From: an uncultured Gemmatimonadales bacterium
Lineage (GTDB): Bacteria; Gemmatimonadota; Gemmatimonadetes; Longimicrobiales; RSA9
Assembly (NCBI GenBank): GCA_963798845.1
Contig: CAWCUS010000001.1
Span: 544,001-608,000 of the forward strand
DNA: 64,000 bases
Direction: 5' to 3'
Below the pieces are notes generated by a model. That model saw only the letters and a list, made by a program, of their open reading frames with translations. It was not told the DNA's origin and searched no databases. A program made the position numbers and the translations under genes. Shown here piece by piece: positions 1 to 64,000 of the stretch (position 1 is its first letter; each line of letters starts with the position of its first letter).

Positions 1-1118
1 GGACGCCGTCGCCACGGCCAGCTCCGCGTCGCGTCGGGCGCCGGCCAGCTCGGCGGCGGTGCGGTCCGCTTCGGCGCGGGCGGCGGCCACCGCCCCGCCG
101 TTCCGGTTGAACAGGGGGATCGGGAGGCTCAGGCCGAACGTGGGCAGCAGCCCCGGCTCGTCGGGCGCGCCCTCCTCCACGCCCAGCCGCAGCGCGGGCG
201 CCGGCAACCGCCCCCGTCGCGTCGAGGCGAGCCGGCCCAGTGCGGCCTCGCGCTCCGCGGCGGCGGCGGCGAGGGCGAGGGCGGTGTCCGGCGGGGCGTC
301 GGCCGGTGGGGCGTCGGCCGGTGGGGTGGCGGCCGGTGGGGCGTCGGCCGGTGTGGTGGCGGCCGGTGCGGGGTGGCGGCCGCGGCGGCGGGCATCGTCG
401 CCGGGTCGAAAGTGTCGACGGCGATGATCCGGATCGAGTCCACCGGCAGTCCCATGAGGCTCTGCAGCTCCAGCGTTGCGGTGAGCGCGGTCAGCGAGTC
501 GGAGAGGAAGGAGGACTGGAGCTGGCGGGCGTTGACGCGGGCCAGGTCGACGTCCAGGTCGCTGGCATCACCGGCGTCGCGACGCTGCTCTGTGACGCGC
601 ACCAGCCGCTCGCCCTCCTCCGCCTGCCTCGCCGCCAGCGTGGCCACCTGCCGACCCGCTGCCGCCTCGGCGTACGTCCGGGTGATGTCATAGCGCAGGC
701 GGGCGCGCTCCACGGCCAGCCGGAGCGACGCCGCGGCGGCGCCCGCGCGCGCTCCGCGGATCCGGGGCCCCCGCACCCACGGGTACTCGAACGGCTGCTC
801 CAGGACCACGTGGTAGTGTGGCGCGTCCTTCGTGTAGTCCGCCGCCAGGTCCGGGTTCGGCCACTCCCGGGCCGTGCGCAGCTCGGCCCGCGCCATTCCT
901 GAGTCCGCGCGGGCGACCGCGACGGAGGGCGAGGCGGCGAGGGCCGCGTCCAGCGCCTCGGCGAGCGTCACGGGGCGCTGGGCCGCGGCCGGCGAGGCGG
1001 CCACGACCGCGGCGAGGGCCGCGGCGAGCGCCGCGCCGCGGGCGGGGGTCCGGCAGCGCCCGGCAAGCCGGCGACGGACCGGGCGTTCGGGGTTGAAGGC
1101 ACGTCGTCGTCCTGTCAC
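1..1118 (-). CDS. TolC family outer-membrane efflux protein (runs off left edge; frameshift near 370)
   Basis: GTG at 1118 overlaps the kinase stop (GTGA). Signal peptide ...AASPAAAQ, then 'VTLAEALDAALAASP', 'WPNPDL', 'AGDASDLDVDLA'. After the 15-bp repeats the reading continues in another frame as 'RLPAPALRLGVEEG...LSLPIPLFNRNGG', typical of TolC/CzcC. Confidence 0.85.
283..380. repeat. Imperfect 15-bp tandem repeat (CCACCGGCCGACGCC-like on minus strand) encoding a Pro/Ala linker
   Basis: About 5-6 copies of ggccggtggggcgtc/ggccggtggggtggc seen directly. Confidence 0.8.
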
Positions 1119-2380
1119 GCATCCTCCAGCGGTAGTGTCACGGTCGCGAGGGTGCCACCGGCAGCGGAGCGGGCCAACTCCACCGTGCCGCCGTGGGCCC
1201 CGGCGATCCAGCGTGCGATGGGAAGGCCGAGTCCGGCGCCGGGCGCGCGGCCCCGGGCGGGGTCGGCGCGGTAGAAGCGCTCGAACACGCGGGCCAGTGC
1301 CTCGTCGGAGATCCCGGGCCCCTCGTCCTCGACGTGCACGCGCGCCCGGCCGTCCGCGCGCGTGGCCCGCAGCCGGATCGTCCCGCCGGCGGGCGAGAAC
1401 TTGATGGCATTGTCCAGCAGGATCATGAACAGCTGGCGCAGGAGCCCCGGGTCTGCCCGTGCGGGGAGCTCGTCCAGCGCGTCCACTTCCAGCGCCACGT
1501 CCCGCTCCCGGGCCAGGACGCGGGCCGACGACGCCGCGTCCAGCAGCACGTCGTCCACGAACAGCGACTCCCGCCGCTCCGGCCACGCCCCGGCCTCGGC
1601 CGTGGCGAGCGTCAGGATATTGGCGAGGATCCCGCTCAGGCGCTCCGTCTCCGCGCGTATGGAGCGGAGGGTGTCGGCGTAGTCGTCGCCGGAGCGGGGG
1701 TGGCGCAGCGCCACGTCCGCGTGCCCCTGGACCACGGAGACGGGCGTGCGCAGCTCGTGGGCGGCGTCGGCCATGAACCGGCGCATGCGGGAGAACGCCT
1801 CATCCACCGGCCGGATGGAGCGCACGGCCAGCAGCCACCCGCCGAGCCCGGCCAGGAAGAGCGCCGCGGCCGCCGCAGCGGCGAACGCGGCCACCAGCCC
1901 CGGATACTGATGGTCGATCTCCAGCGCCTCGCCCCCGGCCACCACCACGCGCCGCTCGCCCCCGTCCAGCGTCACGGGCGACGCGTACGCCCGCGCCGTG
2001 GCACCGCCGGGGAGGTCTCGCTCCACGAGCCGTGCGCCGCCGTGCGCGGCGGCCAGGGCGAGGTCGCGGACCCAGGGAGCGGCGGTGTCGGGATGGATGA
2101 GGTGCCCGGCGTCGTCGAACAGGTAGAGGGCCCGGTCCGGGATGCGGAGCTCGTCGAGCGCGTCCACCTGGCCCGGGCCCGGGGCGCCCTCACGGACGCG
2201 GGTGTCGGCCGCTTCCACGACCGCCTCGGCGGCCTTGCGGAGCGAGCGGTCGAGCTGGCTGGAGGCCTCGCGCGCCACCACCCAGAGCAGCGCGGCGCCG
2301 AAGCCCAGCAGGAGCAGGGCGAACACGCCGATGTACCAGGCGGTGAGGTGCAGCCGGAGCCGCCGCAGCCCCTCGATCAT
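1115..2380 (-). CDS. Two-component sensor histidine kinase
   Basis: Two TM segments; H-box 'FMADAAHELRTP'; N-box 'LLDNAIKFS'; G boxes 'DEGPGI' and 'GAGLGL'. Confidence 0.95.
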   Translation of the reverse strand: MIEGLRRLRLHLTAWYIGVFALLLLGFGAALLWVVAREASSQLDRSLRKAAEAVVEAADTRVREGAPGPGQVDALDELRIPDRALYLFDDAGHLIHPDTAAPWVRDLALAAAHGGARLVERDLPGGATARAYASPVTLDGGERRVVVAGGEALEIDHQYPGLVAAFAAAAAAALFLAGLGGWLLAVRSIRPVDEAFSRMRRFMADAAHELRTPVSVVQGHADVALRHPRSGDDYADTLRSIRAETERLSGILANILTLATAEAGAWPERRESLFVDDVLLDAASSARVLARERDVALEVDALDELPARADPGLLRQLFMILLDNAIKFSPAGGTIRLRATRADGRARVHVEDEGPGISDEALARVFERFYRADPARGRAPGAGLGLPIARWIAGAHGGTVELARSAAGGTLATVTLPLEDA

Positions 2381-2405
2381 GCCGCCGCCCCCGCACCCGT
2401 TGCGC

Positions 2406-3074
2406 TCACGCCCCGAACCGGTAGCCGGCGCCGCGGACGGTGTGGATCAGGGGCCGCGCGCCTTCGCCGTCGATCTTCTTCCGGAGCCGGGCGATGAGCA
2501 TCTCCAGCGCGTTGGAGAACGGGTCGTGGTTCTCGTCCCAGACGTACGCCGTGATCTCGGCGCGGTCCACCACGCGGTCGTGGTTGCGGACGAAGAGCTC
2601 CAGCAGGTCCCACTCCTTGGACGTGATCCGGATGTCCTCGCCGCGCCGGCGCACGCGGCGACTGCGCAGGTCCACAGTCAGATCCTCCAGCTCGAACAGC
2701 TCGGGCGCCAGCTGCGGCGGCCGTCGCGCCAGCGCCCGGACCCGCGCCAGCAGCTCGCGCAGGTCGAACGGCTTGGTCAGGTAGTCATCCGCGCCGCTCT
2801 CCAGCCCGGCCACCCGGTCGGGCACGGCGTCGCGCGCGGTGAGCATGAGGATGGGCGTCCGGATCTCCTCCTCGCGCACCGCCCGGCACAGCTCCAGACC
2901 GCTGCCGCCCGGGAGCATGACGTCCAGCACGATCACGTCGTAGTTGCCCAGGATCGCCCGCATGCGCCCGTCCCGGTACGTGGTGGCCGACTCCGTCTCG
3001 ACCCCCTCCTCCTCGAGACCCCGGGTGAGGATGGAGACCATCTCCACGTCATCCTCCACGATCAACACGCGCAT
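2406..3074 (-). CDS. OmpR/PhoB family response regulator
   Basis: 'MRVLIVEDD', 'LDVMLPG', 'GADDYLTKPF', winged-helix end 'IHTVRGAGYRF'. Confidence 0.96.
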   Translation of the reverse strand: MRVLIVEDDVEMVSILTRGLEEEGVETESATTYRDGRMRAILGNYDVIVLDVMLPGGSGLELCRAVREEEIRTPILMLTARDAVPDRVAGLESGADDYLTKPFDLRELLARVRALARRPPQLAPELFELEDLTVDLRSRRVRRRGEDIRITSKEWDLLELFVRNHDRVVDRAEITAYVWDENHDPFSNALEMLIARLRKKIDGEGARPLIHTVRGAGYRFGA

Positions 3075-3087
3075 GCCCGCTCCCGGC

Positions 3088-4113
3088 CTACTGCCGCTCC
3101 ACCGTGACCAGCCGGTTCACCGTGTTCGGACCCTCGTTCTCCTGCACCAGCCCCACGCCCCGGCAGTACAGCTTGGTCTCCCGGACGGTCGGCTCCAGCG
3201 GGGTGGTGTCCACCGTCCTGATGCAGTCGCTGAAACTGCCCTGGGGCACCGTGGCGGACACGTTCAGCGCTGCCACCCGCCCCTGGTCCTCCGCCACGCC
3301 TCTGCGGTACTCCTGCCGGTACGCCTGCCCCACGGACGGGTTAGCCGGCATGATGAGTCCCGGCTTCGCCCCGGCCTCGCCCGCCTGCCACGAGCCGGAT
3401 GTGGAGACCACACGGCCATTCTCCAGCTCCCGCGCGTCCTCGCCCAGGTACCACACGTTGCCCGCCCGGTCCTGGGCGTACCAGTCGTACGTCTCCTCCG
3501 CCAGCGCGCCGTCCCCGTCGTACTCCCGGTCCAGCACCACCGTGGCCGCGATTCCCTGGATGTCCTTCGTCTGGCCCGTCACCGTGACCACGTTCTTCTC
3601 GCCGTTCGTGGACTCGTAGCGGTAGACCGTCCCCGGCGCCAGAGGAAAGTACGGGTTGTCCACACCGGCGACGAACTCGCGGGCGACGACGCCGGGCTCG
3701 TACGGCTCCGTGACCGGCGCCGGCGTGGCCGCGGGCGCGGCCTCGCCGGCCTCGCCGACTTCGGCAGCTTCCCCTGCCTCATCGGCTTCCCCGTTCTCGC
3801 CGGACTCCTCCGCCTTCTCGGCCGCCTCATCGGCCGCTCCCTCGTGCTCGCGCGCCAGGACCTTCCCGGTCACCGCGTCCACGTGGACCTCCTCAACCCC
3901 GGGCTGGCCGGCGGCCACGAGGTCGTAGGAGTAGATCCACCGCCCGCCCTCGTGCTCCAGCTCCTGCCCCTTCACTGTGGCCCCGGGGACCACAGCCAGT
4001 GCGGCGGCGCGCGCGCTCGGCTCCGGTATGCGGTCCTCCGGCGGGTTGCCGGCGCAGGCCGAAAAAGCGAGCAGGACGGCTGACATGGACGCGACCTGTG
4101 CCATGCTCCTCAT
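3088..4113 (-). CDS. PepSY-domain lipoprotein fused to an uncharacterised beta-rich domain
   Basis: ATG at 4113 with CAGGAG RBS; lipobox 'FSAC'; PepSY 'ELEHEGGRWIYSYDL...EVHVDAVTGKVL'; acidic linker; C-domain 'DNPYFPLAPG...DWYAQDRAGNVWYLGED'. Confidence 0.75.
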   Translation of the reverse strand: MRSMAQVASMSAVLLAFSACAGNPPEDRIPEPSARAAALAVVPGATVKGQELEHEGGRWIYSYDLVAAGQPGVEEVHVDAVTGKVLAREHEGAADEAAEKAEESGENGEADEAGEAAEVGEAGEAAPAATPAPVTEPYEPGVVAREFVAGVDNPYFPLAPGTVYRYESTNGEKNVVTVTGQTKDIQGIAATVVLDREYDGDGALAEETYDWYAQDRAGNVWYLGEDARELENGRVVSTSGSWQAGEAGAKPGLIMPANPSVGQAYRQEYRRGVAEDQGRVAALNVSATVPQGSFSDCIRTVDTTPLEPTVRETKLYCRGVGLVQENEGPNTVNRLVTVERQ

Positions 4114-4169
4114 GATTCCGCTCTCCTGTGATGTTCCCAGTGTTCCCGGGGCCAAGATAGCGGCCGCCT

Positions 4170-4187
4170 GCTAACAACAGGCTAACA
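4170..4187. promoter_or_regulatory. Direct repeat GCTAACA-N4-GCTAACA, candidate OmpR-family binding box
   Basis: Two GCTAACA copies 11 bp apart in the divergent intergenic region upstream of the PepSY-regulator-kinase-TolC operon. Confidence 0.5.
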
Positions 4188-4357
4188 CGGAGATCGGGGG
4201 AAACGTTGACAGCTGGGCGGCTGTCATCCTCGGCTGTTATCCTCCCGTTATCTCCGCGGGCGTATTGTAGTCCGTTCCCGCACGGCCGCGCCCGGTCCTT
4301 TGGATCGCGCGCGCGTCGACGGGACCACCGCTCGCCACCCCTACCTCGAGGACTCCG

Positions 4358-5389
4358 ATGAAGCGTTTCCCGGCACTCGTGCTGGTGCTCTCCCTCGCCG
4401 CCACACTCGCGCTCCCCCGCCCGGCCGCACCGCAGTCCGGGCCCTACCAGGTCACCCGTCATGTCCAGCTCGGCGGCGACGGCGGCTGGGACTACATCAC
4501 CGTGGACACCGCCGGCAACCGGATCTTCCTCACCCGCTCGGACCGCGTCATGGTGGTGGACCAGAACTCCCTGCGACTGATCACGGAAATCCCCGGGCTC
4601 CAGCGCGGCCACGGCGTGGCGCTGGCGTACGCGGCCGGCCACGGCTTCGTCACGTCGGGTGCGGACAGCACGGTGACCATGTTCGACCTGCGGACGCTGG
4701 AGGTGCTGGGCACCACCACGGCCGGCGTGGACGACGACGCCGTCCTCTTCGACGCCGCCTCCGACCACGTCTTCACCTTCAACGGAGACGCCCACTCGGC
4801 CAGCGTCATCGACCCCGTGAGCGGCGAGCGCGTCGGCACCATCCCCCTGGGCGGCAAGCCGGAGTTCGGAGTGAGCGCCGGCAACGGGAAGGTGTACGTG
4901 AACATTGAGGACCGGAGCGAGGTGGTGGAGATCGACGCCAGGGCCATGAAGGTGATGCGCCGCTGGTCGCTGGCGCCGTGCGAGGAGCCGAGCGGCCTCG
5001 CCATCGACGTCGCCCACCACCGGCTCTTCAGCGTCTGCCACAGCCGGGTCATGGCCATCTCCGACGCCGACGCCGGCAGGGTGGTGGCCACGGTCCCCAT
5101 CGGCGCCGGTGTGGACGGCGCACGCTTCGACCCCGGCACCGGCTATGCCTTTGCGTCCAATGGCGATGGCACGCTCACCGTGGTGCACCAGGATTCGCCC
5201 GACGCGTACCACGTCGTGCAGAACGTGGCCACCCTGCCCGGCGCCCGGACCCTGGCCCTGGACGCGCGAACGCACACGGTTTATACGGTGAGCGCGAAGT
5301 TCGGACCGATGCCGGAGGGGGAGGGCCGCCGACGTCCGCCGCTGGTTCCGGGGTCATTCGAGCTCATGGTGATCACGCTCCAGCCGTAG
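4358..5389 (+). CDS. YncE/YVTN-type secreted beta-propeller protein
   Basis: Signal peptide; 'GGDGGWDYITVD', 'HGVAL', 'LGGKPEFGV', 'CEEPSGLAID', 'GARTLALD' repeats. Confidence 0.88.
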   Translation: MKRFPALVLVLSLAATLALPRPAAPQSGPYQVTRHVQLGGDGGWDYITVDTAGNRIFLTRSDRVMVVDQNSLRLITEIPGLQRGHGVALAYAAGHGFVTSGADSTVTMFDLRTLEVLGTTTAGVDDDAVLFDAASDHVFTFNGDAHSASVIDPVSGERVGTIPLGGKPEFGVSAGNGKVYVNIEDRSEVVEIDARAMKVMRRWSLAPCEEPSGLAIDVAHHRLFSVCHSRVMAISDADAGRVVATVPIGAGVDGARFDPGTGYAFASNGDGTLTVVHQDSPDAYHVVQNVATLPGARTLALDARTHTVYTVSAKFGPMPEGEGRRRPPLVPGSFELMVITLQP

Positions 5390-5399
5390 CCCCGGCTGT

Positions 5400-5650
5400 C
5401 GCACGGCGGCCACTCCCGCACTCCCCGCTGCGCCGGAGCGTGTCGCCGTATGCGAGCAGCCCGTTCGCGTCCTGCCGCATGGTGGTAGGAGACAGGCTCG
5501 AGACTCAACCCGGCCGCCAGGGACCCGCGCCAGCGCCGTGGCCCTGGCCTTGGCCTCAGGAACCGTGTGGCTCGCCCCCTGTCCATGCACCGGCCCCGCC
5601 AGCGTGAGGGCGGCGACCACCGGGGCCGTAAGCGTCCCGATCCGTCTCAT
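5400..5650 (-). pseudogene. Degenerate PepSY-like secreted protein (paralog of 3088-4113 N-terminus)
   Basis: AGGAGG RBS, signal peptide, and 'VPEAKARATALARVPGGRVES', similar to 'IPEPSARAAALAVVPGATVK'. The reading then breaks; another frame gives 'QDANGLLAYGDTLRRSGSAGVAAV'. End coordinate is approximate. Confidence 0.5.
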
Positions 5651-5684
5651 GCGCCTCCTCCTGGTCCTGTAATCTGGACCCCAG

Positions 5685-6785
5685 CCTCGGACCAGGTTTT
5701 CCCTTTCCGTTTTGGCCGGAAATGCTATGGCAACGCCCTGGCGGAACCGGCATCATCGGCCCATGGGAAGACATAAGAGGGCCCACGCCCCGGGCATGCT
5801 ATTCCACCTGGTTTCGCGGACCCACCGCGGTGAGCGCTGGTTCGTTCCCGAGCTCCGGGACCGGTTCACCCGACTGATCCCGGCCGTCGTGAGCCGGACC
5901 GATGCGCGCTTACTGGCGTTCGCCGTGATGCCGAACCACCTCCACATCCTGCTGCGACAGGGGGAGATGCCGCTGTCGGCGTCGATGCAGCCGCTGGTGC
6001 GCCGAGTCGCCTACAGGGTCCAGCGCCACCACGGCATCGAGGGCACTGTCGTCGAGCGACGGTTTCGGGATCGGCTCTGTGAGAGTCCGGACCATGCGCG
6101 AGAGGCGCTGATGTACGTGCATCTCAACCCATGGCGCGCCGGGCTGTGCGGCGGAACCCTCGACTACCCGGGAACGACTTACCGGGCCTATCTGCCCGGC
6201 GCCGACCCCGCGGCTTTCGGCATCGCCCCGGAGGCCCAACGCCTCATGCTCGAACTCTTCGCCCTCACTCCCCGCGCGACGCGGGATGATCTGTGTCGCG
6301 ATCACCTGGTCTGGCTGCGGGACCGCATGACACGCGATATCCGGTGGAGGGCCGGTATTTCGGACTCGGGTAGCCCTGAGTCCGACATCGCGCCCAGTTC
6401 CCTGCACTCCGGCCACGGCGACGCCGCCTGGCTCCGCCACTTCGCCGCTCACGCAGACCGGGCGCGGAACGCCATCCGTCGCCCGCGCCTCGACCTGCGC
6501 GACCGTGTCATGGCCGAGCTGACCCGGGCCGGCGAAGGCGCGACGCTCGACCAGCTTCGCGGTTCCTGGCTGTCGCGTCCGCTCGCCCGCATGCGAGCGC
6601 GGGTCATTCGTGGCCTCAGCGACGACGGGTACCGGACCGGCGATCTTGCACGGCTCTTCGGCACAAGCCCGACCACCGTGTCCCGGGCGAAATACGGGTA
6701 TCCCGCCGCCCCGTAGCCTTCGCCAACTGCAGCGGCCTCGGCCGAGACCGAGGGCGCAAGCGGAAAAGGGAAACGTGGTCCGAGG
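5685..6785. mobile_element. Putative Y1/HUH (RAYT-like) element bounded by 25-bp imperfect inverted repeats
   Basis: 5685-5709 CCTCGGACCAGGTTTTCCCTTTCCG versus reverse complement of 6761-6785 CCTCGGACCACGTTTCCCTTTTCCG (22/25 identical), enclosing only the transposase gene. Confidence 0.65.
5763..6716 (+). CDS. Y1_Tnp / REP-associated tyrosine transposase-like protein with C-terminal HTH
   Basis: 'FHLVSR', HUH motif 'VMPNHLH', 'RF' motif, catalytic 'YVHLNP..AGL'; C-terminal 'GDLARLFGTSPTTVSRA' helix-turn-helix. Confidence 0.88.
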   Translation: MGRHKRAHAPGMLFHLVSRTHRGERWFVPELRDRFTRLIPAVVSRTDARLLAFAVMPNHLHILLRQGEMPLSASMQPLVRRVAYRVQRHHGIEGTVVERRFRDRLCESPDHAREALMYVHLNPWRAGLCGGTLDYPGTTYRAYLPGADPAAFGIAPEAQRLMLELFALTPRATRDDLCRDHLVWLRDRMTRDIRWRAGISDSGSPESDIAPSSLHSGHGDAAWLRHFAAHADRARNAIRRPRLDLRDRVMAELTRAGEGATLDQLRGSWLSRPLARMRARVIRGLSDDGYRTGDLARLFGTSPTTVSRAKYGYPAAP

Positions 6786-6788
6786 GTG

Positions 6789-7346
6789 CTACCCCCTGCT
6801 CAGCCCCAGCTCATCGCTGATGTCCCGCATGGCCGCGATGACATTGCCCACGTGCTGGTCGAAATCGATGCCGATGAGCTCCGCCCCCCGCTCCACGTCG
6901 CCGCGGTCCACGCCGCGCGCGAACGTGGAGTCCTTCATCTTCTTCTTCACCGACTTGGGCTTCAGGTCGTCGATGCCGTTGGGGCGGACCAGGGCGGTGG
7001 CGGTGATGAGGCCGGTCAGCTCGTCGCAGGCGACGAGCGTGCGGTCCAGCCTGGTCTCCGGCTCGACGCCCGTGAAGTCGCTGCGGTGGGCCAGGATGGC
7101 GTGCAGCACCGGCTCCGGATAGCCGCGCTCGCGCAGTGCGTCCACGGCCCGGAGCGGATGCTCGTCCGGGTACTTCTCCCAGTCCAGATCGTGCAGCAGC
7201 CCGGCCAACCCCCACAGGTCCTCGTCCTCCCCTTCCATGCGCGCGTAGCTCCGCACCGCCGCTTCGACCGCCAGCATGTGCTTGCGCAGGTTCACGTTCT
7301 CGACCCACTCCTCCAGCAGCTGCACCGCTTCCGCGCGATCCGGCAT
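6789..7346 (-). CDS. HD/HDIG-domain metal-dependent phosphohydrolase
   Basis: 'NLRKHMLAVEA', 'GLLHDLD', 'AILAH', 'ACDELTGLI', 'KKMKDSTFARGVDR'; GAGGAG RBS. Confidence 0.9.
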   Translation of the reverse strand: MPDRAEAVQLLEEWVENVNLRKHMLAVEAAVRSYARMEGEDEDLWGLAGLLHDLDWEKYPDEHPLRAVDALRERGYPEPVLHAILAHRSDFTGVEPETRLDRTLVACDELTGLITATALVRPNGIDDLKPKSVKKKMKDSTFARGVDRGDVERGAELIGIDFDQHVGNVIAAMRDISDELGLSRG

Positions 7347-7511
7347 GGTCCCGACTCCTCGCTCCGAAGGGCCCGCGGCCCCGACAATGAAGGATGGAAG
7401 ATGTGGGCAGGCTCCGGCCAGGGCAAAACACCCGGCGAGGACGTGGCGGCGCGCCGGAGCCTGGCTCGCCACGCGTGGGCGTGGCACGTCCTGCGGCAAC
7501 CGGACCTCCCG

Positions 7512-9747
7512 TCAGCCTGCGAACGTCTCCAGCAGACGTTTCAGCACGTCCGGCTCCGTCACGGGCGAGGCACAGCTCCGACCTGCGCACACATACGCGC
7601 GCGGCGCTTCTCCGGTGACCATGGCGCGGAGCACGTCGGGAAGCGTCGCGCCTCCGGCGACGCCGCCGTCCGTCGTCGCCGCACCCGCCACCTCCGGCGC
7701 CAGCCGCCGGACCACCGTGGCGGGCCGCGTGGCGCGGAGCGCGGCATCCAGCAACGGGCCGCGTCCGTCCTCGCCCGGCTCCTCCACCACGACCACCGTC
7801 GTGACCGGCCCGGTAGCCCATCGGAGGGCACGGAAGTACGTGGAGGCGCTGGCCGCGAACTGCGGCGCGGAGCCGGCGTAGGCGCGCAGGACCCCGGCGG
7901 CGGCGGCGGCCAGCGCCGGGTCGTCGCGGAGCGCGGCCAGGCGAGAGAACGCCATGGCGGCCACGGCGGTCGGCGACGGCTCGGGCGAGTCCGCGATCTC
8001 GAAACGGCCGTGGCGGAGCAACGATGGGCCGGCGGCGCTCCTCCGCGGCGTCGTCAGCGTCCGCGGCGGCGCCTCCATCATCGTCGGCTCCGGCCGGGCG
8101 GGCGGGGAGGTCGAGAAGCGCGCCGGACGAGTGGGCGAAACGGCGGCGGATGACCTCCACGACGGCGGCCGCGCGCTCCAGCCACCGCTCCTCCTGCGAC
8201 CACTCGAACGCGTCCAGCATTGCGGCGGCCGCGTGTGCCTGATCGGGCAGGTGCACGCCGGAGTCGGGGTCGCCGAGTCGGTGGCGGAAACCCCGGCCCG
8301 AGACCCACGCCTCCGCCCAGACCCGCTCCAGCGCCCGCAGCGCGGCCTCCCCCGCGCCGTCGATGCCCAGCCAGCGCGCCGCTGCGAGGTGGCCTGACGC
8401 GACGAGTGAGACCCATCCCGCGTAGAGGCTCTCGTCCACGTAGGGACGCGGACGCCCGTCGCGGGCCTCCTTCAGCGCTTCCCGGGCCGAGGCGAGCAGC
8501 GCCTCCACTTCCTCGGCGGGGCGCTCCACCCGCCTCGCCACGCTGGCCATCGACGTGGCGCGGAAGAGCACGTGGCGGCGAGGATCCAGGTGCATGGCGC
8601 CAGCCGGATCGTCGAAGCCGAAGCGGAAGCGGACCGCCAGCGCAGCCGTGGCATACACGTCCTCGCCGATCGCCGCGGCCATTTCCTCCACGGTCCAGGT
8701 CCAGTAGTCGCCATCGTCCTCAGGGCCGATGTCCGCGTCCTGCGATGCCGGGAAGCCGCCCGCCTCCACGAGCGCCGGGGCGACGTCGCGGTAGTAGCCC
8801 ACGATCCCCTCCGCCGCTGCGGTGAATTCCGCATCACCGAAGAGCGCCGCCGCCCGCGAAAGCACTTCGAGCAGTGGGCCGTTGTCGTAGGCCATCTTCT
8901 CGAAGTGCGGGATGATCCAGCGGGCATCCGTGCTGTAGCGGTGGAAGCCGCCGCCCAGCTGGTCGTGGATGCCGCCGCCCACCATGGCGGCCAGCGTCTC
9001 CCGGACCATGGCGCCCGCAGCGCTCGCCCCCGCGAGCCCGCCCGGCTCCCCGCCACTGCCCCCACGATCGCCTTCGCCTGGAGCTTCCGCCGCCCGGTCC
9101 AGAAGCAGCGCCAGGCTGCCGACGGACGGGAACTTGGGCGCCCCGCCGAAGCCGCCGTGGGCGGCGTCGTAAGCCCGGGCGAGCGCCTGGATGGCCTCGT
9201 CCACGAGCCCGGGCCGGAGCTCGCCCGGCGACGCTTCGGCCGAGAGCGACGAAGTGAGCCGCTCGCGCACCGCCGCGGCCGCCTCCATCACCCGCGACCG
9301 CTCCTCCTTCCACACCCGGGCCACCGCCTGGAGCACGCGCCGGAACGAGGGTCGGCCATGGGCATCCTCCGGCGGGAAGTACGTGCCGCCGTGGAAGACC
9401 TCGCCGTCGGGAGTGAGGAAGGCGGTGAGCGGCCACCCGCCCTGGCCCACCAGAGACTGCACGGCGCGCTGGTAGCGCGCATCGACGTCCGGCCGCTCGT
9501 CCCGGTCCACCTTCACCGGGACGTACAGCTCGTTGATGAGCGCGGCCGTGTCCGGATCCTCGTAGCTCTCCCGGTCCATGACGTGGCACCAGTGGCACCA
9601 CACCGCGCCGATGTCGAGGAGGACGGGGCGGTCGGCCTCGCGGGCCAGGCGGAACGCCTCGTCGCCCCACGGATGCCAGCGCACGGGTTGTTCGGCGCCA
9701 TGGCGGAGGAACGGACTCGCGGCGCCGCCGAGCGGAGAGTCGCTCAC
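7512..9747 (-). CDS. Thioredoxin-domain protein, DUF255/YyaL/SPATA20 family (frameshift near 8040)
   Basis: 'SPFLRHGAEQPVRWHPW', 'WCHWCHVMDRES', 'GGWPLTAFLTPDG', 'PHFEKMAYDNG'; C-terminus in a second frame 'ADSPEPSPTAVAA...AYVCAGRSCASPV'. Confidence 0.88.
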
Positions 9748-10445
9748 GCCACCCTCGCGCTCGGGCAGAGGTCGAACAGGACGCAGGCGTCGCACAGCGG
9801 GCTCGGCGCCTTGCACACGGCGCGGCCATGGAAGATGAACAGGTGCGGCAGGGCGGTCCACGATGCTTTCGGCACCAGGGCGACGAGGTCCTGCTCGATC
9901 TTCTCGGGCGCGGTCTCCGCCGTGAGCCCCAGGCGGCCCGAGAGGCGCTTCACGTGGGTGTCCACGACCACGCCCTCGTCCTTGTCGAATGCGTTGCCCA
10001 GCACGACGTTCGCCGTCTTGCGACCGACGCCCGGCAGCTTCGTCAGCTCCGCCATGCTGTCCGGAATCCGGCCATCGTGCCGCTCCACCACGGCATCCGC
10101 CATCCCCAGCAGGCTCTTCGTCTTCTGCCGGAAGAAGCCCGTGGAGCGGATCAGCTCCTCCACGTCCTCCGTCTTCGCCCCGGCCAGCTCCCTCACAGTC
10201 GGGTAGCGACGGAAGAGCTCGGGCGTGACCATGTTCACCCGCTCATCCGTGCACTGCGCGGACAGGATGGTGGCCACCAGCAGCTCGTACGGATTGGCGT
10301 GTTCCAGCGACGTCGCCGCGTCGGGATACTCCTCCCACAGGCGACGGACGATCTGCTCGACCCGCTCCGCCTTCTCCGCCTTCTTCTCGCCCACGAACCG
10401 GCGGCCGGCGGGCGTCTTCGCCGTCTTTCGCTTGGTCTCGCTCAT
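9744..10445 (-). CDS. nth: Endonuclease III
   Basis: 'LVATILSAQCTDERVN', HhH 'LPGVGRKTANVV', 'VDTHV', 4Fe-4S motif C-x6-C-x2-C-x5-C; ATG overlaps the PolX stop. Confidence 0.97.
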   Translation of the reverse strand: MSETKRKTAKTPAGRRFVGEKKAEKAERVEQIVRRLWEEYPDAATSLEHANPYELLVATILSAQCTDERVNMVTPELFRRYPTVRELAGAKTEDVEELIRSTGFFRQKTKSLLGMADAVVERHDGRIPDSMAELTKLPGVGRKTANVVLGNAFDKDEGVVVDTHVKRLSGRLGLTAETAPEKIEQDLVALVPKASWTALPHLFIFHGRAVCKAPSPLCDACVLFDLCPSARVA

Positions 10446-12292
10446 GTTCCCCCGAAATGCGCCAGCACGCGCTCCAGCTCCCATGTGTTGATCACGTCGT
10501 CCGGCTCCAGCCATCCCTTTCTCGCCATGTGGACGCCGTACATCACCGCGCCGAGCCCGGCCGTGGAGTGTGCATCCGGGTCGATGGCGCACCGGATCCC
10601 CAGGGTCTTCGCCCGCGGCCAGTGCCGCCAGTCCAGGTCCAGACGCGCGGGGTCCGCGTTGATCTCCACCGCGGCGCCCGAGGCCGCGGCCGCCTCCAGC
10701 AGCGCGTCGACGTCCACCTCGTACGCGTCCCGCGTCAGCAGCAGGCGACCCGTGGCGTGGCCGAGGATCCCGCCCCCGCCGCGGCCGCGGGCCGCGCCGG
10801 CGCCGCTCCGGCCGCCCACTCCGGCGCCGTGCGGGGCCGTGCCGCCCAGCCGGGCGATGGCGGCGGTCATCCTGGCCGTCATCCTGTCCCGCCCCATGCG
10901 GAAGCCCGAGTGGACGGACCCCACCACGTAATCCAGCGACGACAGCACGTCATCCGGGTAGTCGAGGCTGCCATCGGACAGGATGTCCGCCTCGGCGCCT
11001 TTCAGAAGGTAGAGCTCCGAGCCGCGGGCCGCGTTCCACCCGTCGATCTCCCGCTGCTGGAGACGGAGCTGCTCGACGCTCAGCCCGCCGGCGTACCCCG
11101 CCGCGGGAGAATGGTCCGCAATGCCCAGGTAGCGCCAGCCGCGGGCCAGCGCCGCCTCCGCCATCTCCGCCACCGTGGCCGTGCCGTCCGACCACGTGGT
11201 GTGGCAGTGGAACGTGCCGCGGAGGTCGTCGTAGGCGACCAGGCGCGGCAGCCGGTGCTCCGCCGCAGCCTCGATCTCCCCCATCCCCTCCCGCAGCTCG
11301 GGCGGGATCCAGTCCAGGTCGAGCGCCGCGTAGAGCGCTGCCTCGTCGTCCACCTCGACGCGGGCATCGTCGCGCCAGAGGCCATTGCCATCGAGGCGCA
11401 GGCCGCGCTCGTCCGCCCGCTCGGCCAGCGCGGCCACGTGCACGGCCGAGCCCGTGTCCACCACCCTCGCCGCCGCGGCCGCTTCCGGGCGCACGCACCG
11501 GACGCGGACGACCATGCCATCCGCCAGCTCACCCTCGACCAGGACCGGCCGTCCCGCGGGCCCACCGCCGGCCCCGACGCGGCGTGGGTCCCGGAGCACG
11601 GGGAGCCCGGCGACGTCGTCGAGCACGGCGTCGCATGAATCGGATACGACGAGCACGTCCACCGCCCCCGCCGTTTCGCACCGCCGCCGGACCTCGCCCG
11701 TGAGCGCCACCTCGAGGACCGGGAGGGTTTCCAGGTGGCCAACCAGGCGCTCGGCCGCGGAGAACGCGCCCGGCTGCCGGCGACGCCCCGCGCTCCGCTC
11801 CACGAACGGGATGCCGGCCAGGATCCGCTCCTGCGTGGCAGGTCCGAAGCCGGGGAGCGCGGCCACACGGCCGGCGGTGGCCGCCTCGCGGAGCGCAGCC
11901 AGGGAGTCTATGCCGAGGCGCTCGACCAGCGTCTGCACGCGCTTGGGGCCGAGGCCCGAGACGGCCCGCAGCTGCGCCTGCCCTGCCGGGGTCTCCTCGC
12001 GGAGGCGGTCGTAGAGGCGAGAGCGGCCGGTCTCCACCATCTCCTGGAGCACCCGGATGATCCCCGGCCCCACGCCGTTCACCTCCGCGAGCTCCCCGGA
12101 CTCGAGCGCGTCCCCAAGGCCGCCGTCCAGCCGATCGAGGACGCGAGCGCCGGTGCGGTACGCGGCCGCGCGGAACGGGTCGTCGTCCTGGAGCCGGAGC
12201 AGCGCCCCGATCTCGTCCAGCACGAGCGCGGCCAGGTGGCGGTCGACACCGGGGCCGGTCGCCCCCGCCTTCGGGGCCGGGACTTCAGCCAC
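10442..12292 (-). CDS. polX: DNA polymerase X / PHP-domain protein (polymerase active site degenerate)
   Basis: 'PFRAAAY', HhH motifs, 'TGSAVH', 'IPPELRE'; PHP motifs 'FHCHTTWSDG', 'ADHS', 'GSVHS', 'EINADP.RLDL', 'DPDAH'. Confidence 0.93.
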   Translation of the reverse strand: MAEVPAPKAGATGPGVDRHLAALVLDEIGALLRLQDDDPFRAAAYRTGARVLDRLDGGLGDALESGELAEVNGVGPGIIRVLQEMVETGRSRLYDRLREETPAGQAQLRAVSGLGPKRVQTLVERLGIDSLAALREAATAGRVAALPGFGPATQERILAGIPFVERSAGRRRQPGAFSAAERLVGHLETLPVLEVALTGEVRRRCETAGAVDVLVVSDSCDAVLDDVAGLPVLRDPRRVGAGGGPAGRPVLVEGELADGMVVRVRCVRPEAAAAARVVDTGSAVHVAALAERADERGLRLDGNGLWRDDARVEVDDEAALYAALDLDWIPPELREGMGEIEAAAEHRLPRLVAYDDLRGTFHCHTTWSDGTATVAEMAEAALARGWRYLGIADHSPAAGYAGGLSVEQLRLQQREIDGWNAARGSELYLLKGAEADILSDGSLDYPDDVLSSLDYVVGSVHSGFRMGRDRMTARMTAAIARLGGTAPHGAGVGGRSGAGAARGRGGGGILGHATGRLLLTRDAYEVDVDALLEAAAASGAAVEINADPARLDLDWRHWPRAKTLGIRCAIDPDAHSTAGLGAVMYGVHMARKGWLEPDDVINTWELERVLAHFGGT

Positions 12293-13152
12293 TCGCCGGA
12301 TCCAGCGCCCAGAAACAGAGCGAGGCCAGCTTCAGCAGCTCCGCCGACGTCGCGACCGAGTACAGCCGCTCCATCTCGCCGCCAGGGAGCGTGGTCTCGA
12401 AATCCTTGCCGTCCGGGCGCGCGTCAGCTTCCGCCCAGTGCGGTTCGTCGTCCAGCACCCCCGTGGCGCTCACGATGCTGAAGCCCGGACGACCCGGCCG
12501 CACGCCCAGCGGCATGAGCACGTGCAGCTCCGGCGCCGCCTCGTCCCGCTCCACCAGCGACCAGAAGAACCCGTCCGCAGGCTCCGGGCGCATCCCCGGC
12601 GACGGCGAGGCCCAGACCAGGTTCCGCGGAAGCCGGAGGTACCCCGCCGACGACGGCAGGGTCAGCTCCCAATCGCCCACTCGCGTCACCTCATCCAGAA
12701 GCCACCGCACCTTCTCCGCGTCCAGCGACTCGGTGCGCTTCCCCCCGCGCCAGAACCGGAACGCGTGGTACAGCACGCGCCCATACTGCCGCAGCGCATC
12801 GTCGGCGGCGGCCCCGGCGGCGCCGGCGGCGCCGGCGGCCCCGGCGGCGTCGGCGGCGGCGGCGTCGGCGGCCCCGGCGGCGTCCGGCGTGCCGTCGGCG
12901 GCCACCGGCGGCGTCGGCGGCGTCGGCGGTCCGGGTGCCCTCGGGCGCCGAAGCGCCGGCCATCGCCTCGTCGCCCGCAATGGCGTGGAGCAGGCGACCT
13001 ACGCTGGTCAGGAAGAGGAAGCGGTCCGGGTCATCCACGGCCACGCCCCTCGCCTCCGCCTCCTCCGCGATCGGCGGGAACAGCCGCTCGTCGATGGACT
13101 CCGCCCCGAAAACGAGGTGGTACGGACTGGGTCGCTCGTTGGGCTCGGTCAT
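12285..13152 (-). CDS. Conserved hypothetical protein (frameshift near 12905 inside an Ala/Gly/Asp repeat linker)
   Basis: N-part 'MTEPNERPSPYHLVFG...' (13152) and C-part 'ALRQYGRVLYHAFRFW...YLRLPRNLVW...GVRPGRPGFS...DFETTLPGGE' lie in different frames; stop overlaps the polX start. Confidence 0.7.
12800..12930. repeat. 9-bp GC-rich tandem repeat (GGCGGCGTC/GGCGGCGCC/GGCGGCCCC)
   Basis: Many copies seen directly; encodes AAD/AAG triplets on the minus strand. Confidence 0.75.
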
Positions 13153-13242
13153 GGGTCACATCATAGGCCGGAGGGGTGCGGGCGTCACGAGGCGACGGCC
13201 GTTCGCGTCACCAGGCGGGTTCCGTTCAAGATTCCTGCCGGA

Positions 13243-13296
13243 GGGCATGGGGCATGGGGCATGGGGCATGGGGCATGGGGCGGGGGGCTGGGGGGC
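13243..13296. repeat. (GGGGCAT)n heptamer microsatellite plus G-tracts
   Basis: gggcat followed by four ggggcat units, then ggggcggggggctgggggg; intergenic. Confidence 0.9.
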
Positions 13297-13544
13297 GCCG
13301 TGGATCGGACAATGGACCGGCGCGGCGTCGTGATGGGGCGATCGACGGCGAATAATGCCGTGCATCGTACACGCGCCAACGTTCGGCGCTTCGCTTGTGT
13401 ACGACGGGCGGCGCATACGCACGTCCGTTGAACAATGAACCCGCCGGGGCGGGCCCGTTGGGCGGTCGACGGCAGCCGCGGCGCGCGGACATTCGACACG
13501 GCGTGCCCCGCCGCCACCGGTCAGCCGCGACGCGAAGCGCTCCC

Positions 13545-14354
13545 CTACACCGCCCTCGCCACGCCCTCCGCCTGGACCACCCGGAGCGGCCGCCGCGTCA
13601 GCAGCCGCCGCAGCGCCGCCAGGGTCCCCTGCCGTCGCACGAGCACGAGGCACACTCCGCCGTGCGCCGCCATGCCGTCGACGATGTCGACGAACGTGAC
13701 GTCCCCGACTTCGGCGGGTGGGTCGATGGCATAACAATGGCCCTGGAGCGCGAACTCAATGGGTGGGCTGGCGTCGCGGCCCCGCGCGGTTTGCGCCGCC
13801 CGCGAAGCCTCCAGCGTGGCGCCAGCCGCGGGTCGGGACGGCTCTGCGGCCGGAACGACGGTGTGCCCGGCGTCGTCGACCTCGACCTCGATGAAGAGGT
13901 CGCCGTCGGCATCGAATGTGGCGGGGGCGACGTTCTCACCGGAGCGGAAGAACCAGGGGTCGAAGGAGTCGCCCTGAAGGCGCTTGAAGTTCTCGTCGAC
14001 GGCGTAGTCGACGTCCTCGAGGGCGTCCTCGGTGGCGAGGGATTCGAGGTGGTGGCGGAGCTCGTGGTGGATGGTCTCCCAGATCTCGTACTCCCAGTCG
14101 AACTCGGGATCGAGCCGGGCGAGGCGGCGGAACGAGCCGTAGTAGAGGACCAGCACGGAGCGGGTGGTGTCGGGGCCGTCCCAGTCGGAGGGGTAGCTCT
14201 CCGTGAGGCACTCACCGAGCGTATAGACGCCATCGAGCCCCGGGTGCGGCTGAGCGCCGCTCCGCAGGACCAGGCCGTCCACGCCCGCGCGGTACTCGTC
14301 CGGGATCGCCTCCCAGGCTTCCATGGCCCGCCGCTCGAACGCCTGGAACCGCAC
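13545..14354 (-). CDS. Zincin-like metallopeptidase family protein
   Basis: 'YTLGEC', 'LVLYYGSF', HExxH motif 'TIHHELRHHLE'. Confidence 0.75.
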   Translation of the reverse strand: MRFQAFERRAMEAWEAIPDEYRAGVDGLVLRSGAQPHPGLDGVYTLGECLTESYPSDWDGPDTTRSVLVLYYGSFRRLARLDPEFDWEYEIWETIHHELRHHLESLATEDALEDVDYAVDENFKRLQGDSFDPWFFRSGENVAPATFDADGDLFIEVEVDDAGHTVVPAAEPSRPAAGATLEASRAAQTARGRDASPPIEFALQGHCYAIDPPAEVGDVTFVDIVDGMAAHGGVCLVLVRRQGTLAALRRLLTRRPLRVVQAEGVARAV

Positions 14355-14366
14355 GGAGCCGTCGGC

Positions 14367-16061
14367 TCAGGGGATGGAGGCGGGCATCTCGCCCTCGGGG
14401 GCCTCATCGCGATCGACGTCCGGCCGGGTGCGTCGCACGAGCCAGCGGTTGAGGGCGAGGAAGAGAGCGAGCGCGGCGGCCCACTGGGCGAGGGTGTTGA
14501 GGAGTCCGTAGCGGCCCCAGACATCCGCGAGCCCGCCCTGGTACAGCCACCAGAGGATGAGGACCACCGCTTCGACCACCACCAGCCGGATCGACCACTC
14601 CCACCAGCGGCCGATGCGGATGTCGGCGAAGGGCGTGTTCACGAACTCCTCCCGGAACCGCCGCACGCCGTGGCGCAGCACTGCGGTGGCGAAGAAGAGG
14701 CCCGAGACCATGAGCCCCACGCCCCAGACCCAGTCCTGGTTCTCGAACACGGTCATGGAGAGGGCGGAGGGGATGCCGAGCCCGAAGCCGAAGGTGCCCA
14801 CCACGGCGAGCGCGGCGCGGCGCGTCATGCCGCCATCGACCAGCACGCGTACCGCCAGCTCGATCATGGAGATGAGCGACGAGAGAGCGGCGAAGGCGAG
14901 CGCGAGGAAGAAGAACGTGGTCAGCAGTCGCCCGAGCGGGAGCGTATTGAAGATCTGGGGGACCCAGATGAACGTGAGGCCGTTGTTTCCGCTCCCCAGC
15001 ACCGCCTCGGACAGCGCCTTCGGCTCCAGCCCGCCCGTGGCCTGCGCCACGGCCATGCGCGTCTCGGCGGGGACCGCCTCGTTCTTGAAGAAGCCCTGGA
15101 CCTGGCCCTCCTCCATCGGGCTGCCCACCAGCCCCTGCAACTGGTCCGGTGGGAGAGCGGCCAACCCCGCCTCCAGCTGGGTCTCCAGGCCCGGATAGGC
15201 AAGGAGGGCGTGCTCGAAGCCCGTGGGCGTCGCCACGATCCGCGCCGCCAGCCCCGGCCCGGCGGCGAACACCGTGCAGATCACCATGATCCCCGCCAGG
15301 AGGCTGACGGAGTTGTTGCCGAAGCCCAGCATGAACGCGTTGAGAGTGGAGTCCTCCTGGCGCCTCATGTAGACGGCGTAGGCGACGATGAGCCCCCAGC
15401 CCGCCCCCGTGTCCCAGGCGTTCTGGGTCAGCGCTTCCAGCCAGATCCGGTAGTTGGCCAGCTCGTGCCACTCGGGCGTGAACAGGTAGTTCAGACCGCC
15501 CACGGCCCCCGGCAGCGTGACCGCGCGGATGGCGAGGAAGACCACCAGCACGAAAAGCGACGGGATCATGAAACGCGCGGCCACCTCGATTCCGCGCACC
15601 CCACGGGCCACCACCACCAGCCCGATCGCCATGGCGATGGCGTGCGTGACCAGCGCCCACGGCGTGCCCGCGAAGGTGACCCACAGCGACCCCGGGATCT
15701 CGCCCGCCAGCTGCCCCGTGATCCCAGCCCACGTGTAGCGGAGCGTCCAGCCGGTGACCACGCTGTAGTAGAACATGATCGCCGTTGCAGTCCACGCCAC
15801 CCACGCGCCCATCCACGCGTACTTCGGCCCGGCGACACGGGCGAACGCACCCACCGGTCCGTAGCGGGTGCCCCGCCCCATGGCGAACTCCACCAGGATC
15901 AGCGGGATGCTCCAGAGGAGGAGGAAGGCCACCCAGGCGACGAGGAAGGAGCCGCCCCCGTTGGCAGCGGCGACGCGCGGGAACCGCCATATGTTTCCCG
16001 TCCCCACGGCCATGCCCAGCATGGCCAGCATCATCCCCCAGCGGCTGGAAAAACGGGACAC
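14367..16061 (-). CDS. Sodium-dependent transporter, NSS/SNF family
   Basis: 'AVGTGNIWRFP', 'NGGGSF', 'FYYSVVTGW', 'FAALSSLISMIE'; GTG at 16061 with CAGGAG RBS. Confidence 0.93.
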   Translation of the reverse strand: MSRFSSRWGMMLAMLGMAVGTGNIWRFPRVAAANGGGSFLVAWVAFLLLWSIPLILVEFAMGRGTRYGPVGAFARVAGPKYAWMGAWVAWTATAIMFYYSVVTGWTLRYTWAGITGQLAGEIPGSLWVTFAGTPWALVTHAIAMAIGLVVVARGVRGIEVAARFMIPSLFVLVVFLAIRAVTLPGAVGGLNYLFTPEWHELANYRIWLEALTQNAWDTGAGWGLIVAYAVYMRRQEDSTLNAFMLGFGNNSVSLLAGIMVICTVFAAGPGLAARIVATPTGFEHALLAYPGLETQLEAGLAALPPDQLQGLVGSPMEEGQVQGFFKNEAVPAETRMAVAQATGGLEPKALSEAVLGSGNNGLTFIWVPQIFNTLPLGRLLTTFFFLALAFAALSSLISMIELAVRVLVDGGMTRRAALAVVGTFGFGLGIPSALSMTVFENQDWVWGVGLMVSGLFFATAVLRHGVRRFREEFVNTPFADIRIGRWWEWSIRLVVVEAVVLILWWLYQGGLADVWGRYGLLNTLAQWAAALALFLALNRWLVRRTRPDVDRDEAPEGEMPASIP

Positions 16062-16136
16062 GATCTTGTGCTCCTGGAAAGGCGTCGGGAAGGTCCGAAG
16101 CCTAGGCGCCGCGACGGGCCCGGGCAAGAGCGAGGA

Positions 16137-16500
16137 TCGATCCGCGCTCGGTCGCTACGCTCCCTCCCGCGGACCGCGGGGCGCGGATTCGAACCTCGGC
16201 GGCCTGGCGGCCGCCTCGGCGCCGCTCCGCGGCGATTCGACGGGCGACGTCGCCGACGTCGCCCGCGGCGCGAAGCGCCGATTCCTCCCCCAACGCCCAC
16301 CCCGGTGCGCAGCCCGCCTCGTGGAGCGCGCCCGCCCGCCTCCGGTTGCGTCGAATCCCGCAACGCGGGTCGCGGCGGGAGCGAAGCGACCGCCGCGATC
16401 GAATCCCGCAACGCGGGTCGCGGCCGGGAGCGAAGCGACCGCCGCGATCGAATCCCGCAACGCGGGTCGCGGCCGGGAGCGAAGCGACCGCCGCGATCGA
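16137..16500. repeat. REP/BIME-like cluster: three tandem 48-49-bp units plus a degenerate inverted copy
   Basis: TCGAATCCCGCAACGCGGGTCGCGG(C)CGGGAGCGAAGCGACCGCCGCGA at 16351-16398, 16399-16447 and 16448-16496; inverted related copy at 16137-16192. Confidence 0.88.
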
Positions 16501-16564
16501 CAGCGGAGCCGCCGCCAGGCGGCGGAGCGTTCGCCGCCGAGCCCCGCAGAAAGACTCCGGCTAC

Positions 16565-17893
16565 CTAAGCGATTCGGTCGCGCACATACCCGACCACGCG
16601 ATCGGCCGCGATGCGAACCTGCTCCAGCGAATCGCGGTCGCGCACCGTCACGGTCCCATCCTCGCTGGTCTGGCCGTCGATGGTGAGGCAGAACGGAGTG
16701 CCGGCCTCATCCTGGCGGCGGTAGCGCTTCCCGATGGAGCCGCTGGCGTCGTAGAAGGAGTTGACTGCGGCCTTCTTGAAATCGGCGTTGAGCTTCTCGG
16801 CGATCTCGGGGAGGCCGTCCTTGTTGACGAGAGGGAAGATGGCGGCCTTGATGGGCGCGAGCCCGGGGTGGAGTCCGAGGACCACGCGCTGCTCGCCCTG
16901 CACCTGTTCCTCGCGGTAGGCGTCGGCCAGCACCACGAGGGCGGTGCGGTCGGCACCGGCTGAGGTCTCGATGATGTAGGGGAGATAGCGCCTGCTGGTG
17001 TCCGCGGGGTCAATGTATTCGAGGCGCTTGCCGGAATGCTCCTGGTGGCGCGTGAGGTCGAAGTCGGTCCGGTTGTGGATGCCCTCGAACTCCTTCCAGC
17101 CGAACGGCAGCTCGTACTCGATGTCGAACGCCTTCTTGGCGTAGTGCGCCAGCTCGTCGGGCGTGTGCTGGTGGAAGCGGAGCTTCTCCGGACGGATCCC
17201 GAGCGACTTCACCCAGTCCATCCGCTTCTCCCGCCAGTATTCCATCCACTGGTCGTCGGTGCCGGGCTCGACGAAGAACTGCATCTCCATCTGCTCGAAC
17301 TCGCGCGTCCGGAAGATGAAGTTCCCGGGGGTGATCTCGTTGCGGAACGCCTTCCCGATCTGCGCGATCCCGAACGGGACCCGCTGCCGCGCCGTGGTCA
17401 GGACGTTCTGGAAGTTGACGTAGATCCCCTGCGCGGTCTCCGGGCGCAGATAGACGACGGCGGCATCCTCCTCTACCGGCCCCATGAACGTCTTGAACAT
17501 GAGGTTGAAGTTTCGCGGCTCCGAGAACGCGTCCGTGGAACCGCACACCGGGCACTGCCCGTCGTGGATCCCGGGATTGTCGGCGCGGAACCGCCGGTGG
17601 CAGTTGCGGCACTCCACAAGCGGATCGGTGAACCCCTCCACGTGGCCGCTCGCCACCCACACCTCGGGGTTCATGAGGATCGCCGCGTCCAGCCCCTCGA
17701 TGTCGTCGCGCTCGTGGACCATGGCGCGCCACCACGCGGCCTTGATGCTGTTCTTCAGCTCCACGCCCAGAGGGCCGTAGTCCCACACGGAGCCGGTGCC
17801 GCCGTAGATCTCGGAGGACTGGAAGACGTAGCCCCGCCGCTTGCACAGCGAGACGAGCTTGTCCATCAGGTCGTTCGTGTTTCCGTTGCTCAT
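16565..17893 (-). CDS. glyQS: Glycine--tRNA ligase (homodimeric class IIa type)
   Basis: '[17 protein letters not shown]', 'YLRPETAQG', '[10 protein letters not shown]', 'REFEQME', '[15 protein letters not shown]'. Confidence 0.98.
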
Positions 17894-17905
17894 AGGGCGC
17901 GGAAC

Positions 17906-19009
17906 CTACCGAACGCCCGGCTGACCGAGCAAGGCACCGAGCGCGCCGCTCACCTTCCGGGCGATCCCCGCCGCGTCCAGCTCCGTCTCACCGCCGGTCA
18001 CCACCGTCACGCCCTCCTCCACGTCTGCGTGGGCGCGTCCGACCACCAGCAGCACCGGCACGCCGGCGGCGCGCGCCCGGCGCACCACTTCCCCCGCGGC
18101 CTTCCCCATGAACGACTGGTCGTCCCACGAGCCCTCGCCGGTCACCACCAGCGTCGCTTCCGGCAGCAGGGCGTCGAACCCGGTCGCCTCCAGCACCCAC
18201 GGGGCTCCCCGCCGGAGCGTCGCGCCCAGGAGAGCGGCGAAGGCGGCGCCGAGGCCGCCCGCGGCGCCGGCGCCTTCCAGCGGAGCCACGACGCGGCCGA
18301 GGTCGCGCCGGACGATGTCCGCCCAGTGGCGCAGTGCGCGCTCGAGCTGCTCCACCTGGGCGGCGCTGGCGCCCTTCTGCGGGCCGAACACCGCCGCGGC
18401 GCCGTTGGACCCGAGCAGCGGGTTGTCCACGTCAGTGAGAACGATGGGGGTGGAGAACGGGGGTTCGGCAGGGGAGTCGATGGCAGCCAGGCGGATCAAG
18501 CCGAGGCCGCCGGGCGGGATCGGGTGACCGGCGTCGTCGAGGAGCGACCAGCCGAGGGCCTGAGCCATGCCGGCGCCCGCGTCCACGGTGGCCGAGCCGC
18601 CGAGGCCGACCACGACGGGGTGGTCGCCCGCCGCCCGGGCCGCAGCGATGAGCAGCTCTCCGACGCCGCGGCTGGAAGCGCGCATGGGGTCGAGGAGCGG
18701 GCGGGGGACCAGGTGCAGCCCGCACGCTTCGGCGGTTTCGACAACCACCCGGTCGTCCTGCTGCAGGTACCGGGCGGAAACCGAGCTGCCGAGCGGTCCG
18801 GCGACGCGCACCCCGTGCGCCTTTCCGCCCCCCGCCGCCTCCATCGCCTCCAGCAGGCCGTCCCCCCCGTCGGCCATCGGGAGAACATGGATCTCATGGG
18901 CGCCCACCCGCGCGGCCGCGACCGCCTCCCGTGCCCCCTCCGCCATAGCCTCGCCGACCTGGCGGGCCGTCATCGTCCCCTTGAACGCCGTCGGTGCGAT
19001 CAGGATCAC
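17906..19009 (-). CDS. glxK: Glycerate kinase (class I)
   Basis: 'IAPTAFKGT', 'PMADGGDG', 'GLGGSATVDAG', 'FGPQKGA', 'GAAGGLG', 'TGEG..D.QS..GK'. Confidence 0.92.
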   Translation of the reverse strand: MILIAPTAFKGTMTARQVGEAMAEGAREAVAAARVGAHEIHVLPMADGGDGLLEAMEAAGGGKAHGVRVAGPLGSSVSARYLQQDDRVVVETAEACGLHLVPRPLLDPMRASSRGVGELLIAAARAAGDHPVVVGLGGSATVDAGAGMAQALGWSLLDDAGHPIPPGGLGLIRLAAIDSPAEPPFSTPIVLTDVDNPLLGSNGAAAVFGPQKGASAAQVEQLERALRHWADIVRRDLGRVVAPLEGAGAAGGLGAAFAALLGATLRRGAPWVLEATGFDALLPEATLVVTGEGSWDDQSFMGKAAGEVVRRARAAGVPVLLVVGRAHADVEEGVTVVTGGETELDAAGIARKVSGALGALLGQPGVR

Positions 19010-19082
19010 GCTCCCCTCCCCGTTCGAAAGCCGGTTCGGGAGCGAAATCTATCGTGGAGACCGCGATTCGACGAACGCGCGC

Positions 19083-19406
19083 TCAGGTCCGCCGGCTGGT
19101 TTCCCGGTGGGCGGGTGGCGCGGGTCGCGTTTCGATGCGGAAGAGGCCGAGTCGCTGAGCCATGATCAGGTAGGCGGCCCAGACTATGACGCCGCCGAAG
19201 GCGAGGATGCCGGTGAGCCCGCCGACGGCGAGCGTGCAGAGGATGCCGAAGAGGAGGAAGAGCCCGGCGATGGCCGCCAGGCCCACGTCGGTCCCGCCGT
19301 CGTCCACCTCGCGGAAGCGACCCACCGCGAGCGCTGCGCCTGCCCCGGCGAAACCGCCGAGGGCGAACAACAGGAGCAGGAGACGCATGCCGCGGGCGGT
19401 GATCAT
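19083..19406 (-). CDS. Small hypothetical membrane protein
   Basis: Three hydrophobic segments, GGAG RBS, co-oriented within the operon. Confidence 0.65.
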   Translation of the reverse strand: MITARGMRLLLLLFALGGFAGAGAALAVGRFREVDDGGTDVGLAAIAGLFLLFGILCTLAVGGLTGILAFGGVIVWAAYLIMAQRLGLFRIETRPAPPAHRETSRRT

Positions 19407-19479
19407 GGGACAGCTCCGGATCCTCTACTGGGACAGTGCTCGCCGACCTCCGCTCACCAGAGTTGCAAGGGGCGTTCCC

Positions 19480-20349
19480 CTAGAAGACGGACACCTTCAC
19501 GTACCGGCTCGGGTTCTGGCGCACGTCCAGGGCGAGGGCCCGGACCTCGCGCAGCGTGGCGGACAGGTCGCCGTAGAGCGTGGTGTCGTTGATGAGTCGA
19601 CCGAGCGTGCCATCGCCGCGGTCGAGCTTGTCCATCACCGAAGCCATGGACGCGAGCGACGGCTGGAGCGCGGCCAGCGTCTGGTTGGCCGTGAGCGCGC
19701 TGTTGCGGATCTCCGCCAGCGCATCCCCGGCGTTGGCTCCCGCCTGGGCCTGCTCCATCTGCTCGGCGGTGCGCCGGAGGGAGGAAGCGGCCAGGCTGAG
19801 CTGGGTGAAGGTGGCGCGCAGCTGGGCGGCGACTTCCGGCAGCACCGACGCCGTCGCCCTCAGGTGTGAGACCGCGTCGGGCGAGAGCAGCGAGTCCGCG
19901 GCCGTGAGAAGGCCCTGCGCCTGGTCGCCGAGCTCGGTGGCGAGCTGCGGGAGCGCGCGCTGCGTCATCCCCTGGATCGTGTCCCCGCCCTCCAGCAGGA
20001 CCAGGGCGCTGCCGGGGAGCAGCTGGACCGTGTTCTTGCCGAACATGTCGCCCGCCACGAGGGCGCGGGTGTCGGCGGGCAGGCGGATGGCGTCATCGAT
20101 CTTGATGGACACCGTGACCCGGCTCGGCGGCTCCAGGTGCACGCGCCGGACGGCGCCCACCTGCACGCCGTTGAGCTGCACTGCATCCCCTCGATTGAGG
20201 CCGGCGCCATCGGTCATGGCCACGACGATCTCGTCTCCGCCCACCAGGATCGGATCGCCCATGAGGAAGAAGAAGCCCCAGATGAACAGCGCCGTGGCCC
20301 CGATCACGAGCAGGCCGAGGGCGGTCAGGTTCCGTACCTGGTGTTCCAT
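19480..20349 (-). CDS. mlaD: MlaD/MCE family substrate-binding protein
   Basis: N-terminal TM; 'GLNRGDAVQLNGVQVGAV'; 'GDGTLGRLINDTTLY', 'NPSRY'. Confidence 0.9.
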   Translation of the reverse strand: MEHQVRNLTALGLLVIGATALFIWGFFFLMGDPILVGGDEIVVAMTDGAGLNRGDAVQLNGVQVGAVRRVHLEPPSRVTVSIKIDDAIRLPADTRALVAGDMFGKNTVQLLPGSALVLLEGGDTIQGMTQRALPQLATELGDQAQGLLTAADSLLSPDAVSHLRATASVLPEVAAQLRATFTQLSLAASSLRRTAEQMEQAQAGANAGDALAEIRNSALTANQTLAALQPSLASMASVMDKLDRGDGTLGRLINDTTLYGDLSATLREVRALALDVRQNPSRYVKVSVF

Positions 20350-20364
20350 CGCTCTATGTCCCCT

Positions 20365-21108
20365 TCATACCGCGGTTCCGAATCGGCGGTGCATGAACCG
20401 CCGGACGACCGGGTCTTCACTTTCCAGTATCTCCGCGGGCGTCCCGACCGCCCGAAGCTTCCCCTCGCTCAGCAGCGCCACGCGGTCGCCCACCTGGAAG
20501 GCGGACTCGAGGTCGTGGGTCACCACGATGCTCGTCACGCCCAGGTCCCGCGCGAGCTCGCTGATGAGCTCGTCGATCGTGTCCGCGTTCACGGGATCCA
20601 GTCCCGTGGTCGGCTCGTCGTACAGAACGTAGCGAGGCCGGCTCGCGATGGCCCTCGCCACGCCCACGCGCTTTCGCATCCCGCCCGACAGCTCCGCGGG
20701 ATACTGGTCCAGAACATCCGCGTCGAGGTTCACGCGCGCCAGTAGCGTCGCGGCCTCGTCGCGCGTGCTCTCAAGCGGCCGCGTCGAATCCTCGTCCGTG
20801 AGCGCCAGCGCCAGGTTGGCCGCCACGGTCATGGAATCGAACAGCGCGGAGTGCTGAAACACGTACCCCACCTTGCGACGCACCCGCTTCAGCTGCTCCG
20901 GTGAGGCATGCGGAATCGAGACTCCGTCCACGCGAACGTCGCCCCGATCAGGCATGAGCAGGCCGATGGCGTGCTTGAGCAGCACGCTCTTGCCCGTGCC
21001 GGACGGCCCCAGCAGCGCCAGTGTCTCCCCCTCCCGCACGGTGAGATCGACGCCGGACAGGACCGGCTCGCCCCCGAAGGTCTTCCAGACGCTCCGGAAC
21101 TCGATCAT
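20365..21108 (-). CDS. mlaF: MlaF-type ABC transporter ATP-binding protein
   Basis: Walker A 'GPSGTGKS', 'ELSGGMRKRV', 'YDEPTTGLDP', 'VVTHD'. Confidence 0.93.
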   Translation of the reverse strand: MIEFRSVWKTFGGEPVLSGVDLTVREGETLALLGPSGTGKSVLLKHAIGLLMPDRGDVRVDGVSIPHASPEQLKRVRRKVGYVFQHSALFDSMTVAANLALALTDEDSTRPLESTRDEAATLLARVNLDADVLDQYPAELSGGMRKRVGVARAIASRPRYVLYDEPTTGLDPVNADTIDELISELARDLGVTSIVVTHDLESAFQVGDRVALLSEGKLRAVGTPAEILESEDPVVRRFMHRRFGTAV

Positions 21109-21936
21109 TCACGCCACCTTCAGGAGCGGGATCAGCAGCAGGTCGAGGATCATCACCGCCAGGGTGGTGGCCACCACGGCCGAGGTGGTGGTGCGACCCA
21201 CCCCCTCCGCGCCCCCGCGCCCCTCGAGCCCGATGAAACAGGCGAGGAACGTGATGGTTACCCCGAACACCGCACCTTTGATCACCGAGAAGAAGAGCAC
21301 CCAGGGACGGAAGTAGAAACGGGCGCCGAACAGGAAGTCCGCCGTGGTCAGACCGTCCTGCGACAGCATGCCCGTCATCCAGCCGGCGCAGATCCCGACG
21401 GCGTCCGCCAGGATCACGAGCGACGGGACCACCAGCGCGCCGCCGACCACGCGCGGCACGATGAGCAGCGTGATCGGGTCGCGTCCGATGGAATAGAGGG
21501 CGTCCACCTGCTCGGTGACCTTCATGGTGCCCAGCTCGGCAGCGATGCTGGCGCCCAGCCGCCCGATGAGGACGATGGCGGTGAGCACCGGGCCCAGCTC
21601 GGTGAGTACGCCCGCCGTCACCACCGCTCCGGTCACCCAGGTCGGGAGCCCCCCGGCGAACTGCGAGCCCGTCTGCTGGGAGGCGATCGCCCCGCCGATC
21701 GCGCCCATGAACGCCACCAGAGGGAGCGAGCGAATGCCCATGGCGTACGCCTGGCTCACCGACGCGTGCACGTACTTCCGGGGCGACATCAGGGTGCGCA
21801 CGATCGCCGCCGCCATCAGCGCGCTCCGGCCCACGCGGTCCAGTCCGCTCTGGGCTGCGCCGATTACGTCCGGCGCCCGTAGCCGCCGCCGAGCCGCCAC
21901 GTCAGGAAGAAGGGTCCGCCGGAGACCGTTCGGCAT
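21109..21936 (-). CDS. mlaE: MlaE family ABC permease
   Basis: 'ELGPVLTA', 'AAELGTMKVTEQVDAL', 'GGAEGVGRTTT'; start position uncertain. Confidence 0.92.
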   Translation of the reverse strand: MPNGLRRTLLPDVAARRRLRAPDVIGAAQSGLDRVGRSALMAAAIVRTLMSPRKYVHASVSQAYAMGIRSLPLVAFMGAIGGAIASQQTGSQFAGGLPTWVTGAVVTAGVLTELGPVLTAIVLIGRLGASIAAELGTMKVTEQVDALYSIGRDPITLLIVPRVVGGALVVPSLVILADAVGICAGWMTGMLSQDGLTTADFLFGARFYFRPWVLFFSVIKGAVFGVTITFLACFIGLEGRGGAEGVGRTTTSAVVATTLAVMILDLLLIPLLKVA

Positions 21937-22426
21937 CGGCGGAAGCACGGGACTCGGAGTCGCCCCAGAGCGAGAGCGCGAGCAGGATCGCGCCAATGGT
22001 GATGCCCGCGTCGGCCAGGTTGAACGTCCAGAAGCGCACGTTCCCGAGCCCTACGTCAATGAAGTCGACGACGCCCGCCGCGCCCCGCAGCCGGTCGATC
22101 AGGTTCCCCAGGGCCCCGCCGGTGACCAGCCCGAGGGCCACCAGCTGGACGCGACGCTCCGGCGGCGTGCCACGGTACATGAGGTAGAGCGCCGCGAGAG
22201 CCAGGAACGCGAGGAAGATGAAGATGATCCGGGAGGCCGGGCCCACGTCGAGGCCGAAGGCCGCGCCGGGGTTGTAGGCGAGCGTGAACCGGACCACGCC
22301 GCCCAGGACGTCGGTGGGGGAGTGGAGCGTCAGGTTCTGCTCCGCCACGCGCTTCGTCCCGCAGTCCCCGAGCGCCAGACCCAGGAGGAGCGGCCAGAAG
22401 AGACGGGCTTTCGGCTTCGAAGTCAT
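21902..22426 (-). CDS. lspA: Signal peptidase II
   Basis: 'YNPGAAFG', 'GGALGNLIDR', 'VVDFID', 'FNLADAGI'. Confidence 0.95.
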   Translation of the reverse strand: MTSKPKARLFWPLLLGLALGDCGTKRVAEQNLTLHSPTDVLGGVVRFTLAYNPGAAFGLDVGPASRIIFIFLAFLALAALYLMYRGTPPERRVQLVALGLVTGGALGNLIDRLRGAAGVVDFIDVGLGNVRFWTFNLADAGITIGAILLALSLWGDSESRASADAERSPADPSS

Positions 22427-22445
22427 CCCGACTGTGTCCCGCGCT

Positions 22446-23591
22446 TCAGCCGGCGTTGCTGAGGATCCGGTCCACCAGCTCCTCGTTCGTCTTCGTGCGC
22501 TTCATGAACGCCAGCAGCTTCTCCATGGCCGAGACCGGCGGGTCGTCGGACAGCTGGCGGCGGAGCAGATGCGAGACGCGCAGCATGTCGTTCGTCAACA
22601 GCAGCTCCTCGCGACGCGTCGCGCTTCCGTTCAGGTCGATGGCCGGCCAGATCCGCTTGTCCGCCAGTTCGCGGTTCAGCACCAGCTCGCTGTTCCCCGT
22701 GCCCTTGAACTCCTCGAAGATCACGTCGTCCATGCGCGAGCCCGTGTCGATCAGCGCCGTGGCGATGATCGTGAGGCTGCCGCCGCCCTCGTCGCCCGAG
22801 ATGTTGCGTGCGCTCCCGAGGAACCGCTTCGGCTTCTCCAGCGAGTTGGCATCCAGCCCACCCGACAGCGTCCGGCCGGAGCCCTCCTCCACCGTGTTGT
22901 AGGCGCGGGCCAGGCGAGTGATCGAGTCCAGGATGATCACCACGTCCTCACCCAGCTCCGCCCGGCGACGCGCCCGCTCCAGCGTGATTTCCGCCACGTT
23001 CACGTGACGCTCCGCCGGGTGGTCGAAGCTCGAGGAGATCACTTCCCCGAAGCCGGTATTCTCCATCTCCGTCACTTCTTCCGGCCGCTCGTCCACCAGC
23101 AGGATCATCAGGTAGGACTCCGGATAGTTCTTCACGATGCCCTCGGCGATCGCCTGGAGCACCATGGTCTTCCCCGCCTTCGCCGGCGCCACGATGAGCG
23201 CCCGCTGACCCTTGCCGAAGGGGCAGAGCAGGTCGATGATCCGGTTCGTGTAGTCCGGCTGGCCGCGGCGCTCCAGCCCGCACTCCAGCACCAGCTGCTC
23301 GTCCGGGTGCAGCGCGCTCAGTCGCTGGAAGTCCCGGCGAGGGCCGAGCGACTCCGGTGGACGGTTGTTCACCGCCACCAGCCGCGTCAGCGGCGCGCTC
23401 TTGCCGCGACCCGGCGCCTGACCCACGTCGCCGTAGATCTCGTCGCCCGTTCGCAGGTCGAATTTCTGGACCACCTTCTGGCCCACGTAGATGTCACTGT
23501 TGCCCGGGACGTAGCCATCGTCCTTGCGGCGGATGAACCCGGAGCCGCTCGAGAGGACCTCGAGCACGCCGAGAGGCGCTTCCTTGATCAC
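22446..23591 (-). CDS. rho: Transcription termination factor Rho (short, lacks N-terminal helical bundle)
   Basis: 'GVLEVL..GSGFIR', 'DIYV', 'GKGQRALIVAPAKAGKT', 'DERPEEVT', 'DSITRLARAYN', 'FEEFKGTGN'; probable GTG start at 23591. Confidence 0.93.
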   Translation of the reverse strand: MIKEAPLGVLEVLSSGSGFIRRKDDGYVPGNSDIYVGQKVVQKFDLRTGDEIYGDVGQAPGRGKSAPLTRLVAVNNRPPESLGPRRDFQRLSALHPDEQLVLECGLERRGQPDYTNRIIDLLCPFGKGQRALIVAPAKAGKTMVLQAIAEGIVKNYPESYLMILLVDERPEEVTEMENTGFGEVISSSFDHPAERHVNVAEITLERARRRAELGEDVVIILDSITRLARAYNTVEEGSGRTLSGGLDANSLEKPKRFLGSARNISGDEGGGSLTIIATALIDTGSRMDDVIFEEFKGTGNSELVLNRELADKRIWPAIDLNGSATRREELLLTNDMLRVSHLLRRQLSDDPPVSAMEKLLAFMKRTKTNEELVDRILSNAG

Positions 23592-23869
23592 GTGCCCTTC
23601 CCTGTCCGTCTGTTCGGGGGTTCGTCTGGGGCCGGCCCACTCCGGGCCGGATCCTACGGCTGGCGCGCTCGCACGAACGCAGCGACACCAGTTGAAATCA
23701 CGCGGGCTCCGCCGATATCGGACATTCTGGCGGACGCCGGGCCGGTCTGGAACTGCCACCGGTCGGCGGCCGCACGAGGATGTCGCGGGTCCGACGGAAC
23801 CGTCAACCCGGCGGACTCCCGAGGAGTCCGGCGCGTTGCACGGCATGGATGGTGCCCGCGGAACTGCAA

Positions 23870-23942
23870 TGGAGCTGAGGGGATTCGAACCCCTGACCCC
23901 CTGCTTGCAAAGCAGGTGCTCTCCCGACTGAGCTACAGCCCC
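23870..23942 (-). tRNA. tRNA-Ala(TGC)
   Basis: Reverse complement GGGGCTGTAGCTCAGTCGGGAGAGCACCTGCTTTGCAAGCAGGGGGTCAGGGGTTCGAATCCCCTCAGCTCCA; G3:U70 pair, TGC anticodon, GTTCGAA T-loop; CCA not encoded. Confidence 0.97.
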
Positions 23943-24249
23943 GAAACCCTTCCTGCACTCAAGCGAACGCCCGGGGCCATGCGAACGGAATCATAAGGCC
24001 CGCATTGCCGCGGCGGAAGGGCGACAGCCGCGAGTGCGAATACTCACGGTTGGACGGGTAGTTCCGCACCGCTGCAAACCGCCTCGACGCGGGCAATGCT
24101 CGCCGTCTCACTCGTGGCGGGCACAATGAGGCTCTGGATGCCGGCCGAAGAGCTGACGCGCCAGCCCGCGCGTCCGGCCCTCTTCATGCAGTTCGTCAGC
24201 CTCGCCGAGCCGGCGGTGGTGGTGATCCGTGGGCGGCGCGGGTGGGCCC

Positions 24250-24276
24250 TGTCGATCTCGTGACCCCACGTTCGAC
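24250..24276 (+). promoter_or_regulatory. ECF42-type promoter TGTCGA-N17-CGAC
   Basis: TGTCGA at 24250-24255 and CGAC at 24273-24276 upstream of the YciI-ECF42 pair; resembles the ECF42 consensus as I recall it. Confidence 0.65.
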
Positions 24277-24338
24277 GCATGGTAGGAGGCGTCCGGAGAG
24301 GCCGGCGCCCCTCGAACCGAAGACGAGGAGATTCTGCA

Positions 24339-24770
24339 ATGCGCGTCATGGTGATCGTGAAGGCGAACGAGGAGTCCGAGGCGGGGGTCATGCCGAGCAC
24401 GGAGCTTCTCACCGAGATGGGCACCTACAACGAGGAGCTGGTGAAAGCCGGCGTGATGCTCGCGGGCGAGGGGCTCGCGGCGAGCTCGGAAGGCAAGCGG
24501 ATCCGCTTCGAAGGCGCGAAGCGGACGGTCGTCGACGGACCGTTCGCCGAGACCAAGGAGCTGATCGCGGGATACTGGATCTGGCAGGTCCGCTCGATGG
24601 ACGAGGCGGTGGAGTGGCTGAAGCGTGCGCCGTTCGACGGCGGCACGGAAGTCGAGATCCGGCGCATCTTCGGGGTCGACGACTTCGGGGAGGAGCTCAC
24701 GCCCGAGCTCCGAGAGCAGGAGAAGCGGGTGGGGGCGCAGGCGTCCGAGAACGCGAAGAAGAACGGGTGA
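24339..24770 (+). CDS. YciI/DGPF family protein
   Basis: 'VDGPFAETKELIAGYW', 'EAVEWLKRAP'; GAGGAG RBS. Confidence 0.93.
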   Translation: MRVMVIVKANEESEAGVMPSTELLTEMGTYNEELVKAGVMLAGEGLAASSEGKRIRFEGAKRTVVDGPFAETKELIAGYWIWQVRSMDEAVEWLKRAPFDGGTEVEIRRIFGVDDFGEELTPELREQEKRVGAQASENAKKNG

Positions 24771-26038
24771 GCGAGGCTGCGGCGCGCGAGGCGATCGACG
24801 CGGTCTGGCGGATCGAGTCTGCCAGGCTCATCGCCGGGCTCACCCGCATGGTGGGCGACCTCGGCATGGCCGAGGACCTGGCGCAGGACGCGCTGGTCGT
24901 GGCGCTGGAGAAGTGGCCGGAGTCGGGCGTCCCGGACAACCCGGGCGCCTGGCTCATGGCCACGGCCAAGCACCGGGCGCTGGACCATTTCCGCAGATCG
25001 AAGATGCTCGACCGCCGACACGGAGACCTGGCGCGACGCCTCGAGGCCGACGAGCGCGATGCCGGTAGCGAGCTGGACGCGGCCATCGACGACTTCATCG
25101 GAGACGACCTGCTCCGCCTGATCTTCACCACGTGTCACCCCGTGCTGGCGCGGGAGTCCCGGGTTGCGCTCACCCTCCGCCTGCTCGGCGGGCTCACCAG
25201 CGAGGAGATCGCCCGCGCCTTCCTGGTTCCGGTGAAGACGCTCCAGCAGCGGATCGTGCGCGCGAAGCGCACGCTCCGTGAGGCTCGCATCCCGTTCGAG
25301 GTGCCGCCGCCGGAGGAGGCGGGCGAGCGTCTCGAATCCGTGCTCGAGGTCGTCTACCTCGTCTTCAACGAGGGCTACACCGCCACGGCCGGGGAGGACT
25401 GGATCCGGCCGTCGCTCTGCGAGGAGGCGCTCCGCCTCGGACGCATCCTGGCCGAGCTGGCGCCGGGCGAGCCCGAGGTGCACGGCCTGGTGGCGCTCAT
25501 GGAGATCCAGGCCTCGCGCCTGGGCGCGCGGCGGAGGGCCGGGGGCGAGCCGGTCCTGCTGATGGACCAGGACCGCGCTCGCTGGGACCACCTCCTCATC
25601 CGACGCGGCCTCGCCGCTCTGGACCGGGCCGCAGCCCTCGATCGGCCGCTCGGGCCCTACTGGCTCCAGGGGGCGATCGCGGCGTGCCACGCCCGGGCCC
25701 CCAGGCCCGAGGACACGGACTGGGACCGCATCGTGGCGCTCTACGACGCGCTCGCGCAGGTCGCCCCGTCGCCGGTGGTCGAGCTGAACCGGGCCGTCGC
25801 CGTGGGCATGGCGTTCGGCCCCGAGGCCGGGCTCGACCTGGTCGACGAGCTCGCCGCCGAGCCGGCGCTCGAAGGCTACCACTGGCTCCCGAGCGTGCGC
25901 GCCGACCTGCTGTCCAGGCTCGGCCGCTACGGCGAAGCCCGGGTGGAGCTGGAGCGCGCCGCTTCGCTGGCGAGGAACGTCCAGGAGCGAACGCTCCTCC
26001 TCGACCGCGCCCACGGACTGCGCGTGCACGAGGCGTGA
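24767..26038 (+). CDS. ECF42-type RNA polymerase sigma factor with C-terminal TPR extension
   Basis: 'AEDLAQDAL', 'DDLLRLIFTTCHP', 'EIARAFLV', 'VYLVFNEGY', 'QDRARWD', 'LNRAVA'; GTGA coupling to the YciI gene. Confidence 0.93.
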   Translation: MSEAAAREAIDAVWRIESARLIAGLTRMVGDLGMAEDLAQDALVVALEKWPESGVPDNPGAWLMATAKHRALDHFRRSKMLDRRHGDLARRLEADERDAGSELDAAIDDFIGDDLLRLIFTTCHPVLARESRVALTLRLLGGLTSEEIARAFLVPVKTLQQRIVRAKRTLREARIPFEVPPPEEAGERLESVLEVVYLVFNEGYTATAGEDWIRPSLCEEALRLGRILAELAPGEPEVHGLVALMEIQASRLGARRRAGGEPVLLMDQDRARWDHLLIRRGLAALDRAAALDRPLGPYWLQGAIAACHARAPRPEDTDWDRIVALYDALAQVAPSPVVELNRAVAVGMAFGPEAGLDLVDELAAEPALEGYHWLPSVRADLLSRLGRYGEARVELERAASLARNVQERTLLLDRAHGLRVHEA

Positions 26039-26134
26039 CATTGGTCGCCGCTCCCTGTCGATCCGCGCCCGCGTGACGGGACCCACGTGCGATTGCCGTC
26101 ATTTCGCCCGCGGCCTCGCGCGAGTGAGCGGCGT

Positions 26135-26867
26135 TCAGGCCTCATCCGTCAACGCGTGACGAAAGCCCTGCCGCCAGCTCTTCCACGCGGGCTGCCAGTC
26201 CAGCTGGGCCCTCGCTTTCGCGTTCGACGACCCTCGACCCTCCGTCAGCCAGCGCGCGACGGCCTCGCCTGCGGCCAGCCGCCCCAGCCACACCGGCACG
26301 CGGAACGGTGGCTTCGCCCCGACGGCGGCGGCCATCCAGGGTAGCCACTCCGACTCGGGAGCGGGGTCGTCGTCGACGATGTTGTAGACGCCTCGCTTTC
26401 CCCGTTCCAGCGCGGCCACCGTCGCCGCCGCGGCGTCGTCCAGGTGGATCCACGACCACACGCCGGTCCCGCCCCCGACGATCGGAAACTGCCGCTTCCG
26501 GACCAGCTCGACGAGCGGCTCCGACGCGCCCGGTCCGTAGAAGTTGCCGTAGCGGAGCACGATCCCCTCCAGGGGCGCGGCCAGCACCGCATCCTCGAGG
26601 AACCGGATCGCCGCGAGCGTCTCCCTCTGGGCCTTCGCCGGTTCGGGCTCGAGAGGGTCGTCCTCGCTCTTCACCGGACCGCCGGTGCGGGGATTCGGCG
26701 GCTGCGTCCAGGCCATCGACGACGACCACGTCGGCCCCGAGAGCCCGGAGATCGTCGATCTTGCCGCGGCTCCGTGTCGTCGCGGTCACCTGATGGCCTC
26801 GCTCGATCAGTTGCGGCACCAGCGTCCGCCCGATCGCTCCGCTCGCTCCTGCCAGGAATGCGTGCAT
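26135..26867 (-). pseudogene. NAD-dependent epimerase/dehydratase with internal deletion and frameshift near 26692
   Basis: N-part 'FLAGASGAIG...DGLDAAA' joins out of frame to 'NPRTGGPVKSEDDPL...LRYGNFYGPG...WIHLDDAA...YNIVDDDP'; the central Rossmann-fold segment is absent. Confidence 0.8.
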
Positions 26868-27028
26868 GTCGAGCCTCCCTCCACCACGGCTTCGTCTTCG
26901 TCCTTTCCATCACCCCCGGCACGTTTGGCCCGGCCCGGTTGGGACGCGGGCCGCAGGTTCCGGGACGCGGCCGCTCTGCCGGAGCGCACGCAGCACGGGC
27001 GCACGCGAGTGAACCGCCAGCAGAAACC

Positions 27029-27472
27029 TCAGCTCACCGCCCGCTTCACCAGCGCCGAGATCCTCTTCTCATCCGCGGCGGTGAGCTTCGTCAGCGCGAA
27101 TGAAGTCGGCCACATGTGGCCCTCGTCCAGGCTCGCCGCGTCATTGAAGCCGAATGTGGCGTAGCGCTCCTTGAACTTGTGCGCGGGTTTGAAGAAGCAG
27201 ATGACCTTGCCGTCCCGCGCCCAGGCGGGCATGCCGTACCAGGTTTTCGGCGACAGCCCCGGCGCGCTGGCCATGACGATCGCATGCAGCCGCTCGGCCA
27301 TGACGCGATCCGGCTCCGCCAGCTCCGCGATCTTGGCGAGCAGGTCCTGCTCCCCGTTCGCCTTCCCTTTCTTACCGCCCTTCTCCGCCTTCAGCTCACG
27401 CGCGCGGTCCTTCATGGCGGCGCGTTCCTCGGCGGTGAAACCAGCGGACGTCTTCTTCCTCGCTGCCATCAT
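27029..27472 (-). CDS. DUF1801/YdhG-like protein
   Basis: 'FTAEERAAMKDRARELK', 'PKTWYGMPAWA', 'RYATFGFND', 'MWPTSFAL'; AAGGAGG RBS. Confidence 0.88.
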   Translation of the reverse strand: MMAARKKTSAGFTAEERAAMKDRARELKAEKGGKKGKANGEQDLLAKIAELAEPDRVMAERLHAIVMASAPGLSPKTWYGMPAWARDGKVICFFKPAHKFKERYATFGFNDAASLDEGHMWPTSFALTKLTAADEKRISALVKRAVS

Positions 27473-28353
27473 CCCTCCTTGTGAAATTCGAGCTCCTCCA
27501 GTGCCAGCGCCGCGAGCGCGTCGCGGTCCGCCACGGCGTCCAGGGCCGTGATCCTCCCGCCAACGATCGCGAGCTTGACCACGAGCAGCATGCGCCCCTT
27601 CACCGGCACCAGGATCCCGACCTCGCCGTCGATGAGGCCGGGAACGGCCGCGCTCGCGCGCCCGATGAAGAACTCCGCCACGCCGCCCGCACCCTGATGC
27701 TCGGCCGGGCCGCCCATCCGGATGCCCTGGGCGTCGCACCGAAAGACGACATCGGGATCGAGCACCGCCACCAGCGCCTCGAAGTCACCGGCTTTCGCGG
27801 CTGCGATGAAGGCTTCGACGACCTCACGCTTGCGATGCCGGTCGAGATCCGATGGCGATGCGCCCTGGATGCGACGCCTTGCACGACTGGCCAGCTGCCG
27901 CGCGGCCGCGGGCGTCCGTCCGACGACGGGGGCGATGTCATCGAACGGCAGGTCGAACATGTCGTGGAGCACGAACGCCACGCGCTCCGCCGGGTTCAGC
28001 GTCTCCAGAACCACCAGCAGGGCCAGCCCGACCGCGTCCGCAAGCTCGGTCTCCTCCTCCGGGTTCCGTTCATGACGCCGGCCGCCCGCGGGTTCGGGTT
28101 CGTCGAACCACAACGCCTCTTCCCGCCGTGACCGCCGGGCGCGCAGCATGTCCAGGCAGACACGTCCCACGATCGTGGTCATCCAGCCGCCGAGATTGTC
28201 CACTCCATCGGCCCCGGCACGGCTCATTCGCAGCCACGCCTCCTGAACGGCATCGTCCGCCTCGGCGGCCGAGCCGAGCATGCGGTAGGCGACGCCCTGC
28301 AGATGGGTTCGCTGCGTCTCGAACCGCCGGGCCAGCAATTCTCGTTCATCCAT
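27469..28353 (-). CDS. ECF41-type sigma factor with SnoaL-like C-terminus
   Basis: 'VAYRMLGSAAEADDAVQEAWLR', 'ERVAFVLHDMF', 'RQLASRARRR', 'GDFEALVAVLDPDV'; alternative GTG start at 28362. Confidence 0.92.
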   Translation of the reverse strand: MDERELLARRFETQRTHLQGVAYRMLGSAAEADDAVQEAWLRMSRAGADGVDNLGGWMTTIVGRVCLDMLRARRSRREEALWFDEPEPAGGRRHERNPEEETELADAVGLALLVVLETLNPAERVAFVLHDMFDLPFDDIAPVVGRTPAAARQLASRARRRIQGASPSDLDRHRKREVVEAFIAAAKAGDFEALVAVLDPDVVFRCDAQGIRMGGPAEHQGAGGVAEFFIGRASAAVPGLIDGEVGILVPVKGRMLLVVKLAIVGGRITALDAVADRDALAALALEELEFHKEG

Positions 28354-28362
28354 CGGTTGCAC

Positions 28363-28416
28363 TCACTCCCTGCCATCCATTCTCACCCGGGCTCCACGCC
28401 GCGACGTCTCGCTCAT
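28363..28416 (-). CDS. 17-aa micro-ORF (leader peptide or remnant) MSETSRRGARVRMDGRE
   Basis: AAGGAGG RBS before ATG 28416; TGA abuts the GTG at 28362 of the sigma gene. Confidence 0.35.
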   Translation of the reverse strand: MSETSRRGARVRMDGRE

Positions 28417-28465
28417 GCCGTTTCCTCCTTGAATCTCTGGCCGGACGCTGCGTCCTCGACAGGTT

Positions 28466-28491
28466 GACGGATCGAACCCGAAAATTGTGAC
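28466..28491 (-). promoter_or_regulatory. ECF41-type promoter GTCACA-N16-CGTC
   Basis: Minus strand reads GGTCACA attttcgggttcgatc CGTC upstream of the ECF41 operon. Confidence 0.65.
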
Positions 28492-28805
28492 CGCACAAGA
28501 AATGGCGCTGGCCAAGGTGGCAGCGGGAAGCGGGGAGCTCGCGTCGCATCCCTGGTCCCTACGATCCTGCGCCCGGCCAGGCGCCCCGGGTGGCCGGCTT
28601 CCTGCGGCGCGCCAATTCGGGTGTGTCAACCCGGCGTCATACCCGTGGAGGCGGATGCGCGCGATGGCGGCGGCCGGAGAGCGGGCCGCGAGGCGGGCCG
28701 GACTCGGGTCGCAGCGATGCTCGACTACGTGTTCGCGACCAGCGCGTCGTACGGATGCGGGCGACGGGGAGGAAGGAGGAGCGACGGTCGACCGGAGCGG
28801 CAAGC

Positions 28806-29228
28806 ATGAAACCCAGAGTGACCGTAATCACCATCGGTGTGGACGACCTGGAGCGAGCGGTGCGCTTCTACCGCGATGGCCTCGGCCTCGAGACCGAGGG
28901 GATCATGGGCAGGGAGTTCGAATACGGGGCCGTCGCGTTCTTCGACCTGGAGGGCGGATCGCGACTGGCGCTCTGGCCTCGCCGGAGCATCGCTCACGAC
29001 AGTGGTCTCCCCCTGAGCGGCCCGAGCCCGACCGAGTTCACGCTCGGCCATAACGTACGCTCAGAGGCAGAGGTCGACGCCGCGATGGAGCAGGCCAGGA
29101 AGGCGGGCGCAGTGATCGTGAAGCCGGCCGCCAAGACATTTTGGGGTGGCTACGCGGGTTACTTCCAGGATCCGGATCAGCACCTGTGGGAGGTTGTGTG
29201 GAACCCACAGGTTCTGCCCGACGAGTGA
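28806..29228 (+). CDS. VOC/glyoxalase family protein
   Basis: 'ITIGVDDLERAVRFY', 'FTLGHNV', 'FWGGYAGYFQDPDQHLWEVVWNP'. Confidence 0.93.
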   Translation: MKPRVTVITIGVDDLERAVRFYRDGLGLETEGIMGREFEYGAVAFFDLEGGSRLALWPRRSIAHDSGLPLSGPSPTEFTLGHNVRSEAEVDAAMEQARKAGAVIVKPAAKTFWGGYAGYFQDPDQHLWEVVWNPQVLPDE

Positions 29229-29250
29229 CGCGCGGCGGCCGCGAGCTCGG

Positions 29251-29754
29251 CTACGTCCGCGGAATTTCACGAACCGTCGACTGCCCCTGGTCCGGAAGCG
29301 GTGCACCGCTCAGGCCCAGCCGCTTCAGGATCGCCGCCTCGTCGTCCTCCACCAGGTGGAAATCGGCCCGGAGCTGGTCGGGGATCGGCTGCGGGCGCCC
29401 GGTCCGGAGATCGACGAAGACCCAGAGCGTCTCGGCGCGGGCGACCACTCGGCGGTCCCGCTCGCGCCAGAAGAGGTAGCGGCGCGTGGAGCGGCTGGCG
29501 CCCAGGTCCGCCACCCACGTGGCGAGGTGGAGGGCGTCGCCCTCGTAGGCGGGCCGCAGGTACTCCACGAAATGGGAGCGAACCACCCACGTGGCGCCGA
29601 TGCCGAAGTAGCGCTCCATGGGCCATCCCCTCGCCGCGGAGTGCGCCACGGCCACCTCCTGCATCCAGCGCAGGTAAGCCGTGTTGTTCACGTGGCGGTT
29701 CTCGTCGATCGCGTCCGCCGCGACTTCGATGGGGATGGCGTGGATGGCCGGCAT
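29251..29754 (-). CDS. Acyl-CoA thioesterase (4HBT-like)
   Basis: 'IDENRHVNNTAYLRW', 'WVVRSHFVEYLRPA', 'ETLWVFVD..TGRP'. Confidence 0.9.
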   Translation of the reverse strand: MPAIHAIPIEVAADAIDENRHVNNTAYLRWMQEVAVAHSAARGWPMERYFGIGATWVVRSHFVEYLRPAYEGDALHLATWVADLGASRSTRRYLFWRERDRRVVARAETLWVFVDLRTGRPQPIPDQLRADFHLVEDDEAAILKRLGLSGAPLPDQGQSTVREIPRT

Positions 29755-29805
29755 GGTGGCGGGAGAGTAGGGGCGCCGCGGGAAGCGATCAAGCGCCCTC
29801 GATGG

Positions 29806-29837
29806 AAAAAGGGCCCCGCCCGGAGGCGGGACCCTTT
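29806..29837 (-). terminator. Intrinsic terminator after the Ig-like lipoprotein gene
   Basis: Minus strand AAAGGGTCCCGCC-TCCG-GGCGGGGCCC-TTTTT: GC stem plus U-tract about 30 bp after the stop codon. Confidence 0.85.
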
Positions 29838-29869
29838 CCCGTTTACGGCTCTTCGATCAGCGCGGCGGC

Positions 29870-32455
29870 TTAGCTGCCGGCTACGATCGTGAGGTTGGAG
29901 TTCGGGTTCGACATGAGCGCGTCACCGTTGTTGTCCACGCCGACGGCGAAGACCGGAACGCCGGCCTGCGTATCCAGGCCTGCCGCGTCGAACGTGGCGT
30001 TGTACTTCCACGTGCGGGTCGTCCCGTCATCGGACGTCGACACGCTGGAAGCGGTCCCGATCAGGTGGTACTCGGCCCCGTCCCAATAGTAGAAGTAGAC
30101 CTTCGAGAACGGGTTGTCGAACGTCCCCGTCTCGCCATTTGCGTACGCAGTGATCGTACGGGTCGTGGGCGTCGTGCCGCAGTCACCGTCGTCGTTGCAC
30201 ACGTTCTGAGCGGCCGACGGAATGGCGACCGCAAACGTGTTGGTGGCGTCGAGCGCGTCCACGCCGTCGCTCGCCGGAACCGTGGAGAACGCCTGCGACT
30301 GGGTCGTGGCGTTGCCGACCATGTCCTCGACCAGGTAGCGGACGTCCGTCACCGCGTGCATGTTCGCGGCGGCGTAGGCGTTGCCCGCATCCACCCAGTA
30401 CAGCGCGCGGATGAACGGGATCGCCTCGTTCAGCGAAACGCTCGTGGTGAACGTGTCGTAGCCGTACGTGCCATAGTCCGAGCCAGGCCCGAACCAGAGC
30501 TCATCCAGGCCCGTGGTGGGCGTGGCGCCGTTGAACACCAGGCGGGCCTGCGCCGACGCCACGTCGATGTTGTCACCGCCGAGCGCCGTGAACGTGGTGC
30601 TCGCGCCACCGGTCAGCGTGGCCGGAATCGCGATGTTGCTCAGCGTCGGGACGCTCGTGTCGAGCAGCGTCACGCGCGACAGCGTCGCGGACATGTTGCC
30701 CGCCTGATCCTGCGAGAACACGTTCAGCACGTAGTAGCCGTCAGCGGCCGGACCGGCGACGGTGCCGGCGTTGGTCACGTACTGGCAGCCCTTGCTCGAG
30801 CTGTACGAGCCGACCACGCAGCCGGCCGAAGCGCTCAGGCTCGGGAAGTGCCGGACCACCGTGACGTGGTACTGCATGCCGTCGAAGCCGCTGATGTCAT
30901 CCGTCGAGCTGAACACCCAGTTGGCCAGCGGAGACGTATCGAAGCCGCTCATGTCCTTCGGGCCCGACTCGATCTTGACCGTCGGAGCCACCAGGTCCAC
31001 ACCGAACGCGTTGTCCAGCAGCGTGTTCGGGGTGATGAGCAGGACGTAGCTCGTGTTCTCGAGCGCGTCCATCACAACCGCTGCGGCCATGTACGTCGTG
31101 TTGACGTCGGAAGCCGGGATCTCGGAACCGGCCTCCACGGCCGTGCCCTCGTCGGCGATCTGCATGGCCTGCTCGACCGTCGTGCCAGCGTCGACGTCGG
31201 CCGCGTCCATGTAGAAGAACTGGACGGTGACGTTGTCCACGCCCGCGTCGTCCTCGGCATCCTTGCCGTCGGCGAACGCGTAGTCACCGTTGATCCACGC
31301 GTTGCTGGAAGGCGTGACCAGGTCGAGCGTGCCGGCGTCCGGAGCCTCGGTGTCGAGGCGGATCGCCTCTGTCCAGTCGTTCTCGCCCTGCTGTCCGCCC
31401 TCGGTCACGCTCGTGACGTAGACCTGCCAGGAGGAATCCGTGACGTCGCCGATGCCATCGGCAGCGTCGGTGGCGTCGAACGTGGCGGAGAAGCCATCGC
31501 TGCCATCTTCATCCGTGATGGCGTCGCCGTCATCCGGGTTGAAGGTGACGCGCGCGATCGCCATGTCGCCACCGGAGTAGCTGACCGGGATTCCCGTCAC
31601 CGTGACGTCGCCGCCGTTCCACACCAGGCCGGTGTTCTCGTTGATCGCGTCGCGCTCGGACGTGATCGTCGTGGCGATGAAGTCGTCGTTGTTGAACGTG
31701 AGGCCGGCGCGGGAAGCCGCGTCCACGACCTCGCCGTCCTTCGACAGCTGGGCCTTGATGGTGTACTCCCCGTTCGCGTAGTTCGGCACGCCGTAGCCGT
31801 CCACGACGTCGAACGAACCCGTGTTGATCGAGCAGACCACCTCGGCCTGCGCGCCCACCATGCGGATCGAGAGACCATCGACCGTGATCGCGCCCGTGGC
31901 GCCGAACGTCTGCGTGCAGCTCGAAACCGGCTCGTCGTTGAGCAGGACCTCGAGCTTGTCCGCATCCGCGCGGTCGACCGCGAGGGAGATGTCGATCTGG
32001 CCGTAGATGTCGTTCGGATCGACGGGCTCGTTCGTGACGTACTGCGTGATCGAGTTGATCACGATCGACGCCGTGTCACCACCGCCCGGGATCACCTGCG
32101 GCGCGACCGTGACGCCCACACCGGCCTGCACCGACGGATCGGCGGCGGCCGTGGCGATGATCGTGGCCGTGCCCTCGGCGACTGCCGTCACCAGGCCGCT
32201 ACCATCGACCGTCGCGACGCTGGAGTTCGACGAGGAGAAAGTGACGGACTTGTTGTCCGAATTGGAAACCGTCGCCACCACCTGCTGCGACTGCCCGACC
32301 TTCAGACTGAGGGTCGCGGGCGTCACCGTGATGGTGATCGCGGGCTCCGGCTGAGGCGGCACGTTGGTGACATTGTCACCGCACGCCGTCAGGCCGAACG
32401 CCGCGATGGCGGCGAGGGCTACGCCCCGCAACCAAGGGGTCCGAGCGTTCATCAT
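29870..32455 (-). CDS. Large acidic Ig-like (Big_2) surface lipoprotein, S-layer/adhesin candidate
   Basis: GGAGG RBS; lipobox 'LTAC'; Big_2 'ITVTPATLSLKVGQSQQV...SSSNSSVATVDGSGLVTAVAEGTATI'; further 'DTEAP', 'DLVAP', 'DTSVP' Ig-type junctions; D/T/N/V-rich. Confidence 0.85.
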   Translation of the reverse strand: MMNARTPWLRGVALAAIAAFGLTACGDNVTNVPPQPEPAITITVTPATLSLKVGQSQQVVATVSNSDNKSVTFSSSNSSVATVDGSGLVTAVAEGTATIIATAAADPSVQAGVGVTVAPQVIPGGGDTASIVINSITQYVTNEPVDPNDIYGQIDISLAVDRADADKLEVLLNDEPVSSCTQTFGATGAITVDGLSIRMVGAQAEVVCSINTGSFDVVDGYGVPNYANGEYTIKAQLSKDGEVVDAASRAGLTFNNDDFIATTITSERDAINENTGLVWNGGDVTVTGIPVSYSGGDMAIARVTFNPDDGDAITDEDGSDGFSATFDATDAADGIGDVTDSSWQVYVTSVTEGGQQGENDWTEAIRLDTEAPDAGTLDLVTPSSNAWINGDYAFADGKDAEDDAGVDNVTVQFFYMDAADVDAGTTVEQAMQIADEGTAVEAGSEIPASDVNTTYMAAAVVMDALENTSYVLLITPNTLLDNAFGVDLVAPTVKIESGPKDMSGFDTSPLANWVFSSTDDISGFDGMQYHVTVVRHFPSLSASAGCVVGSYSSSKGCQYVTNAGTVAGPAADGYYVLNVFSQDQAGNMSATLSRVTLLDTSVPTLSNIAIPATLTGGASTTFTALGGDNIDVASAQARLVFNGATPTTGLDELWFGPGSDYGTYGYDTFTTSVSLNEAIPFIRALYWVDAGNAYAAANMHAVTDVRYLVEDMVGNATTQSQAFSTVPASDGVDALDATNTFAVAIPSAAQNVCNDDGDCGTTPTTRTITAYANGETGTFDNPFSKVYFYYWDGAEYHLIGTASSVSTSDDGTTRTWKYNATFDAAGLDTQAGVPVFAVGVDNNGDALMSNPNSNLTIVAGS

Positions 32456-32705
32456 ACCTCCGAGTGTTGATTGGTCATTCCCTGCCGTGGCAGGGTCTCG
32501 TGCTCTCGGCGCTTTTCCGGGCGCCGCCGGTGGGGCTCCATCACCCCGGATCCTGCTGGACCTGCGCGGCAGGCCCGTTCACTCCCGTACGGCGACTCTT
32601 CGCGTCTCCTCCTGTCCTCTCGGGTGAGAAAAAGCCGAGCATCAATGCTCGCGCGTGAGATTTCGCCTGGGGAAAGGGCGGGTGGCCGAACGGTCACGCC
32701 AACCC

Positions 32706-32734
32706 TGTAACGAGTCGGATTCCTGGTTTCTTAC
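32706..32734 (-). promoter_or_regulatory. Candidate ECF promoter GTAAG-N17-CGTT upstream of the Ig-like lipoprotein gene
   Basis: GTAAGAAACCAGGAATCCGACTCGTTACA; matches the copy at 33633-33661. Confidence 0.65.
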
Positions 32735-33591
32735 TTCCGGTCCGTGGTGCCGGTCGCATCGGGCCGCCCGCCCATGTCCACGACCGCGCTCCAGTCCGCG
32801 CCGAGATCCACCGGCCGGACGTCCAGCACCTGCTCTCCCGCGACCCGCACCCGCAGCCGCTCCAGCCGCGCCGGCACCGTCACCTCGTAGGCCGCCGCGG
32901 CCCTCTTCCGGTTGTCGATGGTCAGCGCCGTGGGCAGCACCATCATGTCCGCCTCGCCGTCACCGCCGCGCACCCGCGCGCTCACCGTCGGAGCGTCCGA
33001 GAGGCGGAACGTCAGCGTAGCGCCTTCCTGCCGGGCGAGGACCTCGACCTCCATGGCATCGCCCGAAGGACGGAAAGCGACGATCGCTCCCGTAGTGGCC
33101 AGCGCCCGCGCACCGGCGGCGGCCGTGTCCGACTGCACGACGGCTGGCGCCGGCACGCCCGCCAGACGACCCAGGAGACCGGCCATCCAGTGGCCGACCG
33201 GGGTGGCGGTCACGACCATGGCGCTGCCGGCCACGAGCACGCCGGCCACGGCGGCCGCCCGGGCCAGGGGTGCGAGGGGCGCCCAGCGGGGACGGAAGCG
33301 CGTGGAGTGCTTCCGTTCCGCCGCCTTGCTCGCCGCCGCGTGCCGCACGGCCGCCAGGCTGGCCGCCCGGCGCACCGGATCGGGGGCGGCGGCGGGGAGG
33401 TCGGAAAGGGCGACATCGAGACGGTCGGCCGCCTCTCGCCAGCTTTCCAGCCGCCCTGCACACGCGGGGCACTCATTCACATGAGCCGCTGCCGATGCGC
33501 GCTCCTCGACGTCCATCTCCTCCGCCATGAGGCGGAGGAGATCTCCGTTGTCGAGGTGTGGATCGGGCCGTCTCATGTCTCTCCCGTTCAT
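32731..33591 (-). CDS. zf-HC2 type transmembrane anti-sigma factor
   Basis: HxxxCxxC 'HVNECPAC', one TM segment, periplasmic beta domain; directly downstream of the ECF sigma gene. Confidence 0.8.
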   Translation of the reverse strand: MNGRDMRRPDPHLDNGDLLRLMAEEMDVEERASAAAHVNECPACAGRLESWREAADRLDVALSDLPAAAPDPVRRAASLAAVRHAAASKAAERKHSTRFRPRWAPLAPLARAAAVAGVLVAGSAMVVTATPVGHWMAGLLGRLAGVPAPAVVQSDTAAAGARALATTGAIVAFRPSGDAMEVEVLARQEGATLTFRLSDAPTVSARVRGGDGEADMMVLPTALTIDNRKRAAAAYEVTVPARLERLRVRVAGEQVLDVRPVDLGADWSAVVDMGGRPDATGTTDRK

Positions 33592-33632
33592 CCGGCGCGC
33601 CTGCGGAGGCCGTCGTTCCCTTCTTCCGGGCG

Positions 33633-33661
33633 TGGAACGAGTGGGCGTGGCGGATTCTTAC
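33633..33661 (-). promoter_or_regulatory. Candidate ECF promoter GTAAG-N17-CGTT between sigma and anti-sigma genes
   Basis: GTAAGAATCCGCCACGCCCACTCGTTCCA. Confidence 0.65.
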
Positions 33662-33677
33662 ATGGCGCAGGGGCCGC

Positions 33678-34214
33678 TCAGAGTAGCTCCTTCGCCTCGG
33701 GCGCGAGCTCGTTGGAGAGGTGCTTCAGGGCGCGGGCGAGGAGGACGCCGACCGACTTGGGATTGACGCCGAGCGTCTCGGCGATCTCGCGGTGCTTGAA
33801 TCCCTCCTGCTGCATGAGCAGGAGCGTGCGCTCCTTGAGGGAGAGCCGGTCGAGGGCGGCGCGCACCGTGCGGCGACGCTCCTCGGCCTCGAGCTGGCCA
33901 TCCGGATGGACGGGCGGATCGGCCATGGGGAGGGCGTCGCCGGACCCCCGGAGCAGGGTGAGCCGCCGCGACCGCACGCGGGCGCGATCCCGGACCAGAT
34001 TGGTCGCCACCGTGAAGAGCCAGGCGCGTGGGTTCGCGCGGTCGGGAGCGCGGTCGACCCAGCGGATGAACGTCTCCTGGGCGATGTCAGCGGCCAGGTC
34101 CCGGTCGTCCGTGAGGCGGACGAGGTAGGCGAAGATCTCGTCGTGGTGGGCCTCGAACAGCCGCTCCACGTCGCGACCGAACGGCCGGTCAGAATCCAAA
34201 GTGAACTCCCGCAA
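33678..34214 (-). CDS. ECF RNA polymerase sigma factor
   Basis: Region 2 'LAADIAQETF...RAWLFTVATNLVRD'; region 4 'GFKHREIAETLGV...VGVLLARA'. Confidence 0.93.
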   Translation of the reverse strand: MREFTLDSDRPFGRDVERLFEAHHDEIFAYLVRLTDDRDLAADIAQETFIRWVDRAPDRANPRAWLFTVATNLVRDRARVRSRRLTLLRGSGDALPMADPPVHPDGQLEAEERRRTVRAALDRLSLKERTLLLMQQEGFKHREIAETLGVNPKSVGVLLARALKHLSNELAPEAKELL

Positions 34215-36684
34215 GCGGGAGCCGGGGGATGCCGGCCTTGAAGCGGTCCTGGAGCACCTGGCCGGCGGCGCACGCGGCCGGGGGCCCCGCCTCCTGGCAG
34301 CGGTCGACGGTGCCCGCGTACGTGATCCGGTTGGCGGCGCCGAGCACGTTGAGCACGTGGAGGTAGGCGCTCAGGCTCCAGCGTCCCATGTCACGTCCGT
34401 ACTCCACCATCAGGTCGAGGCTGTGATACGTCGGGGTGCGGCTGCCGTTCGCGAGCTCGAGGCGCGGCACCGAGTCGACGATCACGCGCGTGAACGGGAC
34501 TCCGGACGCGTATGAGCCGGCGGCGCCCACGCGCCAGTGGGCGTCGAGACGGTAGGACGCGGACGCGTCCAGGCTGTGGCGGATGTCGGCGGACGACGGG
34601 TACTCGATGGAATCGGCGCTCATCTGCGCGCCCGCCAGGGCGTAGCCGAGCGACCCTGTCCACCGCCCGGCCAGCCGGCGGACGGAGAGCTCCAGCCCGC
34701 GCGCCGCGCTCTCCGCCTCCACGTGAGAGCGGTCCGCCCGGAGCGTCCCGGCGGAGGGATCCGGCTCGGTGAGGCCGCTCATCGTCCTATGGTAGACGTT
34801 GGCGGCCAGGAGCCACGTTCTTCCCAGCCACAGCTCAGTCCCCGCCGTGGCCATCTCGGCGCGCACCGCCGGGTAGCCTCGCCCGGCCAGCACCCACAGG
34901 TTGCTCAGATGGAGCTCGGGGCCCAGCGGCCCGGCCGTCGCCCCGATCGCCTGGATGTACTGCGACGAGCGCCCCCAGCCGGCCGAGAAGGAGAGCTCGG
35001 GCGTGGCCTGCCAGCGCGCCTGGAGCCGGGGGAGCACGATCCGCTCGCCGCCGTTGCGCACGGAGTCCCCGCTCTCGACACGGAGTCCGGTCTCCAGCTG
35101 CAGCCCATCGATCGGCTCCACGCGCACTTCGCCCCACGCGGCCCGGTAGTCCAGCGATGCCGTGAGCTGGAACGGGATGCGGCCCAGCGAATCGGAGACC
35201 AGCCCGGGGATCCCCTGGCCGATGAGGGAGAAGGGGCCATCGTAGCGGACCCGGTCCTTCACCATCTCGTAGCCGAACGACCACTGCAGGCGCGGCGTCC
35301 AGGCGATCCCCGACGCCGCCCCCACGCTCCACAGGTCGTGGTCGATGCCATTCTCGAGCGCCGGGAGCGTGACCGCATCGGCGTCGGCGCCGAGGGTCTG
35401 CGTCGCCCGCCACTCCTCGTCCACCACCGTGCTGAAGCGCGTGGCGCCGCGCGTGGCGCTGAACCGTACCCACGGAAGCGGAAGGCGGAGCGTGACCTGC
35501 CCCATGCGGTTGCCCCAGCGCCCGTCGTTGTTCACCAGCAGGCCGGGGATGTCGCCGCGCAGCCGGTCCATCTCCCGCAGCCCGCTGGCCTCCACCTTCA
35601 GCGGACCGAGGTCGAGGTCCGCGCGCGCCGTGATGTCCGCGAAGTCGTACGGCACGCGAAGGTCCGAGCGGGGATTGAAGTAGTGCCACGCGTCGGCCAG
35701 GAAGTCGACGTACGTGCGCCGGGCCGCGACCATGTACGACCCCAGCCCCGCCACTCCGCCGTCCGCCTGCAGCTGCGCGCTCACCAGCGACAGATCCGCG
35801 GACCCGTTCAGCCAGCGGTCCCGGCTCCCCGTCCGCGACTCCAGGTCCAGCACCCCCGCCGCGCCCGGACCCGAGCGCGCCGGCCGCACCCCGGGCTGGT
35901 ACGTGACCTTGCCCACGCCGTTCGGGCTGATCGACGAGAACAGCGAGCCGGCGTGCGTGGGGTTGAACAGAGGAAGCCCGTCGAAGTAGACTCGGGTCTG
36001 CGCCCAGTCCGCGCCGCGCGTCCAGAGCACCGCCGTGTAGTCGTCCCGGCGGCCGACCCCGGGGATCCGCTGGAGGGCGCGGAACAGGTCCGTCTCCCCG
36101 AGCGTGATCGCCTCGGATACGTCCCCCGCGGTGAGACTCCGCACATCCGAGCTCAGGTACTCCGCCCGCCTCACCGCCACCGCCGCCAGGCGCGCACCCA
36201 CCCGCTCCGCCTCCGGCGAACGCGTGCGAGGGAACGGCTGCGCCGGCTCGTGCCGCACCGCCAGCACCCCCAACGGAATCGGCGACACCCTCAAGCCTAC
36301 GGTCAGGCGCCCGCTGGCCCCGCCGAGCAGCTCCACCTCCACGGTCCGGCGCGCGTACCCGGGGCGGTCCACGTGCAGCCAGTACTTCCCCGCGTCCACA
36401 GCGTCGAACAGGTAGGCCCCCAACGAGTCCGTCAGCGTCTCCCGCAGGATCGTTCCCAGCGGCTCGCCCGAAGCCGCCGGCGACAGATCGCGCGGGACGT
36501 CCCGCGGCTCCAGCGCCACGCGCGCCCCCCACAGCGGCTTCCCGTCGGCCGCGTCCACCACCCTTCCCGCGATCGTCCCGCGCAGCACGAGCGCCGCGGA
36601 GCGCATCCCCGTCTGCGCCGCCACCCCCCGCGTCCATGCGCAGCTCGCCACCAGCGCCAGTCCCACGTACAGACACACCCGCAT
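34189..36684 (-). CDS. TonB-dependent receptor with N-terminal carboxypeptidase-regulatory-like domain
   Basis: Signal peptide; 'GTIAGRVVDA'; plug 'DLFRALQRIPGV...TRG....QTRVYFDGLPLFNPTH'; 'ARRTY'; C-terminal aromatic 'GVHFGF'. Confidence 0.88.
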   Translation of the reverse strand: MRVCLYVGLALVASCAWTRGVAAQTGMRSAALVLRGTIAGRVVDAADGKPLWGARVALEPRDVPRDLSPAASGEPLGTILRETLTDSLGAYLFDAVDAGKYWLHVDRPGYARRTVEVELLGGASGRLTVGLRVSPIPLGVLAVRHEPAQPFPRTRSPEAERVGARLAAVAVRRAEYLSSDVRSLTAGDVSEAITLGETDLFRALQRIPGVGRRDDYTAVLWTRGADWAQTRVYFDGLPLFNPTHAGSLFSSISPNGVGKVTYQPGVRPARSGPGAAGVLDLESRTGSRDRWLNGSADLSLVSAQLQADGGVAGLGSYMVAARRTYVDFLADAWHYFNPRSDLRVPYDFADITARADLDLGPLKVEASGLREMDRLRGDIPGLLVNNDGRWGNRMGQVTLRLPLPWVRFSATRGATRFSTVVDEEWRATQTLGADADAVTLPALENGIDHDLWSVGAASGIAWTPRLQWSFGYEMVKDRVRYDGPFSLIGQGIPGLVSDSLGRIPFQLTASLDYRAAWGEVRVEPIDGLQLETGLRVESGDSVRNGGERIVLPRLQARWQATPELSFSAGWGRSSQYIQAIGATAGPLGPELHLSNLWVLAGRGYPAVRAEMATAGTELWLGRTWLLAANVYHRTMSGLTEPDPSAGTLRADRSHVEAESAARGLELSVRRLAGRWTGSLGYALAGAQMSADSIEYPSSADIRHSLDASASYRLDAHWRVGAAGSYASGVPFTRVIVDSVPRLELANGSRTPTYHSLDLMVEYGRDMGRWSLSAYLHVLNVLGAANRITYAGTVDRCQEAGPPAACAAGQVLQDRFKAGIPRLPLAGVHFGF

Positions 36685-37069
36685 CAGCGCCCGGATGGGC
36701 GCGATGCCTGCAGCGTTGCCGGCGGGTGACGATGGGAGCACGACCTGCTGGCCCGGGTCAGCATAAAAGCACGACGGCCTCGCGGCCTGTCCTGTACGAC
36801 GCGCCGAAATGTGCACTCGCGACATCTGCGTCACAAGGGGGAAAGCGATGCGAAACGACCTATTCCGCGGCGGCCTGACCCGGGGGGATCGAAGCAGGAT
36901 GACCGGCCACGCGCGCGCTTCCGGCCCGCAGCACCTCCAATAGTGAGCTAGTGGGCCCCACAGCAGATCAATGTAGATGCGGCGGGCGAGTGGAGGAAGT
37001 GCGGGGACGGGTCAGCCGGTGGCAGGTGACGGTCGGATCGGCGACGGGGCGAGCAGGGGGGAGGGGTGG

Positions 37070-37441
37070 TCAGCCGTGGGGTGAGGCGACGGGTGGGGGA
37101 CGAACGGGGTGGTGCGGGGGCGAGGGAGCGACGATGGTTCGGCCGCGGAGCTCGTGGTCGATTGCGGCGAGGACCTCCTCGTCGGTGATCCAGCCGTCGT
37201 CCCAGAGCGCGGTGAACGCGTTGCGGGCGCGGCCGAGGCGGTCGCGGCGGACGGAGCCCGGGGCGCCTGCCTTGTAGGAGATGACGCAGCCGGTCCAGCT
37301 GCCGCGCAGGACGCGGCCGTTGGCGAGGTCGTCCCTGAGCTGGACCAGGCCGTCGAAGCTGAACTCGGCCAGCTCGGCGCCGAGCTCCGTCGCGGCGGTG
37401 TTCCGGTGCTGTTCGGTGCAGCGCTCGAGCGAGTATTGCAT
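37070..37441 (-). CDS. Small hypothetical protein
   Basis: Non-random ORF 'MQYSLERC...GSWTGCVISYKAGAPGSVRRDRLGRARNAFTALWDDGW' with host-like codon usage. Confidence 0.6.
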   Translation of the reverse strand: MQYSLERCTEQHRNTAATELGAELAEFSFDGLVQLRDDLANGRVLRGSWTGCVISYKAGAPGSVRRDRLGRARNAFTALWDDGWITDEEVLAAIDHELRGRTIVAPSPPHHPVRPPPVASPHG

Positions 37442-37620
37442 CGGCGTCGGGGTTCGCGGTGCGTCGGGGATGGGGGCGGTGCAGAGGGCGTGCCGGGAAA
37501 GCGGAAAGTGACGCGAGAGCCGAAAGTCCGAAGGCCGGTCCGGTCGCGACCGCCCGGTCGACCAGCGGGCTTCGCCGAAGAGGGTGGGCGAAGCAAAGCG
37601 TGCACACGTAGTATTCATGC

Positions 37621-38772
37621 ATGACCGACGAGACAGCGGACGCGGGGAGCGTCGAGGAGATCCGGACGCCGGCAGCAGTTGTGGACCTGGAGCGGATGGA
37701 GGCGAACCTCCGGCGCATGCAGGACTACGTGGACGGCCATCGCCTCCAGCTGCGGCCGCATACGAAGACGCACAAGGCTGCGTGGATCGGGGCAGCGCAG
37801 GTGTCCCTCGGGGCCCGGGGGCTGACCGTGGCGACGCCGGTGGAGGCGGAGCGAGTGGGGCGGGCGGCGCCGGAGCTGCTGGTGGCGTACCCGGCGCTGG
37901 GCGCGCGCGCGAACGCGATCGCCGCGGTGGCGCAGGAGCGTCCGACGCTGGTGGCGCTGGACTCGGTGGAGGCGGTAGAGGCGCTGCGGCGGGCGGTGGA
38001 CCGGCAGCCGGAAGCGTCGCCGGTGCGGGTGCTGGTGGAGCTGGACGTGGGGATGCGCCGTTGCGGCGTGCCGACGGGTGCCGCGGCGGTGCCGGTTGCG
38101 AAAGCGTGCGCGGGCGGCGTCGCCTACGAGGGGATCCTGTTTTACCCGGGGCACATCCGGCAGCACGTAACGGAACAGGACGCGGGCCTGGAGGGGCTGG
38201 CGGAGGATCTGAACGCGGCCATCGAGGTGCTGGGAGACGCGGGGCTGGCGCCCTCCATCGTGAGCGGCGGCTCGACGCCGACGGCCTTCCGCTCCCACGA
38301 GGTTCCCGGCCAGACCGAGATCCGGCCCGGCACGTACGTGTACAACGACCGCACCACGGCGGCGATGGGGGCGTGTGCGTGGGGCGACTGCGCGTACACG
38401 ATCCTGGCGACGGTCATCAGCACGGCGGTGGCGGGGCAGGCGGTGGTGGATGCCGGCTCGAAGTCGCTGTCGAGCGACCCCATGCGAGCGCCGGGCTTCG
38501 ATGGCTACGGCCAGCTCCTGGACCGCCCCGGCGTGACGGTGGCGCGCACGAGCGAGGAGCACGGGATCCTCGACCTTTCGGGCACGGACTGGCGCCCGCG
38601 CGTGGGCGACCGGGTGCGCATCATCCCGAACCACGTGTGCGTGTCGGTGAACCTCCAGCCGCGGGTGTTCGGCCTGCGCGGTGACGGGATCGAGCGGGTA
38701 TGGCCGGTGGAAGCGCGCGGCTGGTGGGCGGCCAGCCACGGCACCCCCGTCCCCGTGGCGGGCGGGACGTGA
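37621..38772 (+). CDS. Fold-type III PLP enzyme, DSD1/D-threonine aldolase-like family
   Basis: 'RTPAAVVD', PLP Lys in 'LRPHTKTHK', 'GGSTPT', 'EIRPGTYVYND', 'DAGSKSLS', 'SEEHG', 'IPNHVC'. Confidence 0.92.
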   Translation: MTDETADAGSVEEIRTPAAVVDLERMEANLRRMQDYVDGHRLQLRPHTKTHKAAWIGAAQVSLGARGLTVATPVEAERVGRAAPELLVAYPALGARANAIAAVAQERPTLVALDSVEAVEALRRAVDRQPEASPVRVLVELDVGMRRCGVPTGAAAVPVAKACAGGVAYEGILFYPGHIRQHVTEQDAGLEGLAEDLNAAIEVLGDAGLAPSIVSGGSTPTAFRSHEVPGQTEIRPGTYVYNDRTTAAMGACAWGDCAYTILATVISTAVAGQAVVDAGSKSLSSDPMRAPGFDGYGQLLDRPGVTVARTSEEHGILDLSGTDWRPRVGDRVRIIPNHVCVSVNLQPRVFGLRGDGIERVWPVEARGWWAASHGTPVPVAGGT

Positions 38773-41117
38773 CGGAGGGCACGGTGCGCATGCAGCGAGC
38801 GGTGACGATGTCGTCGGAGCGCGTGGTGCGGGTCGGGTGTCCGGCGCACAACTGCGGCGGGCGGTGCCTGCTGCGGGCGCACGTTCGCGACGGCGTCATC
38901 GTGCGGCTGGAGACGGACGACCGGCCCGATTCGGTGGCGGACCCGCAGCTTCGGGCGTGCACGCGCGGGCGGGCGTACCTGCGTCGGCAGTACCACCCGG
39001 ACCGGCTGATGCACCCGCTCCGGCGGGTGGGGCGTCGCGGCGAGGGGAGGTTCGAGCGCATCTCGTGGGACGAGGCGCTGGACCTGCTCGCCTCGGAGAT
39101 ACGCCGGGTTCGGGACACGCACGGCAACGGCGCGCTCTTCGTCCCGTACGGCACCGGCAGCTACAACCAGACGAACGGCTCCCAGACGGCGCGTCGGCTA
39201 TTCAACCTGTACGGCGGCTGCCTCGGCATCTGGAACAGCTACTCCTGGGGCGCCATCAACGTCGCGACGCCCACCGTCTACGGCACCGTCGAGACCGGCA
39301 ACCAGCGCCAGGACTGGCTGAATGCCCGCCTGATCCTCATGTGGGGGTGGAACCCGGCGGAGATGCGCGACGGGACGAACAGCGACTGGCTGGTGAAGGA
39401 GGCGAGGCGCCGGGGGGCACGCGTCGTGTGCCTCGATCCTCGTCTCAGCATGAGCGCGGCGGCGCTGGCGGACGAGTGGGTGCCGGTACGCCCCGGGACG
39501 GACGCGGCGCTCATGAGCGCGATGGCCCACGTGATCGTGGCCGAAGGACTCCACGATAGCGATTTCGTCGGCACCCACTGCCAGGGCTTCGATGCGACGA
39601 CGATGCCTCCCGGCTTCGAGGACGTGGAGACGTGGGAGGACTACCTCTTCGGTCGCCGCGACGGCCAGCCGAAGACGCCGGAATGGGCGGAGCCGATCAC
39701 CGGGGTGCCGCGGGAGACCATCGCCCGGCTGGCGCGGGAATACGCCACGGTCAGGCCGGGCGTGCTGTACCAGGGATATGGAATGCAGCGCCGCGCCTGC
39801 GGCGAGCAGGTGGTGCGCGCGGGCGCGGCGCTGGCGGCGCTGACCGGCAACGTGGGGGTCCCCGGCGGCTGGGCGAGCGGGCTGGCGCTCCAGGCGCCCG
39901 ACGGAGGGCCTCTCTGGAACGTGTTCCCCGTCGGCCGGAACCCGGTGGGGGCGGCCATTCCGGTGTTCCTGTGGACGGAGGCGGTGCTGCGCGGGCGGGA
40001 GCTGGGGGCGCGCGATGGGGTGCTGTTCGGGGATGCGGGGGGCGGCGAGGGGTCGGAAAGCGCGGCGGCGGCGGCGGGCGGTGGGGGCGCCGGGAATCGT
40101 CGCCTGGAGAGCGACATCAAGCTGATCTGGGCGGTGGCGAGCAACGCGCTTGTGAACCAGCACGCGGACATCAACCGCACGGCGGTGATCCTGGCCGATG
40201 AGTCCCTGGTGGAGTTCATCGCGGTGCAGGACAACTTCCTGACGCCCACGGCGCGCTTCGCGGACCTGGTCCTGCCGGCGAGCACGCAGTTCGAGACCTG
40301 GGGTGTGGAGGACGGCTGGAAGTACGGCGACGAGGTGCTGCTCATGCCGCCGCTCGTCGACCCGCCGGGCGAGTGCCGCTCCGACTACGCCATCTGTGCC
40401 GACGTGGCCGGGCGACTCGGAATCGGGGGGGCGTACACGGAAGGTCTGGACGAGCGCGGGTGGGTGGAGTGGTCGCTGGATCGCTGGCGGGAGACGCGCT
40501 TTCCGGACCTGCCGTCGCTGGAGGAGCTCGAGGCGACGAACCAGGGCGTGTACTCGCGGCCGGTGACCGAGCCCGCGGTGGCGCTGGCCGACTTCCGGGC
40601 CGACCCGGAGGCGCACCCCCTGTCCACCCCATCGGGGAAGATCGAGATCTTCTCCGTCGCGCTGCACGCCCTCGCCAGCCCCGAGGTCCCGCCGGTGCCG
40701 AAGTACATCCAGGAGTGGGAGAGCCCGTTCGGCGAGGAGGCGGCGTGCTATCCGCTCCAGGCCATGGGACACCACACCATGGCCCGGGTCCACTCCACGC
40801 ACGACAACAACGACTGGCTGCGGGAGGCGTTCCCTCAGCGCGTGTTCATCAACGAGCTGGACGCCGCCGAGCGCGGAATCCGTGACGGCGATGACGTCCG
40901 GGTCTGGAACGATCGCGGCGAGATGATCCTCGCCTGCCGCGTCACGCCGCGGATCATGCCCGGCGTGGTGGACATTCCCCAGGGCGCGTGGTGGCGCCCG
41001 GACGAGAACGGGGTGGACCGCGGTGGCGCGGTGAACGTGCTGACATCGGCCAGGTGGACGGCGCTCGGCCACGCCACGGCGCAGCACACGATCATGGTGC
41101 AGGCGGCGAAGGCATGA
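38769..41117 (+). CDS. dmsA: Molybdopterin oxidoreductase catalytic subunit, DmsA/YnfE-like, no Tat signal
   Basis: 'CPAHNCGGRC...RACTRGR', 'PDRL..P', 'FERISWDEAL', 'NSYSW' (Ser-ligand region), 'PGTDAAL', 'TPSGKIEI', 'RVHST'; start may be 38769, 38790 or 38808. Confidence 0.88.
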   Translation: MTEGTVRMQRAVTMSSERVVRVGCPAHNCGGRCLLRAHVRDGVIVRLETDDRPDSVADPQLRACTRGRAYLRRQYHPDRLMHPLRRVGRRGEGRFERISWDEALDLLASEIRRVRDTHGNGALFVPYGTGSYNQTNGSQTARRLFNLYGGCLGIWNSYSWGAINVATPTVYGTVETGNQRQDWLNARLILMWGWNPAEMRDGTNSDWLVKEARRRGARVVCLDPRLSMSAAALADEWVPVRPGTDAALMSAMAHVIVAEGLHDSDFVGTHCQGFDATTMPPGFEDVETWEDYLFGRRDGQPKTPEWAEPITGVPRETIARLAREYATVRPGVLYQGYGMQRRACGEQVVRAGAALAALTGNVGVPGGWASGLALQAPDGGPLWNVFPVGRNPVGAAIPVFLWTEAVLRGRELGARDGVLFGDAGGGEGSESAAAAAGGGGAGNRRLESDIKLIWAVASNALVNQHADINRTAVILADESLVEFIAVQDNFLTPTARFADLVLPASTQFETWGVEDGWKYGDEVLLMPPLVDPPGECRSDYAICADVAGRLGIGGAYTEGLDERGWVEWSLDRWRETRFPDLPSLEELEATNQGVYSRPVTEPAVALADFRADPEAHPLSTPSGKIEIFSVALHALASPEVPPVPKYIQEWESPFGEEAACYPLQAMGHHTMARVHSTHDNNDWLREAFPQRVFINELDAAERGIRDGDDVRVWNDRGEMILACRVTPRIMPGVVDIPQGAWWRPDENGVDRGGAVNVLTSARWTALGHATAQHTIMVQAAKA

Positions 41118-41731
41118 CGCGCTACGCCTTCTACTTCGACGCGTCGGCGTGCTCCGGGTGCAAGGCGTGCCAGGTGGCCTGCAAGGACAAGCACGACCTT
41201 CCGGCGGGGGTGCGCTGGCGCCGGGTGTACGAGGTGGTCGGTGGAGGTTGGGAGCGCAGGGGCGGTGCGTGGGTGAACGACGTCGTCGCCTGGAACCTGT
41301 CGATGGGGTGCAATCACTGCGAGCGGCCGGTGTGCGTCGAGGTCTGCCCCGCCGGCGCCATGCGCCAGCGGGAGGACGGTCTGGTCCTGATCGACCCGGA
41401 GCGGTGCCTCGGGTGCCGGTACTGCGAGTGGGCGTGCCCGTATGGTGCCCCACAATACGATGCCGGCGCCGGACGCGTCTCGAAGTGTACGTTCTGCGTG
41501 GACGAGCTGGATGCGGGGCGGCCCCCCGCGTGCGTGGCAGCGTGCGGGCTGCGCGCCCTCGACTTCGGCGACCTGGCCGAGCTGGAAGCGAGGCACGGAC
41601 CTGTGCCGGCGGCGGCGCCCCTGCCCGACCCTGCACTGACGCGGCCGGCGCTGCGCATGACGCCCCACCGCGACACGGGGCGGAGCGTCGACGTGCGCGT
41701 GGGGAACCGGGAGGAGGTGAGTTCGCCGTGA
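41114..41731 (+). CDS. dmsB: 4Fe-4S subunit, DmsB-like
   Basis: 'CSGCKACQVACKDK', 'CNHCERPVCVEVCP', 'CLGCRYCEWACPYGAPQ', 'KCTFC...PACVAAC'. Confidence 0.93.
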   Translation: MTRYAFYFDASACSGCKACQVACKDKHDLPAGVRWRRVYEVVGGGWERRGGAWVNDVVAWNLSMGCNHCERPVCVEVCPAGAMRQREDGLVLIDPERCLGCRYCEWACPYGAPQYDAGAGRVSKCTFCVDELDAGRPPACVAACGLRALDFGDLAELEARHGPVPAAAPLPDPALTRPALRMTPHRDTGRSVDVRVGNREEVSSP

Positions 41732-42618
41732 GGGAGCGGTCGCTGGTGGCCTTCACGGTCCTCTCGCAGCTCGCGGTCGGGCTGTTCTGGGCGCTGCTCC
41801 TGGTGGATCTGGGCTCGCGTCTGGGCGGCGCCGAAGCGGCGGCCCTGCTGCGCTGGCAGGCGACCGTGGTCGTCGGCGTCATGGCCGCGGGGGGTGCGGC
41901 CGCGTTCCTCCACCTCGGTACGCCGCGCAACGCCTGGCGGGCGCTGCTCAACGTGCGCGGATCGTGGCTGAGCCGGGAGATCCTCGGCGCGGCGCTGTTC
42001 ACCGCCGTGGCCGTGGCGGTGGCGGTGCTCCGCTGGCGCGATTCCGGCCGGGACGAAGGCGGCGCCGGCTACGCGGCCTTCGCGCTGTATGCGGGTTGCC
42101 TGCTGGGCGCGGGGCTGCTGCTGGCGATGTCCGGCGTCTACCGCCTCCGGACCGTGCCCGCGTGGGATTCGCGCCTGACCACCGCCTCCTTCTTCCTCTC
42201 GGCCGCGTCGCTGGGGAGCCTGGCGACTACGCTGCCTCTGGCCTGGGCGGGAGGAGCCGGGCCGACGCCGGCCGCTCTCCTCGCGCTCGCCTTCGCGAGC
42301 CTCTCGGTCGAGCTCTGGCTCGAGCCGCTGTGGGCCCGGCATCGGCGCGCTGCCCGCGCGGCGGTGGATTCCGGGCTCTTCCCCGCCCCTTCGACCGGCG
42401 CCTCGGGCACCGGTCCGGCCGGCCGGGCCACCCTGCTCACGACCGCACTGGCCGGAAGCACCGTGGCCTGGGTCGGGCTCGCAGCCCGGGCGGCGGGCGA
42501 CGCGGTCCCGGCACCGTTCGTCGTCGCCGCGGTCGCGCTCTCCTTCGTCGCTGCGCTGGGCGCCACAATCGTGGGGCGCAGCGCGTTCTTTCGTAGCCAT
42601 GCACGGGTGGGGCTCTGA
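41728..42618 (+). CDS. dmsC: Membrane anchor, DmsC-like
   Basis: 'LVAFTVLSQLAVG', 'HLGTPRNAWRA...SWLSREI', 'VYRL.TVPAW'. Confidence 0.88.
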   Translation: MRERSLVAFTVLSQLAVGLFWALLLVDLGSRLGGAEAAALLRWQATVVVGVMAAGGAAAFLHLGTPRNAWRALLNVRGSWLSREILGAALFTAVAVAVAVLRWRDSGRDEGGAGYAAFALYAGCLLGAGLLLAMSGVYRLRTVPAWDSRLTTASFFLSAASLGSLATTLPLAWAGGAGPTPAALLALAFASLSVELWLEPLWARHRRAARAAVDSGLFPAPSTGASGTGPAGRATLLTTALAGSTVAWVGLAARAAGDAVPAPFVVAAVALSFVAALGATIVGRSAFFRSHARVGL

Positions 42619-42732
42619 GCCTGGCCTTCGGGAGACCTCCCGGTGCCCGAGGCCCAGCCGAATCACTCCGGCCTCCAGTCGCGTAGGGAAGCCTCGAATG
42701 CCGACGATGAACACCCCGAGAGGAGAACGCCA

Positions 42733-45700
42733 ATGAAGGTGTCCGCACGAAGCCGCAACCGATCCCTGCTCGCCGTCGTGCTGTGCGCGTCAGGCGTTGC
42801 GGCTGCGCCCGCTCCGGCGCAGGTCAACGCGCGGCTGTTCCGCTTTCCGGACGTCTCGAAGACGGAGATCGCCTTCGTGTACGGCAACGACGTGTGGGTG
42901 GTGCCCCGGACGGGTGGCGTCGCCACGCGCCTGACCACGCCGGCGGGGGAGGAATTGTTCCCGCGCTTCTCGCCGGACGGGTCGCGTCTGGCCTTCTCGG
43001 GCAATTACGACGGCAACACGGACGTGTACGTGATGCCGGCGAGCGGCGGTGTGCCGACGCGGGTGACGCACCACCCGGGGACGGACCGGATGGTGGACTG
43101 GTACCCGTCGGGCGACGCGTTGCTGATCGCGTCGAACATGACGAGCGAGAAGGACCGCTTCAGCAAGCTCTTCCGCGTCTCCCCCGACGGCGGTCTGCCG
43201 CAGGTGCTGCCGCTGCCGTTCGGCGAGTACGGAGACATCTCGGCCGATGGCCGCACGCTGGCCTACCTCCAGAACTGGCGGGACTTCCGCACGTGGAAGC
43301 GCTACCGGGGCGGGCTGACCACGGCCATCTGGCTGTTCGACCTGGGGTCGCACGCGGCCAGGAAGGTGCCGGGGGACAGCGCGAACAACACCGACCCAAT
43401 GTGGCACGGGAAGACGCTCTATTTCCTGAGCGACCGCGCGGCGAACGAACGGATGAACATCTGGGCGTACGACACCGACTCGGGCGACGTTCGGCAGGTC
43501 ACCCACTACGAGGACTACGACATCCACTTCCCGGCCGTGGGCCCCGACGCCATGGTCTACGAGGAAGGCGGGAAGCTATGGATCATGGACCTGGCGACGG
43601 AGCAGTCATCGGCCGTGGACGTGCGCATCGAGAGCGACTTCGCCAGCATCCGGCCGCGGCTGGAGAGCGTGGGCGGCGAGTTCCAGGACGCCGACATCTC
43701 GCCCAGCGGCAAACGCGCGGTGGTGGCCGCGCGCGGCGACCTGTTCACGCTCCCGGCGGAGCACGGCGCGGTCGTGACGCTGGAGGGAGCGTCGGCGAGC
43801 GCGGCAAGACACCCGGCGTGGTCGCCGGACGGCCGCCAGGTGGCGTACTGGAGTGACCGCACGGGCGAGTACGAGCTCACGATCGAGTCCGCGGACGGGA
43901 CCGGGGAGCCCAGGACAGTGACGAAGCTGGGGCCCGGGTTCCGCTACCGGATCTTCTGGTCGCCGGACTCGAAGAAGGTGGCGTACATCGACCAGGCGAT
44001 GCGGATCCAGCTCACCGACGTCGCCGGCGGGAAGACGCAGCAGATCGGAAAGGGCAACTACTTCTACCAGGGCGGGCTGGCCAGCTTCGTCGCCAGCTGG
44101 AGCCCGGACTCCCGCTACGTGGCGTACGGCGGCGACCTGCCGTCGCGCGCCGGCGCGATCTTCGTCTTCGACACGAAGACGGCCGCGAGCCACCAGGTGA
44201 CACACGGCTTCTACAACGCGTCGGAGCCCGCGTTCGATCCCGAGGGAAAGTACCTCTACCTGCTCACGAACCAGAGCTTCCAGCCCAGCTACAGCGACGT
44301 CGACGGCACGTGGATCTACGCCAACTCCACCCAGATCGCCGCGCTCCCGCTGACCGGCGAAACCGCTTCCCCGCTGGCGCCCCGGAACGACGAGGAGAAG
44401 CCGGGCTCCGCGCAGGACGATGAGGAGACCGGCGGCGCGAAGGCGGCGGCCGGCAGGAGCGGGGGCAGCAAGGGAGAGGAGGAAGGAGCGGGCGCACCGC
44501 CGCCGGCGGTGGCCATCGACTTCGACGGGCTGGAGTCGCGCGCCGTCATCCTCCCGCCGGGGGCCGGAAACTATGGCGACCTGCAGGCCGTGAAGGGGAA
44601 GGTGCTGTACCGGCGCCGGGCCCGGACCGGGGCATCTCAGGGTCCGTCGGAGACGCCCGTCCTGTACTGGGACCTGGGCGAGCGCGAGGAGAAGACGATC
44701 CTGGAGGACGCAGACGCGTTCCGCGTCTCGGCGGACGGCAAGAAGCTGCTGGCCCTGAAGGACGGGAAGCTGGCCATCGTGGACCTGAAGCCCGGTGCCA
44801 AGCTGGACAAGCCGCTGAAGATGTCGGACATGCAGGCGACGATCGAGCCGCGCGCCGAGTGGCGGCAGATCTTCACCGACGCGTGGCGCTTCGAGCGCGA
44901 CTACTTCTACGACCCGAAGATGCACGGCGTGGACTGGCCCGCAATGCGCCAGCGCTACGGCGCGCTGCTGGATGACGCCGTGACGCGCGAGGACGTCAAC
45001 TTCGTCATCGGTGAGCTGATCGGGGAGCTGAGCTCATCGCACACGTACCGCGGCGGCGGCGACATCGAGCACCCGAAGCGGGAGGACGTGGGGCTGCTGG
45101 GCGTGGACTGGAAGAAGGAGAACGGGGCGTTCCGGATCGCCCGCATCGTGCGCCCGGCGCCGTGGGAAAGCGAGGTCCGCTCCCCGCTCGACCGCTCCGG
45201 GGTCGACCTGCACGAGGGCGACTACGTGCTGGCGGTGGACGGCCGTCCCCTGGACCCGGCGAAGGATCCGTGGGCCTCGTTCGCCGGCCTGGCGGGAGAA
45301 ACGGTGACGCTCACGGTCAATGGCAGCCCGACGATGGACGGCGCCCGGCGCGTGATCGTGGCGATGATGAAGCTGGACGACGAGCAGCGGCTGAGGAACC
45401 TGGCGTGGATCCAGGCGAAACGGGAGCGGGTGGCGCAGGCGACCGACGGCCGCGTCGGCTACATCTACGTCCCCGACACGTCCATCCCCGGGCAGACGGA
45501 GCTGGTGCGGCAGTTCGCCGGGCAGTTCCACATGGACGGGCTGATCATCGACGAGCGCTTCAACAGCGGCGGACAGATCCCGGACCGCTTCGTCGAGCTG
45601 CTGAACCGGCCGGTGACCAACTTCTGGGCCACGCGCGATGGCGTGGACTGGCAGTGGCCGCCGCTGGCCCACACGGGGCCCGAGGTCATGCTCATCAACG

Positions 45701-46062
45701 AGTGGAGCGGGTCCGGCGGCGACGCGTTCCCGTGGCTGTTCCGCCGCGCCAATCTCGGCCCGCTGGTCGGGACGCGCACCTGGGGCGGCCTCATCGGCAT
45801 CAGCGGCGTCCCGCCGCTCGTGGACGGGGGCGCGGTCACGGTTCCGACGTTCGGCATCTACTCCACCGAAGGGAGCTGGGTGGTCGAGAACCAGGGCGTG
45901 ACGCCCGACATCACCGTGGAGATGGACCCGTCGAAGACCGCCGATGGCAGCGATCCCCAGCTGGAAGCGGCCATCGCGGAGTCGATGAAGCTGCTTCGCA
46001 CGCAGCCCCCGGTGCGGGCGAAGAAGCCCGCCTATCCGGTGAAAGTCCCCGGCGGGCGGTAG
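42733..46062 (+). CDS. Tricorn protease (peptidase S41)
   Basis: Signal peptide; PD40 propellers; 'WKRYRGG'; 'GELSSSH'; PDZ-like domain; 'DERFNSGG', 'SGSGGDAFP', 'GTRTWGG', 'ENQGVTPDI'. Confidence 0.95.
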   Translation: MKVSARSRNRSLLAVVLCASGVAAAPAPAQVNARLFRFPDVSKTEIAFVYGNDVWVVPRTGGVATRLTTPAGEELFPRFSPDGSRLAFSGNYDGNTDVYVMPASGGVPTRVTHHPGTDRMVDWYPSGDALLIASNMTSEKDRFSKLFRVSPDGGLPQVLPLPFGEYGDISADGRTLAYLQNWRDFRTWKRYRGGLTTAIWLFDLGSHAARKVPGDSANNTDPMWHGKTLYFLSDRAANERMNIWAYDTDSGDVRQVTHYEDYDIHFPAVGPDAMVYEEGGKLWIMDLATEQSSAVDVRIESDFASIRPRLESVGGEFQDADISPSGKRAVVAARGDLFTLPAEHGAVVTLEGASASAARHPAWSPDGRQVAYWSDRTGEYELTIESADGTGEPRTVTKLGPGFRYRIFWSPDSKKVAYIDQAMRIQLTDVAGGKTQQIGKGNYFYQGGLASFVASWSPDSRYVAYGGDLPSRAGAIFVFDTKTAASHQVTHGFYNASEPAFDPEGKYLYLLTNQSFQPSYSDVDGTWIYANSTQIAALPLTGETASPLAPRNDEEKPGSAQDDEETGGAKAAAGRSGGSKGEEEGAGAPPPAVAIDFDGLESRAVILPPGAGNYGDLQAVKGKVLYRRRARTGASQGPSETPVLYWDLGEREEKTILEDADAFRVSADGKKLLALKDGKLAIVDLKPGAKLDKPLKMSDMQATIEPRAEWRQIFTDAWRFERDYFYDPKMHGVDWPAMRQRYGALLDDAVTREDVNFVIGELIGELSSSHTYRGGGDIEHPKREDVGLLGVDWKKENGAFRIARIVRPAPWESEVRSPLDRSGVDLHEGDYVLAVDGRPLDPAKDPWASFAGLAGETVTLTVNGSPTMDGARRVIVAMMKLDDEQRLRNLAWIQAKRERVAQATDGRVGYIYVPDTSIPGQTELVRQFAGQFHMDGLIIDERFNSGGQIPDRFVELLNRPVTNFWATRDGVDWQWPPLAHTGPEVMLINEWSGSGGDAFPWLFRRANLGPLVGTRTWGGLIGISGVPPLVDGGAVTVPTFGIYSTEGSWVVENQGVTPDITVEMDPSKTADGSDPQLEAAIAESMKLLRTQPPVRAKKPAYPVKVPGGR

Positions 46063-46118
46063 CGGCGGGAGCGGTCCCGCTGCGCGGGGACGCGGGCCGC
46101 TCTGCGAGCCCGCGTCCC
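46062..46118. terminator. Tandem GC hairpins between convergent tricorn and pdxH genes
   Basis: GCGGCGGGA-GCGG-TCCCGCTGC and GGGACGCGGGC...GCCCGCGTCCC stems; no long U-tract. Confidence 0.45.
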
Positions 46119-46131
46119 TTCCCGCCTGCGC

Positions 46132-46800
46132 CTACGGGCTGAGCCGGGTCAACGCCCAGCCAGTCTCCGTGCGGGTGAACAGCAACCGATCGTGCATGCG
46201 GTTCGCTCGGCCCTGCCAGAACTCGATGCGCTCCGCACGCACGCGGTAGCCGCCCCAGAACGGAGGGAGCGGGACGTCGTGGCCGGGGAACTCGGCGTTC
46301 CGCTCCTCGAAGCTGCGCTCCAGCGCGGCTCGGCTCTCGATCGGGGCGCTCTGCCTGGAGGCCCAGGCTGCGATCCGGCTTCCGCGGGGGCGGCTGCGGT
46401 GGTAGGCGTCGGACTCCTCGAAGGTGGTTCGTTCGGCCGTCCCCTCGATGCGGATCTGGCGGTGGAGCGTGGGCCAGTGGAGGAGGAGGGCGGCGCGCGG
46501 GTTGGCTTCCAGCTCGTCGGCCTTGCGGCTGTCGTAGTTCGTGTAGAAGACGAAGCCGCGCTCGTCGAAGGACTTGAGCAGCACCTGGCGGACCGACGGC
46601 GCGCCGTCCGGGGTGGCCGTGGCCACGGCCATCCCCTCGTGCAGGTAGATGCCGGCGTCACTCGCCTGGCGGAACCACCGGCCGAACAGGACGAGCGGGT
46701 CCGACCCCGCGTCCGCCCGCGCCAGCGCCGCTTCGTCCATTCCGGAGATCACGCCCTGCCCCGACGTGCGCACCGTCCGCCACCATGTCAGAAGACCCAT
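46132..46800 (-). CDS. pdxH: Pyridoxamine 5'-phosphate oxidase
   Basis: 'PSVRQVLLK', 'FVFYTNYDSRK', 'RQIRIEG', 'SRPRGS', 'WGGYRV', 'EFWQGR.NRMHDR'. Confidence 0.95.
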   Translation of the reverse strand: MGLLTWWRTVRTSGQGVISGMDEAALARADAGSDPLVLFGRWFRQASDAGIYLHEGMAVATATPDGAPSVRQVLLKSFDERGFVFYTNYDSRKADELEANPRAALLLHWPTLHRQIRIEGTAERTTFEESDAYHRSRPRGSRIAAWASRQSAPIESRAALERSFEERNAEFPGHDVPLPPFWGGYRVRAERIEFWQGRANRMHDRLLFTRTETGWALTRLSP

Positions 46801-46858
46801 TCTTCCCCACCCCTCTTCGCGCCTCTCGCTCTCCCCGGTCGACGGTCAAAAGGCAACG

Positions 46859-47191
46859 TCACCGGTCACCGGTTCCCTGGCACTCGTCACAGGGGCAGAT
46901 CCCTCTCAGCAGGTCCCACGGGTACATGCCGGTGTCGTGGCCATCCGGCCACGTGAACTTCAGGGCGTAGCGCCCCACGTACTCGATGGCTACGGGCATG
47001 ATGTCCGCCGCCACGGTGGACGGGTCGAGGAGCGGCTGGTGGGTGTACTCGTCGATGCAGCCGGCGCACGGGCAGACCAGCCGAATCCGGCGCGGTTCGT
47101 ACTCGCTGACATGGCCGTCCGCCCACACGATCCGGAGCCAATGCCCGTCCTCCGTGGGCTCCACGGTCCTCGGCCGTACGTTCTGCTTCAT
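46859..47191 (-). CDS. DUF971 / GBBH-like N-terminal domain protein
   Basis: 'WADGH', 'CPCAGC', 'VGRYAL', 'WPDGHDTGMY.W..L'. Confidence 0.88.
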   Translation of the reverse strand: MKQNVRPRTVEPTEDGHWLRIVWADGHVSEYEPRRIRLVCPCAGCIDEYTHQPLLDPSTVAADIMPVAIEYVGRYALKFTWPDGHDTGMYPWDLLRGICPCDECQGTGDR

Positions 47192-47342
47192 TCAATGTCT
47201 CGTCTGCGTGGTAATCGTGCGGCCCAAGTCTGGCGCAATGCCGGGAAGGGGGCAAGGCGGGTCCGGGCGGCACCGGGCTCGCCCGGGAGGCCCCGGCCTG
47301 AGAGCGGAAATCGAGCGGTGGAGCCCGCCAGACGCGTCGTAG

Positions 47343-48383
47343 TCAGACCTTGAAGCGGATCGACAGGATGTCTCCGTCCGCCACGACGTACTCCTTGCCC
47401 TCCAGCTTGAGGTGCCCGGCTTCGCGGATGGCGTGCTCGGAGCCATGCTCCATGAAGATGTCGTACGGGGTCACCTCGGCGCGGATGAAGCCGCGCTCGA
47501 GGTCGGAGTGGATGCGTCCGGCCGCTTCCCTGGCCCGGGTCCCCCGGCGGATGGTCCACGCCCGGACTTCGTCCTCGCCGACCGTGAAGAAGGAGATGAG
47601 GTCCAGCAGGCCGTAGGCAGAGCGGATGAAGCGCCGCAGCGCCGGCTGGTCCAGGCCGAGGTCCTGTACGAACGCGCCCTGCTCCTCGGCGGGGAGCGAC
47701 GCGATCTCGGCTTCCAGCTCGGCGGAGATCACGAGCCCGGCGGCATGCAGCTCCTCGATCCGCGCGGCCAGCTGCGGCGGCATCGGCGCCGCGGCCCGGT
47801 CCTCGCCCACGTTGACGGCCACCAGGAGAGGACGCTCCGTGAGGAGTCCGAAGCCGCGCAGGACCTCCGGCCTCACCTCCTCCGGCGCGATGGACCGGAT
47901 CGGGCGGCCGTCCTCCAGCGCGACACGGATGCGCTCGAAAGCCGCCATTTCCAGCGGGTCCGCGCGCTCCTTCCGGCCGCGTTCCAGCCGCCGCTCCACG
48001 ATCTCCAGGTCGGCCAGCACGCACTCGGCGTGGAAGGCTTCCAGGTCCGACAGAGGGTCCGGCGACCCCTCGACGGCCGGGTTGATGAAGGCGCGCAGCA
48101 CCAGGCAGAGCGCGTCCTGGTCACGGATCTGCTGGAGGCCGCGCCGCGACAGCCCGGTCTTTTCCGCCCCGTGCTCGCCCGGGATGTCGCAGAACGTGAT
48201 CTCGGCGTAGGTGGTCTTGCGGGGCGAGAAGATCCGGCTGAGCGCGTCGATCCGCTCGTCCGGTACGTGCACCGTCCCGAGTCGCACCTCGCCCCCGTAA
48301 CCGACCGGGACGTCCAGCCCCGTCATCGTATTGAACACCGTGGTCTTGCCGGATCCGGCAAAGCCCACCAGCCCGATCTTCAT
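47343..48383 (-). CDS. YchF/DUF933-like Obg-family NTPase (divergent paralog)
   Basis: 'GLVGFAGSGKTT', 'VPDERID', TGS domain 'SFFTVGEDEVRAW...AAGRIHSDLERGFIRAE...LEGKEYVVADGD'. Confidence 0.88.
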   Translation of the reverse strand: MKIGLVGFAGSGKTTVFNTMTGLDVPVGYGGEVRLGTVHVPDERIDALSRIFSPRKTTYAEITFCDIPGEHGAEKTGLSRRGLQQIRDQDALCLVLRAFINPAVEGSPDPLSDLEAFHAECVLADLEIVERRLERGRKERADPLEMAAFERIRVALEDGRPIRSIAPEEVRPEVLRGFGLLTERPLLVAVNVGEDRAAAPMPPQLAARIEELHAAGLVISAELEAEIASLPAEEQGAFVQDLGLDQPALRRFIRSAYGLLDLISFFTVGEDEVRAWTIRRGTRAREAAGRIHSDLERGFIRAEVTPYDIFMEHGSEHAIREAGHLKLEGKEYVVADGDILSIRFKV

Positions 48384-48634
48384 TGCTCACCTCGCGATCT
48401 GTGATGATCTCCCAAATATGAGCGCGTCGAGACGGCTCCGCGAGCCGACACGGCCGGCCTTCACCGCGGAGCCACGGCTGGAGATTCGAAGTCCGGAGGA
48501 CGTGGAACAGCCGTAGCGGGGACGCACGCCCGGCGGGACGCAGGCTTCGCCGGCGGGGCGCGGCGCGGCCTGTCGGCGCGCGCGGGACGCGGGGGCTGGG
48601 CGCCCCCGCGGGCGCCAGCCCGCGTGCCGCGGCG

Positions 48635-49747
48635 TCAGCCGTGCGTCCCGGACCCGGGGCCGCTCCACTCCCGCCGCGTCCGCAGGAACTCCCCGACGCG
48701 CCTGGGCAACAGCAGGTCGTCGGCGATGGCCGCGACTTCCTCCGCATCCCGCCACTCGGCCGCCAGGCGCGCCAGCTCGCCTTCCAGCGCGCGCCGCTCC
48801 GACTCCTCCTGCGCCGCCATCTCGAGGCCGAGCCGGACGTTGGCAGGGAGGCGGAAGAGCGCGTGCTCGGGGAGCCTCATGGGTGCGCGGGCGTTCATCC
48901 ACGCGGAGCGTGGCGCGCGAGCGGCCTTCCGGAAGGCAGCGTCCACGCTGCCGCTGGACTCGACGAACCGTGCCGCTTCCTCCACCCGACGGCGCGAGGC
49001 GCCGGAGCGGTTGAGCGCGGGGAGGATCCTGCCCGCAGCTCGGATGGCCGCGTCGCCTTCCAGCCGGCTGACCGGGTCGTCGTCGAGGCGCGCCAGACCG
49101 CGCGCCCACCGCCGGACCCGCACGGGCGCGGACCCCGGCGCTGGCCGGTGCGGGAAGATCATCGCCCAGCCGTCGTCGCCGGTCCGCTCGACCCGCGCGT
49201 GCTGGGCGTGACGGTATGTCAGCCGCACGGGACCTTCGTCCGGTGTGTCGACGCGCGCCGATGTGCGGATCATGTTCCGGTACAGGTTGATCCAGTTCGC
49301 GCTCACGTTGACGACAGCGTAGGCCCCGCTCACCAGGACGCCGCCCATGGCGCCGCCCACCACGAGCGCACCGGCGGCCGCAGCCGCGCCGCCCACGACC
49401 AGCGCCCGCCTCCGGCGACGCAGCATCTCCCCGCCGTACCGCCAGGCGGCGTATTCGGGCCTGGTCGGCCTCCCGATCCGCACCACCTCCAGCCCCTCCG
49501 CGTGCCTCGCCAGGCCGATCTCCTCCGTGCTGAAGCGCCGCGGCGTGTCACGGTAGAGCCGCTCCAGCGACTCCAGCGCTTCCCACCGCTCCTCGATGGG
49601 CGAGAGGTTCCACTGGCGGCACCTCGGGCAGAGTGCCCAGAGCCGGCCCTTCCCGGGATCGAACGCCAGGCGGCGGCCGACGGGGAACTCTTCGATGACC
49701 CGGTTCTCGCCGAGTCGCGTGCTGCAGAAGATGCAGGTGGAGTACAC
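48635..49747 (-). CDS. Conserved hypothetical protein with N-terminal zinc ribbon (two CxxC)
   Basis: 'MYSTCIFC...FPVGRRLAFD...LWALCPRCRQWNL', a TM segment, C-terminal 'LEMAAQEESERRALEGEL...WRDAEEVAAIAD'. Confidence 0.75.
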   Translation of the reverse strand: MYSTCIFCSTRLGENRVIEEFPVGRRLAFDPGKGRLWALCPRCRQWNLSPIEERWEALESLERLYRDTPRRFSTEEIGLARHAEGLEVVRIGRPTRPEYAAWRYGGEMLRRRRRALVVGGAAAAAGALVVGGAMGGVLVSGAYAVVNVSANWINLYRNMIRTSARVDTPDEGPVRLTYRHAQHARVERTGDDGWAMIFPHRPAPGSAPVRVRRWARGLARLDDDPVSRLEGDAAIRAAGRILPALNRSGASRRRVEEAARFVESSGSVDAAFRKAARAPRSAWMNARAPMRLPEHALFRLPANVRLGLEMAAQEESERRALEGELARLAAEWRDAEEVAAIADDLLLPRRVGEFLRTRREWSGPGSGTHG

Positions 49748-49765
49748 GGGGCCGCGCGTCCCCCG

Positions 49766-52474
<2,709 letters not shown>

Positions 52475-52706
52475 GTCAGAGCTCAGTGTTCACATTCTCA
52501 ATGGATACGACGACGCCGGAGGTCCGGGAGCTCGGCGCGCCCGGCTCCGGCGTCCACCGTCAGACCCCATCAACTTGCGCACGGGGACCACAGTGATGCA
52601 AACGCGAGGCGAGGCAACCAGGATGGCGCGACGGTCGGACGCGCGCCCTTGCCGTGGCCGACCGCGGAGTCTACCCTCCTGCTCGGCCTCCTCTGACCCC
52701 GCATCC

Positions 52707-53891
52707 ATGCCTCACCAGGCGCCACACACCGCGACGCGCACCCGGTCCTTCACCGAGTCGGTGATCCGGGAAATGACACGGGTCGCGGCAATGCACGAGG
52801 CCATCAACCTCGCCCAGGGGTTCCCGGACTTCCCGGCGCCGGAAGCATTGAAGGCCGCCGCCTGCGACGCCATCCGCCGCGACGTCAACCAGTATGCGGT
52901 GACGTGGGGCTCCGCCCGGATCCGTCGGGCGCTCACGGAGGTGTACGGGCGCTGGTACGACATGGACGTGAACCCGGACCGCGAGATCACGGTCACCTGC
53001 GGCGCCACCGAGGCGATGGCGTCGGGGCTCATGGCGGTGGTGGACCCGGGCGACGAGGTGGTGGTGATCGAGCCGTTCTACGAGAACTACGGCCCCGACG
53101 CCATCCTGTGCGGCGCGCGACCGGTGTGGGTGCCGATGGAGCGATCGAACGGCCCGGAGGGCCTGCGCTTCGCCCTCGACCTGGACAGGCTACGCGAAGC
53201 CTTCAGCGACCACACGCGGGCCATCGTGTTGAACACCCCCAACAACCCGTCCGGGCACGTCTTCTCGCGGGCGGAGCTGGAAAGCGTGGCCGAGCTGTGC
53301 CAGCGCCACGACGCCATCGCGTTCACCGACGAGATCTACGAGCACATCCGCTACGACGCGCCCCATGTCCCGCTGGCGGCGCTGGACGGGATGCGGGAAC
53401 GGACCGTCACGATCAGTGGCGCGTCCAAGACGTTCAGCGTCACGGGCTGGCGAGTCGGGTGGATCGTGGCGCCGCCGGAGATCACGGACGCGATACGGAA
53501 AGTGCACGACTTCCTCACGGTGGGCGCGCCGGCGCCGCTCCAGGACGCCGTCGCCGCCGGTCTCGAGACCCTCCACGACGACTACTACCGCACCCTCGCC
53601 GACGACTATCGGCAGCGCCGCGATATCCTGTACCACGCCCTGATGAGCGCCGGCTTCGACTGCTCCCCGCCCGCCGGCGCGTACTACATCCTTGCCGGCT
53701 TCTCCCGCCTGAGCGACGAGGACGACGACACCTTCGCCCGCCGCATGGCCGCCGACGCAGGCGTGGCCGTGGTGCCGGGCTCCAGCTTCTTCCACGACCC
53801 CGTCGACGGTCGCGACCTGGTCCGCTTTGCGTTCTGCAAGAAGCCGGAGACGCTCGAGGAGGCGGGGAAGCGGTTGCGGGAATTGGCGTGA
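52707..53891 (+). CDS. Class I/II PLP-dependent aminotransferase
   Basis: 'INLAQGFPDF', 'NTPNNPSG', 'TDEIYE', 'SKTFSVTGWRVG', 'RFAFCK'. Confidence 0.94.
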   Translation: MPHQAPHTATRTRSFTESVIREMTRVAAMHEAINLAQGFPDFPAPEALKAAACDAIRRDVNQYAVTWGSARIRRALTEVYGRWYDMDVNPDREITVTCGATEAMASGLMAVVDPGDEVVVIEPFYENYGPDAILCGARPVWVPMERSNGPEGLRFALDLDRLREAFSDHTRAIVLNTPNNPSGHVFSRAELESVAELCQRHDAIAFTDEIYEHIRYDAPHVPLAALDGMRERTVTISGASKTFSVTGWRVGWIVAPPEITDAIRKVHDFLTVGAPAPLQDAVAAGLETLHDDYYRTLADDYRQRRDILYHALMSAGFDCSPPAGAYYILAGFSRLSDEDDDTFARRMAADAGVAVVPGSSFFHDPVDGRDLVRFAFCKKPETLEEAGKRLRELA

Positions 53892-53974
53892 GCGGCGGCG
53901 CGGGGATGGCGAACAGGACCCACTTCGGAGCGCTCGGGAGAAGGTTGATGAGGACTGCGGATCTCGGGTGTTCG

Positions 53975-55066
53975 ATGCGCCGCGCGCTGGCCGCCGCCGC
54001 CGCGGTGCTGCTGGCAGTGGCGCCGGCGTCGGCGCAACAGGCGGAGCCGACGGGCGGCCTTTCCCTCGAGGCGAGGCTCGACTCGGCCGCGTCGATGCTG
54101 CGAACGCACCGGGACACGAGCGGCGTGGCGGGACTGTCGGCGGCGATCGCGGTGGGCGGCCGCGTCGTCTGGACGGGCGGCTTCGGCTTCGCCGACCTGC
54201 AGAACCGGGTGGAAGCGGGGCCGGCCATGGTGTCGCGCATCGGGTCCATCTCGAAGCCGGTGGCGAGCGCCGCGGCCATGGCGCTCGTGGACCGGGGCGA
54301 GCTGGACCTGGACAGCCCGGTGTCGCGCTACCTGCCCGGATACCCGCGGCCGAACGGCGACCGGATCACCACCCGGCAGGTCATGAGCCACACGGCCGGC
54401 CTGCGGCACTACCGCGGCGACGAGTTCCTGAGCGGCACCCACTACGAGGACGTGTTCGCCCCGCTGGCGGTGTTCTGGGCGGACTCGCTCCTGTTCGAGC
54501 CGGGGACCGACTACAGCTACTCCACGTACGGCTACACGGTGGTGAGCGCCGTGACCGAAGCCGCGGACGGGCGCCGCACCTGGACCACCATCCTGCGCGA
54601 CGAGGTGACCGGCCCGCTGGGATTGACCACGCTCCAGCCCGAATGGGCGGACTCCGTGATCCCGGGACACGCCCGCTTCTACGAGCGAGCTCCGGACGGC
54701 GGCTGGATCAACGCGCCGGCCGTGGACCTGTCCAACAAGTGGGCGGGCGGCGGACTGGTCGGCACGGCTGCGGACCTGGCGAACTTCGCGCTGGGCGTGC
54801 TCCACGGGGACATCCTGTCGGACGCGGTGAGGAGCATGATGTGGACGCGCCAGACGCCGGAAGGCACCGCAGCGTACGGGCTGGGCTGGGGGATCGGGGA
54901 GATCGACGGCCACCGCGTTGTGTCCCACAGCGGCGGCTCCGTCGGCGCCACGGCCATGCTGCTCCTCTTCCCGGACGACGACGTGGCAGTCGCCATCCTG
55001 GGCAACACCGGCTCCATCTCCCACGCCGGCATCGCCGCCCGCGTCGCCCGCCTCTTCCTGGAGTGA
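53975..55066 (+). CDS. Serine hydrolase, beta-lactamase class C-like family
   Basis: Signal peptide; SxxK 'GSISK', 'SHTAG', 'FEPGTDYSYSTYGY', 'HSGG'; start uncertain (53907-53975). Confidence 0.9.
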   Translation: MRRALAAAAAVLLAVAPASAQQAEPTGGLSLEARLDSAASMLRTHRDTSGVAGLSAAIAVGGRVVWTGGFGFADLQNRVEAGPAMVSRIGSISKPVASAAAMALVDRGELDLDSPVSRYLPGYPRPNGDRITTRQVMSHTAGLRHYRGDEFLSGTHYEDVFAPLAVFWADSLLFEPGTDYSYSTYGYTVVSAVTEAADGRRTWTTILRDEVTGPLGLTTLQPEWADSVIPGHARFYERAPDGGWINAPAVDLSNKWAGGGLVGTAADLANFALGVLHGDILSDAVRSMMWTRQTPEGTAAYGLGWGIGEIDGHRVVSHSGGSVGATAMLLLFPDDDVAVAILGNTGSISHAGIAARVARLFLE

Positions 55067-55162
55067 TGCCCCGGCCCCTGCACGCCTTGCCGCTCAAAGG
55101 GCCGCACGGTACGATCCCCCTCGCACCCACAGAGTGCCAGAAATCGCTTCAGGAGCAGTGAT

Positions 55163-56137
55163 ATGAAACGCATCCTGGTGACGGGCGCGGCGGGCCAGAT
55201 CGGCACCGAGCTCGTACCGGCCCTGCTCGACCGATACCCGGGGGCGACGGTGGTCGCGACCGACATCCGCGAGCCCTCCGAGGCGTTGCCGGAAGGCGCG
55301 CGCTTCGCGGCGCTGGACTGCACGGATGCCGAGGCGTGCCAGCGGGTCGTGGCGGAGAACGGCATAGACACCGTGTACCACCTGGCGGCCATCCTGTCCG
55401 CGAAGGCGGAAGGGATGCCGGAGAAGGCGTGGGCGGTCAACATGAACGGGCTGGAGAACCTGCTGGAAGGGGCGCGCGGGGAAGGAGCGGCGCTGTTCGT
55501 GCCGAGCTCGATCGCCGCGTTCGGTCCGACCACCCCCTCCGACCCGACCCCGCAGGACACGATCCAGCGGCCGAACACCATGTATGGCGTGACGAAGGTC
55601 GCGGGCGAGCTGCTCTGCGACTACTACCACACGCGCTTCGGCGTGGACGCCCGGGGCGTCCGCTACCCGGGGCTCATCAGCTACATGGCGCCGCCGGGCG
55701 GAGGGACCACGGACTACGCCGTGGAGATCTTCCACGCCGCGCTGACGGAGGGGCGCTACACCTGCTACCTGTCGGCACACACGCAGCTGGACATGATGTA
55801 CATGCCGGATGCGCTGCGCGCGGCCATGGAGCTCATGGATGCCCCCGCGCACAAGCTGAAGCACCGCAACGCTTTCAACATCACGGCGATGCAGCTGACG
55901 CCGGCCACGCTGACGGAGGCCATCCGCGTCCACATTCCCGGCTTCGAGATCCGCTACGAGGTGGATCCGGTTCGCCAGCGGATCGCGGGCTCGTGGCCCC
56001 GCCACCTCGATGACGCGGCGGCCCGGCAGGAATGGGGTTGGGACGCGGAATACGACATGGCGTCGATGGTGGAGGACATGCTCACCCGACTGGCGGAGCG
56101 CCTGGGCCGGCAGAGCCCGGTGGCCGCCGAACGGTAG
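55163..56137 (+). CDS. tdh: L-threonine 3-dehydrogenase, SDR/epimerase type
   Basis: 'GAAGQIGTEL', 'HLAAILSA', 'PSSIAAFG', 'YGVTK', 'PGGGTTDYAV', 'MMYMPDA', 'RQ.IA.SWP'; adjacent to kbl. Confidence 0.88.
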   Translation: MKRILVTGAAGQIGTELVPALLDRYPGATVVATDIREPSEALPEGARFAALDCTDAEACQRVVAENGIDTVYHLAAILSAKAEGMPEKAWAVNMNGLENLLEGARGEGAALFVPSSIAAFGPTTPSDPTPQDTIQRPNTMYGVTKVAGELLCDYYHTRFGVDARGVRYPGLISYMAPPGGGTTDYAVEIFHAALTEGRYTCYLSAHTQLDMMYMPDALRAAMELMDAPAHKLKHRNAFNITAMQLTPATLTEAIRVHIPGFEIRYEVDPVRQRIAGSWPRHLDDAAARQEWGWDAEYDMASMVEDMLTRLAERLGRQSPVAAER

Positions 56138-56156
56138 AACCGGGGACCAGAGGAAC

Positions 56157-57380
56157 ATGCCGCTAGACAAGCTCGTACCCGTGCTGCGCGACCAGGTGGC
56201 GCAGCTCGAGGCGGAAGGTCGCGCGAAGGGGGCGGAAGCCGTGGTCACGCGGGTCCTCACGCCGGCGGGCGACCGTGGTCCCCGCTTCATGCTCCGGGGC
56301 CAGGGGGAGAAGCAGTTCATCCGGATGAACTCCAACTCCTACCTGGGCATGGGGCTGCGCCCCGAGGTGATCGATGCGGAGGAGCACGGCAGCCGCGAGC
56401 TCGGCGCCGGGCCGGGGGCGGTCCGCTTCATCAGCGGGACGTACCAGGCGCACACCGATCTCGAGCGGCGCCTGGCCGCGTTCCACGGCCGCGAGTCGGC
56501 CATGATCTTCAGCTCGGCGTACGCCACCATCATGGGGATCATCACGCCGCTGATCACGCCCGAGACGATCGTGGTCAGCGACGAGCTCAACCACAACTGC
56601 ATCATCAACGCGATGCGGCTGTCGCGTCCCCTGGACAAGGTGGTATACCCCCACCTCGACATGGACGCGCTGGAGCGCGCCTGCGCGGATGCGGCCGGGA
56701 AGGCCAAGCGGCTGCTCGTGGTCACGGACGGGATCTTCAGCATGCGCGGCGACAACGCGCCGCTCGATCGCATCATGGGCATCGTCCGAAAGCACGACGC
56801 CAAGTTCGAGGAGGGCGCGTTCGTGGTGGCCGACGACTCACACGGCGTGGGCGCGATCGGCGAGACGGGCCGGGGCACGGAGGAGCACACGGGCGCCCGC
56901 GTCGATCTCCTGGTCGGCACGCTCGGAAAGGCGTTCGGGGTGAACGGCGGGTACATCGTGGGGCCGGAGGCGGTGATCCGCTTCCTCCGCGAGACGTCGC
57001 CGTTCTACATCTACTCGAACCCGATCACGCCCGGCGAGGCGCGGGCGGCCGCCACGTCGCTCGAGATCCTGGACAGCCCGCTGGGCAAGCAGCTGCTGCA
57101 GAAGCTCCGCTCCCTCACCAAGCGCTTCGAGAGCGGTCTGGGGCGGCTGGGCCTCGAGACCATCCCCGGCGACCACCCCGTGGTCCCGCTCATGGTCCGC
57201 GACACCGCGCGCACCCGCAGGATCGTCCAGCATCTGTTCGAGAACGGCGTGCTCGCCACCGGTCTCGCCTACCCCGTGGTGCCGAAGGGGGACGAGGAGA
57301 TCCGGTTCCAGATCAACGCGGACCACACCGAGGCGGACATCGACCGTGTCCTGGAGGTGCTGGACGGCTTTGCCGGGTAG
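56157..57380 (+). CDS. kbl: 2-amino-3-ketobutyrate CoA ligase (glycine C-acetyltransferase)
   Basis: 'NSNSYLG', 'AVRFISGT', 'SDELNH', 'TDGIFSM.G', 'DDSH', 'TLGKAFG', 'YPVVPKG'. Confidence 0.88.
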   Translation: MPLDKLVPVLRDQVAQLEAEGRAKGAEAVVTRVLTPAGDRGPRFMLRGQGEKQFIRMNSNSYLGMGLRPEVIDAEEHGSRELGAGPGAVRFISGTYQAHTDLERRLAAFHGRESAMIFSSAYATIMGIITPLITPETIVVSDELNHNCIINAMRLSRPLDKVVYPHLDMDALERACADAAGKAKRLLVVTDGIFSMRGDNAPLDRIMGIVRKHDAKFEEGAFVVADDSHGVGAIGETGRGTEEHTGARVDLLVGTLGKAFGVNGGYIVGPEAVIRFLRETSPFYIYSNPITPGEARAAATSLEILDSPLGKQLLQKLRSLTKRFESGLGRLGLETIPGDHPVVPLMVRDTARTRRIVQHLFENGVLATGLAYPVVPKGDEEIRFQINADHTEADIDRVLEVLDGFAG

Positions 57381-57470
57381 CGCGCGCTGCGCCCGGGCGG
57401 GACGCAGCGCCCGCGGCAACGCACGGCGCGGACCGGCGACTCCGCTGCCTCGCCGCGAAGGGACGCCGCG

Positions 57471-58139
57471 GTGAAGGCGCGCACGAAGCGACAGGCGGGC
57501 TTCATCCTCGGTCTCTGCCTGTGGCTGGCCGTGATGTGGCTGTTCTGGTGGTCGCCGGTGATCTATCCGGTGAAGCTGTTCGTGGTGCTCCTCCACGAGG
57601 CCAGCCACGCGCTGATGGCGGTTGCCACGGGTGGAACCGTCCAGCGCATCGTGGTCACGCCGGGCCAGGGCGGCGTCTGCTACTGCCCGGGCGGCAGTCC
57701 GTTTCTCACCCTTTCGGCGGGCTATCTCGGCAGCCTCGGCTTCGGCGCCCTCATCCTCCTCCTGGGCAGGGCAAGGCGCCCGAAGCCGCAGGACTCCACT
57801 ACACTGATCGGCGTAGCAGTGCTGATCCTGACGGCGCTGTATGTCCGGAACGCTTTCGGGATCCTGTTCGGAGCGCTGTTCGGTGCGGCGGTCATCGCCA
57901 TGCGCGCGCTGGGAAGGACGGCGCACGTCCTGGCGCTGACGGCGCTCGGGCTCACGAGCTGCCTGTACGCGCTGCTCGACATCAAGAGCGACGTCCTGGA
58001 CCGCCCCTACCTCACGTCCGACGCATCCATGCTGGCCGACCTGACCGGGGTGCCGACCGTCGTCTGGGGCGTGCTCTGGATCGGCCTGGGGCTGATGGTG
58101 AGCTGGTGGCTCTTCCGGCGCACGCTCGAGCGCGCCTGA
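57471..58139 (+). CDS. Peptidase M50B-like membrane protein
   Basis: 'VLLHEASHA' HExxH, 'SAGYLG', 'SDA..LA'; multiple TM segments. Confidence 0.88.
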   Translation: MKARTKRQAGFILGLCLWLAVMWLFWWSPVIYPVKLFVVLLHEASHALMAVATGGTVQRIVVTPGQGGVCYCPGGSPFLTLSAGYLGSLGFGALILLLGRARRPKPQDSTTLIGVAVLILTALYVRNAFGILFGALFGAAVIAMRALGRTAHVLALTALGLTSCLYALLDIKSDVLDRPYLTSDASMLADLTGVPTVVWGVLWIGLGLMVSWWLFRRTLERA

Positions 58140-58164
58140 GCCAGGCAGGGCGGCGAACGTGAAC

Positions 58165-58196
58165 GAGGGGGCGCACCCACGTGGGTGCGCCCCCTC
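58165..58196. repeat. Perfect 32-bp palindrome between convergent genes (possible bidirectional terminator or REP)
   Basis: GAGGGGGCGCACCCAC|GTGGGTGCGCCCCCTC, no spacer. Confidence 0.85.
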
Positions 58197-58228
58197 ATCT
58201 CATCGGGTACCGGCCACTCGCCGGCGAG

Positions 58229-58762
58229 TTACCGCGGAACGCCGGCGCCGCCCGGGCCGCCGCCACCGCCGCGCGGGCCGCGGCGCGGCCGCTCGCCACG
58301 CCCGGGCCGGTCGGCCGGGCCGCGGCGCATGAAGGCGCGCATCTTCGTCACCTGGTCGGGGGTGAGCAGCGCTCGCGCCTCGGCCATCGCCGTCCGGTCG
58401 GTTTCCCGGATCTGGTCGCGTACCGGCTGGAGCGCCTGCATCCGCTCGCGCGCCTGCTGCCGCTCCTCGGCCGTCATGTCGGCGGGCGCCTTGTCGCCGA
58501 ACGCCTTCTTCATCTGCTCCCAGCGAGGGCCATTCTCCTTCTCGACCCGCGCCTGGATCGCGGTCAGCTTCGTCACCTGCTCAGCGGTGAGCGCGAGATC
58601 CTGGCCGTGGTCCAGCAGGACCTGGACCGGGTTCCGCTCCATCTGGGCCGGGCCGCGCATCCCGGCTCCCATCCCCGGACGCCCGGGGCCGCCCTGCGCC
58701 ATCGCCGGCGCGGCGACGAGGGCAAGGGCCATGAACGCGCCCATGACGGTTCGCTTCTGCAT
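58229..58762 (-). CDS. Spy/CpxP-like periplasmic protein
   Basis: GGAGG RBS; signal peptide; LTxxQ motifs 'LTAEQ', 'MTAEE', 'LTPDQ'. Confidence 0.75.
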   Translation of the reverse strand: MQKRTVMGAFMALALVAAPAMAQGGPGRPGMGAGMRGPAQMERNPVQVLLDHGQDLALTAEQVTKLTAIQARVEKENGPRWEQMKKAFGDKAPADMTAEERQQARERMQALQPVRDQIRETDRTAMAEARALLTPDQVTKMRAFMRRGPADRPGRGERPRRGPRGGGGGPGGAGVPR

Positions 58763-58848
58763 CTGCCTCCTCCATGCCGTTGATCGAATCGGCCCCGCCG
58801 TGGGGCTCCGGAGGTATGGACGACGCGGCGGCCGCGGATGTTAAGCGG

Positions 58849-59805
58849 TCAGGGGTGGAGCGCCGTGCTGGCGGCGGCGAGGGCGGGCTTGCCAAGGGGT
58901 GCGCCGGCCAGCGGGTCGGCCGTGTCGCCGAGCACGTAACGGCCGTCCACCTCCCGGATGTCAGGAAGGCGGTGCGCGCGCTCGAACGCCAGGTAGCCGG
59001 CCTGGAGGCTTTGCCAGAAGGGATAGTCGACGTACCGGCGGGTGTAGGTCCGGGCGAGCCAGAGCATGCCGCGGTCATCCAGGCGAGTCGGGAAAACGTG
59101 GACGGGGATTCGGCGCTGTCCGGCGTCGCGCGCTTCGAGGGCGATGACGTAGAGCTCCTGGATCCACTCGTCGCCCACGGCGATGCACCCGATGCTCGCG
59201 CAGCCGCCGTGAATGTAGATGTCCCCGCCCAGCTCCCGCCCGCGACCACGGGCGCGATCCACGGCGTTCGGATAGCTGACCCGCATGGACAGGAGGAAAC
59301 GGCTCACCGGGTTGAAGAGGTCCAGCGTGTAGAAGCCTTCCGGAACCTGCAGGTCCCCGCGCTGCCGCTTCGGCCCGGGTCTGCCGGAAATCCTGCATAT
59401 CGGGTATCGCTTCAGCAGGACGAAGGCATCGCTCCTCTCCCCGCGCGCCCAGACCTCCAGGACCCGCTCACGCTTGAACACCCGGAAGAAGACCGCCGCC
59501 GGACGCGTGACGCCGGCCGCCGTGAACAGGCTTCGCACCGCGCCTCGCTTCGCCGCGTAGGCCCGGCGCACACGCGGGAATGCGAGCTCCTTCGAGGAGA
59601 CGGTGTGGCTCGCCACGGGCGTTCGCGCCTTCGCAGCGGACAGGACCGGCCCGGCCAGCACGCGTGCCGCCGTCGCCTCCGGCGAGGCGAGAACCTCGGC
59701 GGCGGCGCGCGGAGACAGGAGCGGCTCCTGAGCACAGAGATGGGCGGCGGCCAGGGAGGCCGCCGCGGCCACTACGGTGATACGGAGTCGTACAGGGGCG
59801 ACCAT
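58849..59805 (-). CDS. YkuD-family (YafK/LdtF/DpaA-like) peptidoglycan enzyme
   Basis: 'RVFKRERVLEVW', 'GPKRQRGDLQVPEGFY', 'SYPN', 'IYIHGGCASIGC', 'VHVFP'. Confidence 0.88.
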   Translation of the reverse strand: MVAPVRLRITVVAAAASLAAAHLCAQEPLLSPRAAAEVLASPEATAARVLAGPVLSAAKARTPVASHTVSSKELAFPRVRRAYAAKRGAVRSLFTAAGVTRPAAVFFRVFKRERVLEVWARGERSDAFVLLKRYPICRISGRPGPKRQRGDLQVPEGFYTLDLFNPVSRFLLSMRVSYPNAVDRARGRGRELGGDIYIHGGCASIGCIAVGDEWIQELYVIALEARDAGQRRIPVHVFPTRLDDRGMLWLARTYTRRYVDYPFWQSLQAGYLAFERAHRLPDIREVDGRYVLGDTADPLAGAPLGKPALAAASTALHP

Positions 59806-59854
59806 CGCCTGTCTGTTCTGGTTGTATCGGCTTTTCGACCGGGGATGTTCAACC

Positions 59855-60913
59855 CTAGGTCATCGGGCCGGCGCCGTCAACCGTTTCTTTTCGTCCATGC
59901 CCCGGCCGCCGGCCGCGGTCCATGAAGGCGGGGGCGGCCGAGTCCGTGGACGGAGAGGGCGCGGGAGTGTCGACGCGCGGCTCGAACGCCGCGTCGCCGG
60001 CCGCCGCGGAGGCGGTGGCGCTGTCCGCGGCGGGCACGGCGGCGGAGTCGGCAATGGCAGGCCCGGGCGCCGGGGGGACGACATAGCGGCCATCGGATCC
60101 GACGGTGACCCACGGAACGCGGTGCGTCGCCTGGAAGTAGGCATAGCCTCTGGCGAGGTCCTGCCAGAGGTCGAGGACGTCGGGATCGGGATGGAAGGTG
60201 TGCTCGAGCCAGCCCAGGCGGCCGGAGTCCATGCGTGTGGGGAAGATGTGCACGGGGATGATGCGCTGGCCGCGGTCCATGGCCTGCACGGCGAGCCAGT
60301 AGACTTCCTCAATGTTGTCGTTCTCAATGGGAACGCAGCCCACCGTCTTGCAGCCGCCGTGGATGAAGATGTCTCCGCCGAGGGAGAGCGCATCGCGGCG
60401 CATGCGATCGGCCAGGTTCGGGTAGCTGACGCGCAGGGAGAGGAGGTATGCGCTGTTGGGGTTGAAAGCGTCGATGTAGTAGAAGCCTTCGGGGACCTGG
60501 ACATCACCCATGCTGCGCTTCGGTCCCAGCTGACCGGGGAGAGCGCACACGGGATACGCCCGGATCAGGGTGAAGGACGAGTCGCCGGCCGCGCGCGCCC
60601 ACAGCTCCATGACGCGCTCATGCTTGAAGACCCGGAGGAAGATGGAAGCGGGTGGGTAGCCCACGCCCTTCTGCGAGAACAGCGCGTGGAGCCGATCGTC
60701 CGCGTCGTCGCGGGCGCGGGCGACGCGGGCGAACGTGAGCTGGTGAGCGGCGAACGCCTCGGGGCCACCCTCGCGCTCCGCCGGTGTCCCGAGTGGCAGG
60801 CCGGGGACCGGGGTCCCCAGCGGCGTCTGCGCGGCGGCGCCGGACGCCACGGGCGCCGCCCACGCCGCCACGGCGACGGCGAGCGCAGACAGCGTGTTCG
60901 CTCGAATCTCCAT
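59855..60913 (-). CDS. YkuD-family (YafK/LdtF/DpaA-like) peptidoglycan enzyme, second paralog
   Basis: ATG at 60913 with AAGGAG RBS; 'RVFKHERVMELW', 'GPKRSMGDVQVPEGFY', 'IFIHGGCKTVGC'. Confidence 0.88.
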   Translation of the reverse strand: MEIRANTLSALAVAVAAWAAPVASGAAAQTPLGTPVPGLPLGTPAEREGGPEAFAAHQLTFARVARARDDADDRLHALFSQKGVGYPPASIFLRVFKHERVMELWARAAGDSSFTLIRAYPVCALPGQLGPKRSMGDVQVPEGFYYIDAFNPNSAYLLSLRVSYPNLADRMRRDALSLGGDIFIHGGCKTVGCVPIENDNIEEVYWLAVQAMDRGQRIIPVHIFPTRMDSGRLGWLEHTFHPDPDVLDLWQDLARGYAYFQATHRVPWVTVGSDGRYVVPPAPGPAIADSAAVPAADSATASAAAGDAAFEPRVDTPAPSPSTDSAAPAFMDRGRRPGHGRKETVDGAGPMT

Positions 60914-61073
60914 CCGGCCGACTCCTTCGACATGCATGTGTGGGAGGTCCGTGCAAGCGCCACGCCGGACATTCACTGGCCTACCTCGTTCACGCGTTGT
61001 ACCATTGGCCGGTTCCGTCCCCAGAAGCGACAGCGGCCGCGCCGGCCGGCATCGGAGAATCGAAAGCGCGATC

Positions 61074-62829
61074 ATGGACATCTTCACCTGGATCGGATCC
61101 GCCCTGGGCTGGTTCGTCGACACCATCGGCTACTACGTCTGGGACTTCGGCATTCCCGTCGGGGACGAAACCATCCCCCTGGTCGTGATCGCCCTGCTGG
61201 GTGTCGGCACGTACCTCACCCTCCGGCTCGGCTTCGTCCAGCTCCGCCACTTCGCCCACGGCGTGGCGGTGACGACCGGAAAGTACGACGACCCGAACGA
61301 GCCGGGCGACGTCGCCCACTTCCAGGCGCTCACCACCGCCCTCTCGGCCACCGTCGGGATCGGCAACATCGCGGGCGTGGCCATCGCGCTCCACTTCGGC
61401 GGACCCGGCGCGCTCTTCTGGATGTGGATGACCGCGTTCCTGGGCATGGCGACGAAATACACCGAAGTCACGCTGGCCCAGCGCTACCGGGATGTGAACC
61501 CGGACGCCGACCCGCACCGCTGGGAGGGCAGCGTCTCCGGCGGCCCCATGTACTACATCGAGAAGGGGCTGGGCCCGAACTGGAGATGGATGGCCGTGTT
61601 CTTCGCCACCATCCTCGGCATCACCGCCTTCCTCACCGGGAACGGCATCCAGGCCAACACGGTGGCCGACGCGCTGTGGACGCAGTTCGGCCTCGCGCGA
61701 TGGATCACCGGCCTGGTCACCGCGAGCGTCGTGGCGCTCGTGATCCTGGGCGGGATCGGACGCATCGGGAAGGTCACGGGCATCCTGGCGCCCGTGATGG
61801 CCGCCATCTACGTGCTGGGCGCGCTGGTGATCATCCTGATGCACTACGACCAGATCCTGCCCACGTTCGCCCTCATCTTCCGTGAGGCGTTCAACCCCAC
61901 GGCAGGCGTCGCGGGCACCGGCACCGGCGCCATCCTGGTCACCATGATGTGGGGCGTGCGACGGGGGCTCTTCTCCAACGAGGCCGGGCAGGGATCCGCG
62001 CCCATCGCCCATGCTGCAGCCAAGACGGACGAGCCCGTTTCCGAAGGCGTGGTCGCGCTGCTGGAGCCCTTCATCGACACCATCGTGATCTGCTCCATGA
62101 CCGGGCTCGTCATCATCATGAGCGGGGCGTACCACGAGAAGGTGCTCACCCCCATCACCATCGACCAGGGCGACATCTCCTACGTCACCATCGACGACAA
62201 CGGCCACGCCCAGACCGTCGCTTCCACGCCGCCGGCCATCATCGTACCAGGACGGCATCGCGGCCGGACCCGACGGCGTCCGCCTGGCCTGGCACCAGGT
62301 GGCCGTCGACACGCTCTACACCGACACGGCGCTCACCCGGCCGTTCACCGGCCAGGTCAGGCCCGGCACCGGCACGGCCATCACCATCAGCGGCCAGACA
62401 CAGCCGACCCTCTACGCCAACGCCGTGACCACGGGCGCCCCCCTCACCATGCTCGGGTTCCAGTACGGCCTCCCCGGGGAGTGGGGCCAGTACATCGTGA
62501 TCATCAGCGTGGTGCTGTTCGCCATCTCCACCGCCATCTCCTGGAGCTACTACGGGGACCGCTGCGCCAACTACCTCTTCGGCCCGAAGGCCATCCTGCC
62601 ATACAAGGTGGTCTTCGTGCTCATGCACTTCCTCGGCGCCGTCGTGCCCCTCACCGTCATCTGGTCCCTGGGCGACGTGTTCCTCGGCATCGTCATCCTC
62701 CCCAACCTCATCGCCCTCGCCATCCTCTCGCCGCAGGTCGCGGCCATGACGAAGAGCTACTTCGAGCGGAAGGCCTGGCTCTCCAACCTGGCAGCCCACC
62801 AGCGCGCCCGGGAGTCGAAGGGCAGGTAG
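61074..62829 (+). CDS. Alanine/glycine:cation symporter (AGCS) family (frameshift near 62244)
   Basis: 'FQALTTALSATVGIGNIAGVA', 'GGPGALFWMW', 'GGPMYY', 'RGLFSNEAGQGSAP', 'EPFIDT'; C-part 'FAISTAISWSYYG...PNLIAL' in another frame. Confidence 0.9.
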
Positions 62830-62962
62830 CGGGGCACGGCCGGCCGGCCGGTCCGACGGCCGGGCTGGCCGCGTGGGTCCCCGCCAGGCGGGCGGCGCGG
62901 ATCGACCCGGTGAGGCGCTGCGGTAGGCGGGGGAACGGCGCGTGTCAGCCCGCCGTTCGACC

Positions 62963-64000
62963 CTAGATCGTCGCCCCGACCAGCGCAAAGCCCACCGTAG
63001 CCGCGGCCGCCCCCAGCAGCGCGTACGGCAGCTGCGTCCGCACGTGGTCAATGTGGTCGGTGGCGGCGGCCATGGAGGAGATGATGGTGGTGTCACTGAT
63101 CGGGGAGGCGTGGTCGCCGAAGATCCCGCCGGAGAGCGATGCGGCCACGAACGGCGCCAGCGGCCACCCCAGGTGCATCGCTGCCGGGACGGCGATCGGC
63201 AGCATGATGGCGAACGTCCCCCAGCTGGTCCCGGTGGAGAAGGCGACGAACGCGGCCACCACGAAGATGAGCGGGAGGAACGCCACCGGCGGGAGCGTGC
63301 CCGCGATCATCCGGGCCACGTAGGGCCCGGCCCCGAGCGCGTCGGTGACGGCCGCCAGGGCGAGGCTGAGCCAGAGCACGGCGGCCATGTTGATGAGCCC
63401 CCCTGCACCGCGCAGCCCGATCCGCGTCAGATCGTCCACGGTCGAGCGCCGGGCGGCCAGGATCATGATCCACGCCACGGCCAGCGCGGTGAGGACCGCC
63501 CAGAGCACGCTCGTGGAGCCGGAGCCGGTGCGCGGGTCGCCGTGGCCCGTGACGAACAGCCCCACCGGCATCATGGCCACCATGACGACGATGGGCACCA
63601 CCATGAACAGCGGGTGCCCCGGGCCGCCTTCGGCCTCGGGCGAGAGGACCTCCGGGTCGATCAGGGGCGAAGCACCATCCCACAGGAGCTTCCCCTCACG
63701 CGTCCGCCGCTCCGCCGCTCGCATCGGTCCGATGTCCAGCCCGGTCGCGATGGTGATGCCCGCGATGGCAACGGCGGCAAGGGCGTAGAAGTTCAGCGGG
63801 ATGGCTTCCAGGAACGTGGCCAGCGGGTTCGGCACCCCCAGCTCGCCCAGGATGCCCAGGATGTACGCCCCCCACGCGTTCAGCGGGATCAGGATGCAGA
63901 TGGCCGCCGAGGTCGAGTCGATGATGTACGCCAGCTTCTCCCGCGACGAGTGGAACCGGTCGAACAGCGGCCTCGCCACCGACCCGCTCACCAGCACGGT
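62963..64000 (-). CDS. Na+/H+ antiporter NhaC family protein (5' part beyond window)
   Basis: 'SREKLAYIIDST', 'PLNFY', 'FSTGTSWGTFAIM', 'GGIFGDHASPISDTT', 'HIDHVRTQLPYA'. Confidence 0.9.
   Translation of the reverse strand, partial: TVLVSGSVARPLFDRFHSSREKLAYIIDSTSAAICILIPLNAWGAYILGILGELGVPNPLATFLEAIPLNFYALAAVAIAGITIATGLDIGPMRAAERRTREGKLLWDGASPLIDPEVLSPEAEGGPGHPLFMVVPIVVMVAMMPVGLFVTGHGDPRTGSGSTSVLWAVLTALAVAWIMILAARRSTVDDLTRIGLRGAGGLINMAAVLWLSLALAAVTDALGAGPYVARMIAGTLPPVAFLPLIFVVAAFVAFSTGTSWGTFAIMLPIAVPAAMHLGWPLAPFVAASLSGGIFGDHASPISDTTIISSMAAATDHIDHVRTQLPYALLGAAAATVGFALVGATI

Follow-up and report, generated by a model that had tools for sequence, protein, structure and literature searches.

What kind of element is a lone Y1 transposase gene that carries an additional C-terminal helix-turn-helix (HTH) and lies between inverted repeats? 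The question is raised by a locus in a 64,000-nucleotide stretch of DNA from an uncultured Gemmatimonadales bacterium, here called the window. The original prediction, made from the sequence alone, proposed a 1.1-kb HUH element with terminal-style inverted repeats belonging to a poorly described class. We find that the element is a real, discrete unit of ~1.1 kb, consisting of an HUH/Y1 gene framed by matching inverted repeats, and that the same anatomy is seen at six loci. As proposed, it is neither an IS200/IS605 element with subterminal hairpins nor a GTAG-type REPtron, since it has no hairpin ends and no GTAG. The class is indeed poorly described, but it is not unnamed: the accessible text of two papers presents it as the TIRtron with its TIR-associated tyrosine transposase, or TIRYT (Di Nocera, De Gregorio & Rocco 2013, BMC Genomics 14:522; PMC3733652), and as subclass 2.1 of TnpA_Y1 class 2, with HTH_23, HTH_28 or Bac_DnaA_C tails (Quentin, Siguier, Chandler & Fichant 2018, BMC Genomics 19:475; PMC6006769). 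In the literature searched, the name TIRYT is confined to these two papers, and the accessible part of neither contains biochemistry. Because the class was named in 2013, the kind is known, and the window family is a new addition to it.

The RAYT-like nuclease and its C-terminal HTH

The gene encodes a 317-residue protein with a RAYT-like Y1 HUH nuclease (residues ~1–160), a helical middle and a C-terminal HTH. The MPNHLH (H59 and H61) and YVHLNP (Y118) motifs of the original prediction are present in the translation, and the Y1_Tnp assignment is borne out by Pfam (29.4 bits, cut-off 23). The nearest NCBIfam model is REP_Tyr_transpos, with a score of 60.6 bits that lies below the 80-bit equivalog cut-off; the score for transpos_IS200 is 17.8 bits (cut-off 55). 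PHROGs gave one weak "transposase" match (E 0.0064) and PADLOC 0 families. Residues H59, H61, Y118, H120, L121 and N122 are shared by all 44 aligned family sequences; the invariance of the HUH histidines and the tyrosine suggests that catalysis has been retained.

The AF2 model of the protein is confident (pLDDT 91.3), and the predicted HTH appears in it as a three-helix tail (residues 272–287, 292–299 and 303–311; pLDDT ~90–95). The corresponding Pfam matches, HTH_23 (residues 275–310, 19.8 bits, cut-off 24.6) and HTH_28, are both below their gathering scores in the window protein, which has no match to Bac_DnaA_C. Across the family, HTH_23 matches 25 of the 44 members and HTH_28 19 of 44 (E ≤ 0.01), and the residues of the recognition helix are nearly invariant. 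The helical middle (residues ~140–260) is long and well conserved in the family.

The top PDB fold match of the model is 4er8_A, the E. coli RAYT with its REP hairpin (E 2.6e-6, target TM-score 0.67), followed by the ISDra2 and IS608 TnpA structures (~3e-4). For the tail (C-terminal 106 residues), the top matches are the DnaA DNA-binding domains 3pvp (probability 1.0, rmsd 1.1 Å over 54 columns) and 1j1v (probability 0.96), although these are not significant by E-value (E ≥ 0.038; 0 matches at E ≤ 0.001) and derive from a separate C-terminal model of moderate quality (pLDDT 76, 6-row alignment). A sequence search of the PDB with the single protein reached a best E of 0.14, while the family profile retrieved ISDra2 TnpA (5.9e-4), 4er8 (7.4e-3) and the CENP-B HTH (0.52). 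Prediction of a homodimer from two copies (alignment A1) gave a score of 0.00, a value that counts neither for nor against a dimer.

Inverted-repeat ends at the window locus

The features of the locus are collected in Table 1. Direct reading reproduces the 25-bp inverted repeat of the original prediction, with 22 of 25 positions identical between the left arm and the reverse complement of the right arm, and the repeat can be extended with weaker pairing to 36 nt (5682–5717 and 6753–6788; 81%). This extended pair is the longest of 43 inverted pairs found by the repeat search in positions 5400–7000, and when the upstream flank was shuffled 200 times, the arm score was reached 0 times. Exact matches to CCTCGGACCASGTTT in the 64 kb are restricted to the two flanks; when 2 mismatches are allowed, one more site appears, at 4758 (0.30 matches expected; three or more in 1 of 100 shuffles). 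The same reading upholds the statements that the repeat units are not palindromes, lack GTAG and are accompanied by no visible target-site duplication at the window element. The extended right arm stops directly before the stop codon (6789–6791) of a convergent HD-domain gene. The CTAC found just beyond this arm, at 6789–6792, is the stop codon of that neighbour.

Table 1. Features of the unit and its flanks (positions in the window)
Feature	Positions	Strand	Basis or remark
Left terminal inverted repeat	5685–5709	+	Repeat search, alignments, shuffles
Left invariant tip, CGGACCAGG	5688–5696	+	Tip C 75 nt upstream of ATG
Right terminal inverted repeat	6761–6785	-	Repeat search, alignments
Right tip, CGGACCACG, minus-strand reading	6774–6782	-	Alignment of right ends
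Extra inverted 8-nt core copy, CCTGGTCC	5660–5667	-	21 nt outside left tip
Left-end-only conserved block, GCTATGGCAACGCCCT; family consensus, GCCATGGAAACGCCCC	5724–5739	+	~24–39 nt upstream of ATG
TIRYT gene, 317 aa	5763–6716	+	ORF translation, Pfam, NCBIfam, AF2, fold search
HUH motif codons, H59-L60-H61	5937–5945	+	Codons read directly; H59 and H61 invariant in 44/44
Tyr118 codon in YVHLNP, presumed catalytic nucleophile	6114–6116	+	Class 2 signature Y---NP (PMC6006769, accessible text)
C-terminal three-helix HTH, residues 272–311	6576–6695	+	AF2 helices, HTH_23/HTH_28, fold matches
Small hairpin, CCTCGG-N6-CCGAGG	6736–6753	.	Between stop codon and right arm; not kept in relatives

The extra core copy outside the left end, which may be due to chance, overlaps with the Shine-Dalgarno region of the neighbouring divergent gene; a degenerate direct copy of the core is also seen outside the left tip, at 5676–5684. 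Inside the left arm, the conserved block contains columns that are invariant in six of six loci (left-end alignment A3), and a promoter or leader and a second binding site are candidate roles for it. The promoter scan returned 0 sites, with no sigma-70-like promoter, and Rfam returned 0 matches. Two terminator-like sites were found by the terminator scan, both on the opposite strand inside the start of the gene, and none on the gene's strand.

Both small hairpins mentioned in the original prediction are present, GGTCC..GGACC at 5663–5680 and CCTCGG..CCGAGG at 6736–6753; no structure is conserved across the six loci. The latter is most simply regarded as a terminator-like hairpin common to the two convergent genes. 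As single-stranded DNA, on both strands, the two ends fold no better than shuffles (z −0.28 to −1.13), and no conserved pairs emerged when a consensus fold was sought for the six left ends and for the six right ends. We have therefore dropped a reading in which the unit ends in hairpins.

Conservation of the ends among relatives

The window was compared at the DNA level with five full-length relatives among the matches listed (L001–L005), whose proteins are 34–49% identical to that of the window. As L003–L005 are orthologous, the six loci amount to about four independent observations. The repeats were recovered around the homologues as the original prediction expected: every arm starts with CGGACC-N-S-G (12 of 12 ends), and the CGGACC arm is the best upstream/downstream inverted repeat at each of the six loci. 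The left tip lies 74–79 nt upstream of the ATG and the right tip, inverted, 66–111 nt beyond the coding region; the tip-to-tip length is 1,067–1,135 bp. Among 200 shuffles, the arm score was reached 0 times for L002 and L005, as for the window, once for L004, 4 times for L001 and 14 times for L003. L002 and L004 also carry exact extra copies of the tip immediately beyond one of their ends.

Inward of the tip, the arms are partly locus-specific: they differ between loci and are matched within the locus in at least three cases. Over the first 30 nt, left and right arms are identical at 24–26 positions within the window, L002 and L005, compared to 12–21 between loci. This co-variation is modest in a gapped comparison of the arms without the tip, with a within-locus mean of 24.5 of 36 versus 20.7 between loci; by this measure, the window (22), L001 (21) and L003 (22) do not exceed the between-locus maximum of 27.

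The family, which derives from metagenome genomes of Gemmatimonadota/Longimicrobiales, is large: near-full-length relatives number 64 at E ≤ 5.8e-71, and at 50% identity there are 286 clusters (E ≤ 1e-30). The non-self protein closest to that of the window is 58% identical (5.8 billion clusters searched). Among the matches listed, a longer relative, L008 (330 aa), is surrounded by flanking repeats that bear GGGGWSAS, and its Bac_DnaA_C score of 27.2 bits is below the 31.5-bit cut-off. GGGGWSAS repeats also flank the Roseateles/Mitsuaria loci L010, L012, L013, L015, L017 and L023 (233–236 aa), and palindromic arms with GTAG or its complement CTAC were seen at other scanned loci, such as L040, L044, L056 and L078. 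Neighbour-joining places the family together with L008, the Roseateles loci and L007, which bear an HTH or are flanked by TIRs, and this grouping is recovered in 82 of 100 bootstraps. The tree (Biopython) includes 45 of 79 sequences, 34 loci being omitted by choice and by no formal rule, and its flank labels were assigned by eye; L036 and L043, labelled GTAG-REP, actually carry ATAG. With hhalign, residues 1–190 align to L008 and 3–143 to L007, and the tails are not aligned.

Copy number and genomic site

In L003, L004 and L005 the gene lies between rsfS and rplI, a single conserved site with both flanks in common. The flanks in the window, in L001 and in L002 are particular to each and common to no other compared locus, and the flanks of the window show no synteny with L001–L005. 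Of the observations that the original prediction had named as counting against it, absence of repeats around homologues is contradicted at six of six loci, but fixation of the gene in synteny applies to three of the six. At four loci (the window and L003–L005), a convergent gene has its stop codon directly against the right arm. No further copies of the 24-nt arm (≤6 mismatches) were detected in the window or L001–L005. The non-autonomous copies that had been envisaged were likewise not found in the 64-kb window or the five relative loci. The window contains no second copy of the gene and no enrichment of the 9-nt core (29 found, 29.3 expected).

No full-length relative was present among 72,556 plasmid records; 8 records matched, covering 40–57% of the query from its N-terminus. 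The GC content of the unit is 0.67–0.71, compared to 0.68–0.77 around it. Based on the conserved site, the lack of a detected paralog or plasmid copy and the host-like GC content, the unit looks like a resident element that moves rarely, rather than an active insertion sequence.

Alternative interpretations

We consider it probable that the unit is a TIRtron, that is, a chromosomal single-copy TIRYT gene together with the enzyme's own recognition DNA, inverted at both ends. A new type of insertion sequence, active and autonomous, that combines a Y1 transposase with terminal inverted repeats and possibly mobilizes short TIR-only derivatives would also have discrete ends and a constant unit length. 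The unshared flanks of the window, L001 and L002, the extra tip copies in L002 and L004, and the moderate abundance that the accessible text of PMC3733652 reports for TIR families in some genomes are consistent with such an element. The location of most relatives on short contigs also agrees with it, but short contigs are usual in metagenome assemblies. We regard this interpretation as quite improbable, given that neither a second gene nor another arm copy was detected in the 64 kb or in L001–L005, that no relative closer than 58% was found, that three loci share the rsfS/rplI site, and that plasmid copies of full length are missing from the records searched while the composition is host-like. 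Alternatively, the gene could be a fully domesticated HUH-HTH gene whose repeats are purely regulatory, the upstream one an operator through which the gene represses itself and the downstream one a terminator or mRNA-stabilizing partner, with the ends left uncut. The constant distance of the left tip from the ATG, a conserved block at the left end only, the syntenic loci without dispersed copies (64 kb, L001–L005) and a right arm that abuts a convergent stop codon are all compatible with regulation. However, neither the HUH histidines nor the tyrosine vary among the 44 aligned sequences, the 9-nt tip is kept in inverted orientation past the coding region at all six loci, which a terminator does not need, and the ends have neither a conserved RNA or DNA structure nor a terminator-like site on the gene's strand. 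Domestication therefore appears unlikely.

A classical REPtron, in which a RAYT is flanked by palindromic REP/REPIN units present in hundreds of dispersed copies, is suggested by the nearest NCBIfam model, by the nearest solved fold and by the inverted orientation of the repeats, which flank the gene as REPs do. It is nevertheless highly improbable: the arms are not self-complementary and lack GTAG, they fold no better than shuffles and without a consensus structure, the core is at its expected frequency in the window, and no further arms occur in the 64 kb or L001–L005, whereas the same scan does recover palindromic GTAG/CTAC arms elsewhere. Finally, short inverted pairs are numerous in this GC-rich DNA (43 in 1.6 kb), and the repeat could have been a chance feature. 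This is already refuted by the shuffles of the upstream flank, and by the recurrence of this tip in the corresponding position at six of six loci whose proteins are 34–49% identical to that of the window.

Proposed mechanism and significance

If the unit is a TIRtron, the HTH, with its DnaA domain IV-like fold, would bind the 9-bp tip as duplex DNA and thereby position the HUH domain at each end. A reading of duplex ends by the HTH is plausible; the accessible text of Quentin et al. (PMC6006769) leaves open if the TIR is a target of the tail. Tyr118, together with a metal held by H59 and H61, would then nick and rejoin one strand at or near each tip. The promoter or leader of the gene is probably located in the left end as well; this would explain the fixed 74–79-nt spacing and permit self-repression, a feature of many insertion sequences. 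The unit would move rarely within its lineage, as a long-resident, low-copy element similar to RAYTs rather than a proliferating insertion sequence.

More tentatively, and with considerable doubt, the unit may represent a hybrid mode hitherto undescribed for HUH proteins. A DnaA-domain-IV-like HTH would dock on duplex tips and bring a single-strand nuclease to classical-looking TIRs; with concerted evolution of the arms and a long stay beside ribosome genes at one chromosomal site (rsfS/rplI), the unit would be a resident, self-maintaining cassette with a role at the level of the host, not a parasite.

The tip invariant at 12 of 12 ends, the fixed spacing to the ATG, the near-invariant recognition helix, the confident model and the large, diverse family make this family a clean test case. 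It bears on how a single-strand HUH nuclease handles ends that resemble duplex TIRs and on what a DnaA-like tail recognizes. In genome annotation, a gene of this sort and its ends should receive a single label as a unit, in place of a lone "transposase".

Comparison with known systems

The unit resembles IS200/IS605 TnpA systems (IS608, ISDra2) in its HUH/Y1 fold and in the lack of a target-site duplication. In these elements, which are multicopy, the subterminal hairpins lie in direct orientation on a single strand, tnpB is often present and the tyrosine motif is that of class 1; conserved hairpins, multiple copies (64 kb), tnpB and that motif were not seen at the window locus. Membership of IS200/IS605 was rejected, as there are no conserved hairpins, the protein has 317 residues compared to ~130–150 in TnpA, and the gene is single in the window.

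With the E. coli RAYT (TnpA_REP) and its REPs and BIMEs (4er8), the unit shares the HUH/Y1 chemistry, inverted flanking repeats and the best fold match over residues ~1–160. The E. coli protein has about 165 residues, lacks an HTH and recognizes a GTAG-tagged hairpin, whereas the window protein is twice as long and its arms have neither hairpins nor GTAG. Membership of the REPtron/RAYT group was also rejected, with no GTAG palindromes, no dispersal in the 64 kb and an NCBIfam score below the equivalog cut-off. DnaA domain IV (Bac_DnaA_C) is similar to the tail as its top, non-significant, fold match, and the DnaA box has the 9-bp length of the tip; in sequence, the box (TTWTNCACA) is unlike the tip (CGGACCNSG).

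The window family has the features given for class 2 in the accessible text of PMC6006769, namely Y---NP, HuH with u = L, and low copy number (64 kb; none above 58% identical). As in subclass 2.1 (2.1.2) as described there, it has a long protein with a C-terminal HTH (sub-threshold matches for the window protein), no REPs nearby and a low genomic copy number; unlike that description, it has a long conserved helical middle. This likeness rests on the published description and the neighbour-joining proxy, not on the authors' MCL clusters or tree. Judged by the text and text supplements of that paper (no "Gemmatimon", no "TIRYT"), the family is absent from its sample.

Similarly, "gemmatimon" has 0 occurrences in the accessible text of PMC3733652, which mentions no Gemmatimonadota example. 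According to that text, most published TIRs share GGGGWSAS, which the window family lacks; its tip, CGGACCNSG, matches 5 of 8 aligned positions, and relatedness to the motif is not established on so partial a match. Since other TIRs in the same source are unrelated to GGGGWSAS, the motif does not define the class. As in the TIRtrons described there, a gene for a RAYT-like Y1 HUH protein is flanked by long TIRs without GTAG (six of six loci) and not by REPs; the distance between TIR and coding sequence is roughly constant, copy number is low, and, as in some of them, no dispersed TIR family accompanies the gene, here within the 64-kb window and L001–L005.

Protein family and predicted structure

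In the TIRYT gene product, H59 and H61 belong to the HUH motif (MPNHLH) and Y118 to the tyrosine motif (YVHLNP). The protein passes the Pfam Y1_Tnp model (29.4 bits; cut-off 23), scores 60.6 bits with the NCBIfam RAYT model, under its 80-bit cut-off, and 17.8 bits with the NCBIfam IS200 model, against a cut-off of 55. The Pfam matches of its C-terminus, HTH_23 and HTH_28, are both sub-threshold. We found 64 near-full-length relatives (E ≤ 5.8e-71, identity 46–59%); the few named ones belong to metagenome genomes of Longimicrobiales or Gemmatimonadota, and six carry the label "REP element-mobilizing transposase RayT". Searching 1.84 billion cluster representatives with a profile returned 286 at E ≤ 1e-30, with near-whole-length coverage in nearly all of the best 150. 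In an alignment of 44 of 70 matches, excluding short or truncated ones and the self-match, H59, H61, Y118, H120, L121 and N122 are invariant, and HTH_23 and HTH_28 are detected in 25 and 19 of the 44, respectively (E ≤ 0.01).

The AF2 model of the protein is confident (pLDDT 91.3, pTM 0.76). Among PDB structures, its best match and nearest solved fold is the E. coli RAYT in complex with a REP hairpin (4er8_A; E 2.6e-6, 158 columns); the TnpA structures of ISDra2 and IS608 rank after it (~3e-4). In the model, the tail has three helices (residues 272–287, 292–299 and 303–311). When it was modelled separately (pLDDT 76), the top fold matches were the DNA-binding domains of DnaA in 3pvp (E 0.038, prob 1.0, rmsd 1.1 Å, 54 columns) and 1j1v (prob 0.96). 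Since no match in this search reached E ≤ 0.001, the predicted likeness to DnaA is a lead, not proof.

Conserved inverted ends

The 25-nt inverted repeat of the original prediction is real and stretches to 36 nt, the longest among 43 inverted pairs of the region. The claimed absence of a target-site duplication also holds, as none is visible in the window. The two small hairpins described beside the repeat exist, but do not stand out statistically.

A genome scan yielded at least 78 loci; among the matches listed, only L001–L005 are covered over the full length (identity 34–49%). The proposed check of homologue flanks found ends like those of the window unit in all five. Every arm (the inverted repeats at the gene's two ends) opens with the tip CGGACC-N-S-G, in which CGGACC is invariant (12/12 arms). 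In the six loci, the left tip lies 74–79 nt upstream of the ATG, the right tip is inverted and lies 66–111 nt past the coding region, and the tip-to-tip distance is 1,067–1,135 bp. The CGGACC arm is the top upstream/downstream inverted repeat at each locus (6/6); its score was matched by none of 200 shuffles in the window, L002 and L005, by one in L004, four in L001 and 14 in L003.

Inward of the tip, the arm sequence varies between loci, while the left and right arms of one locus agree. In the first 30 nt, the two arms share 24–26 positions in the window, L002 and L005, compared to 12–21 between loci. The signal is weaker with the tip excluded and gaps permitted (within-locus mean 24.5/36 vs 20.7 between loci), and L002, L004 and L005 alone then stand out. 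The anticipated co-variation of arms shows in at least three loci and is modest once the tip is removed.

Features of the window and related loci
Feature	Locus	Position	Strand	Remark
TIRYT gene	window	5763–6716	+	317-aa translation
Inverted repeat, 25 nt	window	5685–5709 / 6761–6785		22/25 identical
Inverted repeat, 36 nt	window	5682–5717 / 6753–6788		81%
Full PepSY gene	window	3088–4155	-	
Beta-propeller gene	window	4358–5389		
98-aa ORF	window	5354–5650	-	
Inverted 8-nt core	window	5660–5667		outside left end
Degenerate direct copy	window	5676–5684		outside left end
Long ORF	window	6811–9861	-	
Tip copies	L002	3263–3271, 3284–3292		left end
Tip copies	L004	5939–5947, 5959–5967		right end
DnaA box	L003	3133–3141	-	
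DnaA box	L005	1955–1963	-	
Palindrome	L003	3113–3165		
Right tip/stop-codon junction	window	6782–6791		
Right tip/stop-codon junction	L003	3185–3190		
Right tip/stop-codon junction	L004	5967–5973		
Right tip/stop-codon junction	L005	2007–2014		
Y1 protein	L007	1654–2346		230 aa

The ends are not hairpins: their folding does not surpass that of shuffles (z -0.28 to -1.13), and folding the six left ends and the six right ends to a consensus gives an energy of about zero. GTAG is absent from the arms. The 9-nt core is not enriched in the 64-kb window (29 occurrences vs 29.3 expected), and no extra copy of any 24-nt arm (≤ 6 mismatches) was found in the window or L001–L005. As a positive control, the identical flank scan was run on the other 73 loci. 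It recovered short RAYTs with palindromic GTAG or complementary CTAC arms (e.g. L040, L044, L056, L078), longer proteins with non-palindromic GGGGWSAS repeats (L008; Roseateles/Mitsuaria L010, L012, L013, L015, L017, L023), and a GGGGGTCGG variant in the Acidobacteriota loci L019, L035 and L053.

Several features were observed around the ends. In L002 and L004 the tip is repeated immediately beyond one end, and the window has an inverted 8-nt core and a degenerate direct copy there. A tandem duplication of ~21 nt repeats flank and tip in L002, and one of 20 nt (AATAGCC-N-CGGACCTGGCTT) takes in the rplI stop codon in L004. Exact extra copies of CGGACCNSG within 30 nt of the 12 ends number 2 vs ~0.16 expected, a rough estimate from the window frequency of the core. 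Either activity or replication slippage may have left the extra tip copies behind. The L003 palindrome, whose 24-nt stem is 79% complementary and encloses a 5-nt loop, overlaps the right arm in its inner half. The other loci do not conserve this palindrome, which is reminiscent of the TIRs called "double palindromic" by Di Nocera et al. (PMC3733652; Figure 9 legend).

A perfect DnaA-box consensus (TTATCCACA, fitting TTWTNCACA) sits between stop codon and right arm in L003 and L005. These are the sole matches in 88,492 bp (window and L001–L005), with none at the homologous L004 position or in the window. As the two loci are orthologous, the boxes represent one evolutionary event; in view of the predicted DnaA-domain-IV-like tail, their presence is curious.

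A gap of 2–6 nt separates the right tip from the stop codon of a convergent neighbour, which is rplI in L003–L005 and the HD-domain gene in the window; the neighbour's terminator must therefore fall inside the unit. These loci amount to two independent contexts only. Diverging from the left end of the window unit, the 98-aa ORF begins like a signal peptide, contains a short stretch resembling PepSY and runs into the 3′ end of the beta-propeller gene. It has no Pfam match at E ≤ 0.001 and is probably a gene remnant. On the other side, very long ORFs overlap on both strands (~70–77% GC). At its N-terminus, the 1016-aa frame resembles a thioredoxin-fold (DUF255-like) protein; the remainder appears to be an artefact of the frame.

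Probable residence and proposed mechanism

Fixed synteny, which would have spoken against a mobile unit, applies to part of the loci. L003, L004 and L005 occupy one site, with both flanks in common (rsfS, gene, rplI). L001, L002 and the window, where the gene stands between the PepSY remnant and the HD-domain gene, have individual flanks, none common to another locus. Flank translations of L003–L005 are 80–93% identical, compared to only 58–67% for the TIRYT. Either the unit is fixed in this clade and evolves fast, or one site has been its target repeatedly. We found no paralog in the window, no relatives above about 58–59% identity, no full-length copy among 72,556 plasmid records and no compositional anomaly. 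Overall, it looks like a low-copy, long-resident element rather than an active IS, which matches the account of class 2 genes in the available text of Quentin et al. (PMC6006769).

We propose that the HTH would bind the tip (9 bp) in duplex form and position the HUH domain; Tyr118, together with a metal that H59/H61 hold, would then nick and rejoin one strand per end. Since the ends are inverted, they would present identical polarity on opposite strands. The promoter or leader is probably located in the left end as well, which would account for the fixed spacing to the ATG.

Relationship to TIRtrons

Di Nocera et al. (PMC3733652) named RAYT-like genes with long TIRs "TIRYTs" and the whole units "TIRtrons". 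In the text available, GGGGWSAS recurs in many TIRs at a comparable distance from the gene, other TIRs are unrelated to it, and TIR repeat families occur in only some genomes. Quentin et al. (PMC6006769) assigned 20/26 TIRYTs to subclass 2.1, described as long class 2 proteins with a Y---NP motif, low copy number, no REPs and a C-terminal Bac_DnaA_C, HTH_23 or HTH_28 domain; whether the tail recognises the TIR is left undecided in the part available. The window protein has all the protein features tested for this class and, as these sources describe it, the window unit is a TIRtron.

A crude neighbour-joining tree of 45 sequences recovered the window's family in 100/100 bootstraps and joined it with L008, the Roseateles loci and L007 in 82/100. 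L008, which has GGGGTCAG repeats on its flanks, scores 27.2 bits for Bac_DnaA_C (cut-off 31.5), and its alignment to the family profile covers residues 1–190 (98.5% probability). The Actinomycetota Y1 protein of L007 has a sigma-70 region-4-like or HTH_23 tail and has on its flanks a 33-nt repeat that is also in part palindromic (GTGAAAGATCGGGATCCGATCCCTTTCTTTCAC; score 28 vs a shuffle maximum of 12.5); it is a further HTH-bearing, TIR-flanked variant.

In the literature searched, the word TIRYT occurs in Di Nocera 2013 and Quentin 2018 alone, and TIRtron in one of them; searches for RAYT with "terminal inverted repeat" or "Gemmatimonad" gave nothing on the window's family among the papers listed. 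With the class already named, the novelty thus lies in a large family, found in metagenome genomes of Gemmatimonadota/Longimicrobiales, and in its own tip. In the available text of PMC3733652 the motif of many TIRs is GGGGWSAS, whereas the tip of the window's family is CGGACCNSG, with 5/8 positions equal when the two are aligned.
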